Source of the DNA: Chitinophagaceae bacterium
GTDB taxonomy: Bacteria > Bacteroidota > Bacteroidia > Chitinophagales > Chitinophagaceae
Direction of reading: 5' to 3'
NCBI GenBank assembly: GCA_017988595.1
Contig: JAGNRR010000001.1
Coordinates: 1-33,508, forward strand
DNA: 33,508 nucleotides
Shown: positions 1 through 33,508 of the stretch, one piece after another
How positions within the stretch are numbered: position 1 is the stretch's first letter
Layout of the letters: every line of letters starts with the position of its first letter
Made by a program: the position numbers and the translations under genes
Notes under the pieces: model-generated
What the model was told of the DNA's origin: nothing
Seen by the model: only the letters and a program-made list of their open reading frames with translations
Databases searched by the model: none

Positions 1-1
1 T

Positions 2-2515
2 AATAATAATTTTTCAAGTTTTACAAATCAAATCACAATTTCTTTTTGGGCAAATGGAAATCCAAATATTTTACCTGTAAATACTTCAGCATTTTATTCT
101 ACTCATGCGCTAAACCATAGACAAGTAAATATTCATTTACCTTGGAGTAATTCAAGAATTTATTGGGATTGTGGTTCTGGTGGTCCATCGGATAGAATAG
201 ATCAATTGGCTACAAATAATGAATTTAAAGGTCAATGGAATCATTATACATTTACCAAAAATGCAACTACCGGTGTAATGAATATTTATATCAATGGAAC
301 GCTTTTTATGACAGGAACAGGCAAAACTATCCCTATAGAATTAACAACTTTTATGATTGGAGCTGGACCGAACATGGTGAATCCTTATTTTGGTAAAATA
401 GATGATTTTAGCCTTTGGGATACAGAATTATCTTTAGCAACAATTCAAAACTGGATGAATAAAAAAATCAGTGCAATCCACCCTAATTTCTCAAACTTAA
501 AGGCATATTATAAATTGAATGAAGGTTCAGGAAATATTTGTTTTGATGCTGCTTCAATTGCAATTTTAAGCAGCAACATTTCTGGACTTTCTACTTGGAA
601 TTTTTTCAAAGGAAAAGATATTTTTAAAAATTTTGTAGAAACCACAAATCGTCCTCAAGTAAGCTTTGTAAAAGGAACTTATACGCAAACAATTACACCA
701 ATTGTAATTTTAGATTCGATTCAAAATACACAAAAAACAGTTTATGAATTTGCCATTGTAAATGGAAATGTAACTCCTATAGACACAACAAATTATTTTG
801 CATCTGGTTATACATATATTTATGATGGAGATAATAATTCATTATTAGATTCAGTTTTAATTGCTTCACAAGGAACAATTAATATAATTGATTTAAATTA
901 TTTTTTAAAATCACCTTCACGTTTCCAAATTATGTCATTTGTAACACCTTATGGAAATGGTTTAAACTTAGGTGCTGCAGGTAAAACATGGACTTTTGAT
1001 GTAACTGATTTTGCACCAATATTGAAAGGCAAAAAAAGAATGACAATGGATGCTGGTGGACAATGGCAAGAAGACATGGACATTAAATTTTTATTTATCG
1101 TTGGCACACCTCCAAAAAATATTATTGACATAAATAATATTTGGAAAGTTGAAAGTGTAGGCTATACCAACATTATAAATGATGCAAAATTTGAACCACG
1201 ACAAGTAAAAATGAAAGCCAATGCTAGTAGTTTTAAAATTAGAACAGCAATTACAGGTCATGGACAAGAAGGCGAATTTATTCCTCGAACACACCAATTA
1301 AATATTGGAGGGGGCAGTCCAGAATTTTCATGGGATGTTTGGAAAAAATGTGGCGAAAACCCAGTTTATCCTCAAGGGGGAACTTGGATTTATGACAGAG
1401 CTGGGTGGTGTCCAGGAATGGCGACTGATTTAGTAGAATCTAATATTACAAGTTTTGTAACACCTGGTCAAAATGCTGAAATAGATTATCATTTAATTAC
1501 AGCATCTGGCTCATCAAATTATTGGGTTAGTAATCAGTTGGTAGAATATGGTGATGCAAATTTTGCATTAGATGCTGCAATTGAAGATATAAAAAATCCA
1601 ACGTCAAAAGTAGAATATGCCAGAGTAAATCCAATTTGCAATCAACCAACAATTGTAATAAAAAATACTGGAACAGCAGTATTGACAAGTTTGAAAATTG
1701 AATATTGGATTAATAATAGTACCCAAAAAGAAGTCTATAATTGGACAGGAAATCTTGCTTTCTTAGAAAAAACAGAAGTTGTGCTTCCATCAAATGATAT
1801 TTTTTGGAGTGCAGTAAATAATCCTACTGATAATATTTTTAATGTAGAAATTAGCAAACCAAATAACGGAACTGATGGCTACATTCACAACAATAAAATG
1901 AAAAGTAATTTCAATGTGACAAATGTAGTGCCTGCTGATTTCGTATTATGGGTACGTACAAATAATTTTGGTGCTGAAACTAAATATAAAATTATTGATC
2001 AATTTAATAATGTAGTTCTTGACAGAAATTCTCTTTCAAATAATACAGACTACAAAGACACATTAAAATTTGCACCAGGGTGCTACAAATTAATTTTAGA
2101 AGATGCTGGCGAAGATGGTCTTTCATTTTGGGCAAACTCTGCAGCAGGAACAGGTTGGGCAAGATTTAGAAGAACATCCGGTTCATCTTTATTTACTCTA
2201 CAACCAGATTTTGGAACCTCTTCAATTATTAGTTTCACAATAGATTTTCCGCTTTCTTTTGAAGATTTATATGAAAAAAACTTAGTGAAATTATATCCAA
2301 ATCCTGCTCAAGATATTGTTACTTTAGAAGCCGAAAATATTTCTGAAAATTCGATTTCAATTTTTAATTCTATCGGTCAAAAAATTATTCTATCAGAAGT
2401 AAAAGAAATAAATAAAATAAAATTTGATACTAAAAATTTACCTATTGGTTTGTATCATGTTTTAATCAATGATAAAAATGGCAAAACACAAACCCTAAAA
2501 TTAATAAAAGAATAA
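2..2515 (+). CDS. T9SS-secreted multidomain protein (LamG/concanavalin-like region, PNGase F-like domain, C-terminal T9SS sorting domain); 5' end lies outside the window
   Basis: The reading frame is open from base 2. The TTG at 206 used by the ORF track is internal, so the gene starts upstream of the window. The N-terminal part (YINGTLF...GKIDDFSLWD) looks like a LamG-type lectin fold. FVTPYG...FDVTDF and DRAGWCPGMA match motifs I remember from Elizabethkingia PNGase F. The last ~75 aa (LYPNPAQDIVTLE...GLYHVLINDKNGKTQTLKLIKE) form a typical T9SS type A C-terminal domain. Confidence 0.75.
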   Translation, partial: NNNFSSFTNQITISFWANGNPNILPVNTSAFYSTHALNHRQVNIHLPWSNSRIYWDCGSGGPSDRIDQLATNNEFKGQWNHYTFTKNATTGVMNIYINGTLFMTGTGKTIPIELTTFMIGAGPNMVNPYFGKIDDFSLWDTELSLATIQNWMNKKISAIHPNFSNLKAYYKLNEGSGNICFDAASIAILSSNISGLSTWNFFKGKDIFKNFVETTNRPQVSFVKGTYTQTITPIVILDSIQNTQKTVYEFAIVNGNVTPIDTTNYFASGYTYIYDGDNNSLLDSVLIASQGTINIIDLNYFLKSPSRFQIMSFVTPYGNGLNLGAAGKTWTFDVTDFAPILKGKKRMTMDAGGQWQEDMDIKFLFIVGTPPKNIIDINNIWKVESVGYTNIINDAKFEPRQVKMKANASSFKIRTAITGHGQEGEFIPRTHQLNIGGGSPEFSWDVWKKCGENPVYPQGGTWIYDRAGWCPGMATDLVESNITSFVTPGQNAEIDYHLITASGSSNYWVSNQLVEYGDANFALDAAIEDIKNPTSKVEYARVNPICNQPTIVIKNTGTAVLTSLKIEYWINNSTQKEVYNWTGNLAFLEKTEVVLPSNDIFWSAVNNPTDNIFNVEISKPNNGTDGYIHNNKMKSNFNVTNVVPADFVLWVRTNNFGAETKYKIIDQFNNVVLDRNSLSNNTDYKDTLKFAPGCYKLILEDAGEDGLSFWANSAAGTGWARFRRTSGSSLFTLQPDFGTSSIISFTIDFPLSFEDLYEKNLVKLYPNPAQDIVTLEAENISENSISIFNSIGQKIILSEVKEINKIKFDTKNLPIGLYHVLINDKNGKTQTLKLIKE

Positions 2516-2524
2516 ACTAATTTT

Positions 2525-4456
2525 TTACACCAATTTTAATATTTCGGCGACTATCGATGGCTCTATAAGCGTTGATATATCGCCGAAATTTTCTTTTTCG
2601 CCTTCGGCAATTTTTCTTAAAATTCGTCGCATTATTTTTCCACTTCTTGTTTTGGGAAGTCCACTTACAAAAATTATTTTTTCTGGTTTTGAAAAAGAAC
2701 CAATTTGATTTGAGACCATTTCAAGAATATGAGCTGAAACTATTTTTTCATCAATATTATTTTTATCACAAATCACAAAAGCCATAATTGCCTGCCCTTT
2801 TATATCATGCGGAAAACCCACCACAGCACTTTCAATAATATGTTCATTTTTGTTTAATACATTTTCAAGTTCCGCTGTGCCAATTCGATGTCCACTTACA
2901 TTCAACACATCATCTACCCTGCCTGTAATTCTATAATTTCCTTCTGTATCACGCAGACAGCCATCGCCTGTAAAATAATTATTTTTATATGTCGAAAAAT
3001 AAGTTTACTTAAATCGTTCGTGATTTCCATAGGTAGTTCTTATTATCGATGGCCAAGGAAAACTAATACAGAGATTTCCGCTAATAATTTCAGATGGTAA
3101 ATTTTTCAACGTACTATTTCCGCCTTCTATTTCTTCACCAATTTCATTCATTAATTTTAATTGAATTCCAGGCATAGGCAATGTTGCAAAACTTGGTTTG
3201 TGTGGTGAAATTCCTGCAAGATTAGATATCATTATTCCACCAGTTTCGGTTTGCCACCATGTATCTACAATGGGACAATGTTCTTTACCTATATTTTTAA
3301 AATACCATTGCCACGCTTCTTCATTTATAGGTTCGCCTACAGTTCCTAAAACTTTTAATGAAGACAAATTTCTATTTTCAAAAAATTCATCTTCAAAACT
3401 CATCAAACTTCTTATAGCTGTTGGTGCTGTATAAAAAATGTTTACGTTGTGTTTTTCTATTATATCCCAAAAACGTCCAGCATCTGGAAAAGTAGGAATT
3501 CCTTCAAACATCAATGTTGTAGCTCCTGCACACAATGGTGCATAAATCAAATAACTATGTCCTGTAATCCATCCTGCATCGGCTGTGCAAAAATATACAT
3601 CGTCAGGTTTGTATTGAAAAACATTTACAAATGTATAGGCTGTATAAACCATATAGCCTCCACAAGAATGCACTACACCCTTTGGTGTACCCGTACTTCC
3701 GCTGGTATATAAAATAAATAATTCGTCTTCGGCATCCATCGTTTCGGCTTCAAAAAAAGTATTATCCACTTTTTGAATTTCATCATGCCACCACACATCA
3801 ATTTCCGATTTCATTTCAATAGTTTCATTTGTTCGTTTACAAACAATAACTTTTTTTACTGAATTGCAATTTATTAATGCGTCATCAATATTTTTTTTCA
3901 ATGAAATAATTTTATTTCCTCTATATCCGCCATCGGCAGTGATGACAATATTGCATTGTGCATCATTTATTCGATCTGCGATACTTTGTGATGAAAAACC
4001 CGCAAAAACTACCGAATGAATTGCTCCAATTCTTGCGCAAGCCAAAACTGCAATTGTCAATTCAGGAATCATAGGCATATAAATACAAATTCTATCGCCT
4101 TTTTTTGCGCCATTATTTTTTAGCACATGGCAAAATTGATTAACTTTTTCGAGCAATTCTCCATACGTTATCATTTTGCTTTCTTCGGCTACAAAATTAC
4201 TTTCCCAAATTAATGCTATGGCATTTGGTTTTTCTGCTGCCCATCGATCCAAACAATTTTCGGTAATATTAAGTTTGCCGTTTTCAAACCAAGTGGTTTT
4301 GGCAGTTTCAAAATTCCAATTTAAAACAGATGTGTATTTTTCTTTCCAAATAAAATGCTGCGCAATTTCATCCCAAAACAGCTCTGGCTGGGCAATGCTT
4401 TGCTGATATTTATTATGATATTCTTGTATTGATTTTATTTGAAAAGGATAGGACAT
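2525..4456 (-). pseudogene. acs: AMP-forming acetyl-CoA synthetase interrupted by a single in-frame TAA (complement of 3005-3007)
   Basis: The 483-aa ORF (3005-4456) and the 127-aa ORF (2525-2908) are in the same frame. Translating straight through gives ...[55 protein letters not shown]..., which is colinear with the Acs sequence I recall from E. coli (HERFEQTYFS...[20 protein letters not shown]). The C-terminal fragment carries the conserved PKTRSGKIMRRILRKIA motif. Confidence 0.88.
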
Positions 4457-4491
4457 GAATTTTTAAATTTCTATAAAATTAAAAAAATAAT

Positions 4492-5058
4492 TTATTTTAA
4501 TGAACAATATTTTCTTGCTTCTTCAATAGGGAATTTATTTTCTAAATCTACATCGTTGTAACTTTTATATTTGCCCCAACCAAATAGTTTTTCAAAAAAA
4601 GGCAACAATTTTTTATTGTTTATTTTGCTTAAAAAATATTCTTCGTGTTCTTTTTCTTTGATACCCATTTCAAATAAAACATCATTGTGTTCTATAATAT
4701 TTTCTTCATAAAAATATTTCATCATTTTAAAATATTCGCACACATTACCACTTTCTAATTTTCCTGCAAAGAAAAAAGGCATAAACCAACCAATGACAAA
4801 ACAAGAATAAGAAATTACTTTTCCGATGACATAAAAACGAATTTCATACCACTTAGAAACAGGAATTTGATATTGCAGCATAATTTTTAATACCTCTTCA
4901 CGGTGATGCCATTCATCCGATTCTATTTGTTTGATAGCAATTTTTTCATCTTTATTTTTCACTGATGCAGCATGACCTTGATAGGCAAATGCAGCTGCTT
5001 TTTCGGCAGAATAGGCTTTTTGCAAGAGCGTTATGAGGGTTTTGTTTTGCAATTTCAT
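4492..5058 (-). CDS. ferritin-like/rubrerythrin-like helical protein with one hydrophobic segment (function unknown)
   Basis: The ORF begins most plausibly at ATG 5058 (MKLQNK...); the track's TTG at 5070 is less likely. The E..H pairs (SDEWHHREE, EKEHEEYF) suggest a di-iron four-helix-bundle family. VIGWFMPFFFAG looks like a membrane segment. Confidence 0.5.
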   Translation of the reverse strand: MKLQNKTLITLLQKAYSAEKAAAFAYQGHAASVKNKDEKIAIKQIESDEWHHREEVLKIMLQYQIPVSKWYEIRFYVIGKVISYSCFVIGWFMPFFFAGKLESGNVCEYFKMMKYFYEENIIEHNDVLFEMGIKEKEHEEYFLSKINNKKLLPFFEKLFGWGKYKSYNDVDLENKFPIEEARKYCSLK

Positions 5059-5133
5059 GAACACTTGCAAGGTAATAAAATTGTAGTTTATTGAATAAAA
5101 AATATAGAAAATAGAAGTAAAATAAAATAGTTT

Positions 5134-6453
5134 TTATTTGCAATTTTCTAGAACTAATTTTTCAGCATCATCATAACCTAATTCTATTGCTTTTTTAAAA
5201 TCTAAACAAGCACTTTCTTTTTGATTTAATTTTATTTTACAGATTCCACGATTGTTATATACCACACCCAAATTAGGGTTTAACTCAATTGCTTTATCAA
5301 AATCTTTTATAGCTTCTTGATAATTTTTTAACCCACATTTTGCATTTCCAAGATTAAAATAAGCATCTACATCATTTAGATTTAATTCTATTGATTTAGA
5401 ACAATCTGAAATAGCACCTAAGTAATCTTTTAATTCAACTTTTGCAAACCCACGATTGTTATAAGCTGCTGAAAAATCTGGGTTTAATTCTAATGCTTTA
5501 CTAAAGTCAAATATAGCACCTTGATTATCATTTAATAACACTTTTATTCTACCACGATTATAATAAAAATCTTCATCATTTTGGTTTAAGTCAATTGCTT
5601 TTGTATAATCCTCAATCGCTCCATAATAATCACCCAAATCTTCTTTTGTAATTCCACGATTATAATATACATCAGCCTCTTTTGGATTTATTTCAATCGC
5701 TTTTGTATAATCCTCAATCGCTCCTTTAAAATCTTCTAAATCATCTTTAACACTTCCACGGTTATAATAAGAATCAGCATCTTTAGGATTTATTTCAATT
5801 GCTTTCGTATAATCTTCTATTGCTCCATCAAAATCTTGAAATTCATGTTTTGCATTTCCTCGATTATAAAATGAATTATCTTTCATTGGATTTAATTCTA
5901 TTGCTTTTGTAAAATCTAAAATAGCTCCTTGATAATCTTCTAGTTTATCTTTTGCAACTCCACGATTATTATATATCTCGGCATCCTTTGGATTTAATTC
6001 AATTGCTTTTGTATAATCTTCTATTGCTCCTTTAAAATCTTCTAATTTATCTTTCACATCACCGCGGTTATAATAATTATCAGCATCTTTAGGATTTAAG
6101 TCAATTGCTTTTGTGTAATCTTCTATCGCTCCTTGATAATCTTTAAAATCATCTTTTACCATTCCACGATTATAATATCCTTTTTCATCTTTAGGATTTA
6201 AGTCAATTACTTTAGTAAAATCTTCTATTGCTCCTTGAAAATCTTTAAGATTAGCTTTTGCAATTCCGCGATTAATATATGCATTTATATATTTAGAATT
6301 TTTATTTATTGCTTTTGTAAAATTAGTAATAGCACCTTGATAGTCTTGTTTTTTAAATTTAAGATTTCCTTTTTTATAATAAACTTTACTTAAATTACAA
6401 CTACAAAATAAAATTGAAAATAAAACTAAAACAATAAGGAATATTTTTTTCAT
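5134..6453 (-). CDS. tetratricopeptide-repeat lipoprotein (12 consecutive TPR units)
   Basis: There is a signal peptide with a lipobox-like LFCSC. The motif GAIxD(Y/F)TKAI(E/D)(L/I)NPKDAxxYYNRG recurs 12 times with a 34-aa period. Confidence 0.88.
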   Translation of the reverse strand: MKKIFLIVLVLFSILFCSCNLSKVYYKKGNLKFKKQDYQGAITNFTKAINKNSKYINAYINRGIAKANLKDFQGAIEDFTKVIDLNPKDEKGYYNRGMVKDDFKDYQGAIEDYTKAIDLNPKDADNYYNRGDVKDKLEDFKGAIEDYTKAIELNPKDAEIYNNRGVAKDKLEDYQGAILDFTKAIELNPMKDNSFYNRGNAKHEFQDFDGAIEDYTKAIEINPKDADSYYNRGSVKDDLEDFKGAIEDYTKAIEINPKEADVYYNRGITKEDLGDYYGAIEDYTKAIDLNQNDEDFYYNRGRIKVLLNDNQGAIFDFSKALELNPDFSAAYNNRGFAKVELKDYLGAISDCSKSIELNLNDVDAYFNLGNAKCGLKNYQEAIKDFDKAIELNPNLGVVYNNRGICKIKLNQKESACLDFKKAIELGYDDAEKLVLENCK

Positions 6454-6496
6454 TTTCTTTTAAACTTAAGATTTAATTTATTTAAAGTTAATTAAA

Positions 6497-8032
6497 TTAA
6501 TTATTAAACTTCACATTATCGAAATCAAAAAAACCAGTGCTAGGGTTTACTTTTATCAATAAACAATGTCGATATTTGGTAGGGAAAATTGAGGTGTAAT
6601 TATATTCTGATTTTGGAATTACATATTTATCGCTTGTAATTATTCCATTTCTATAAATAATATTTCCTAGTGTTTTCTTTTTTGTTGACGAGTTTACATT
6701 CAAATATACATACGAAATGTCATCGCCTACCTTCAAGGGATTTTCGATAAAATAATGCACATCCATCCCCCTATTTTTTTTAATATAAAATGCACCCATC
6801 TGTGGCGAACGAGAATATTTTTTAGGAAGTGCTCTGCCACTCAATTTGCATTTTTCTACATACAATTGTTGCACATCTACTTCTGCATCTATTTCAAACA
6901 TCGCTATATGCGATTTATTGAATGTAATATGATTGTTTCTACTCATTCTTATTTTTGTAATTGTTCGTTGCAGATGTTCGGCAGAAAGCAACCAATTGCC
7001 TGTAGCTAATTTTTTAGCTAAATGAAAATATACATACGAATTGATAATTAATTTTGTGGATTTAGCCACTGAATCTGTTTTTAAGGTTTCAGTTAATTCA
7101 TTATACTTTTCTGAAATTAAATTTCCATTTTCTGAAATTCGATGAATGCAAATGCCATATTTTATTTTGCCATACTTCCCTTTTTTCTTTGTAAATTGAG
7201 ATACAATTTCTATTTGACCTTTTTGAATATCTGCTGCAATAGGAAATATCTCGATATTTTCTTGGGTGTTCAATTTCAATTCTCCTAAAACATTATTACC
7301 ATGCAATGCATTTATTTCTACAACACAATCATATTTATAAAACTTTGCATTGCCGTGTTTATAATACGTTGCTTTTACAAATAATTGTTTATTGGCTCCA
7401 ATAATTTGTGCATTTTCAAATCCATTTTTGCCTTCACTTTGAGTAACAATTAGTTTATTATCTTTTGATAAAAATACCGAAGCATATTTTGGATTGCCTC
7501 CAGAATAAAGTTGAATATTATCTAAAATCCCAACTTGATTTATAGCATAAATAGGTGTGGGTTGAAAATCTGAAAATTTATAATCCACTACAGGTGTTGC
7601 TTTATTCCAAATTTTAAACGTTGTGGGTTGTGTAATTTTCAAACTAATTGTTGTGTCAAAAACCAATCCTGCATCTTGATTTAAAACTATATAGCGTACC
7701 AAATTTTTACTCGACACAAACTTTGACACAAATTGCTCTCCATTAAATACAACAGCTTCAAAATTAAAATTCTTTTCCAGATGCACTTTTTTTTCGCCCA
7801 ATTGATTTAAGTTATCATCGTATATGGCTATGGAATAGCTTGAAGAATCTTTACTAATATTATCCAATTTATACACCATAGCATGACCTACCAAGATATT
7901 ATTTTTTAACATTGGCGAAAGAAACGTATGGTCTTTATCAAAAAACATTCCATTATTCTGTGCAGAAATTGATAGACAACATGTAAATAAAATGGCGAAA
8001 AGAAAAATAAATTTTTTATTTATTATACTCAT
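6497..8032 (-). CDS. secreted hypothetical protein (511 aa)
   Basis: Long ORF with an N-terminal signal peptide (FIFLFAILFTCCLSISAQ). It overlaps the upstream M48 gene by 17 nt, which indicates an operon. I recognise no family. Confidence 0.6.
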   Translation of the reverse strand: MSIINKKFIFLFAILFTCCLSISAQNNGMFFDKDHTFLSPMLKNNILVGHAMVYKLDNISKDSSSYSIAIYDDNLNQLGEKKVHLEKNFNFEAVVFNGEQFVSKFVSSKNLVRYIVLNQDAGLVFDTTISLKITQPTTFKIWNKATPVVDYKFSDFQPTPIYAINQVGILDNIQLYSGGNPKYASVFLSKDNKLIVTQSEGKNGFENAQIIGANKQLFVKATYYKHGNAKFYKYDCVVEINALHGNNVLGELKLNTQENIEIFPIAADIQKGQIEIVSQFTKKKGKYGKIKYGICIHRISENGNLISEKYNELTETLKTDSVAKSTKLIINSYVYFHLAKKLATGNWLLSAEHLQRTITKIRMSRNNHITFNKSHIAMFEIDAEVDVQQLYVEKCKLSGRALPKKYSRSPQMGAFYIKKNRGMDVHYFIENPLKVGDDISYVYLNVNSSTKKKTLGNIIYRNGIITSDKYVIPKSEYNYTSIFPTKYRHCLLIKVNPSTGFFDFDNVKFNN

Positions 8033-9410
8033 TATATAGGCTTTTAAGGTTTGGATAAGAAGCTAATTTTGATTGAAAATTATTTAAAAAATTTTTGACG
8101 ATTAGCTCAAATTCTTTTGTTGTTGTTCGATCTATAATTCTCAATAAATCATTGTAGCCATTTGCCAAATCTTCAGATTCAATAGGAATGTGCTTTTGCA
8201 CTTCATGTTTATTAATTGCTTTATATAATAAATCTAAATTTTCGGCTACATTTCTATATAAAAAATTATAATTTGGATATTTGGGAATAATCTTCAACGA
8301 ATAAAAAACCAAGGCGCTGTATCTTTTATTCAATTTATACAATTCTAATTCTTCCATATCACTTGCCAATAAAAGTGTATCAAATGCATTTTTATCTATC
8401 AAAAATTCTTTTATATTTTGAGCTTCATATTTCAATCCAGACAATTTTTGTTTGATTAATGCAGTTCTGTTTTTCATATCAGGATGCGTTTTTAAAGAAT
8501 CCTCATCAAAATCAAACAATTTAGAATCTCCAAAAGTCAATGGTGTATTGTCTTTAAAAATCCATTCATCTTTTATTTTATCATTCTTATTTGCAAAATA
8601 AGTATTGTAATTTATTTCTGTAGTATCAACATCCGCATTTTCTAACGACATAAAAAATCGTTCAATACTTACCATTTCATAATTTGTATTTTTGATTATT
8701 TCCACTGCAAAAGAATCTGCTGCCGATTCAAATTGTCGGCTATATTTTGCAAAATCATATTTAGCATTTTTTATAAATTGTATAGACTTATCCAATTTAT
8801 TAAATTTTGCTCTGTTTATATCTCTTATTTCTTTTTTAAATTCTTTGTTTTTGATTTTTTCTTGATGTGCAATAAAATTTTGTTCCACATGAGATAATAA
8901 TTTATGTGATAATTCATGTGCAATTACAAAAGCAAGTTGCGCTTCATTCTTTGTAAGTTTAAATAAACCCATGTTTACATACAACCGATTATCGCCCATA
9001 TTAAAGGCATTTGGCGATGTATAACGTGTTAAAACAACTTCAAATTTTTCAGTTATTCCATTTGATTTCAAAATGGTATCCAATATTTTATTCAAATAAT
9101 TTACCAGTCTAGGCTCGGCTATAAACTGTTTACTTTTAGAAGCTTCGGAATGAGAAAGGTATAATTTATACAAATAATCTTTATATAATTTATTAATCTT
9201 ATCATCTTTACTATAAAATTTATATTTATTTATTTTAGTATTATAAAACTTAGTTTTATTTTTTGAATACGATTTTGTGCTGTATTTTAATGGAATATAT
9301 TCATCTGCTTGCTGGGCAAAAGAATTAAATATGCCTAAAAAATTTATTGCAAAAAATAAAACAATTATTCTCGTTAAATGTCGATTTCGATTACCATCCA
9401 TATTTATCAT
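8016..9410 (-). CDS. M48-like zinc metallopeptidase, secreted or membrane-anchored
   Basis: It has an HExxH motif in an M48-like context (FVIAHELSHKLLSH) and an N-terminal hydrophobic signal/anchor. It overlaps both neighbouring genes. Confidence 0.7.
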   Translation of the reverse strand: MINMDGNRNRHLTRIIVLFFAINFLGIFNSFAQQADEYIPLKYSTKSYSKNKTKFYNTKINKYKFYSKDDKINKLYKDYLYKLYLSHSEASKSKQFIAEPRLVNYLNKILDTILKSNGITEKFEVVLTRYTSPNAFNMGDNRLYVNMGLFKLTKNEAQLAFVIAHELSHKLLSHVEQNFIAHQEKIKNKEFKKEIRDINRAKFNKLDKSIQFIKNAKYDFAKYSRQFESAADSFAVEIIKNTNYEMVSIERFFMSLENADVDTTEINYNTYFANKNDKIKDEWIFKDNTPLTFGDSKLFDFDEDSLKTHPDMKNRTALIKQKLSGLKYEAQNIKEFLIDKNAFDTLLLASDMEELELYKLNKRYSALVFYSLKIIPKYPNYNFLYRNVAENLDLLYKAINKHEVQKHIPIESEDLANGYNDLLRIIDRTTTKEFELIVKNFLNNFQSKLASYPNLKSLYNEYNK

Positions 9411-10095
9411 TTATTCTTCTGTCTTTATGTTTTAAATTATAAAAAATGCCTGCACTTAAATTTCCATTAAAAGTGCCAGCTTCTAAACTAATTCCTATTT
9501 TGTTTGTGATTAAAAATTTTGCGCCTAATCCCACTTCAAAAACAACTGGGAAAACTGTATTCCTTTTTAATTGAAAATAAGCACCATAACTAAAAGAACT
9601 TTTTTCCATTTCATCTAACGATTCACTCATAGTTATAGAAGCAAATTTTATTCCGCCATTTAAAAATCCATATAAATTTAATTTTGGGCTTGCTCTAAAA
9701 TATCGAACCAATCTAGCTTTGAAAGCCATTTGACTTCCATTACTTTTAAAACTTTTCGAAATGGTATCATGTAGTTTATACGAATCATTAAACTTAAAAG
9801 AAAAATATTCAATACTGGCTCCTATTGCTGTATAATCATTTGCAGCATATTCAAAAACAAGATTTATTGGCGGCAATGCTTTAATATCATATTCCAAATT
9901 TGATTCATAATTATCCAATAAATAATCATTATTAAGTTGGCTATTCATAATTCGTTTATAATTATTCGAAAATCCAACTTGCACACCAAATTGCATATTG
10001 CCCTCAGCCATCATGTGTTCTTGGGAAAAAATTGGTGTTGAAGATATTAAAAAACATATTAAAAAACACAGGAATAGTTTTAGTTTTTGAAACAT
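9391..10095 (-). CDS. small outer-membrane beta-barrel (porin-family) protein
   Basis: Signal peptide (LFLCFLICFLISSTPIFSQ), alternating hydrophobic strands and a C-terminal aromatic-rich end (SAGIFYNL...). The size is typical of 8-10-strand barrels. Confidence 0.55.
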   Translation of the reverse strand: MFQKLKLFLCFLICFLISSTPIFSQEHMMAEGNMQFGVQVGFSNNYKRIMNSQLNNDYLLDNYESNLEYDIKALPPINLVFEYAANDYTAIGASIEYFSFKFNDSYKLHDTISKSFKSNGSQMAFKARLVRYFRASPKLNLYGFLNGGIKFASITMSESLDEMEKSSFSYGAYFQLKRNTVFPVVFEVGLGAKFLITNKIGISLEAGTFNGNLSAGIFYNLKHKDRRINDKYGW

Positions 10096-10156
10096 AAAAA
10101 GGGTTAAGGCATTAAATATAAAAAACTAATTTTTTAAAAAAAAATTTATTTAAATA

Positions 10157-10196
10157 GTTTTTATTAACGGTAGTTTTGTTTTATTAACGGTAGTCT
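10157..10196. repeat. two tandem copies of a 20-bp unit (core TTATTAACGGTAGT at 10161-10174 and 10181-10194)
   Basis: The 14-nt core is an exact duplicate with 20-bp spacing. It lies 66-99 bp upstream of the start of the minus-strand barrel/M48 operon. Confidence 0.8.
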
Positions 10197-10310
10197 TTTT
10201 TGCATTTAAAAAATAAATACTCTAATAATTTTACAAATAAATGAACGCAGAAAATGGCTCTGTAACTTATGAATCAAAGCTTCAAGCATTTATTTTAAAT
10301 GTAGTAGATT

Positions 10311-10339
10311 AAAAAAAAATCCCTACCAAAAAGGTAGGG
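10311..10339 (-). terminator. rho-independent terminator of ahcY
   Basis: CCCTACC-AAAAA-GGTAGGG hairpin (10321-10339). On the minus strand it is followed by A plus T9. It sits 74 bp downstream of the ahcY stop. Confidence 0.7.
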
Positions 10340-10412
10340 ATAATTTTTCTATTATTTTCTTGATTAAAGAATAATGAAAATCAATTCAACATTCTCAATT
10401 CATAATTCAAAA

Positions 10413-11747
10413 TTAATAACGATACATTTCTGGTTTAAATGGACCTTCTTTTGGAATGCCTAAATATGCAGATTGTTCTGCTGTTAATTCATCCAATACT
10501 ACCCCAATTTTTGCAAGGTGCAAACGAGCCACTTTTTCATCTAATTTTTTAGGTAATACATAAACTTTGTTTTCATATTTATCCGAATTTGTCCAAAGTT
10601 CTATTTGTGCCAATGTTTGGTTTGAGAATGAATTGCTCATCACAAAACTTGGATGTCCTGTTGCACAACCCAAATTTACCAATCTTCCTTCAGCCAACAC
10701 AATCACATCTTTTCCGTCAATAGTATATTTATCTACTTGTGGTTTGATGGTATCTTTTGTATTTCCATAATTATCATTAAGCCAAGCCATATCAATTTCG
10801 ATATCAAAATGTCCGATATTACAAACAATAGCTTTATCTTTCATAGCACGGAAATGTTTTTCTGTAATCAAATCTCTACATCCTGAAGCGGTAACAATGA
10901 TGTCTGCTTCTTTTACAGCATCAATCATTTTTTTCACTTCAAATCCGTCCATAGCTGCTTGCAATGCACAAATTGGGTCAATTTCTGTAACGATAACTCG
11001 GCAACCTGCACCTTGCAAACTTGCTGCACTTCCTTTACCCACATCACCATAAGAACCTACAACAGCTACTTTACCAGCCATCATCACATCGGTAGCTCTA
11101 CGAATAGAATCTACTAAAGATTCTTTACATCCATATTTATTATCAAATTTTGATTTTGTAACGCTATCATTTACATTAAATGCTGGCATTGGCAACGTTC
11201 CATTTTCCATTCTTTCATACAATCGATGAACGCCTGTTGTGGTTTCTTCGCTCAATCCTCTAATGCCAGCAACTAATTCTGGATATTGGTCTATAACCAT
11301 ATTAGTTAAATCGCCACCATCGTCCAAAATCATGTTTAATGGTTTATCGGCACTTCCAAAAAATAAGGTTTGCTCAATACACCAATCTGCTTCTTCTTGT
11401 GTTTGTCCTTTCCAAGCATAAACACCAATTCCTGCTGCTGCAATGGCTGCTGCTGCTTGATCTTGTGTAGAAAAAATGTTGCAAGAACTCCATTTTACTT
11501 CTGCACCCAAATCTATTAAAGTTTCAATAAGTACCGCAGTTTGAATTGTCATGTGAAGACATCCTGCAATACGAGCACCAGCTAGTGGTTTTTGTCCTGC
11601 ATATTCTGCTCTTAATGACATTAAACCGGGCATTTCTGCTTCGGCTAATAAAATTTCTTTTCGTCCCCAAGCGGCCAAGCTCATGTCGGCTACTTTGTAA
11701 GGAATGCTAAAGTCAATTGTTGATTTTGTTGTTGTATCTGTTGACAT
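10413..11747 (-). CDS. ahcY: adenosylhomocysteinase (S-adenosyl-L-homocysteine hydrolase)
   Basis: The whole length looks like Ahc[21 protein letters not shown], a GYGDVGKG-like NAD site ([10 protein letters not shown]), HFDIEID, and the characteristic C-terminal ...PEMYRY. Confidence 0.95.
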
Positions 11748-11864
11748 ATAATTGTTTTTTGTGGCACAAAGATATAATTAAAGAATATTATACTGAAATA
11801 TTTTAAAAAATAAGTAAAAAATATAAATTATCTTTATTTTTACAGAAAATAAAACTTTTTAGCA

Positions 11865-12362
11865 ATGCAAAAAAATAGTCTAACAGAAAATAAAACTATG
11901 GCATCATTTTCCCTTGATGAAAAAGATAAAATGATTTTGAAATTATTACAGCAAAATGCAAAAATAACCGTGAACGAAATTTCACAAAAAATAAACCTTA
12001 GCGCATCGCCCATTCATGAACGGATAAAAAGAATGGAACAACAAGGCATTATTGAGCGATATACTACAAGACTTAATAGCTCAAAACTGCATCGAAATCT
12101 TATGGTGATTTGTTATGTATCGCTCAAAGAACATAGCAAAAATGCGGGCACAAAATTTATAAAAAGTATTTTGGCAATGCCCGAAGTAATTGAATGTTAC
12201 AGCATCAGTGGCGAATTTGATTTTATGCTCAAAGTGGTTGGCGAAAGCATGGAAAAATATTACGATTTCCACGTAAACAAACTGAGCCAAGCCGAAAATG
12301 TAGGACATATCCAAAGCACTTTTGTGATGGGAAAAATTAAAGAAAGTAGGTTGGATTTTTAA
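11865..12362 (+). CDS. Lrp/AsnC family transcriptional regulator
   Basis: N-terminal HTH (LDEKDKMILKLLQQNAKITVNEISQKINLSASPIHERIKRMEQQGII) plus a C-terminal RAM/AsnC_trans_reg-like domain. The true start may be the second ATG at 11898 (MASFSLDEKD). Confidence 0.85.
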   Translation: MQKNSLTENKTMASFSLDEKDKMILKLLQQNAKITVNEISQKINLSASPIHERIKRMEQQGIIERYTTRLNSSKLHRNLMVICYVSLKEHSKNAGTKFIKSILAMPEVIECYSISGEFDFMLKVVGESMEKYYDFHVNKLSQAENVGHIQSTFVMGKIKESRLDF

Positions 12363-12383
12363 TAAAAAAACATTGCAAAAAAA

Positions 12384-12413
12384 ATAAAGGAATAAAAATT
12401 ATTATTCCTTTAT
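12384..12413 (-). terminator. AT-rich hairpin terminator between the convergent Lrp-family gene and lpdA
   Basis: AAAGGAATAA (12386-12395) pairs with TTATTCCTTT (12402-12411). On the minus strand the hairpin is followed by a T8 run (the A-run at 12377-12384). It is weaker as a plus-strand terminator. Confidence 0.55.
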
Positions 12414-12442
12414 TTAAACTGATTTTCATAATAAATAGAAAA

Positions 12443-13849
12443 TTAAATATCTACTGCTTCGCCATAAGCTGCGGCTGTAGCTTCTTTCACGCCTTCGCTC
12501 ATTGTTGGATGCGGATGCACTGTATTTAATACTTCTTGATAAGTGGTTTCTAAAGTTCTTCCTAAAACAGCTTCAGCAATCATATCTGTTACACCTGCGC
12601 CTATCATGTGAGTGCCTAACCATTCGCCATATTTAGCATCATAAATTACTTTTACAAATCCTTCGGTATATCCTGAAGCTGCTGCTTTTCCGCTTGCTAC
12701 AAAAGGAAATTTTCCTACTTTTAACTCATAGCCTGTATCTTTTGCTTGTTGTTCGGTATAGCCAACACTTGCAATTTCAGGATGGCAATACGTGCAACCT
12801 GGAATATTTCCATAATCAATTGGTTTTGGTTTATGTGCAAATTTCTTTTCGCCAAAAGCAATATTTTCTGCACAAAGAATGGCTTCTTTGCTAGCCACAT
12901 GCGCCAAAGCTTGTGTAGGCAATGCATCGCCAATGGCATAAATACCCGGAACATTTGTTTGACAATATTCGTCAACTACAATTTTTCCTTTTTCAGTTTT
13001 TACACCCAAGGTTTCTAATCCTATATTTTCAATATTTGAAACCACACCAACTGCACTCAACACCACATCGGCTTCTAAAACCACTTCACCTTTTTCTGTT
13101 TTTACAGTTGCTTTTACACCATTTCCGCTAATATCCACTTTTTCTACACTCGAATTTAGCATGATTTCAATGCCTTGTTTTTTAAATTGTTTTGCCAATT
13201 CTTTTGAAATATCTTCATCTTCTACAGGCACAATTCTTGGCATAAATTCTACAATGGTAACTTTTGTACCAACAGAATTATAAAAATGTGCAAACTCTAC
13301 TCCAATTGCGCCGCTTCCTACCACAATCATCGATTTTGGCATGCTTGGCAACACCATTGCTTCTCTGTATCCGATTACTTTTTTTCCATCAATTGGCAAA
13401 TTGGGCAATTGTCTTGCTCTTCCGCCTGTGGCAATTATAATGTGTTTTGCATCGTAAGTTGTTGTTGTTCCTTCAGTGTTGGTTACATCCACTTGACCCT
13501 TAGATTTCAATTTTCCATAACCCATGATGACATCAATTTTATTTTTTTTCATCAAAAATTGAACACCTTTACTCATTCTATCTGCCACACCTCGACTTCT
13601 ATTTATCATTCCGCTAAAATCTGCAGTAGGATTATCTAATTTTACTCCATAGTCTGCCGCATGTTTTACATATTCAAAAACTTGTGCGCTTTTCAACAAC
13701 GCTTTTGTGGGAATACAACCCCAGTTTAAACATACACCACCCAAACTTTCTTTTTCGATAACTGCTGTTTTAAAACCCAATTGCGAAGCACGAATTGCTG
13801 CAACATATCCACCAGGACCGCTTCCTATTACTATGACATCATAATTCAT
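12443..13849 (-). CDS. lpdA: dihydrolipoyl dehydrogenase (E3 component)
   Basis: FAD site GSGPGGY, redox-active disulfide motif GGVCLNWGCIPTK, NAD site GSGAIGVEFA, and a C-terminal HPHPT dimerisation motif. Confidence 0.95.
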   Translation of the reverse strand: MNYDVIVIGSGPGGYVAAIRASQLGFKTAVIEKESLGGVCLNWGCIPTKALLKSAQVFEYVKHAADYGVKLDNPTADFSGMINRSRGVADRMSKGVQFLMKKNKIDVIMGYGKLKSKGQVDVTNTEGTTTTYDAKHIIIATGGRARQLPNLPIDGKKVIGYREAMVLPSMPKSMIVVGSGAIGVEFAHFYNSVGTKVTIVEFMPRIVPVEDEDISKELAKQFKKQGIEIMLNSSVEKVDISGNGVKATVKTEKGEVVLEADVVLSAVGVVSNIENIGLETLGVKTEKGKIVVDEYCQTNVPGIYAIGDALPTQALAHVASKEAILCAENIAFGEKKFAHKPKPIDYGNIPGCTYCHPEIASVGYTEQQAKDTGYELKVGKFPFVASGKAAASGYTEGFVKVIYDAKYGEWLGTHMIGAGVTDMIAEAVLGRTLETTYQEVLNTVHPHPTMSEGVKEATAAAYGEAVDI

Positions 13850-13935
13850 ATTGTATCTATTTTTATTAGTTTATGAAAGCAAATATAAAACAAAGTAATT
13901 TAGAAATTAAATGAATGTTTTTCTATTTTAAGAAA

Positions 13936-14583
13936 TCAATTTTCAAAAAACTTCAAGGCTTTTTTTTGCAATCTTGCAGCACCTTCAAAATAATGTCTCA
14001 TGGCATTTTTTTTCATAAAATTGCCTTTTTTACTTACGATGACATCGGTGAATCTCATTTTGCCATGCAGGGCTTCAAATTTTTCATTGTATAATATTAT
14101 ACCATAATTATTGGTAGAAGTAACTTCGCTACTATATACATATTGTTGTGCTCTGGCGTCCCAAAATTCTTTTGCTTGCAAATTAGTGTCGGCAGGATAA
14201 AATCCAATATCTGCAAAATAAAAATTATTTATTCCTATGGCTTCTATTTTTTTTTCTTTTTCAAAAGATTCAGCATCATAAAAAGTCATCTTTTCCCATT
14301 GATTTTTTTGTGCCAAATCGTAATCACTATCATAAAAAAAATAAACAGGACAATAGGTAAAATTTTCTTTGAAATCTCTTACAATTTCTTTGTTATAAGC
14401 CCTATCATCTTCTTGCACTTCTTTCACTTGATCGGCAGAACCATATTTTTTTAAATACTCAATTTTTCTAGTCGATGTTCTCAATTTAAATAAAATAACG
14501 GTTGGCTTACTATAGCTTGTATTTTGAGCAAAAGAAATTTCTACTATAGAAAATAAATAAATAAATAAGAAAATATATTTCAT
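13936..14583 (-). CDS. secreted hypothetical protein (215 aa)
   Basis: ORF with a signal peptide (IFLFIYLFSIVEISFAQ). I recognise no family. Confidence 0.55.
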   Translation of the reverse strand: MKYIFLFIYLFSIVEISFAQNTSYSKPTVILFKLRTSTRKIEYLKKYGSADQVKEVQEDDRAYNKEIVRDFKENFTYCPVYFFYDSDYDLAQKNQWEKMTFYDAESFEKEKKIEAIGINNFYFADIGFYPADTNLQAKEFWDARAQQYVYSSEVTSTNNYGIILYNEKFEALHGKMRFTDVIVSKKGNFMKKNAMRHYFEGAARLQKKALKFFEN

Positions 14584-14695
14584 CGCTTGTCAAAAATACA
14601 AAAAAAAATGAAATCTATTTTTTTATAAACGAACTCGATATTAATCCTGTGGTTTTTGTCCTCACAAATCAAGTTTAATAATTCAAAAAGCAAGT

Positions 14696-14731
14696 TAAAA
14701 AAAAATCGATTGGTTTGTGAGTCACAAACCA
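14696..14731 (-). terminator. perfect 21-bp palindrome TGGTTTGTGA-G-TCACAAACCA; on the minus strand it is followed after 5 nt by T10 (orphan terminator-like hairpin, or a dimeric operator)
   Basis: Arms at 14711-14720 and 14722-14731 are exact reverse complements. The A10 run at 14696-14705 reads as T10 on the minus strand. No minus-strand gene lies upstream of it. Confidence 0.4.
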
Positions 14732-14757
14732 CGGAAGAACCCTCCAAATAACTGTTA

Positions 14758-14925
14758 GTTGCTGTTTCAACAACATTTATTTCTGTTTCAATAACATTTG
14801 TTGCTGTTTCAACAATATTTGTTGCTATCGCACTCACATTAGTTGCTATTGCACTCAAATTAGTTGCTCTCGCAGTCACATTAGTTGCTCTCGCACAAAG
14901 ATTAGTTGCTGTCGCACAAAATAAA
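14758..14925. repeat. eight head-to-tail 21-bp iterons (GTTGCT at 14758, [TTTCT variant at 14779], 14800, 14821, 14842, 14863, 14884, 14905)
   Basis: The period is exactly 21 bp. There are two subfamilies: GTTGCTGTTTCAACAAYATTT (units 1-3) and GTTGCT(A/C/G)TCGCA(C/G)(T/A)(C/A)A(C/A/G)ATTA (units 4-7), with unit 8 degenerate at its end (AAATAAA). Confidence 0.92.
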
Positions 14926-14961
14926 TCGTGTCTCTGTCTTGAGAAATTGCATTTATGTGCT

Positions 14962-14969
14962 TATTTTTG
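14962..14969 (+). promoter_or_regulatory. candidate Bacteroidota -7 box (TATTTTTG) for the HTH gene
   Basis: It matches the TAnnTTTG consensus 26 nt upstream of ATG 14995, and a TTG lies about 15 nt further upstream (14947-14949). This is a motif match only. Confidence 0.4.
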
Positions 14970-14994
14970 GGTACTAAACCATAATTTATTAGAT

Positions 14995-15336
14995 ATGTTT
15001 AGTCTAAACCTAAAACAATTGTTGCTCGAAAAGGGAATAGTGAAACCTCACGCTTGGCTGTGCAAGCAAGGCATACAAAGCCCTATGGCGCATAAGCTAT
15101 TGAACAACAAATACCACAAATTGGATTTTCGTATCTTTAATATCCTTTGCACCAAAGCGCATTGCACCCCAAATGACATCTTAACTTGGACACCCGATGC
15201 ACCCTTGCCCGATATGAGCCAACATCCCTTGCAAGCCCTTGCCCCAAAAACGCCCCTGGACATTAGCAAAAAATTGCTTACCCTAAGTGCCGAAAAATTG
15301 GAAGCCGTGAATAAATTGATTGATGGAAGTGAATAA
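14995..15336 (+). CDS. Cro/C1-type (XRE family, HTH_26-like) helix-turn-helix protein
   Basis: MFSLNLKQLLLEKGIVKPHAWLCKQGIQSPMAHKLLNN...NILCTKAHCTPNDILTW fits the short Cro/C1 HTH pattern. I prefer ATG 14995 to the track's TTG 14947. GC is about 52% (31/60 and 32/60 on two lines I counted), against about 28% in the flanks. Confidence 0.8.
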   Translation: MFSLNLKQLLLEKGIVKPHAWLCKQGIQSPMAHKLLNNKYHKLDFRIFNILCTKAHCTPNDILTWTPDAPLPDMSQHPLQALAPKTPLDISKKLLTLSAEKLEAVNKLIDGSE

Positions 15337-15458
15337 TGATGAATTTAGAATTAAGAATTTAGAATTAATTACTAAATTTTGAAGATAATGAAATTTAATT
15401 ATTTTATTGTTTTAAAAAATAGAAGCCTTATATTTGAATATTAAAATCAAAAAAAGCA

Positions 15459-16589
15459 ATGGCTAATTTTTTCAAATATCTATTATTGTGTTCCACACTT
15501 AGTCTCATCATTGTGTCTTGTGGAAAAAAGCAAAGCCCAGATGAACCTTTTCCTATTTTTCATGAAAATGCAATTTATGTACCTACAGATAATGGAAAAG
15601 TAATTGTTTATAATCCAGAAACAGGCGCTAGAAAATATGAAATCAATGTAACAGGAAACTGTGTTGGCGCACCAGTTGTGGCTAACGATTATTTATACAT
15701 TGGCACCGATCAAAAAAAATTGTATTGTGTAGATTTATATACGCATAAAATAATTTGGGAAAAAACAACCAATGCACCAATTATTGGTGCATTAGCTACA
15801 AACGGCACGGTGGTTTATGTACCTACTAATAATTTAATTTGTTATGATAGCACAGGAACTGTAGTTTGGACATACACAGGTGGCGCTCAACCAGCATCTG
15901 GACCACAATATGTACCTGCAAATACTACAATTTTAACAAACCGAATCTATATTGCTATAGATGATAAAGTACATTGTGTGCAAGATAATGGTACAGGAAT
16001 TTGGCAATCAGCACCTGCTACTGCGCCAATAGTTTCTGCTGTGAATGTGAGCGAAGATTTTGTTTATTACGGTTCTGATGACAAAAAAATATATAAAATA
16101 AATGCTTCAAGTGGCACAGCAGTTTGGAATTATACTACAAGTGATGATGTAAAATCTTCGCCATTAGTTTATGGAGGAATGTGTATTGCGGGTAATGATG
16201 ACAATTATATTTATGATGTTGATGTGCCTTCTGGTTTGCTACGTTGGAAATTTAAAACAGAAAGCTTAGTTCGTTCTTCGCCTACTGTGCATGCACCAAG
16301 CAATACCATTTTAGTTGGTTCAAATGATTATAACTTATATGCACTTGATCATATCAATGGCACATTAAAATGGAAATATGCTACAGCTTCATTAATCGTT
16401 TCGTCGCCAGTAGTGCAAGGAAATAATGTATACTTTACATCATTTGATAATTACTTATATAGTGTTGATGCACGTTTAGGAACTTTAAATTGGAAACGTT
16501 CTTTAGATTTTCATTCAACAGGCTCTACTGTTATTGATATTGATAGCACACAATTTTATCCTGGAAATAGTGGCATGAGCACATTTTAA
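15459..16589 (+). CDS. PQQ-like (BamB-type) beta-propeller repeat lipoprotein
   Basis: Lipobox (LIIVSCGKK). Strand motifs of PQQ-like propellers repeat throughout (VYVPT, LYCVD...G...W, IYKINASSGTAVWNY, LYALDHINGTLKWKY, LYSVDARLGTLNWK). Confidence 0.8.
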   Translation: MANFFKYLLLCSTLSLIIVSCGKKQSPDEPFPIFHENAIYVPTDNGKVIVYNPETGARKYEINVTGNCVGAPVVANDYLYIGTDQKKLYCVDLYTHKIIWEKTTNAPIIGALATNGTVVYVPTNNLICYDSTGTVVWTYTGGAQPASGPQYVPANTTILTNRIYIAIDDKVHCVQDNGTGIWQSAPATAPIVSAVNVSEDFVYYGSDDKKIYKINASSGTAVWNYTTSDDVKSSPLVYGGMCIAGNDDNYIYDVDVPSGLLRWKFKTESLVRSSPTVHAPSNTILVGSNDYNLYALDHINGTLKWKYATASLIVSSPVVQGNNVYFTSFDNYLYSVDARLGTLNWKRSLDFHSTGSTVIDIDSTQFYPGNSGMSTF

Positions 16590-16620
16590 AAAATAAAAAA
16601 ATATTAATTTTTATAAAAAA

Positions 16621-16642
16621 AAGCAAAACGAAAGTTTTGCTT
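16621..16642. terminator. bidirectional terminator between the convergent propeller gene and uvrA
   Basis: AAGCAAAAC-GAAA-GTTTTGCTT hairpin flanked by an A-run upstream and a T-run downstream. Confidence 0.7.
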
Positions 16643-16650
16643 TTTTTGTT

Positions 16651-19398
16651 TTACAAATATGTTGCGGTGTAGCTTTCTTTTACTTTTTTCAACCCTTCCA
16701 CTTCGCCAGCATATAAAAGTTGTCCGCCCTGTTCGCCACCTTCTTTTCCTAAATCAATTACCCAGTCGGCATTTTTAATAATATCCATATTATGTTCGAT
16801 AACAATTATCGAATGTCCTTGATCTATCAAGGCTTCAAAAGATTGTAATAATTTTTGAATATCATGAAAATGCAAGCCTGTTGTAGGCTCATCAAAAATG
16901 AAAAGTATATTTTTATTGGCATAAGATTTATCTATAAAAGAAGCCAATTTTACGCGCTGTGCTTCGCCACCGCTAAGTGTACTGCTGCTTTGCCCCAAAG
17001 CCACGTAGCCCAATCCCACATCTGCCAAGGTTTGCAATTTAGTTTTTATTTTTGTTTCCTTTTCAAAAAAAACGATGGCATCATCTACAGACAATTCTAA
17101 TATATCGGCAATATTTTTTTCTTTATACTTTACTTCCAGCAATTCTTCTTTAAATTTTTTTCCTTTACAGCTTTCACAAAGCAAATGCACATCGGCAAGA
17201 AATTGCATTTCTACAGTTATCGAACCTTCGCCTTTACACTCATCGCACCTGCCGCCATCTACATTAAACGAAAAATGACCCGATTTATACCCTCGAATTT
17301 TTGCTAATTTTTGCGCAGCAAATAAATTTCGTATTTCATCATAGGCTTTTACATAAGTTACTGGATTGGACCTTGAGGATCGACCAATTGGATTTTGATC
17401 CACCATTTCAATGTTTTTTATAGCTTTGACATCGCCTTTAAGTTCATCAAACAGTCCTGGTTTTACTTCATATTCACCTAATGCATTTTTTATAGCTGGA
17501 TATAAAAGTTGTTTTATCAAGGTTGTTTTTCCACTTCCACTAACGCCTGTAACTGCACAAATCATATTCAACGGAAATTCTACATCAATGTTTTTTAAAT
17601 TATGCTGTCGGCAACCCAATAACGAAATGCTGTTTACTTTTTTTATTTTTTTATTTTTCAAAAAAACTTTTTTTGCGCCGCTTAAGTATTGCGCTGTTAA
17701 ACTTTTTTTGTTTTTAAGAATGGTTTTGTAATCGCCAATTGCAACAACTTCTCCCCCATTTTTTCCAGCATAAACGCCCATGTCTATTATATAATCGGCG
17801 TGTTTCATAATCATTTCATCATGCTCTACAAGTACAATTGTATTGCCCAAATTTTTTAATTGTTGCAATACTTCTATCAATTTTGCAGTATCTCGAGAAT
17901 GTAAACCAATGCTGGGTTCATCCAAAATATAAAGGCTTTCACTAAGATTAGAACCTAAAATTCTGGTCAATTGCAAACGCTGACTTTCGCCACCGCTCAA
18001 GGTATTTGCACTTCGTGATAGTGTTAAATAATTTAAACCCACCATCATCAAGGTGTTCAATCGATTATTGATTTCTAAAATCAATCGTTCACTAATTTTT
18101 TTTGAAGTAACATCAAGTTTCAATGCATTCATCCAAACTTGCAATTTGTCAATGGGCATATCAAACAACGAAGCAATTGTAGTATTTTCAATTTTTACAT
18201 AGAGCGCTTCTTTTCTTAATTTGGTGCCATTGCACGAAGAACATTTTGTTTTTCCTCGATATCGAGCTTGCATAATTCGATATTGAATTTTATATAAATT
18301 TTGATTTACCATATTAAAAAAATCATCAATTCCGCCGTTGCCTTGCCATAAGAGTTGTGTTTCTTTTTCGGATAAATTTTTTATTGGTTTGTGAATGGGA
18401 AAAGAATTGTTTTTTGCGTTTCTAATAAATTCGTGTTTCCATTCGCTCATCTTATCGCCTTTCCAGCAAGCCACCGCATCGTCATAAATACTAAGGTTGG
18501 TGTTTGGAATAATAAGCTCTGGCGAAATGCCAATCATTTGTCCATAACCTTCGCATTGCGGACAAGCACCATAAGAATTGTTTGATGAAAAAAGATTTGC
18601 CGAAGGCTGATCAAATAACATCCCATCTTGCTCAAATCGATTGCAAAAATGATGCATCGTATTTTCTATTTCTAAAAAAGCATCGCCATTGGTTTCATCA
18701 AAAGCAAGCTGAATGCTATCTGCCAAACGATGCAATTCATCTTCTTCAAAATTTTTGCTCACCCAACGGTCTATTAAAATATAATCATCTTCATCGAAAC
18801 TGATTTTTTTAGTTGCAAGCAATTCTTCGATATTGCTGTAGGATTTATTTTTCAAATTATACAAGCGTGTAAAACCTTGTTGCAGAATTTCTTCGAGAAA
18901 ATAAGTTGGGTTTTTGTGTGCATGTTTTGGAAGTGGAATCAGCAATAATACTTTTTGTTTTTCGGGAAGCGAAGTGATAAAATTAATGACATCGCTCACA
19001 GTATCTTTTTTTACTTCTTTGCCGCTAATGGGCGAAAATGTTTTTCCGATTTTGGCAAAAAGCAAGCGCAAATAATCGTTGATTTCGGTAATAGACCCCA
19101 CAGAAGAACGTGTAGAACTGCTATTTACTTTTTGCTCAATGGCAATAGCAGGGCAAAGTCCTTCGATGCTGTCCACCAAAGGTTTGTTCATGTTTTTTAC
19201 AAATTGGCGCGCATAAGAACTCAGGCTTTCCATATAGCGCCGTTGTCCTTCGGCAAATAAGGTATCCATAGTTAAGGACGATTTTCCGCTGCCACTAACC
19301 CCAGTGATGACCACAAATTTTCCGATAGGAATATCGACACTTACATTTTTAAGGTTATGAAGTTTAGCCCCTTTTATTTTTATAACATTTTCTGACAT
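16651..19398 (-). CDS. uvrA: excinuclease ABC subunit A
   Basis: Two ABC ATPase modules (GVSGSGKSSL twice, LSGGE signatures twice) and the UvrA zinc modules (CPQCEGYG; GGRCDECKGEG...CESCKGKKF). The N-terminus IKIKGAKLHNLKN...FAEGQRRYMESLSSYARQF is canonical. Confidence 0.93.
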   Translation of the reverse strand: MSENVIKIKGAKLHNLKNVSVDIPIGKFVVITGVSGSGKSSLTMDTLFAEGQRRYMESLSSYARQFVKNMNKPLVDSIEGLCPAIAIEQKVNSSSTRSSVGSITEINDYLRLLFAKIGKTFSPISGKEVKKDTVSDVINFITSLPEKQKVLLLIPLPKHAHKNPTYFLEEILQQGFTRLYNLKNKSYSNIEELLATKKISFDEDDYILIDRWVSKNFEEDELHRLADSIQLAFDETNGDAFLEIENTMHHFCNRFEQDGMLFDQPSANLFSSNNSYGACPQCEGYGQMIGISPELIIPNTNLSIYDDAVACWKGDKMSEWKHEFIRNAKNNSFPIHKPIKNLSEKETQLLWQGNGGIDDFFNMVNQNLYKIQYRIMQARYRGKTKCSSCNGTKLRKEALYVKIENTTIASLFDMPIDKLQVWMNALKLDVTSKKISERLILEINNRLNTLMMVGLNYLTLSRSANTLSGGESQRLQLTRILGSNLSESLYILDEPSIGLHSRDTAKLIEVLQQLKNLGNTIVLVEHDEMIMKHADYIIDMGVYAGKNGGEVVAIGDYKTILKNKKSLTAQYLSGAKKVFLKNKKIKKVNSISLLGCRQHNLKNIDVEFPLNMICAVTGVSGSGKTTLIKQLLYPAIKNALGEYEVKPGLFDELKGDVKAIKNIEMVDQNPIGRSSRSNPVTYVKAYDEIRNLFAAQKLAKIRGYKSGHFSFNVDGGRCDECKGEGSITVEMQFLADVHLLCESCKGKKFKEELLEVKYKEKNIADILELSVDDAIVFFEKETKIKTKLQTLADVGLGYVALGQSSSTLSGGEAQRVKLASFIDKSYANKNILFIFDEPTTGLHFHDIQKLLQSFEALIDQGHSIIVIEHNMDIIKNADWVIDLGKEGGEQGGQLLYAGEVEGLKKVKESYTATYL

Positions 19399-19469
19399 CG
19401 AAAGCGCAAGTTACAACTGTTTGGGAAAATGAAAAGACATGAAATACTGATATTAAATTGAGAAAAAAA

Positions 19470-19536
19470 TTCACCTGGGTTGGTGTTTTCAATAACGAAC
19501 TTTTACTACTTGGGTTCGTATGTCATAAGACCAACG
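19470..19536 (+). repeat. intergenic element copy 1 (67-nt core), between the 256-aa gene and uvrA
   Basis: TTCACCTGGGTTGGTGTTTTCAATAACGAACTTTTACTACTTGGGTTCGTATGTCATAAGACCAACG. It matches copy 3 at 56/67 positions by hand alignment. Confidence 0.9.
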
Positions 19537-19597
19537 AGTACGGAAAGCTATACAGCCCACATTGTTTTTTGGTTTTTAGTGGTGGATGACAGTAGTA

Positions 19598-20368
19598 TTA
19601 ATCTTGCAATAAATAGAACCTTTTGAATTTCATTTCATCTTTCCAATCTCTGTTAGTCGATGTGGTTTTTTCTGAAGAGATAATTTCTAAAGTATCTTTG
19701 TTTATTTTTCCTTTAATTAAAACAAATACCTTTTCACCCTTTGGAATTTCTACCATTTCAAAATCCGTAATATTAGGTATCGTACCAAGTTTTTGATTTA
19801 TAATATTACTTTCTGTTATAAAATCAAATCTTTTACCTCTGGAGTTTAAAAGGTATTCCACTCTGATTGAAGCGAGTTTGTCATGGTTGGGAATATTAGC
19901 AAATGGAATTTCAATTGAATTACTCATTGATAGCTTCATGTTTACATCAATGTCCTTAATTTGAGAATCAAAATCATAACAGTATGTAATTTTAACATCT
20001 CGGTTTAGCAATTCAGAAGATTGGTCTGTTCGAAATCTTATAATATAAATATCCTGAGAATCTTTTTTAAAATGTAATCTTACATCACTTTCAAATACAT
20101 CATACTCATGTTTAAAAAAATAAAACCCTTTTTTCTTTGTCCATGTTCCTTCATAACTCTTCCAACTTCTACAGCCATAATCAGGTCTGCTCCAAAATTC
20201 AAATGTTGAATTCAGATTTAATGTAATTTCATTAATAGTTGGTTCATAAATCGACTTTATATTTGTAGAATCATAATAGGAATTGGAAATATTGATATAA
20301 GTTTGAGATTTGTCTTGAGCAAAAAGAAGATTGCTTATTAAAAGTAGAAATGCGATTTTGTAAGTCAT
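19598..20368 (-). CDS. secreted hypothetical protein (256 aa), cassette gene
   Basis: ORF with a signal peptide (IAFLLLISNLLFAQ). I recognise no family. It is flanked by element copies 1 and 2. Confidence 0.6.
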   Translation of the reverse strand: MTYKIAFLLLISNLLFAQDKSQTYINISNSYYDSTNIKSIYEPTINEITLNLNSTFEFWSRPDYGCRSWKSYEGTWTKKKGFYFFKHEYDVFESDVRLHFKKDSQDIYIIRFRTDQSSELLNRDVKITYCYDFDSQIKDIDVNMKLSMSNSIEIPFANIPNHDKLASIRVEYLLNSRGKRFDFITESNIINQKLGTIPNITDFEMVEIPKGEKVFVLIKGKINKDTLEIISSEKTTSTNRDWKDEMKFKRFYLLQD

Positions 20369-20385
20369 ATTTTGTGTTCCTCAAA

Positions 20386-20509
20386 AATTACTGCTAACTC
20401 CCAAATATAAGTATTTTTACATTATTTTCTTCAACAATTTTATTCACCTACCTTACTGTTTTCACCAATGAACTTTTACAACGTGGGTTCGTAGGTTATA
20501 AGACCAACG
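20386..20509 (+). repeat. intergenic element copy 2 (124 nt; core 20443-20509)
   Basis: It matches copy 3 at 109/124 positions by hand alignment and has the same length and orientation. Confidence 0.9.
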
Positions 20510-20527
20510 TTAACAAAGGCCTAGTTA

Positions 20528-21556
20528 TTATTTATCTTTATTGTTTATTAATTGAATTAATGTTTCTTTACTCGGCAAAACTGTCAAATATTTACTTGCA
20601 AAAATTTGTGTATTATTTTCTGGCAAAGTGAATTCTACTACTGCTTCGCTTTTGTTTTGGCATAAAATGATTCCTATTGTTTTATTTTCTTCTTCTAGTT
20701 TTATCTGCCTGTCATAATAGTTGACATACATTTGCATTTGTCCAATATCTTGGTGTTTTAGTTCTCCAATTTTTAAGTCAATAAGTACAAAGCATTTTAA
20801 AATTCTGTTGTAAAACACTAAATCTACTCTAAAATGTTTATCGTCAAAACTGATTCTATTTTGTCTAGCCACAAACGTAAATCCATTTCCTAATTCTAAT
20901 AAAAAGTGTTCTAACTTATCAATTAGTTTTTGTTCTAAATCGCTTTCAGAATAGTTGGAATTTTCAGGTAAGCCAATGAACTCTAAAATATAAGGGTCTT
21001 TTATTGCATCTTGTGGTTTTTCTAAGGTTTGCCCATTTGTAGAAAGTTGTAAAATTTCATTTTTGTCTTTGCTTAATGCCAAACGAGTATAAAGGGCTGA
21101 GTCATATTGTCGGTTCAGTTCTCGTAAACTCCAATTGTTCTTATATGATTCTATTTCATAAAATTTTCTTTCCTGTTCGTCATCAATTCTCATCAACTTC
21201 ATATAATGCGACCAACTTAAATTGAATTCGTCAGACAGTGTCTTACTTTTTTTAAATTCCGCAGACAGTGTCTGCGTTTTTGAATAAACAGAATAAAATT
21301 GACGAATTTGTTCTAGATTTCTTTGTGAAAACCCTTTTCCAAATTCTTGTGTTAATCGTTCAGAAAGCGATTTTATTATTTGTTTACCATAATCAGCTCT
21401 TTCTTTACCGTTTTGTTCTTCTTCTATTATCATTCTTCCGATTTCAAAATAGGTCAAAACCATCGTGTGATTTACGGTCTGCAATACTTTAGTTCTTGCA
21501 GAAATTAGTAATTCTGATATTTTGGTTGCTAACTCATTTGAAACAATTTTATTCAT
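20528..21556 (-). CDS. DUF1016/YhcG-family PD-(D/E)XK nuclease-like protein, cassette gene
   Basis: N-terminal helical region ...YFEIGRMIIEEEQNGKERADYGKQIIKSLSERLTQEFGKGFSQRNLEQIRQFY is typical of DUF1016. The C-terminal RVDLVFY...VLIDLKIGEL supplies a D...(D/E)xK nuclease motif. ATG 21556 (MNKIVSNE) is preferred over the track start at 21604. Confidence 0.8.
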   Translation of the reverse strand: MNKIVSNELATKISELLISARTKVLQTVNHTMVLTYFEIGRMIIEEEQNGKERADYGKQIIKSLSERLTQEFGKGFSQRNLEQIRQFYSVYSKTQTLSAEFKKSKTLSDEFNLSWSHYMKLMRIDDEQERKFYEIESYKNNWSLRELNRQYDSALYTRLALSKDKNEILQLSTNGQTLEKPQDAIKDPYILEFIGLPENSNYSESDLEQKLIDKLEHFLLELGNGFTFVARQNRISFDDKHFRVDLVFYNRILKCFVLIDLKIGELKHQDIGQMQMYVNYYDRQIKLEEENKTIGIILCQNKSEAVVEFTLPENNTQIFASKYLTVLPSKETLIQLINNKDK

Positions 21557-21630
21557 TATTTTTATTTCTAAATCTTGAACAAATATAGCAAATTTTAAAG
21601 TCATTTTGATTCAGCAATTTGGTATGGTCA

Positions 21631-21754
21631 AATTACTCTTAACTCCAAAAAATACGAAAGTTTACATTATTTTCTTCTACAATTTTATTCACCTACCTTA
21701 CTGTTTTCACCAATGAACTTTTACTACTTGGGCTCGTAAGTCATAAGACCAATG
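21631..21754 (+). repeat. intergenic element copy 3 (124 nt; core 21688-21754)
   Basis: See copies 1 and 2. It lies between the transglutaminase-like gene and the DUF1016 gene. Confidence 0.9.
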
Positions 21755-21774
21755 TGGGCAGAAAAGTATAATCC

Positions 21775-22701
21775 TTAAAATAGATTCAACACCCCATAAA
21801 CTTCTGGGCTGAGGAACGGACCACCAGGATAATTTTTGGTGTAATCCATATTTATCCAATAATCATTATTGTTATCGGTGTGGCTTTTTATAGGCTCATT
21901 TTTAATTTCATCCTTAAATAATTCTTGACGGATGAGGTAATTAATATTATCCATATCATATTGATTTCCAATAAATAATTCAGGATAAAGATGCCCTTTG
22001 GTTCTTATCAATCTAGCTTTTCCGCCAATGGCTTTGATGCATGCCGCCATCAAAATGGCATGGTCGTCGCAATCGCCCGAAAGCAATTTTGTAGATTCGC
22101 TGGCTTTGGCATAATATTCATTGGATTTTGGATCGCTCACATAATTCCAATTGGTATTTATTTTTTTAAACACCGCAAAACATTGAATCAACATTCGATA
22201 TTGATGATTTTTTTGGATATCATGAAAATTTTCCAAGGTGGCTTGCAATGCAAATTGGCGCACATCGGGATGATTAAAATTTACGGCATGAGTAATTTTG
22301 GTGGTGTTTGGGAAAATTGGAAATTTTGAAAACAACACATTTTCTTTATCCACCTCATAAAGCATGGCATAAACAATGGCTCTATAATCATTTGCCAAGG
22401 ACACAAAACCATAAGTATTTTTTATTGAGCCATAAGCTAAAAAAAGTATCACCGCCATCAAAGCGCCAAGTGCAAATGGTTTTATGGAAATCAATAACAA
22501 CTCTATCATCATCCATAAAAAAAGAAATAATAAAATTTCATCTAAGTGATAAGGAAAATGCACATTGGGAATGATACTATGAAAAAGCATAAACAATGGC
22601 AATAACAAAAAAACACTTAACAAATGAAGCACCCAATCGGCAAAACTAATTTTCCGTTGGGGTTCAATTACTTTTAATAATGTATTTTTTGCTTTGTTCA
22701 A
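21775..22701 (-). CDS. membrane-anchored transglutaminase-like cysteine protease-fold protein
   Basis: Three N-terminal hydrophobic helices are followed by a Cys-His-Asp arrangement typical of the transglutaminase-like core (SGDCDDHAILMAACIKAIG ... TKGHLYPE ... WINMD). Confidence 0.7.
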   Translation of the reverse strand: MNKAKNTLLKVIEPQRKISFADWVLHLLSVFLLLPLFMLFHSIIPNVHFPYHLDEILLFLFLWMMIELLLISIKPFALGALMAVILFLAYGSIKNTYGFVSLANDYRAIVYAMLYEVDKENVLFSKFPIFPNTTKITHAVNFNHPDVRQFALQATLENFHDIQKNHQYRMLIQCFAVFKKINTNWNYVSDPKSNEYYAKASESTKLLSGDCDDHAILMAACIKAIGGKARLIRTKGHLYPELFIGNQYDMDNINYLIRQELFKDEIKNEPIKSHTDNNNDYWINMDYTKNYPGGPFLSPEVYGVLNLF

Positions 22702-22788
22702 TTTAAAGATATATAGGCTATCAAAAAATAATTTTTCAAAGGTAATTAAAATTAGAATGATTAATTTTGAAAAATAAATTTATCCATT

Positions 22789-23754
22789 TTGACCAACGAC
22801 GACATTATCCAACATGCAAAAAAAACGATTCAATTAGAAGCCGATTCGCTTTTGCATCTTATCAATTATGTAAATACTTCTTTTGCTGATGCTGTGCAAC
22901 TTATTTCGTCATCAAAAGGGCGATTGGTAATTAGTGGTGTTGGCAAAAGTGCCTTGATAGCTCAAAAAATTGTAGCTACATTAAATAGTACAGGCACAGC
23001 AGCATTATTTATGCATGCCGCCGACGCTATCCATGGCGATTTGGGCATGATGCAAGAAAATGATATTGCAATGCTGATATCGAAAAGTGGCGAAAGCGAA
23101 GAAGTAAAAGTGCTTGTGCCATTGCTCAAAAATTTTAAACATCCCATCATTGCGCTTTGCGGAAATGAAACATCTTATTTAGCCACCCAAGCCGATTATT
23201 TTTTAAATTGTACGGTGAGCAAAGAAGCGTGTCCCAATAATTTGGCGCCAACAAGCAGCACCACAGCCCAATTGGCAATGGGCGATGCCTTGGCAATGTG
23301 TTTGCTTCAATTGAAAGGATTTTCGGCAAGCGATTTTGCAAAATTTCATCCTGGTGGTGCATTGGGCAAAAGAATGTATTTGAAAGTAATAGATCTTTCA
23401 TCGAAAAATGAAATTCCAAAAGTGTATGGCAACACTATTTTAAAAGAGATTATAAACGAAATAAGTTCCAAAAGATTGGGCGCAACTGCCGTGGTGGACA
23501 ATGAAAATAACTTGATTGGCATCATAACCGATGGCGATGTGCGACGAATGTTAGCAGACAAAGATGATTTGAAAAATATTACCGCCACCGATATTATGAC
23601 AAAAACATCCAAAACTATTTCGCCAAATGTGCTAGCTGTAGAAGGTTTAAATCTTATGCAAGAAAATAATATTTCGCAATTAATAGTTGCCGAAAATAAT
23701 ATATACATTGGCATCATTCATCTTCATGATTTATTAAAAGAAGGCTTAATATAA
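22789..23754 (+). CDS. kdsD: KpsF/GutQ-family arabinose-5-phosphate isomerase (SIS domain plus CBS pair)
   Basis: SIS motif (GRLVISGVGKSALIAQKIVATLNSTGT...ISKSGESEE) and a C-terminal tandem CBS pair. The start is TTG; there is no in-frame ATG nearby. Confidence 0.85.
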   Translation: MTNDDIIQHAKKTIQLEADSLLHLINYVNTSFADAVQLISSSKGRLVISGVGKSALIAQKIVATLNSTGTAALFMHAADAIHGDLGMMQENDIAMLISKSGESEEVKVLVPLLKNFKHPIIALCGNETSYLATQADYFLNCTVSKEACPNNLAPTSSTTAQLAMGDALAMCLLQLKGFSASDFAKFHPGGALGKRMYLKVIDLSSKNEIPKVYGNTILKEIINEISSKRLGATAVVDNENNLIGIITDGDVRRMLADKDDLKNITATDIMTKTSKTISPNVLAVEGLNLMQENNISQLIVAENNIYIGIIHLHDLLKEGLI

Positions 23755-23767
23755 AAAAAATATAACT

Positions 23768-24091
23768 ATGGAAAACCAAACTAGCAGCAACGAATCAATG
23801 GCATTGGTAAAAGTTCAAGAACAAAAAAACCAAGAAATTTTACGTTTAGCTCAAAGAAGAATACAATTCAAAAAAAATGCAATGCTTTTTGCGGTGGTAA
23901 ATATTTTTTTATGGTTGTATTATTGGAGTTACGATAGCGGATTTCTTATTGGAATAAGACCATTTTGGGTAACCTTAATATGGGGCGCATTTTTGGCAAA
24001 TGATTATTTTTCGATTTACAAAAAAAATGATTGGTTCGATGAAGAAAAGGAATACCAAAAAATTTTAGAGGAATTAAGGAATAAAAAATAA
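23768..24091 (+). CDS. 2TM-domain small membrane protein
   Basis: Two hydrophobic helices follow a basic stretch (RRIQFKKNAMLFAVVNIFLWLYYW ... WVTLIWGAFLANDYF), as in the 2TM family. Confidence 0.6.
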   Translation: MENQTSSNESMALVKVQEQKNQEILRLAQRRIQFKKNAMLFAVVNIFLWLYYWSYDSGFLIGIRPFWVTLIWGAFLANDYFSIYKKNDWFDEEKEYQKILEELRNKK

Positions 24092-24357
24092 TGTATAAAT
24101 TTTTTGAACTTATAATAGAATAAATTGGCTGGTTAAAGATATTTATATCTCCTACTTTACTTGGTGCAATCATTGGTTTATTAATTATAGAAAATTTAAA
24201 TTCTAAACTTGGAATTTATTTAGGAATATCAATTTTTATATTAGGAATTCTTATAGGAATAATTTGGGCAACAAGAGTTTTTAAAAGTAAAAAAGGAACG
24301 CAATCATTTTTGGCAAGAACAATGGCAACTCCTGAACTTGATAATAAAGATAAATAA
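24091..24357 (+). pseudogene. small two-helix membrane protein ORF with an in-frame TAA at codon 11 (24121-24123)
   Basis: The ATG overlaps the upstream stop (TAATG). The reading is MYKFFELIIE*IGWLKIFISPTLLGAIIGLLIIENLNSKLGIYLGISIFILGILIGIIWATRVFKSKKGTQSFLARTMATPELDNKDK*. After the TAA, 77 codons stay open and are strongly membrane-like, yet there is no ATG/GTG/TTG until near the end. Confidence 0.45.
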
Positions 24358-24361
24358 TTTT

Positions 24362-26596
24362 TTATTGCAATTCTACAGTTGTTGTCAAATTGCTTTTTAC
24401 TCTAAATTCAATTTCTTTAGAACCAAGTTGTGCCACATTTGGATCGGCTAAGTAAATAATTTTATAAACCCCAGGTTGAATTTCTATTTTTTGATTCAAT
24501 ACATTTCCTGTAATATTCATATCAAAAAAACTAACATATTGATCGCCCAAAACGGTTTGTAACACTACTTTTCCACGAGGTGTAGAATTGCTAATTTGCA
24601 AATAGCCTGGTTCTGGAATTTGCAATTCTGTAATGGCATTAAATGTTATATCTGTAGTAAAACGGCTTGGCGGCAAAGTTTCTATTCGCACATTATAATT
24701 GCCTGGTTCATAAGGATTTTTTTCAATACATTTTTGAACCACAGTTGGGTCTTGGCTAAATAATCTTTTTACAACTGCATTAAATTCTACCGGGCGTTTA
24801 GCATTTCCAATATATGCAAATTGCAAACTGCCTTCGGTAACTTTAATATACACTTTATTAATTTTATTGGCTTCGATAGCAATATTTTTTACATACAAAT
24901 CTCGCTGTCCAAGTACGATAAAATCATACGTGCCCGCATTTATTTTTTCAGAAGCAGGAATATTGCCGTTCATGTTTCTTACAAATTTTTTAATCGATGC
25001 TTTATCTCCTGAATTTAAAACTTCTATTTGTGGTCGAGCATTAGGATATGTTTTACTTTTTCCATCGGTAAAATAAATTTGCACTTCAGTAGTGGCACTT
25101 GTTTCAGTTTTTATTTCATAAGAAATGTCATCCGCAGAAGTTGGCATTGGTTTTGGTTTTGGCTTAGTTAAATCAACCACTTCTATTTTTTTAGGCTCAG
25201 GTTTTGGAAGATTAATGGTAATATTTGCAGCAAAATTATTTTTTCTTGGCGGCAAATTATTTATTTTATAAGCGTACGTATACCTGTGTCGAGCGGGAAT
25301 GACATCCAATTTTCTGAAAACAATATTTTCATGCTCGGGTTCGAATGTAAAACGCAGTGCAGATTTAAATTGGTTTTTTTTCTTTGATGCGGAAACAAAA
25401 GTTGGTTTTGAAATTAAAAATGTTTTAGCAGAAATAGAATTTAATTTTTTAAAAACTACATTTTCTTTTACCACTTCTTTTTCAAACACGAAGTTTAAAT
25501 TAGTTTTAAAAACGTTTTTCTTAGCTGTTACAGTTTCTTTTTTCAGCCCAATAATTGGCAAAAGCTTAACTACTTTAGTGGGCATTTTAGGTATTACATT
25601 AATTTCTTTTTTAATAACAACAGGTTCTTCTATTTTAGCTTTTTCTTCTTCGAAATTAAAATGGAGCGCAGCCTTAAAATTATTTTTCTTAGTTAGAATT
25701 TCAATTGGAATGATTGTGTTGTAACCTATTTTTATTCTGCTTTTTTCAATAATAGTAGAAAAAGAAGTTTTGTTTATTTCTATTGGCTTTGGTTTTTCAA
25801 TTGGCTTTTCAATTGGTTTTGGTTCTTCAATTTTAATTTTCTCGGGTTCTTTTTTTACAATTGGAGCTTCTTTTATTGGCTCTGGCTTTGCATATTTTGT
25901 TTCAATATTTAATGTCTTAGGTTTTTCATAGATAACTTTAAAATCTAGAAGAATTAATTCTACTGCTTTATCAATATCTTCCACATTTGAAACTTCAATG
26001 TATTTTCCCATGCAATTATAATAATTCAGCAGCAGTTCATTTTTATCAAGACCAATGATATAAGGTTTTACTTTTATTTTTTTTGATAATAATTCTTGAT
26101 ACGTTTTACAAATATCGCCATCGCAAGTTTCGCCACCATCGGTTATAAAAATAATACTGTAATCAAAATCATTTTCATTATTTATTTCATTCGATGCAGC
26201 TTGTTCAAGACTGTAGGCAATTGGTGAAGTGCCTATATTATTTATATATTTCAGTCTATTTTTTATTTGATAGGCATTTTGCAAATTAAAAGGCACTTCC
26301 AATTTTGTATCATAACAAACTTTTTGAATTGCAGGAAATTCAGAGCCATAAACACGAAGCCCAAATTCTATTTCATTATTTCTAGCATAAATACTATCTA
26401 CAATTTTTAATAAAATATTTCCAGCAACATCAAATCTAGTATTGTTTAAATTCCATTTATTTGTCATACTAGATGATGCATCGACAATAAATAATATTCT
26501 AGATTTTTTTTGTTGTGCAAAAATTTTATTGGAAACAAAAAAACTTGCTAAAATTATTAGCAAGAAAAATAATTTATTTATTTTTTGAAATTTCAT
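24362..26596 (-). CDS. secreted von Willebrand factor A domain protein with a Pro/Glu/Lys-rich linker and repeated modules
   Basis: Signal peptide, VWA MIDAS motif (ILFIVDASSSMTNKW ... FITDGGET), a KPEPIKEAPIVKKEPEKIKIEEPKPIEKPIEKPKPIE linker, and four KNxF(K/A)xxLxFxFE-like modules. Confidence 0.8.
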   Translation of the reverse strand: MKFQKINKLFFLLIILASFFVSNKIFAQQKKSRILFIVDASSSMTNKWNLNNTRFDVAGNILLKIVDSIYARNNEIEFGLRVYGSEFPAIQKVCYDTKLEVPFNLQNAYQIKNRLKYINNIGTSPIAYSLEQAASNEINNENDFDYSIIFITDGGETCDGDICKTYQELLSKKIKVKPYIIGLDKNELLLNYYNCMGKYIEVSNVEDIDKAVELILLDFKVIYEKPKTLNIETKYAKPEPIKEAPIVKKEPEKIKIEEPKPIEKPIEKPKPIEINKTSFSTIIEKSRIKIGYNTIIPIEILTKKNNFKAALHFNFEEEKAKIEEPVVIKKEINVIPKMPTKVVKLLPIIGLKKETVTAKKNVFKTNLNFVFEKEVVKENVVFKKLNSISAKTFLISKPTFVSASKKKNQFKSALRFTFEPEHENIVFRKLDVIPARHRYTYAYKINNLPPRKNNFAANITINLPKPEPKKIEVVDLTKPKPKPMPTSADDISYEIKTETSATTEVQIYFTDGKSKTYPNARPQIEVLNSGDKASIKKFVRNMNGNIPASEKINAGTYDFIVLGQRDLYVKNIAIEANKINKVYIKVTEGSLQFAYIGNAKRPVEFNAVVKRLFSQDPTVVQKCIEKNPYEPGNYNVRIETLPPSRFTTDITFNAITELQIPEPGYLQISNSTPRGKVVLQTVLGDQYVSFFDMNITGNVLNQKIEIQPGVYKIIYLADPNVAQLGSKEIEFRVKSNLTTTVELQ

Positions 26597-27429
26597 TAAT
26601 AATCGCCCAAAGTTTCAGGTAGTTGCGAAAGTGCATTTTCCAATTGTGCATCATTAGGTGCAATGCCGTGCCATTCATGAGTTCCTTCCATAAAATCGAT
26701 TCCTTTACCCATAACTGTTTTCATCAAAATACAAATTGGCTTACCGTTGCCCAATTTTGATTTTGCTTCTTCCATGGTTTTCAAAATGTCATCCATATCA
26801 TTGCCATCCATTTTTAAAACATCCCAGCCAAATGCTAGCCATTTATTTTCCAAATTTTCAAGGCTTAAAACCTCATTTGTAGGCCCATCTATTTGTTGTC
26901 CGTTATAATCTACGGTGGCTATTAAATTATCTACTTTATTGTGTGCCGCAAACATTATTGCTTCCCAGTTTTGACCTTCCTGCAATTCGCCATCGCCTAA
27001 TAAAACAAATACAGTTTGAGAGTCTTTATTTAATTTTTTTGCCAGTGCAGCACCGTTTGCCACACTCAATCCTTGACCCAAACTGCCAGAAGCAATTCGC
27101 ACACCTGGCAAATGTTCATGAGTAGCAGGATGTCCTTGAAGTCGAGAATTTAATTTTCGAAATGTAGCCAATTCTGAAATAGGGAAATAGCCGCTTCTTG
27201 CTAACACTGAATAAAAAACAGGTGATATGTGCCCATTACTTAAAAAAAATAAATCTTCATTTTTTCCATCCATTTTAAAGACTGCATCATGTTTCATTAT
27301 TTTAAAATATAAGGCAACCAAAAAATCTGTACAGCCTAATGAACCACCGGGATGGCCGCTTTGAACAGCGTGAACCATTCTTACTATATCTCTTCTTACT
27401 TGATGTGCAATATCTTTTAAATTATTCAT
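26596..27429 (-). CDS. transketolase, N-terminal (thiamine diphosphate-binding) subunit of a split transketolase
   Basis: The sequence reads as the transketolase N-terminal section from GHPGGSLG and SNGH through GSLGQGLSVANG to LLGDGELQEGQNWEA, and ends after about 277 aa. Its stop overlaps the VWA gene ATG (TAATG). Confidence 0.9.
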   Translation of the reverse strand: MNNLKDIAHQVRRDIVRMVHAVQSGHPGGSLGCTDFLVALYFKIMKHDAVFKMDGKNEDLFFLSNGHISPVFYSVLARSGYFPISELATFRKLNSRLQGHPATHEHLPGVRIASGSLGQGLSVANGAALAKKLNKDSQTVFVLLGDGELQEGQNWEAIMFAAHNKVDNLIATVDYNGQQIDGPTNEVLSLENLENKWLAFGWDVLKMDGNDMDDILKTMEEAKSKLGNGKPICILMKTVMGKGIDFMEGTHEWHGIAPNDAQLENALSQLPETLGDY

Positions 27430-27452
27430 ATGTTTATAATATTCAACAAAGA

Positions 27453-27488
27453 TAAAAAAATCCCACTCATTAATGGAGTGGGATTTTA
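27453..27488 (-). terminator. rho-independent terminator downstream of the protease/T9SS-tail gene
   Basis: TCCCACTC (27461-27468) pairs with GAGTGGGA (27476-27483). On the minus strand the hairpin is followed by a T-run (the A7 at 27454-27460). Confidence 0.65.
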
Positions 27489-27507
27489 GTTTATTTATAA
27501 AAAAAAC

Positions 27508-30463
27508 TTAATTATGTTTAATTGTAATTTTTTGAGAATACGTTTTTCCATCTTGATTTATTTTTATAAAATAAGTTCCGTTAGAAAATGTTTTTGTATT
27601 TATAGAAATTGGAATATTTTTTATAGCATTATTTTCATTTTTATAAACCATTCTTCCAACAGCATCTAGTAGCTCGTATGATAGTTTGCCACTTTGTGGT
27701 GCAATAATTTGCAAATAATCGTTAACTGGATTTGGATATACCATTGGTTTATATTCAATTACATTTTTTACGCTTACTGCAGTTTCTCCAATATCTAAAA
27801 TTTCAAGTGCATCTAGCTGCTTCAACTAAAGCACCACCGCCGCCACCAACTGCGCTATCAATTGCTACAAATTTTACCTTTACGCTATTTCCTGCTCCTG
27901 GGAAAAGTTCAATCGTTGCTCTTCTCCAGCTTACATCTGGTTTATAAGTTTTTTCAACCGAAATCCAACTTGCTCCATTATCATAACTAATATCTACTTG
28001 CCACAAATCCTTTTCGGCATTTGAACCTTGACTATTTGTAAACCAACGATAATAACTTAAAAATGGACGTTGATAACCAGCTATATTTATTGCATCAGAA
28101 ACCAATGTTGTTCTTCCGCCATCTACATCTTGGCTTCCAACTGATGTTGTTGACGAATTAGCATTTGCAGTAATTGCACATTTTCCGCCTCCATCAACAT
28201 CATATTTAGTTTGAACAATTGTAGTTGTGTCTGAAATATTTTGATAAGAAGGAACAGGAACATCTATAATCCATAAACCACGTGGCGCTAAATCGCCAGT
28301 ATAATTACCTACTTGCCATCCTGTTAAAGTGTTTGGATCAGAGAAAAATTCTTGCCATTTTGGTGTATAACCTACAAATAAATAATGTGGTAAATTTCTT
28401 TTGTTTGTAGCGCCAACAAATTTTGAAAACACTGGATTGATAACACTATACGTATTTAAATTATCATAAGCTGCAAAATAATATTCATACACTTTGCCTG
28501 CAGTTGTGTTTGGAAAATTTGCATTGTAAATATTTGTACTTCCTACTTGATTTAACACTAATGAATCTAAAGAAGAAGTTCCTTTTTCTCTATAAAACAT
28601 TTTAATTGCACCTAAAAATGCAGGAAAATCAACTGTAGCTTCAACTTCAATAGGAACTGTAATGGCTGAATTTACAACACCCGGTTCACTATGATCAAGT
28701 TCTGTATTACTCAACAAATAAATACCGTGTTTTGCAAATGCAGTAACTATGGCATTAAAATTTGGCGTTCCATTATTTAGATTTGCATCAGTATCATCAT
28801 ATTGTAATGCATCTATTAAAATATCATAATAAACTTGACCTTCTGCACCATCAGGTCCGTTTGCTAATCCCGAATGAGATAAACCAAATAAAGTACTCAT
28901 CATTGATGAACTACCCATATTTATTCTAGTATCCCACCATGCTCCAGCAATTATTTCACCATCGGCATGCACTTCGCCTTGAATATCTTGAGGATAAACT
29001 TTTGGTGCCAAATCATATCTTCTAATCGTAGCATTTTGATTTGTAGAAGAATAACCTAATCCAATTATAGGATTATCATTAATTGAAAAAGCCCAAGTAT
29101 CTGAATAACCTTCGCCCATTCCACCATTATCAAAACTTTGTCCTTGTGATTGCCAAAATACATTTGTAATGCCATGTCCATATTCATGATACATTACGTC
29201 GCCAATCAATGAAAATTGATTACAACCATTTGATGCGGTATAAAAATTAATACTTGTTCCATTATAAAACGCATTGCAATTTCCATCAGTTCGATCTACT
29301 CTAGCAAGTAAAGGATTATCCATATTTGTAAATGCAGCTGGTAATTTTGTTTTCATAAAATCGTGAACAACATCTACATGATAATAACATGTAAAATGTG
29401 CAACAGTAGCATTTGGTGCTGTAACTGGATATGTAAATGTAGAATTTGCTACACTAACATTTGCATTTGTTGAAGCAGCTGTTGTTCCATTTTGAGTTGT
29501 AACCACTTTCACCCAACGGCCTTCTAATGAAATTGTAGAATTTGCTGTTGCGCCAGAAGTAACTACAGTTCCATTTGCATTCGTGTAAAAAGTAGTTGCA
29601 TTATCTACAACTTTTAAATTGCGCAAAGGCAATAAAATTGGTGCAACATAAGGTCCTGTCAAATGCACACTTGCATTAATATCATAAGAAATTCGTTTCA
29701 CTTTATTGAAGCGATACAAAATTTTTCCATCTTCTGCAGAAACATAGCATGTATAATCGCCTTCCATTTCTTTAGTATCTTGTGTTTTTATTTTTACTTC
29801 ATAAACTTTTTTGTAATTGTATTTTCCATCTTCTGGTAATGCAATTATTTTCATATCTATAGAAACTTTTGACTCTAAAATTGGCGTAACTAGTTGTTGT
29901 GCTGCAAAATTCATCGCTTCTACTGCAGTAATATTAACTGGCAAATTTTCTGGAATTTGAGTATGTGCATCTAAGCCAACCATTGCAATTTTTAGGTCTT
30001 GTGTAAAACGAACCGAAACTCTACTAAACAAAATATTTAAACCTTGATGTTGTTGTTTAAAATCTACATTAATATATTTTCCGTCATTGCTATTTCTGGT
30101 TACCACTAAATTTTGAAGCGGAATATTAAACCCTGCAAATTCGCTAGCTATAAACGCTTTTGCTTTTTCAACTGGATTTGAACCTCCACCATTAAAAACA
30201 ATTGGTTCGCCAAAAGCACGGTGTGGCAATTTTGAATAATAATTAAATTTTGCTCCCCAACTTGGATGTTGTTGTTGAAAATTTATCCAAGCTTGTTGTT
30301 TATACAAATGCTTTGTACTTAAACCTTTTAATACATCCGCTGCATCATTATATGGTGTAATATTAGCATTTATATCTTTTTGGTTTAATATATTTTCCTC
30401 GTGAGCTTTTACTACAAAAGTTGAGAAAATAAATAGCATTAATGTTGAAATGTATTTGTACAT
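27508..30463 (-). pseudogene. M36 (fungalysin)-like zinc metallopeptidase, a T9SS cargo, with a frameshift separating it from its T9SS C-terminal domain
   Basis: The 886-aa ORF carries VMYHEYGHGITN...GGMGEGYSDTWA (HExxH plus an EGxSD-type third-ligand region) and a signal peptide. The overlapping 105-aa ORF in another frame (27508-27825) is a clear T9SS tail (VYPNPVNDYLQI...NGTYFIKINQDGKTYSQKITIKHN). The frame switch must lie within 27803-27826. Confidence 0.82.
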
Positions 30464-30605
30464 AGATTTATATTTTTAATGCATAAATATAAATACAAAA
30501 CTTCAAATCATAAAATTTATTATTTTATTGAATATAAAAAATAAATTTCAAATAAATAAATTGCTTCTTGGTACAAGCAAAAACGAAAGTATAATATGTG
30601 TAATC

Positions 30606-30640
30606 AAAAAAAAATCCTGATAATATTATCAGGATTTTTT
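30606..30640. terminator. bidirectional hairpin terminator downstream of gldN
   Basis: The ATCCTGATAAT/ATTATCAGGAT palindrome (30614-30635) is flanked by an A-run and a T-run. Confidence 0.7.
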
Positions 30641-30663
30641 AAAATTAAATATGGTTTAATAAA

Positions 30664-31587
30664 TTAATACGTCCAAAGATCGTGTTCTTTATTAAATAAT
30701 GTTTCATTAATTTTTTCTGATTCATACATTCTATCAATACCTTTTTTGTATGAATCTATTGTAGTATTAAATGGATTATTTATAGAAGATTTATAAACAA
30801 ATGAACTGAACATTCTTTTTTCAAAGAAATCATCCCAAGTAATTCTAAACACATCGTTTTCAGGATTATACACTTCATAGTTTACATTCACTTTTCTCAC
30901 GTCTTGATAATTTAACCAAAACATAGGTAATGAACCTCTAAAAGTACCATTTTTATAGTTATCAATATATGGAGCTATACCCATAATTCTACAAACCATT
31001 CTACCAATATTTCTATCAAATATCCATTCTTCTTTTACTCTAAATTTAGTAATATTATCAGGATTAAATGACGGATTATTTATAACTAAAGTTTGATTTC
31101 CTTCAAAATCTTCTACAATTGTAGAATCTGGTTCGCCAACTACTTTTCTATAAACTTGCTCCATTGACAATTGAGTTGTAAAACGTTCATCTTCAAAAGC
31201 TGTAATCGCAGAAGTTTTGATAGCGTGCATTAAAATCTCAATATACATACCACCACCAGTGTATTCATCACCAGGATAACGGAAAGCAAAATTTTGTTTT
31301 TGACGTGTATCAATTTCTCTCCAAACTACTTTTCGCCATAATACATCTGCTTCACGAACAGGTTGCCATGGAGATAATATATGCTTATGAGGAACTCTAT
31401 CAATTGCACCTTCAGGTCTAAGAGATGGAACCCAATTCTCAGTAACAGCATTATTATTTGCAGGATTAACATTTGGATCTATTACACTTGGAACATTGGG
31501 TTGCGTTCCAGGTTGTGCAATAACAAATGTTGCCGAAAACAACAATCCAGTTAAAATTAATTTGCTTTTATTAAATATACTTTTCAT
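30664..31587 (-). CDS. gldN: gliding motility / T9SS protein GldN (PorN family)
   Basis: It sits immediately downstream of gldM in the canonical gldKLMN order. It has a signal peptide and a size and composition consistent with GldN. The call rests mainly on synteny plus general resemblance. Confidence 0.82.
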   Translation of the reverse strand: MKSIFNKSKLILTGLLFSATFVIAQPGTQPNVPSVIDPNVNPANNNAVTENWVPSLRPEGAIDRVPHKHILSPWQPVREADVLWRKVVWREIDTRQKQNFAFRYPGDEYTGGGMYIEILMHAIKTSAITAFEDERFTTQLSMEQVYRKVVGEPDSTIVEDFEGNQTLVINNPSFNPDNITKFRVKEEWIFDRNIGRMVCRIMGIAPYIDNYKNGTFRGSLPMFWLNYQDVRKVNVNYEVYNPENDVFRITWDDFFEKRMFSSFVYKSSINNPFNTTIDSYKKGIDRMYESEKINETLFNKEHDLWTY

Positions 31588-31615
31588 AAGTTTTAATATT
31601 CTCTTTTTTTATAAA

Positions 31616-33241
31616 TTAATTATCTAAATTAAATGAAATTGTTCCAATTTTATTATTCACACCATCTGGTCCAATTGCTTTAATATTTTCAAACCATATT
31701 CTATCTCCTACTCGTAAACTTTTCATTATATTCGAAACAGTTGGATCGGCATTAGGTCCTGTTAAATATGCATTTTTAGAATTTGCAATTTTAGGTTCTC
31801 CATTTTTTGGTAAATAATATATTTCAAACGAAGTTACATTATATTTCACATCAAATTCAAAACCTTCAGGTGGTCTAGCAAAAATACCAATTTGAGATTT
31901 TAGTTTATTTGCCATCATACTTCCTCCATCTTGACTATTCGCAATTTCTGGATTTGGTTTAGGCAATCTTTTAAGTCTATAAGTAAAAGGACCAAATGTT
32001 TTTGTAGAACCATCATGCAATTTACCAACTAATGTTATTGATGAAGTTCCTGTTTTTGAAGCCATTACTTCGTATTTACCATTTCCAACATTTTTTAAAC
32101 TAATTCCGTCACCTGCTTTTATATCAAGATTTCCTGCTGGAATACCAGAAGCCGAAATCGTAATTGGATTTGGTACACCTTGATAAAATACATTCATTTT
32201 ATCTAAAGAAACTGATGCTTGTGGTTCTCCAACAAAATATGATGTTTTTACTGGAGTTACATTTACTCTTGCACCTGTATTTAAATCTACATAACTTGCT
32301 CCAATAGTTAATGGCTTTTCACCAATTGAAGTTGCAGTTGCTTCATAAGTTGCAATACCGTCTCTTACTGGAATTGACTGTCCATTTACTGTAATAGTTA
32401 AGTTTTGTTGCTTTTTATTATAAGCACCAAGCATCATAGTTGCTTTATACTTTTGACCAGGAAGCAAATATGGGTTTTCAGGAGATACAATTACAGCATA
32501 GTCTGTAAATACTAAATTCATTTGTTTTTTCTCTCCAAAAGCTTTTGCCCAAAGTTCATCCATTACAGCTGATTCAGAGTTTTTAACGTCATTGATATAT
32601 TTATCCATAATAGTTACTGCTGCTACTGCAGGAACCATGTTAAAATTTGCAAAACTCCAATCATCACCAGGATTGTCAGCATTTTTTTCAATATCAAAAT
32701 TAAGTGGTAATAATTTTGCAAAACCTTCCGCACTAGCTGAAAGATTCAATTCTTTAGAACCATCCCCTGCAACAACTAATCCTGAAATTTTTTCTTTGAA
32801 TGCTTTTAATTGCTCAAGCATTTTAGCACCATTGCCCTCTTTAATCATTATTCGAGTAGCAGATTCTAAATCATCTTGTTTTTTAATATTGTTTGTTTCA
32901 GGATCAATCCCTCCAGCTGCATCAATTATCATTTTACGATAATTTTCAAGTGTAGAAACCATTTCGCTACTCATTGTTTGAGCTTGCATTGCCAATTCTT
33001 TTGCAGCAGTTATTTTAGCTCTTTTCTCACTAGTGATTTTTGAATCTGCAAGTGCATCATCAAAATTAAAGATAGTTGCTTTATTTTTTTGGTCAATGTT
33101 ATCATTAGACCTTAATATACTTTTGTCTACAATTTTAAATGCATTCAAAATTTCATTTGATACGTTCAACGCCAACAAGGCTGTAAGTACCAAATACATC
33201 AAGTTAATCATTAACTGCCTGGGCTCCTTAGGTATAGACAT
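31616..33241 (-). CDS. gldM: gliding motility / T9SS protein GldM (PorM family)
   Basis: Hallmark N-terminus PRQLMINLMYLVLTALLALNVSNEILNAF (a single TM helix followed by a long periplasmic region), and its position between gldL and gldN. Confidence 0.92.
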   Translation of the reverse strand: MSIPKEPRQLMINLMYLVLTALLALNVSNEILNAFKIVDKSILRSNDNIDQKNKATIFNFDDALADSKITSEKRAKITAAKELAMQAQTMSSEMVSTLENYRKMIIDAAGGIDPETNNIKKQDDLESATRIMIKEGNGAKMLEQLKAFKEKISGLVVAGDGSKELNLSASAEGFAKLLPLNFDIEKNADNPGDDWSFANFNMVPAVAAVTIMDKYINDVKNSESAVMDELWAKAFGEKKQMNLVFTDYAVIVSPENPYLLPGQKYKATMMLGAYNKKQQNLTITVNGQSIPVRDGIATYEATATSIGEKPLTIGASYVDLNTGARVNVTPVKTSYFVGEPQASVSLDKMNVFYQGVPNPITISASGIPAGNLDIKAGDGISLKNVGNGKYEVMASKTGTSSITLVGKLHDGSTKTFGPFTYRLKRLPKPNPEIANSQDGGSMMANKLKSQIGIFARPPEGFEFDVKYNVTSFEIYYLPKNGEPKIANSKNAYLTGPNADPTVSNIMKSLRVGDRIWFENIKAIGPDGVNNKIGTISFNLDN

Positions 33242-33315
33242 CTTCTACTTTTATGATTTTTATTTATATAAAAAAATACGTTATTTATTTGATTTTTTGA
33301 AATAGTTTTTAAAAA

Positions 33316-33508
33316 CTAGCGTCCTTGCATCGCATTAAGCATGTTGCCATAAACTTGGTTCAATGTGCTTAAGTTAGAAGCTAATGATTTCATTTGGTCT
33401 TTAGCTTTATTAGCATCTTCAACACTATTTTGCATAGCATCAGAAGCATTTACTAAATTACTATAGAATTTATTCATTGCTTTTAAGTGATTATTCGCAT
33501 CATTTAAT
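33316..33508 (-). CDS. gldL: gliding motility / T9SS protein GldL (PorL family), C-terminal part only; the N-terminus lies outside the window
   Basis: My hand translation of the minus strand gives ...LNDANNHLKAMNKFYSNLVNASDAMQNSVEDANKAKDQMKSLASNLSTLNQVYGNMLNAMQGR* (stop is the complement of 33316-33318). The coiled, Asn/Ala-rich tail ending ...LNxVYGNML.AM fits GldL, as does its position upstream of gldM. Confidence 0.75.
   Translation of the reverse strand, partial: LNDANNHLKAMNKFYSNLVNASDAMQNSVEDANKAKDQMKSLASNLSTLNQVYGNMLNAMQGR

Follow-up and report, generated by a model that had tools for sequence, protein, structure and literature searches.

A small, GC-rich HTH gene in the window (the whole 33,508-nt stretch of Chitinophagaceae DNA analysed here) is preceded by eight direct repeats of 21 bp. 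Are these repeats the iterons of a captured replicon, or are they sites through which the protein controls its own gene? The initial annotation proposed a horizontally acquired relic or minimal replicon, and named an unusual cooperative regulatory array as the alternative. The comparisons below speak against the first proposal and, as far as sequences can tell, favour the second.

Repeats, promoter and protein in the window

The features of the locus are listed in Table 1. As originally described, the repeat units start at 14758, 14779 and so on up to 14905 (14755-14922 in the TTAG register), and their period is exactly 21 bp without any indel. The lag-21 autocorrelation of the array was 0.58 versus 0.26 at other lags (z = 8.0), the top value among 222 window tiles. 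The units also fell into the two subfamilies of three and five that had been reported: the distal units 1-3 are of the TTTCAAC type and the proximal units 4-8 are of the TCGCAC type, with unit 2 being a variant (ATTTCTGTTTCAATAACATTT). When up to 3 mismatches were allowed, the 16-mer ATTAGTTGCTNTCGCA occurred 7 times, all within the array, against a chance expectation of 1.4, and none of 100 shuffles reached 7. No further copy of the unit was found elsewhere in the 33.5-kb window, and thus no regulon is visible there.

Rfam gave no match to the locus even at E <= 1 and a tRNA search was likewise negative, so the array was rejected as a known RNA. A type III toxin-antitoxin system, in which repeats of about 34-40 nt are transcribed before a toxin RNase, was rejected too: the units are 21 bp long, the gene encodes an HTH protein, Rfam had no match, and the -7 box lies downstream of the array in the window.

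Table 1. Features at the repeat locus (positions in the window)
Feature	Position	Strand	Remarks
Secreted protein gene, 215 aa	13936-14583	-	between the module and the lpdA/uvrA neighbourhood
Stop-free opposite-strand frame through the array	14583-14960	-	TGA end and start codon of the 215-aa gene overlap (ATGA, 14580-14583)
Terminator-like hairpin	14711-14731	-	TGGTTTGTGA-C-TCACAAACCA, then a T run; 24 nt outside the module
Whole conserved module	14755-15338	+	sharp edges: first unit and stop codon
Array, 8 asymmetric direct repeats of 21 bp	14755-14925	+	conserved core TTAGTTKCTnT..CA
Bacteroidetes-type promoter of the HTH gene	14939-14969	+	TTG 14939-14941, 20 nt, TATTTTTG 14962-14969; ATG 25 nt on
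Gene, 113-aa HTH_26 protein (Cro/C1, CylR2-like) with conserved C-terminal extension	14995-15336	+	
PQQ-like beta-propeller lipoprotein gene	15459-16589	+	downstream neighbour of the HTH gene

The array is separated by 36 nt from TATTTTTG and by 69 nt from the ATG (14995), in agreement with the earlier estimates of about 35 bp and 70 bp. From the end of its last clear unit to the -33 TTG there are 16 nt. Simple promoter occlusion is not evident in the window, and a geometry of activation is equally possible. In 9 of 20 loci, an exact TAnnTTTG box lies within a range of -41 to +39 nt around the array end, and in many relatives the promoter elements are overlapped by the array.

The assignment of the 113-aa product to the Cro/C1-type HTH proteins was upheld by its sole Pfam match, HTH_26, which covers residues 5-68 and is above the cut-off (23.7 bits versus 22, E = 5.7e-5). 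The match is also precomputed (PF13443) in relatives of the protein, and no NCBIfam family exists for it. Conserved residues include G14, C52, C57-T-P-N-D, and H77-P-L. The AlphaFold2 model (pLDDT 88.8) has a five-helix HTH and a small beta-sheet, and the best PDB folds in Foldseek were the Stl2 N-terminal domain, CylR2, and VanU (TM about 0.5, rmsd 1.6-2.5, 65-68 residues). Stl2 was also found by a PDB profile search (E = 9e-4). The 45-residue C-terminal extension had no match.

Two details of the initial annotation had to be corrected. The GC content of the HTH gene is 42.7% overall rather than about 52%, with only the line 15180-15239 reaching 55%; it still ranks in the top three for GC content when set against 664 tiles of 342 nt, in a window of 31.1% GC. 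Moreover, lpdA and uvrA are not the direct neighbours of the module, since the secreted-protein and lipoprotein genes intervene. The HTH gene is monocistronic, and the genes downstream of it vary among loci and are often convergent. A divergent promoter region shared with the left neighbour was rejected as a feature of the module, because the orientation of that neighbour is mixed among loci. The terminator-like hairpin falls outside the block common to the window and its relative L001 and probably belongs to the host flank.

Conservation of array and gene as a pair

We examined about 20 distinct full-length relatives of the HTH protein, 30-90% identical, from Chitinophagales, Saprospiraceae, and Flavobacteriales. 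Each of them is preceded by an array of 5 to about 19 units that repeats at exactly 21 or 42 bp, so that the check proposed in the initial annotation, whether homologues always follow similar arrays, came out positive. The 300 nt before the ATG had their best autocorrelation at a lag of 21 or 42 in 17 of 17 family loci (z = 2.7-9.4). Three weak HTH_26 proteins from outside the family, used as controls, had no upstream array. Three further loci, two from new lineages and one from a lineage already counted, behaved in the same way. Additional support came from two arrays cut by contig ends and from three gene calls whose N-termini consist of 7-aa repeats. Array and gene are thus a conserved pair, and the description of the locus as a compact module of a DNA-binding protein and a repeat array holds. 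A neighbouring gene common to all loci was not found in the locus comparison. The downstream genes of L001 (597 aa) and L008 (596 aa) were rejected as a conserved partner because, despite their similar size, they are unrelated, one being a GNAT fusion and the other LepA. Apparent uvrA matches at other loci were ABC ATPases only, except at L002 and L003, and the uvrA copy of these two, considered as a gauge of host divergence, is only about 50% identical in protein and may be a paralogue.

The unit sequences are unrelated between lineages and alike for close proteins (window/L001, L006/L007, and L016/L020). Unit divergence tracks protein divergence (Mantel r = 0.31, p = 0.001). Several paralogues occur in one MAG, where L005 has its own array and L006 and L007 have a common related one. 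Among samples with identical proteins no copy-number (phase) variation of the units was found, and unit turnover appears only at about 10% divergence. The family comprises 521 clusters (50% identity) at E <= 1e-3 and 87 at E <= 1e-10, and targeted full-text literature searches found no description of such an HTH family with 21-bp arrays. Judged from these sequences, it is a large, undescribed, and unannotated family in Bacteroidota, each examined member of which carries its own 21-bp array.

The module has sharp edges. In blastn, it is 85.8% identical to L001-L004 over 584 nt while the flanks are at random identity, and L052 is 90.5% identical to it over 557 nt. In two independent pairs (window/L001 and L041/L024), similarity of about 0.6 kb begins at the first unit and stops at the stop codon. 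The flanks are unrelated or variable, so that the conserved unit is exactly the array, the promoter, and the gene; in one lineage, alternative defence genes are found in the flanks. The dN/dS of the HTH gene was 0.08 between the window and L001 and 0.02 between L041 and L024. Array identity was 0.80 in the first pair and 0.76-0.78 in the second, compared with a synonymous-site identity of 0.62 and 0.54. Unit positions 1, 2, 5, 6, 8, 9, 11, 14, and 21 are identical in 8 of 8 aligned unit pairs between the window and L001, and the stretch 14926-14994 is 84% identical in L001, with the same promoter boxes. Both the protein and the array sequence are under purifying selection, which acts on the array beyond its phase alone.

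The module could instead be a relic or a minimal version of a plasmid or phage origin (iterons and initiator), or a partition site, that has been integrated into the chromosome. Its form is similar, with direct repeats in the 17-22-bp range at two-turn spacing upstream of a small gene whose product presumably binds them, but its content and distribution make this origin extremely unlikely. The locus encodes an HTH_26 protein and a PQQ-like beta-propeller protein, with no Rep, ParA, ParM, or TubZ domain and no NTPase partner gene (ParA, ParM, TubZ) for the HTH protein. DnaA boxes (TTATCCACA, up to 1 mismatch) are not enriched in the window (13 versus 11.8 expected) and none lies within 14400-15500. 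The GC-skew profile has no switch at the locus; with neither a skew switch nor DnaA boxes, a replication origin or terminus at the array was rejected. Whether homologues sit on plasmids or phages had been proposed as a check; no full-length homologue was present in 72,556 plasmids (PLSDB), 50,697 phages (INPHARED), or the viral contigs of IMG/VR. PADLOC matched neither three family members nor a recurrent neighbour, and on these negative searches membership of the module in a plasmid, a phage, or a defence system was rejected. The module has chromosomal housekeeping genes around it and occupies a syntenic position.

The high GC content of the gene does not help the replicon reading either. Each of the 19 family genes measured has a higher GC content than its own locus, with a mean GC3 excess of +0.16 in the 18 loci with sufficient background. 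Since this excess is a trait of the whole family, it is not a signature of transfer and was rejected as evidence for it. The family genes also have a strong bias toward C-ending codons, which suggests an abundant, highly expressed protein and would be unusual for a simple autoregulator.

Possible roles of the array

On balance it seems likely that the window module is one member of a widespread group of cis-trans modules in Bacteroidota, in which the repeats are the predicted sites of the protein encoded beside them, are bound cooperatively on one face of the DNA, and control its own promoter. The architecture, its conservation, the selection, the in-step divergence of array and protein, and the absence of another conserved partner are observed, while binding, its stoichiometry, the sign of regulation, and the cellular output are inferred. 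Each 21-bp unit would be occupied by one protomer of the HTH_26 protein. Because the period is exactly two helical turns, all bound protomers would lie on the same face. The C-terminal extension (a linker, the H-P-L motif, and three short helices) may contact the neighbouring protomer and thereby build a cooperative head-to-tail nucleoprotein filament. Because the array borders on the -33/-7 elements, and in many relatives overlaps them, the filament would set the synthesis of the protein itself, most likely by repression at high occupancy.

The symmetry of the units bears on this proposal. CylR2, the nearest structural relative, binds an inverted repeat as a rigid dimer. The dyad symmetry of the units was not above that of shuffled controls (sum score 68 versus 62.8, p = 0.12), so a different binding mode must be assumed here. 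Short palindromes occur in some consensus units (TAATCTGATTA, TTTGCAAA), but units built as inverted repeats were rejected because overall these do not exceed shuffles. An internal half-site period of 10-11 bp was absent from all arrays except that of L022. Together with the exact period of 21.0 bp, the lack of such a sub-period suggests a constraint that acts on the double helix itself.

The array might instead not be bound by the HTH protein. The repeats would then be a phase-dependent structural promoter element, with bent or wrapping DNA boosting transcription, or a neutral minisatellite travelling with the gene. In favour of this reading, conservation extends to the period but not to the sequence, phased T or A tracts occur in several arrays (L016, L022, and L024), and the gene looks highly expressed. 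However, the units in the window have no A-tracts, orthologous arrays are more conserved than synonymous sites in a position-specific manner, and degenerate arrays retain a defined core motif. A neutral minisatellite would not be expected to persist in all of the roughly 20 lineages at one exact period. We consider an unbound array very unlikely.

The repeats could also be translated. It had been recognized that the array might be part of a longer expressed coding sequence, and the frame that would extend the HTH protein at its N-terminus is open in the window, L052, L007, and L016. This extension was rejected, since in the window no start codon precedes 14947 and L001, which is 90% identical, has two stops. 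On the opposite strand, the array might (also) encode a micro-protein of 7-residue repeats, which would make the module a divergent two-gene pair. In 14 of 18 arrays one minus-strand frame contains no stop, compared with 6.45 under a column-permutation null (P < 0.001), 6.85 +/- 1.7 for randomised variants, and 10 for the best of 45 composition-matched triplet sets; the plus strand has no such excess. In both L041 and L024 the frame is open for 73 codons, gene callers do call such ORFs, and the frame in the window terminates in an overlap with the next gene. Nevertheless, there is no excess at the level of consensus units, and the within-array control was modest (0.025 versus 0.058 on the minus strand, 0.029 versus 0.049 on the plus strand). 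At its promoter-proximal end the frame has no ATG, in the window a GTG in unit 6 is the earliest start-type codon, and no TAnnTTTG box was seen on the minus strand of 14926-14994. The peptides are unrelated among loci, and the ends of the ORFs are located in non-homologous flanks. The units vary most at codon position 2 and least at position 3, codon-usage scoring selected the open frame in only 6 of the 14 arrays, and pN/pS was 1.05 and 1.16 in two orthologous pairs. A translated array is thus highly improbable; all evidence except stop avoidance is against an opposite-strand gene, and the frame at 14583-14960 is probably not one. The stop-free frame itself (14 of 18 arrays versus about 6.5-7 expected) is left unexplained by the model in which the protein occupies its own array.

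The protein may bind the array with autoregulation being secondary. In this case the phased complex would be a structural element of the chromosome, for instance as a roadblock to replication or transcription, as an insulator, or by anchoring a hotspot of recombination, and this would explain why adjacent gene content turns over. Samples of one Chitinophagaceae lineage have the same 114-aa protein and a 99% identical left flank, and similarity among them stops 4-40 nt (in some samples about 140 nt) past the stop codon. The cargo beyond this point varies by sample (a D12 methyltransferase; N6_Mtase; GmrSD_N and HEPN; unknown genes and MatE). In Saprospiraceae, the module is at a syntenic site between Pyridox_oxase_2 and alaS, and the cargo differs on both sides (Por_Secre_tail; EAD11 and TPR; RelE). 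The abundance of the protein suggested by codon bias would also fit. However, a hotspot may arise where insertions beside a dispensable gene are tolerated, other lineages have constant housekeeping flanks (L046-L050 and L008), and the GC-skew profile shows no switch at the locus. A primarily structural role is therefore rather unlikely in our judgment. A more specific proposal, which we regard as quite unlikely, is that the modules are a new class of chromosomal protein-DNA landmarks. The abundant HTH protein would polymerise on its private array and stall the replication or recombination machinery or act as an insulator, the edges of the module would serve as a landing pad for defence, toxin-antitoxin, and surface-protein cargo traded among strains, and the orthogonal pairs would let one genome hold several anchors without cross-talk.

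If the protein does bind its own array, the family would be a large, diverse, and previously unannotated set of naturally orthogonal protein-operator pairs with a fixed two-turn geometry. Synthetic regulation in Bacteroidota could draw on it as a ready source of parts, the co-evolution of DNA-binding specificity and sites could be studied cleanly in it, and it would be a model for the cooperative binding of Xre-type domains on direct repeats. In two lineages the module borders on variable, defence-rich DNA, which prompts the question of whether a protein-coated array shapes local genome plasticity. The locus is also a case in which the high GC content of an orphan gene within an AT-rich genome does not speak for transfer.

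Comparison with known systems

Iteron origins and their Rep proteins (RepA of pPS10 and pSC101, P1 RepA, R6K pi, and RK2 TrfA) resemble the module in having direct repeats of about 17-22 bp, spaced by about two turns, upstream of the gene for the binding protein. They also have one asymmetric site per protomer and element-specific units that diverge with the protein, which is like the one protomer per unit proposed here. However, Rep proteins have two winged helices, whereas the module has a 113-aa protein of the HTH_26 fold and 5 to about 19 units. The array is accompanied by neither DnaA boxes nor a defined unwinding element, and the modules occupy syntenic chromosomal sites and are absent from the plasmids and phages searched. 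Centromere-binding proteins (ParR-parC of R1, TubR-tubC, and omega with the heptad repeats of pSM19035) are small proteins that cooperatively coat phased direct repeats before their own promoter, form a higher-order complex, and autoregulate, and the module resembles them in the placement of its array. In contrast, the module is monocistronic and chromosomal, has no gene for an NTPase (ParA, ParM, TubZ), and encodes a Cro/C1-type HTH instead of a ribbon-helix-helix or winged helix.

In structure and sequence, the 113-aa protein is matched best by the HTH_26-type Xre repressors CylR2, VanU, and the N-terminal domain of SaPI2 Stl, with which it has the five-helix HTH and small beta-sheet in common. 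These repressors act on single inverted-repeat operators, while the family has 5-19 asymmetric direct repeats and an unmatched 45-residue C-terminal extension. The phage P2 C repressor is a small HTH protein as well, and its operator consists of two direct repeats about 22 bp apart from centre to centre. Direct repeats two helical turns apart at the region of the own promoter are thus found in both systems, but P2 C has 2 repeats compared with 5-19 and works in a prophage immunity switch, whereas no phage genes occur here, and the likeness seen is one of arrangement. Finally, restriction-modification systems have C proteins, small HTH proteins of the Xre type whose sites lie upstream of the gene that encodes them, and some relatives of the module are directly upstream of methyltransferase or defence genes. 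C proteins match the 113-aa protein in structure only in a weak, generic way (TM about 0.4). C-boxes are paired inverted repeats, and C genes travel with their restriction-modification system, whereas in this family the HTH gene stays and the cargo changes.

The repeat array and HTH gene of the window

The array upstream of the HTH gene consists of eight head-to-tail units with a period of exactly 21 bp, three distal units of type TTTGTTGCTGTTTCAACAAYA followed by five proximal units of type TTAGTTGCTNTCGCACNNANA. The lag-21 match fraction was 0.58 versus 0.26 at other lags (z = 8.0, top of 222 window tiles), and a 16-nt pattern of the unit, allowing up to three mismatches, occurred seven times in the window, always within the array (1.4 expected; seven reached in 0 of 100 shuffles). 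Because of this z score and this excess, the periodicity is not a matter of chance, and the eight exact-period units of the initial annotation are confirmed by coordinates, lag statistic and shuffles. No additional unit copies were found in the 33.5-kb window, except one chance 9-mer within a gene. The last clear unit stops 16 nt 5' of the -33 TTG. The 113-aa protein scores barely over the curated Pfam cut-off. The immediate neighbors of the HTH gene encode a 215-aa secreted protein and a PQQ-like beta-propeller lipoprotein; lpdA and uvrA, previously taken as the flanks of the HTH gene, each lie one gene further out.

The HTH gene has a GC content of 42.7% (window, 31.1%), among the top three of 664 window tiles of 342 nt. 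The 52% first estimated was too high, as 55% was reached in one 60-nt line only. GC exceeded that of the own locus in 19 of 19 family genes measured, with mean shifts of +0.16 in GC3 and +0.21 in third-position C/(C+T) (18 loci with enough background). Since the excess is common to the family, we rejected it as evidence of the horizontal acquisition proposed earlier. The shift resembles codon bias in a well-expressed gene or the effect of another nucleotide-level constraint.

Coordinates of the module and of other features in the window and in loci of relatives (L numbers)
Feature	Sequence	Position	Strand	Remarks
21-bp array, TTAG register	window	14755-14922		register of the initial annotation starts at 14758
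Bacteroidetes-type promoter	window	TTG 14939-14941, 20 nt, TATTTTTG 14962-14969		3' of array
HTH gene	window	14995-15336 (ATG at 14995)	+	113 aa; Pfam HTH_26
Tandem 14-bp unit GAATTTAGAATTAA	window	15341-15368		two exact copies directly after HTH stop codon, just beyond conserved block
215-aa signal-peptide protein	window	13936-14583	-	no reliable Pfam family; sub-threshold DUF7843 match (13.9 bits)
Relative of 215-aa protein	L017	5684-6292	+	37% identical; 2.2 kb from L017 HTH module
Long 102-bp (34-codon) tandem repeat	window	5273-6347	-	within minus-strand ORF 5134-6453; TPR-repeat period; sole other window region with some lag-21 signal
30-bp unit AATTCCGCAGACAGTGTCTGACTTTTTTTA, 1.9 copies	window	21225-21281		looks like a duplicated terminator, because it contains a hairpin and T run
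~315-321-aa family gene	L001	1545-2489	-
~315-321-aa family gene	L009	3706-4671	-
~315-321-aa family gene	L017	823-1776	+	followed by a DUF4145 gene
~315-321-aa family gene	L019	<467	-
~315-321-aa family gene	L028-L035	206-1171	-
Array of a third relative of the window's module (90.5% identical)	L052	1-146		visible units all of proximal TCGCAC type
GC-rich complementary segments	L001	7370-7470		several, built on CCCACGC/GCGTGGG, between T9SS-cargo gene and array; may be structured RNA or terminators

Array and gene in relatives

In a word-indexed search, 5.8 billion proteins yielded one close relative, P0002 (90% identity). On its four contigs (L001-L004), a nine-unit 21-bp array of the window's unit type precedes the gene in a neighborhood wholly unlike that of the window, T9SS-cargo genes and a GNAT-fusion gene flanking it on opposite sides. 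The blastn similarity (85.8% over 584 nt) was confined to window positions 14755-15338, which start at the first unit and end two bases beyond the stop codon, and the flanks of the window and L001 were at random level (29% and 42% identity). Two Saprospiraceae loci, L041 and L024, are syntenic, bounded by Glyco_transf_9, DUF6503, PhoD and Pyridox_oxase_2 genes at one end and by alaS at the other. Over the 597 nt of their module block, which has the same limits (first unit; second base after the stop codon), identity is 85%, compared with 74-76% at the DNA level for their flanking housekeeping genes; the cargo between module and flanks differs. As judged from these alignments, the conserved unit is array, promoter and gene together, with sharp edges.

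Sequence comparison also indicates that both array and gene are under selection. Between the window and L001, gene dN/dS was 0.08 (dS 0.53), the promoter stretch was 84% identical, and unit positions 1, 2, 5, 6, 8, 9, 11, 14 and 21 were invariant in all eight aligned unit pairs; between L041 and L024, gene pN/pS was 0.02 (pS 0.46). Array identity was 0.80 versus a synonymous-site identity of 0.62 in the first pair, and 0.76-0.78 versus 0.54 in the second, so the array sequence itself is constrained, beyond phase alone. The window has 3 distal and 5 proximal units and L001 has 5 and 4, which together with L052 shows that units turn over at about 10% divergence, whereas identical strains keep a stable copy number.

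Of 1.84 billion cluster representatives searched exhaustively with HMMER, 521 clusters matched at E <= 1e-3 (87 at E <= 1e-10), mostly of 110-125 aa and aligned end to end, with the common motifs G14, C52, C57-T-P-N-D-L, W65-x-P and H77-P-L. Hosts are MAGs of Chitinophagaceae, Saprospiraceae and Flavobacteriales, one Chitinophagales MAG has three copies, and the source annotation says only 'helix-turn-helix transcriptional regulator'. DNA of about 20 different members was retrieved: species genomes gave L005-L011, metagenomes L013-L020, and exact-protein look-up L022-L027 and L028-L050. Every full-length member fetched (~20 loci) is directly preceded by DNA that repeats in tandem or periodically, with a period of 21 or 42, in 5 to ~19 units whose sequences are unrelated between lineages. 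With one uniform statistic scanning lags of 5-60, the best lag was 21 or 42 in 17/17 loci (z = 2.7-9.4); the same statistic detected no periodic array before the weak out-of-family HTH_26 matches L010, L012 and L021. The check initially proposed, whether homologs are preceded by similar arrays, was thus positive. Among the matches of the representative search, three long gene calls (P0012, P0020, P0111) begin with 7-residue repeats, which are arrays translated in frame.

Arrays start abruptly at the distal edge. Toward the ATG, they either stop 1-4 unit-lengths short of it or grade into it. An exact TAnnTTTG box was present in 9 of 20 loci, from 41 nt inside to 39 nt past the array end; therefore, the last units overlie the -33 or -7 region in many relatives. 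Unit-consensus similarity correlates with protein identity (Mantel r = 0.31, p = 0.001) and is at background once protein identity is below 50%. This correlation fits cognate specificity, and shared descent alone would also yield it.

The opposite strand and the variable flanks

One minus-strand frame was free of stops in 14 of 18 arrays (about 6.5-7 under three nulls), with no excess of stop-free frames on the plus strand, as expected if the array were a translated micro-ORF on the opposite strand. However, the within-array control gave a modest effect only, consensus units showed no stop-free excess, codon usage gave no support, and between-unit variation in this frame was highest at codon position 2. 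Moreover, the frame has no ATG at its proximal end, its peptides are unrelated from locus to locus, and its pN/pS in two pairs of orthologs was 1.05 and 1.16. A micro-ORF is therefore quite improbable, and we treated the array as non-coding. In the window, the stop-free frame runs on through 57 codons of 24%-GC spacer and ends at 14580-14583, where an ATGA overlaps the start codon of the 215-aa gene.

Ten metagenomes contained one Chitinophagaceae lineage whose protein is identical throughout and whose left flank, including a 321-aa gene not assigned to a family, is ~99% identical. Similarity between samples stops 4-40 nt past the HTH stop codon (~140 nt in some of L028-L037), and the cargo beyond is a D12 adenine methyltransferase, an N6_Mtase, GmrSD_N with HEPN, or unknown genes with MatE. 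This downstream region is a strain-variable hotspot with alternative defense-type cargo. A ~30-nt motif, GAAATGTGGGGGAGAGGGAGTATTTTG, is shared 5' of the breakpoints in most of these samples. In Saprospiraceae, cargo differs on both module sides (Por_Secre_tail; EAD11 and TPR; RelE). With its changing cargo, the constant module therefore behaves as a conserved anchor in variable, often defense-type DNA in at least two lineages. Other lineages have stable housekeeping flanks. The module may itself cause this plasticity, or simply tolerate it; a causal role is the main, though much less probable, rival to a regulatory function. The ~315-321-aa family adjoins the module in four lineages and is absent from the window; it matched no Pfam, NCBIfam, PHROG or PADLOC entry and no PDB sequence.

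Proposed mechanism and known systems

In an AlphaFold2 model built with 40 family sequences (pLDDT 88.8), residues 1-65 form a five-helix HTH with a two-stranded sheet, and a linker leads on to short helices at 78-81, 90-96 and 99-112. The top PDB matches were the SaPI2 Stl N-terminal domain, CylR2 and VanU (TM ~0.5 over ~67 residues); nothing matched the C-terminal 45 residues. The nearly invariant C52, C57 and H77 might, speculatively, form a metal or redox site. Dyad symmetry of the units was not above shuffled controls (p = 0.12), the units being asymmetric, and no internal 10-11-bp sub-period was found.

We propose that each unit would be bound by one protomer through its HTH, that the two-turn spacing would place all protomers on the same helix face, and that the conserved C-terminal extension would contact the neighboring protomer to form a cooperative filament. 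How fully the promoter-proximal units are occupied would then set transcription of the HTH gene, probably by repression. We lean slightly toward this scheme as a whole; binding of the array by the protein is its more probable part, and the sign of regulation is less certain than binding.

A known RNA was rejected, as no tRNA was found and Rfam matches were lacking up to E = 1. A replicon or partition locus was also rejected. HTH_26 was the sole Pfam match, the gene is monocistronic with downstream genes that vary between loci, and no Rep or NTPase partner was found. DnaA boxes were not enriched in the window and absent near the array, and the locus has no GC-skew switch. PLSDB, INPHARED and IMG/VR contained no full-length homologs, no NCBIfam or PADLOC family matched, and PHROGs gave only weak generic matches for one relative. 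The plasmid or phage relic first suggested is not supported. The module is a real feature, a DNA-binding protein with its putative cognate iteron-like operator array; it lies in the chromosome as an orphan and is widespread in Bacteroidota. Targeted full-text literature searches turned up no description of such a module. Iteron-Rep and centromere-binding-protein systems are closest in form, but the module has neither a Rep-type initiator nor a partner NTPase and is not extrachromosomal. CylR2-type Xre repressors are closest in fold to its protein; while they use one inverted repeat, the module has direct-repeat arrays.

What the first reader, a model, noticed from the sequence alone, without database searches (positions are those of the whole stretch)
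19470..21754. Three direct copies of a 67-124 bp element bracket two single-gene cassettes stacked in front of uvrA
Seen: a 67-nt core (+ strand TTCACCT...ATAAGACCAAYG) occurs at 19470-19536, 20443-20509 and 21688-21754, always in the same orientation. Copy 1 matches copy 3 at 56/67 positions by hand alignment.

Copies 2 and 3 extend another 57 nt (20386-20509 vs 21631-21754, 109/124 identical). The extension runs toward the start codon of the minus-strand gene that follows each copy. On the minus strand it carries a Bacteroidota-style -7 box (TATATTTG in copy 2, TATTTTTT in copy 3).

The copies occupy the three consecutive spacers in the minus-strand series transglutaminase-like gene / DUF1016 nuclease-like gene / 256-aa secreted unknown / uvrA.

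Inference: two single-gene modules that each carry or duplicated the same boundary sequence have been stacked at one locus. This could be an att/attC-like insertion hot spot, a portable promoter-leader, or a cis-acting RNA. No integrase, transposase or terminal inverted repeats are visible here, so the mechanism is unexplained.

Read on the minus strand, copy 1 can form nested stems (GTTGGT/ACCAAC and ACGAAC/GTTCGT). Copies 2 and 3 instead offer ACCTAC/GTAGGT and ACTTAC/GTAGGT pairings at different positions. I therefore cannot claim covariation.
Basis: partly seen in the sequence, partly recalled or inferred. Interest (0 to 1): 0.72.

Follow-up and report, generated by a model that had tools for sequence, protein, structure and literature searches.

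The report
Repeat-bounded gene-cassette array upstream of uvrA
Between a transglutaminase-like gene and uvrA, an uncultured Bacteroidota bacterium keeps a strain-variable stack of single-gene cassettes, each bounded by the same ~70-125-nt direct repeat; the layout resembles an integron array, but the repeats lack every structural hallmark of integron attC sites.

Summary

The only close relative (uvrA 95% identical) has the same flanking genes. In the same interval it carries four different inserts (ParDE, an HTH gene, two unknowns) and four more copies of the repeat (R). A profile of all seven copies finds none elsewhere in 56 kb.

The DUF1016 (PADLOC PDC-S02) module is 84-85% nucleotide-identical to copies in Chryseobacterium and in true integron arrays, whereas uvrA is at most 69% identical (protein) outside this lineage. 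That DNA homology starts at a GTTAAGA box just after the repeat's promoter-like extension and stops at the next R core.

R is not an attC site. It forms no hairpin, fails the R'/R'' complementarity rule, and gives no hit to an attC covariance model that finds untrained attC sites elsewhere. It is also not a structured RNA, a tRNA fragment or a MITE. Copies are mosaic around a near-invariant AGTAAAAGTTC centre.

Best reading (about 0.5): R is the boundary and recombination site of a lineage-specific, integron-like cassette array served by an unlinked recombinase, and the extension is a Bacteroidota-type promoter. Main rival: homology-driven insertion with duplication.

Evidence comes from only two genomes, and no recombinase was found.

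The parts
21688..21754 (-). R copy 3, core. First boundary repeat, beginning about 20 nt after the stop of the transglutaminase-like gene.
   Evidence: nhmmer E = 5.6e-22
21637..21687 (-). Extension of copy 3. Contains a -7-like box TATTTTTT (21654-21647) and then the GTTAAGA box (21643-21637). DNA shared with DUF1016 cassettes of other genera begins at that box.
20512..21643 (-). DUF1016/YhcG (PADLOC PDC-S02) module. It is 84-85% nucleotide-identical to copies in Chryseobacterium arrays and in true integron arrays. Likely true start is ATG 21556, with its own TATATTTG box at 21587-21580.
20443..20509 (-). R copy 2, core. It starts 3 nt after the end of the shared DUF1016 module. TGTTAAC at 20515-20509 lies where the integron versions have their R'' box GCCTAAC.
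20386..20442 (-). Extension of copy 2. Contains a -7 box TATATTTG (20409-20402) and then the GTTAGCA box (20398-20392), ahead of the 256-aa gene.
19598..20368 (-). Cassette gene for a 256-aa protein of unknown function with a signal-peptide-like N terminus. Only 40-46% identical homologues exist, all in other Bacteroidota. G+C is 0.278.
19470..19536 (-). R copy 1, core. Its right half continues into the native uvrA leader instead of the extension.
19399..19469 (-). uvrA leader. It is conserved with relative L023, where it and the first 52 uvrA codons are duplicated around a further insert.
21775..22701 (-). Transglutaminase-like gene, the conserved left flank of the hot spot.
16651..19398 (-). 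uvrA, the conserved right flank of the hot spot.

Best explanation
The interval between the transglutaminase-like gene and uvrA is a strain-variable gene-cassette array. The ~67-80-nt repeat (R) marks the cassette boundaries and is most likely the recombination site.

Proposed mechanism (inferred): cassettes enter and leave by site-specific recombination within R, near its almost invariant centre AGTAAAAGTTC. The recombinase would be encoded elsewhere in the genome.

Proposed unit structure:
- The right half of R and a ~55-nt extension travel with the downstream gene. The extension carries a Bacteroidota-type -7 promoter box and ends in a GTT(A/G)(A/G)-type box.
- The left half of R travels with the upstream gene.
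- Each forward cassette would therefore be [R-right + promoter + gene + R-left].

The system resembles an integron array in layout and in the kind of genes carried (defence and toxin-antitoxin genes). It also exchanges genes with integrons: its DUF1016 module has the same ends as a true integron cassette. But R is a non-hairpin site, so this is not a classical integron array.

Shown: the repeats, the strain variability, the horizontal origin and exact ends of the DUF1016 module, and the absence of attC or RNA structure.

Inferred: site-specific recombination, the crossover position, the promoter function and the existence of a trans-acting recombinase.
For: 1. The same flanks hold different contents, with R at every boundary. 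Window: DUF1016 and the 256-aa gene, 3 R copies. L023: ParE/ParD, an HTH gene, a 272-aa gene and a secreted-protein gene, 4 R copies. All copies point the same way regardless of gene orientation.

2. A profile of the 7 copies finds only those 7 (E from 1e-15 to 1e-22) in the 33.5 kb window plus 22.7 kb of L023. Pattern scans of public genome, metagenome and viral collections returned no real copy.

3. The DUF1016 protein is 88-92% identical to proteins of Chryseobacterium, Saprospiraceae, Pseudarcicella and Arcicella, whereas uvrA is at most 69% identical outside this lineage.

4. DNA identity of 84-85% to those DUF1016 copies runs from window 21643 or 21636 to 20517 or 20512. That is from the GTT box at the end of the extension to the start of the next R core.

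5. In L034, L035, L036 and L042 the same module is a textbook integron cassette, G|TTAGGC ... GCCTAAC-attC.

6. The inserts have lower G+C (0.28-0.29) than the flanking genes (0.33-0.37).

7. Copies are mosaic. Copy 2 vs copy 3 is 27/36 in the left half but 35/35 in the right half (Fisher p = 0.002). The uvrA-linked copies c1 and Rd are each other's best match on the right (29/35) but not on the left (25/36). The centre is 10-11/11 identical in 6 of 7 copies.

8. A TAnnTTTG-type box lies 4-5 nt before the G|TT junction in copies c2, c3, Rc and Rb.

9. The contents are typical of cassette arrays: DUF1016 is PADLOC candidate defence gene PDC-S02 (E = 4e-146), and L023 carries ParDE.
Against: - No recombinase gene is present in the window or in the held 22.7 kb of L023.
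- Only two genomes carry R. No empty site and no shared cassette at a different array position were seen, so movement of R-bounded units has not been observed directly.
- The mosaic pattern is statistically significant for one pair only. Gene conversion could also produce it.
- One L023 insert is bounded not by R but by a 225-bp duplication of the uvrA leader plus codons 1-52. That looks homology-driven rather than site-specific.
- The DNA shared with other genera excludes R, so R does not demonstrably travel with the gene between lineages.
- The contigs come from metagenome-type assemblies. Misassembly is unlikely, because the copies differ by 10-25% and two independent assemblies show the same architecture.
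Confidence: 0.5

Rival explanations
1. Homology-driven accretion. There is no dedicated recombinase. Foreign DNA enters, for example by transformation, and is inserted by RecA-dependent single crossover of circular molecules or by homology-facilitated illegitimate recombination. The native spacer between the transglutaminase-like gene and uvrA serves as the anchor. Each event duplicates part of that spacer, and the R copies are the leftover duplications.
For: - The L023 insert next to uvrA is flanked by a 225-bp direct duplication (about 93% identical) of the uvrA leader plus codons 1-52. The duplication creates a chimeric 273-aa ORF.
- The duplicated lengths differ between events: 67, 124 and 225 nt.
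- Copies 2 and 3 share a perfectly identical 46-nt stretch, long enough for RecA-type exchange.
- No recombinase was found nearby.
Against: - Most R pairs are only 65-85% identical, a poor substrate for homologous recombination.
- Conservation within R is patterned, with a near-invariant 11-nt centre and several fixed blocks. That suggests constraint on a protein-binding site rather than neutral decay of duplicates.
- Five of the seven copies share an extension that ends in the same ...TTTGG(G)AG|TT junction ahead of unrelated genes. Random-endpoint duplication would not give this.
- All copies keep one orientation even beside reversed genes.
Confidence: 0.25
2. A decayed or remodelled integron array (a CALIN-type cluster). 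On this view R plus its extension descends from attC sites that have lost their hairpin. The array is a fossil, or is only occasionally processed by an integron integrase encoded elsewhere in the genome.
For: - R plus extension sits in the attC position (after the gene, one orientation) and has attC size, about 125-140 nt from the stop codon to the GTT box.
- It ends in GTTRRRY-like boxes: GTTAAGA, GTTAGCA, GTTGGGT.
- The DUF1016 module begins with TTAAGA where integron versions have TTAGGC. It ends ...GCCTTTGTTAAC where they have ...GCCTAAC.
- In Chryseobacterium L029 two true attC sites share one array with non-attC ~440-nt repeat spacers.
- A real integron-type array carrying the same DUF1016 cassette lies on another contig of the same assembly.
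Against: - End-to-end pairing z-scores are +0.6 to -1.0 for R plus extension, against -2.8 to -5.1 for the L034 attC sites.
- DNA folds are no better than shuffles.
- The attC covariance model finds nothing in the window or L023 at E <= 10, although it finds two untrained Chryseobacterium sites at 104-106 bits.
- The rule that a cassette's R'' complements its own first bases fails: 5-6 of 9, P >= 0.6, against 8-9 of 9, P <= 0.007, in controls.
- Two lineages whose flanks are only 85-91% identical share no cassette, so turnover is recent and the array is not a fossil.
- The seven R copies remain alike, which would not be expected of independently decaying attC sites.
Confidence: 0.12
3. A duplicated regulatory module only. 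On this view R plus extension is a promoter and operator cassette copied in front of newly arrived genes, and it plays no part in their insertion.
For: - The extension carries TAnnTTTG-type -7 boxes placed just upstream of the cassette DNA.
- R contains several short conserved blocks that could be protein-binding sites.
Against: - R also precedes two cassettes whose genes face the other way (Ra before ParE/ParD, Rb before the HTH gene), and one partial copy exists.
- The DUF1016 module already carries its own TATATTTG box.
- R lies at exactly the points where homology between the two strains breaks.
- The published Bacteroidetes LexA motifs, GGA-N5-TCC and CTAA-N5-TTAG (PMC8565304), are not seen on reading R.
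Confidence: 0.08
4. A structured cis-acting RNA (a leader, a 3' UTR element or a small RNA gene), or a dispersed REP/MITE-type repeat.
For: Only the initial appearance: a conserved intergenic repeat next to genes. Copy 1 alone can form nested stems.
Against: - There are no Rfam hits at gathering thresholds, and only E > 4 noise at a relaxed threshold.
- No tRNA or tmRNA gene was found.
- Single-sequence folds have z-scores from -0.96 to +1.19.
- RNAalifold on the 7 copies gives -0.26 kcal/mol on one strand and no pairs at all on the other.
- No terminal inverted repeats were found.
- No copies lie outside the hot spot in 56 kb.
Confidence: 0.03

Closest known systems
Integron gene-cassette arrays, including clusters of attC sites lacking an integrase (CALIN; Cury et al. 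2016, PMC4889954)
   Same: - Arrays of mostly single-gene, promoter-poor modules of 0.7-1.2 kb, separated by same-orientation ~60-140-nt repeats that resemble one another within an array.
- Strain-variable content.
- Toxin-antitoxin and phage-defence genes as cargo.
- GTT-type box at the junction.
- One module (DUF1016) is literally shared with true integron arrays and has the same ends.
   Different: - R has no imperfect-palindrome hairpin, no R''/L''/L'/R' organisation and no complementarity between a cassette's first bases and its own terminal site.
- It does not match an attC covariance model.
- The repeat carries a promoter for each cassette.
- The array lies between two housekeeping-type genes, with no intI or attI nearby.
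rAID-1 (recombinase-associated acquired interbacterial defence) clusters of Bacteroidales (Ross et al. 2019, bioRxiv 10.1101/471110; PMC12247911)
   Same: - A Bacteroidota system.
- Arrays of short, low-G+C, mostly co-oriented genes with conserved repetitive intergenic sequences, described by those authors as 'reminiscent of integrons'.
- The mechanism of array formation is unknown there too.
   Different: - rAID-1 is defined by a XerD-like tyrosine recombinase gene at the head of the array, and by orphan immunity genes.
- No recombinase is present here.
- The cargo here is a nuclease, ParDE, an HTH protein and unknowns.
- The rAID intergenic motifs could not be compared, because the sequences are not held.
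Tandem accretion of integrase-less elements at one att site (cis-mobilizable elements, CIMEs, described in Streptococcus; cited from my own knowledge)
   Same: - Successive inserts at one chromosomal site, each flanked by direct att-type repeats.
- The elements lack their own integrase and depend on one supplied in trans.
   Different: - CIMEs are decayed genomic islands of several kb at the 3' end of a gene.
- Here the units are single genes, the repeat is long (67-125 nt) and carries a promoter, and the site lies upstream of uvrA.
Chryseobacterium cassette arrays with ~440-nt repeat spacers (seen here in L028-L032; I know of no published description)
   Same: - The same DUF1016 module sits in single-gene arrays with lineage-specific long direct repeats.
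- These spacers also give no hit to the attC model, yet they share an array with true attC sites in L029.
   Different: - The one Chryseobacterium cassette tested obeys the integron R'/R'' rule: 8 of 9, P = 0.007.
- The spacers begin with a hairpin and contain an antisense ORF with a weak, sub-threshold match to a transposase domain (DUF772, E = 0.011).
- No significant sequence homology to R was found.

Membership tests
Integron attC site / CALIN | Imperfect inverted repeat that folds as a hairpin (R''-L'' paired with L'-R') | tested here: not met
   - DNA fold energies are -4.6, -9.1 and -11.1 kcal/mol, with z-scores from +1.75 to -0.87.
- End-to-end duplex z-scores are +0.6 to -1.0, against -2.8 to -5.1 for five L034 attC controls.
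- Seven copies give no consensus structure on either strand.
Integron attC site / CALIN | R' box GTTRRRY at the 3' end, at the cassette junction | tested here: inconclusive
   The boxes GTTAAGA, GTTAGCA (window) and GTTGGGT (L023 copy Rc) lie at the point where cassette-specific DNA begins. Only GTTGGGT fits the consensus fully. Copies c1 and Rd have no such box, because the uvrA leader follows them instead.
Integron attC site / CALIN | The R'' box of a cassette's own site is complementary to the first bases of that cassette (signature of a circular cassette) | tested here: not met
   Window and L023 cassettes score 5-6 of 9 (P >= 0.62). L034 controls score 8-9 of 9 (P <= 0.003), and the Chryseobacterium 446-aa cassette scores 8 of 9 (P = 0.007).
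Integron attC site / CALIN | Match to an attC covariance model | tested here: not met
   Model R1, built from 6 attC sites of L034 and L042, gives no hit in the window or L023 at E <= 10. It does find two untrained sites in Chryseobacterium L029 at 104-106 bits. Caveat: this model is narrow. The general IntegronFinder model was not available.
Integron attC site / CALIN | At least two sites on one strand less than 4 kb apart, each after an ORF, 57-141 nt long | tested here: met
   Three copies lie 973 and 1245 nt apart on the same strand, starting about 20-60 nt after stop codons. The distance from stop codon to GTT box is about 125-140 nt.
Complete integron | An integron integrase gene (intI) adjacent to the array | tested here: not met
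   Pfam scans of the ORFs tested in the window (18 ORFs) and of the L023 inserts found no recombinase domain. The rest of the genome could not be examined.
rAID-1 cluster | XerD-like tyrosine recombinase gene at the 5' end of the array | tested here: not met
   The array is flanked by a transglutaminase-like gene and uvrA, with no recombinase.
rAID-1 cluster | Two or more co-oriented short genes of low G+C with conserved intergenic motifs | tested here: met
   The two window cassettes are co-oriented, with G+C of 0.28-0.29 against 0.33-0.37 for the flanking genes. The repeats are conserved. In L023, two of the four inserts (three genes: ParE, ParD and the HTH gene) are reversed.
rAID-1 cluster | Cargo of orphan immunity genes for interbacterial toxins | not tested
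   The 256-aa, 272-aa and 213-aa proteins match no family. No comparison with immunity families was made.
att repeats of integrated elements (tandem accretion) | Direct repeats flank each inserted segment, and occupancy differs between strains | tested here: met
   The window has 3 copies around 2 inserts. L023 has 4 copies plus one leader duplication around 4 different inserts, between the same flanking genes.
att repeats of integrated elements (tandem accretion) | An empty site with a single copy exists in some strain, and a cognate integrase exists | not testable with these tools
   Only one relative closer than 69% uvrA identity exists in the searched collections.
Dispersed REP/MITE repeat | Many copies at unrelated loci, with terminal inverted repeats or a hairpin | tested here: not met
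   All 7 copies lie in the one interval, and nothing else in 56 kb scores below E = 0.85. No inverted repeats were found. Whole genomes were not available.
Rfam RNA family / structured cis-regulatory RNA | Covariance-model match, or a conserved secondary structure with covariation | tested here: not met
tRNA/tmRNA-derived att site | The repeat is a fragment of a tRNA or tmRNA gene | tested here: not met
   ARAGORN finds no tRNA or tmRNA gene in the window.

The most novel reading that the evidence does not exclude
R plus its extension is a previously undescribed class of cassette recombination site: double-stranded, non-hairpin, about 125 nt, with a built-in Bacteroidota promoter and ending in a GTT box. 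It would define an integron-analogous gene-capture system in Bacteroidota. That system would be served by an unlinked recombinase, give every captured gene its own promoter, and draw genes from the same pool as true integrons. The DUF1016 module, with identical ends in both kinds of array, would be the first example of such sharing. The ~440-nt spacers in Chryseobacterium arrays would be a second variant of the same idea.
Probability: 0.25. Interest if true: 0.8.

Novelty: new variant of a known kind. Interest (0 to 1): 0.6.

Why it matters
Integrons are the standard model for how bacteria capture single genes, but they are poorly characterised in Bacteroidota. The one integron-like system described there (rAID-1) has an unknown mechanism of array formation.

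This locus shows a compact, strain-variable array with three features of interest:
- Its boundary repeats are clearly not attC sites.
- It is embedded between core genes, with no recombinase nearby.
- It shares a phage-defence-candidate cassette, with identical ends, with true integron arrays in other genera.

If R proves to be an active recombination site, two things follow. Integron-type gene pools would feed other capture systems. And there would be a simple route to expressing captured genes in a phylum whose promoters differ from the proteobacterial type. It would also give a concrete substrate (R, about 70 nt) with which to look for the recombinase.

If R copies are only duplication scars, the locus is an ordinary flexible island with an unusual footprint.

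Tried and rejected
1. The first genome-collection scan was wasted. The pattern GTAAAAGTTCNTTNNTGAAAACA also encodes the Walker-A peptide GKSSL(L/M)KT. All 17 genome loci and 3 viral loci were unrelated to R, most being Walker-A coding matches in ATPase genes.

2. That result prompted the idea that R is a decayed uvrA Walker-A fragment. Local alignment of every copy against uvrA scores no better than shuffles. Rejected.

3. A metagenome scan with TTATRACN{15,16}GTAAAAGTTCNNNNNTGAAAA gave one chance-like hit (L025; nhmmer E = 0.85). A viral scan gave none.

4. Antisense small ORF. The + strand of R can be read as ...FTNELLLLGLV.HKTN.... But stop codons occur in copies Ra and Rb, there is a frameshift in Rc, there are no consistent start codons, and substitutions are spread evenly over codon positions by hand count. 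Not coding.

5. SOS operator. R contains CGA(A/G)C-N13-GTTC(G/A). The published Bacteroidetes LexA motifs are GGA-N5-TCC and CTAA-N5-TTAG (PMC8565304), and neither is seen on reading R. Rejected.

6. Homology of R to the Chryseobacterium spacers or to the 5' half of attC. Similarity is visible by eye (CGTTGGTCTT vs CGTTGGGCTT), but profile searches are not significant (E = 0.4-0.9). Left open.

7. Contexts of homologues of the 256-aa protein (L026, L027) were uninformative.

8. Plasmid and phage collections hold only distant matches to the DUF1016 ORF and nothing for R.

9. Other DUF1016 contexts (L037-L041, L044-L046) show the gene also occurs singly, for example between the wzm-type and wzt-type genes of a polysaccharide ABC transporter. 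There the shared DNA is shorter and neither R nor attC is present.

10. A literature search for the assembly accessions found nothing.


Full report
OBSERVATION

The three copies are real and lie where stated. The repeat finder reports family D5 (19469-19552, 20442-20525, 21687-21770) and family D7 (20385-20510 vs 21630-21755, 88%). A 51-nt degenerate pattern matches only these three sites, with 0.00 expected in shuffles.

The minus-strand gene order is: transglutaminase-like gene, R3, DUF1016/YhcG, R2, 256-aa unknown, R1, uvrA. One correction applies. The DUF1016 gene most likely starts at ATG 21556, because the database form is 342 aa and homologues are 332-333 aa.

SOURCE AND RELATIVES

The window is essentially the whole of contig JAHZTJ010004133.1 of assembly GCA_020051655.1. 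Its uvrA has one close relative, 95% identical, on contig CBCYYQ010000023.1 of GCA_965187115.1 (locus L023). The next best hit is only 69% identical, so the lineage is barely sampled.

L023 is collinear with the window at 82-92% nucleotide identity on both sides. Between the same transglutaminase-like gene and uvrA, however, it holds different genes:
- ParE and ParD, on the opposite strand
- an HTH-like 140-aa gene, on the opposite strand
- a 272-aa unknown
- a secreted-protein gene

It also contains four more copies of the repeat, all oriented like uvrA:
- Ra (about 6249-6320), just after the stop of the transglutaminase-like gene
- Rb (about 7029-7089), partial
- Rc (7969-8030), with the same extension as window copies 2 and 3
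- Rd (8911-8979), followed by the uvrA leader

An nhmmer profile of the seven copies finds only those seven (E from 1e-15 to 1e-22) in the window plus L023. Nothing else scores below E = 0.85. Homology between the two strains breaks at the outer R copies. The interval is therefore a hypervariable insertion site, and R marks the boundaries of the inserts.

WHAT R IS NOT

R is not a known RNA or a tRNA fragment.

R is not a structured RNA or hairpin:
- Single-copy folds are no better than shuffles.
- RNAalifold on seven copies gives -0.26 kcal/mol on one strand and no pairs on the other.

R is not an attC site. I could test this against real controls, as described in the next two sections.

R shows no detectable similarity to uvrA, and it does not encode a conserved peptide. 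The published Bacteroidetes LexA motifs (PMC8565304) are not seen on reading R.

THE DUF1016 MODULE LINKS THIS ARRAY TO INTEGRONS

The DUF1016 protein has 88-92% identical homologues in Chryseobacterium, Saprospiraceae, Pseudarcicella and Arcicella. That is far closer than uvrA gets to anything outside the lineage, so the gene was acquired horizontally and recently. It is PADLOC candidate defence gene PDC-S02 (E = 4e-146).

At the DNA level, 84-85% identity to those copies runs from window 21643 or 21636 down to 20517 or 20512. The homology starts at the box GTTAAGA, immediately after the -7-like box of the extension. It stops 3-8 nt before the core of R copy 2. R and its extension are therefore not part of the unit shared between genera.

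In L034 (a different contig of the same assembly), L035, L036 and L042, this same unit is a textbook integron cassette:
- It begins G|TTAGGC-GTAATTTGACC....
- It ends ...GCCTAAC, followed by a ~135-nt attC hairpin that closes with the next G|TT box.
- Neighbouring cassettes there carry a CD-NTase with patatin (a CBASS-type pair), HXXEE with GrpB, and an AAA_15 ATPase.

In Chryseobacterium (L028-L032) the unit sits in arrays whose spacers are ~440-nt direct repeats. In L029, two true attC sites share an array with such spacers.

FORMAL attC TESTS WITH CONTROLS

1. End-to-end duplex z-scores are -2.8 to -5.1 for five L034 attC sites, but +0.6 to -1.0 for the window and L023 spacers. DNA folds agree.

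2. A covariance model built from six attC sites recovers all sites in L034, L035, L036 and L042. It also finds two untrained Chryseobacterium sites at 104-106 bits. It finds nothing in the window or L023 at E <= 10.

3. The integron rule says a cassette's own R'' box complements its first bases. This holds in L034 (8-9 of 9, P <= 0.003) and for a Chryseobacterium cassette (8 of 9, P = 0.007). It fails for the three forward cassettes of the window and L023 (5-6 of 9, P >= 0.6).

What R plus extension does share with attC is its position, orientation, size and a GTTRRRY-like terminal box (GTTAAGA, GTTAGCA, GTTGGGT). In addition, the DUF1016 module keeps TTAAGA and ...GCCTTTGTTAAC where the integron versions have TTAGGC and ...GCCTAAC.

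ANATOMY OF R

Aligned, the seven copies show fixed blocks: TTATGAC, AGTAAAAGTT, TG-AAAA and AGG.GAA. The 11-nt centre AGTAAAAGTTC is 10-11/11 identical in six of seven copies.

The halves have different relationships:
- Copies 2 and 3 are 27/36 identical on the left but 35/35 on the right (Fisher p = 0.002). They continue identically for 46 nt into the shared extension.
- The two uvrA-linked copies, c1 and Rd, are each other's best match on the right (29/35) but not on the left.

So the right half goes with what lies downstream (the extension plus a cassette, or the uvrA leader). The left half goes with what lies upstream. A crossover near the conserved centre would produce this pattern. The other pairwise contrasts are not individually significant.

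Copies c2, c3, Rc and, in shortened form, Rb carry an extension with a TAnnTTTG-type box 4-5 nt before ...G|TT. Ra has a more divergent extension that ends GGGAG|TT but lacks a -7 box. On established knowledge of Bacteroidota promoters (-33 TTG, -7 TAnnTTTG), this would start transcription at about the first cassette base. That is an inference and was not tested.

AN EXCEPTION THAT MATTERS

The L023 insert closest to uvrA is not bounded by R. It is flanked by a 225-bp direct duplication (about 93% identical) of the uvrA leader plus codons 1-52. The duplication creates a chimeric 273-aa ORF. This looks like homology-anchored insertion, and it is the main reason the homologous-recombination rival stays at 0.25.

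MECHANISM AND RIVALS

Best reading (0.5): this is a lineage-specific, integron-like cassette array. R is the recombination site, the extension is a per-cassette promoter, and the recombinase is encoded elsewhere. None is present in the window or in the held part of L023.

Rivals:
- Homology-driven accretion, with R copies as duplication scars (0.25).
- Remodelled or decayed attC sites of a CALIN-type cluster (0.12).
- A purely regulatory duplicated promoter module (0.08).
- A structured RNA or dispersed repeat (0.03).

COMPARISON WITH KNOWN SYSTEMS

The locus works most like an integron or CALIN array (PMC4889954). Within Bacteroidota it is most like rAID-1 clusters, which are defined by a tyrosine recombinase, co-oriented short low-G+C genes and conserved intergenic motifs, with the mechanism of array formation unknown (bioRxiv 10.1101/471110; PMC12247911).

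It fails the structural definition of attC and lacks the recombinase that defines rAID-1. I therefore do not file it as a member of either. I rate it a new variant of a known kind.

LIMITS

- Only two genomes carry R.
- No empty site, no circular intermediate and no recombinase were seen.
- Both large DNA scans are spent, one of them on a badly chosen pattern.
- My attC model is narrow.
- The contigs come from metagenome-type assemblies. However, two independent assemblies show the same architecture, and the copies are too divergent to be assembly collapses.

Noticed in passing
L023:8911-10155: In the relative, the uvrA leader plus codons 1-52 is duplicated (about 225 bp, about 93% identical) around a 715-bp insert that encodes a secreted protein. 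The upstream copy is fused in frame to the insert DNA, giving a chimeric 273-aa ORF (9052-9873). This is a different kind of insertion footprint from R.
   Followed up: partly
L034:1661-9296 (contig JAHZTJ010002615.1, same assembly as the window): A textbook integron-type cassette array with five ~135-nt attC hairpins. The cassettes are a 335-aa unknown, a CD-NTase with patatin (CBASS-type), DUF1016, HXXEE with GrpB, and an AAA_15 ATPase. Whether an intI gene lies beyond the held 11 kb is unknown, as is whether this contig belongs to the same organism as the window.
   Followed up: partly
L028:4480-9500, L030:900-6408, L029:4580-6470 (Chryseobacterium): Single-gene arrays whose spacers are ~440-nt direct repeats. 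Each spacer begins with a ~60-nt hairpin and contains an antisense ORF with a weak, sub-threshold match to the N terminus of a DUF772 transposase domain (E = 0.011). In L029 these spacers share an array with true attC sites and with an IS200-like Y1 transposase gene. I know of no description of these spacers.
   Followed up: partly
window:14626-15394: A ~770-bp segment that is absent from L023. It holds an HTH_26 gene (14947-15336, + strand) next to about eight tandem 21-nt repeats (14734-14917; unit roughly GCGAnAGCAACTAATnTGAnT). This is an iteron- or operator-like array and a second strain-variable spot.
   Followed up: partly
L023:16189-20021 vs window:12363-12365: The relative has four extra genes (422 aa, an HTH_3 regulator, 399 aa, 265 aa; no Pfam hits except the HTH) between the pyridine-nucleotide disulphide oxidoreductase gene and the AsnC-type regulator gene. 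This is another insertion or deletion difference between the two strains. No R copy lies there.
   Followed up: partly
window:2525-4456: The acetyl-CoA synthetase-type gene is split into two ORFs (483 aa with AMP-binding, 127 aa with AMP-binding_C). This could be a frameshift, a pseudogene or a sequencing error.
   Followed up: no
window:27508-30463: The M36 peptidase (886 aa) and its Por secretion tail are called as separate ORFs here, but appear to form one 985-aa gene in L023. This could be a frameshift or a sequencing error.
   Followed up: no
window:5134-6453: A TPR protein built from ten tandem 102-nt (34-aa) repeats at 64-74% DNA identity.
   Followed up: no
L037:3460-4703 and L038:718-1961: A DUF1016 gene 88% identical (protein) to the window's sits alone between the ABC2_membrane (wzm-type) and ABC_tran/Wzt_C (wzt-type) genes of a polysaccharide ABC-transporter operon. 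No R or attC is nearby. The gene evidently moves by more than one route.
   Followed up: partly
L023:7524-7968: A 445-nt AT-rich non-coding stretch between the HTH gene and copy Rc. It contains an internal direct repeat, AAATCTATTAAAAGGTATTTTT, at about 7738 and 7884. Function unknown.
   Followed up: no
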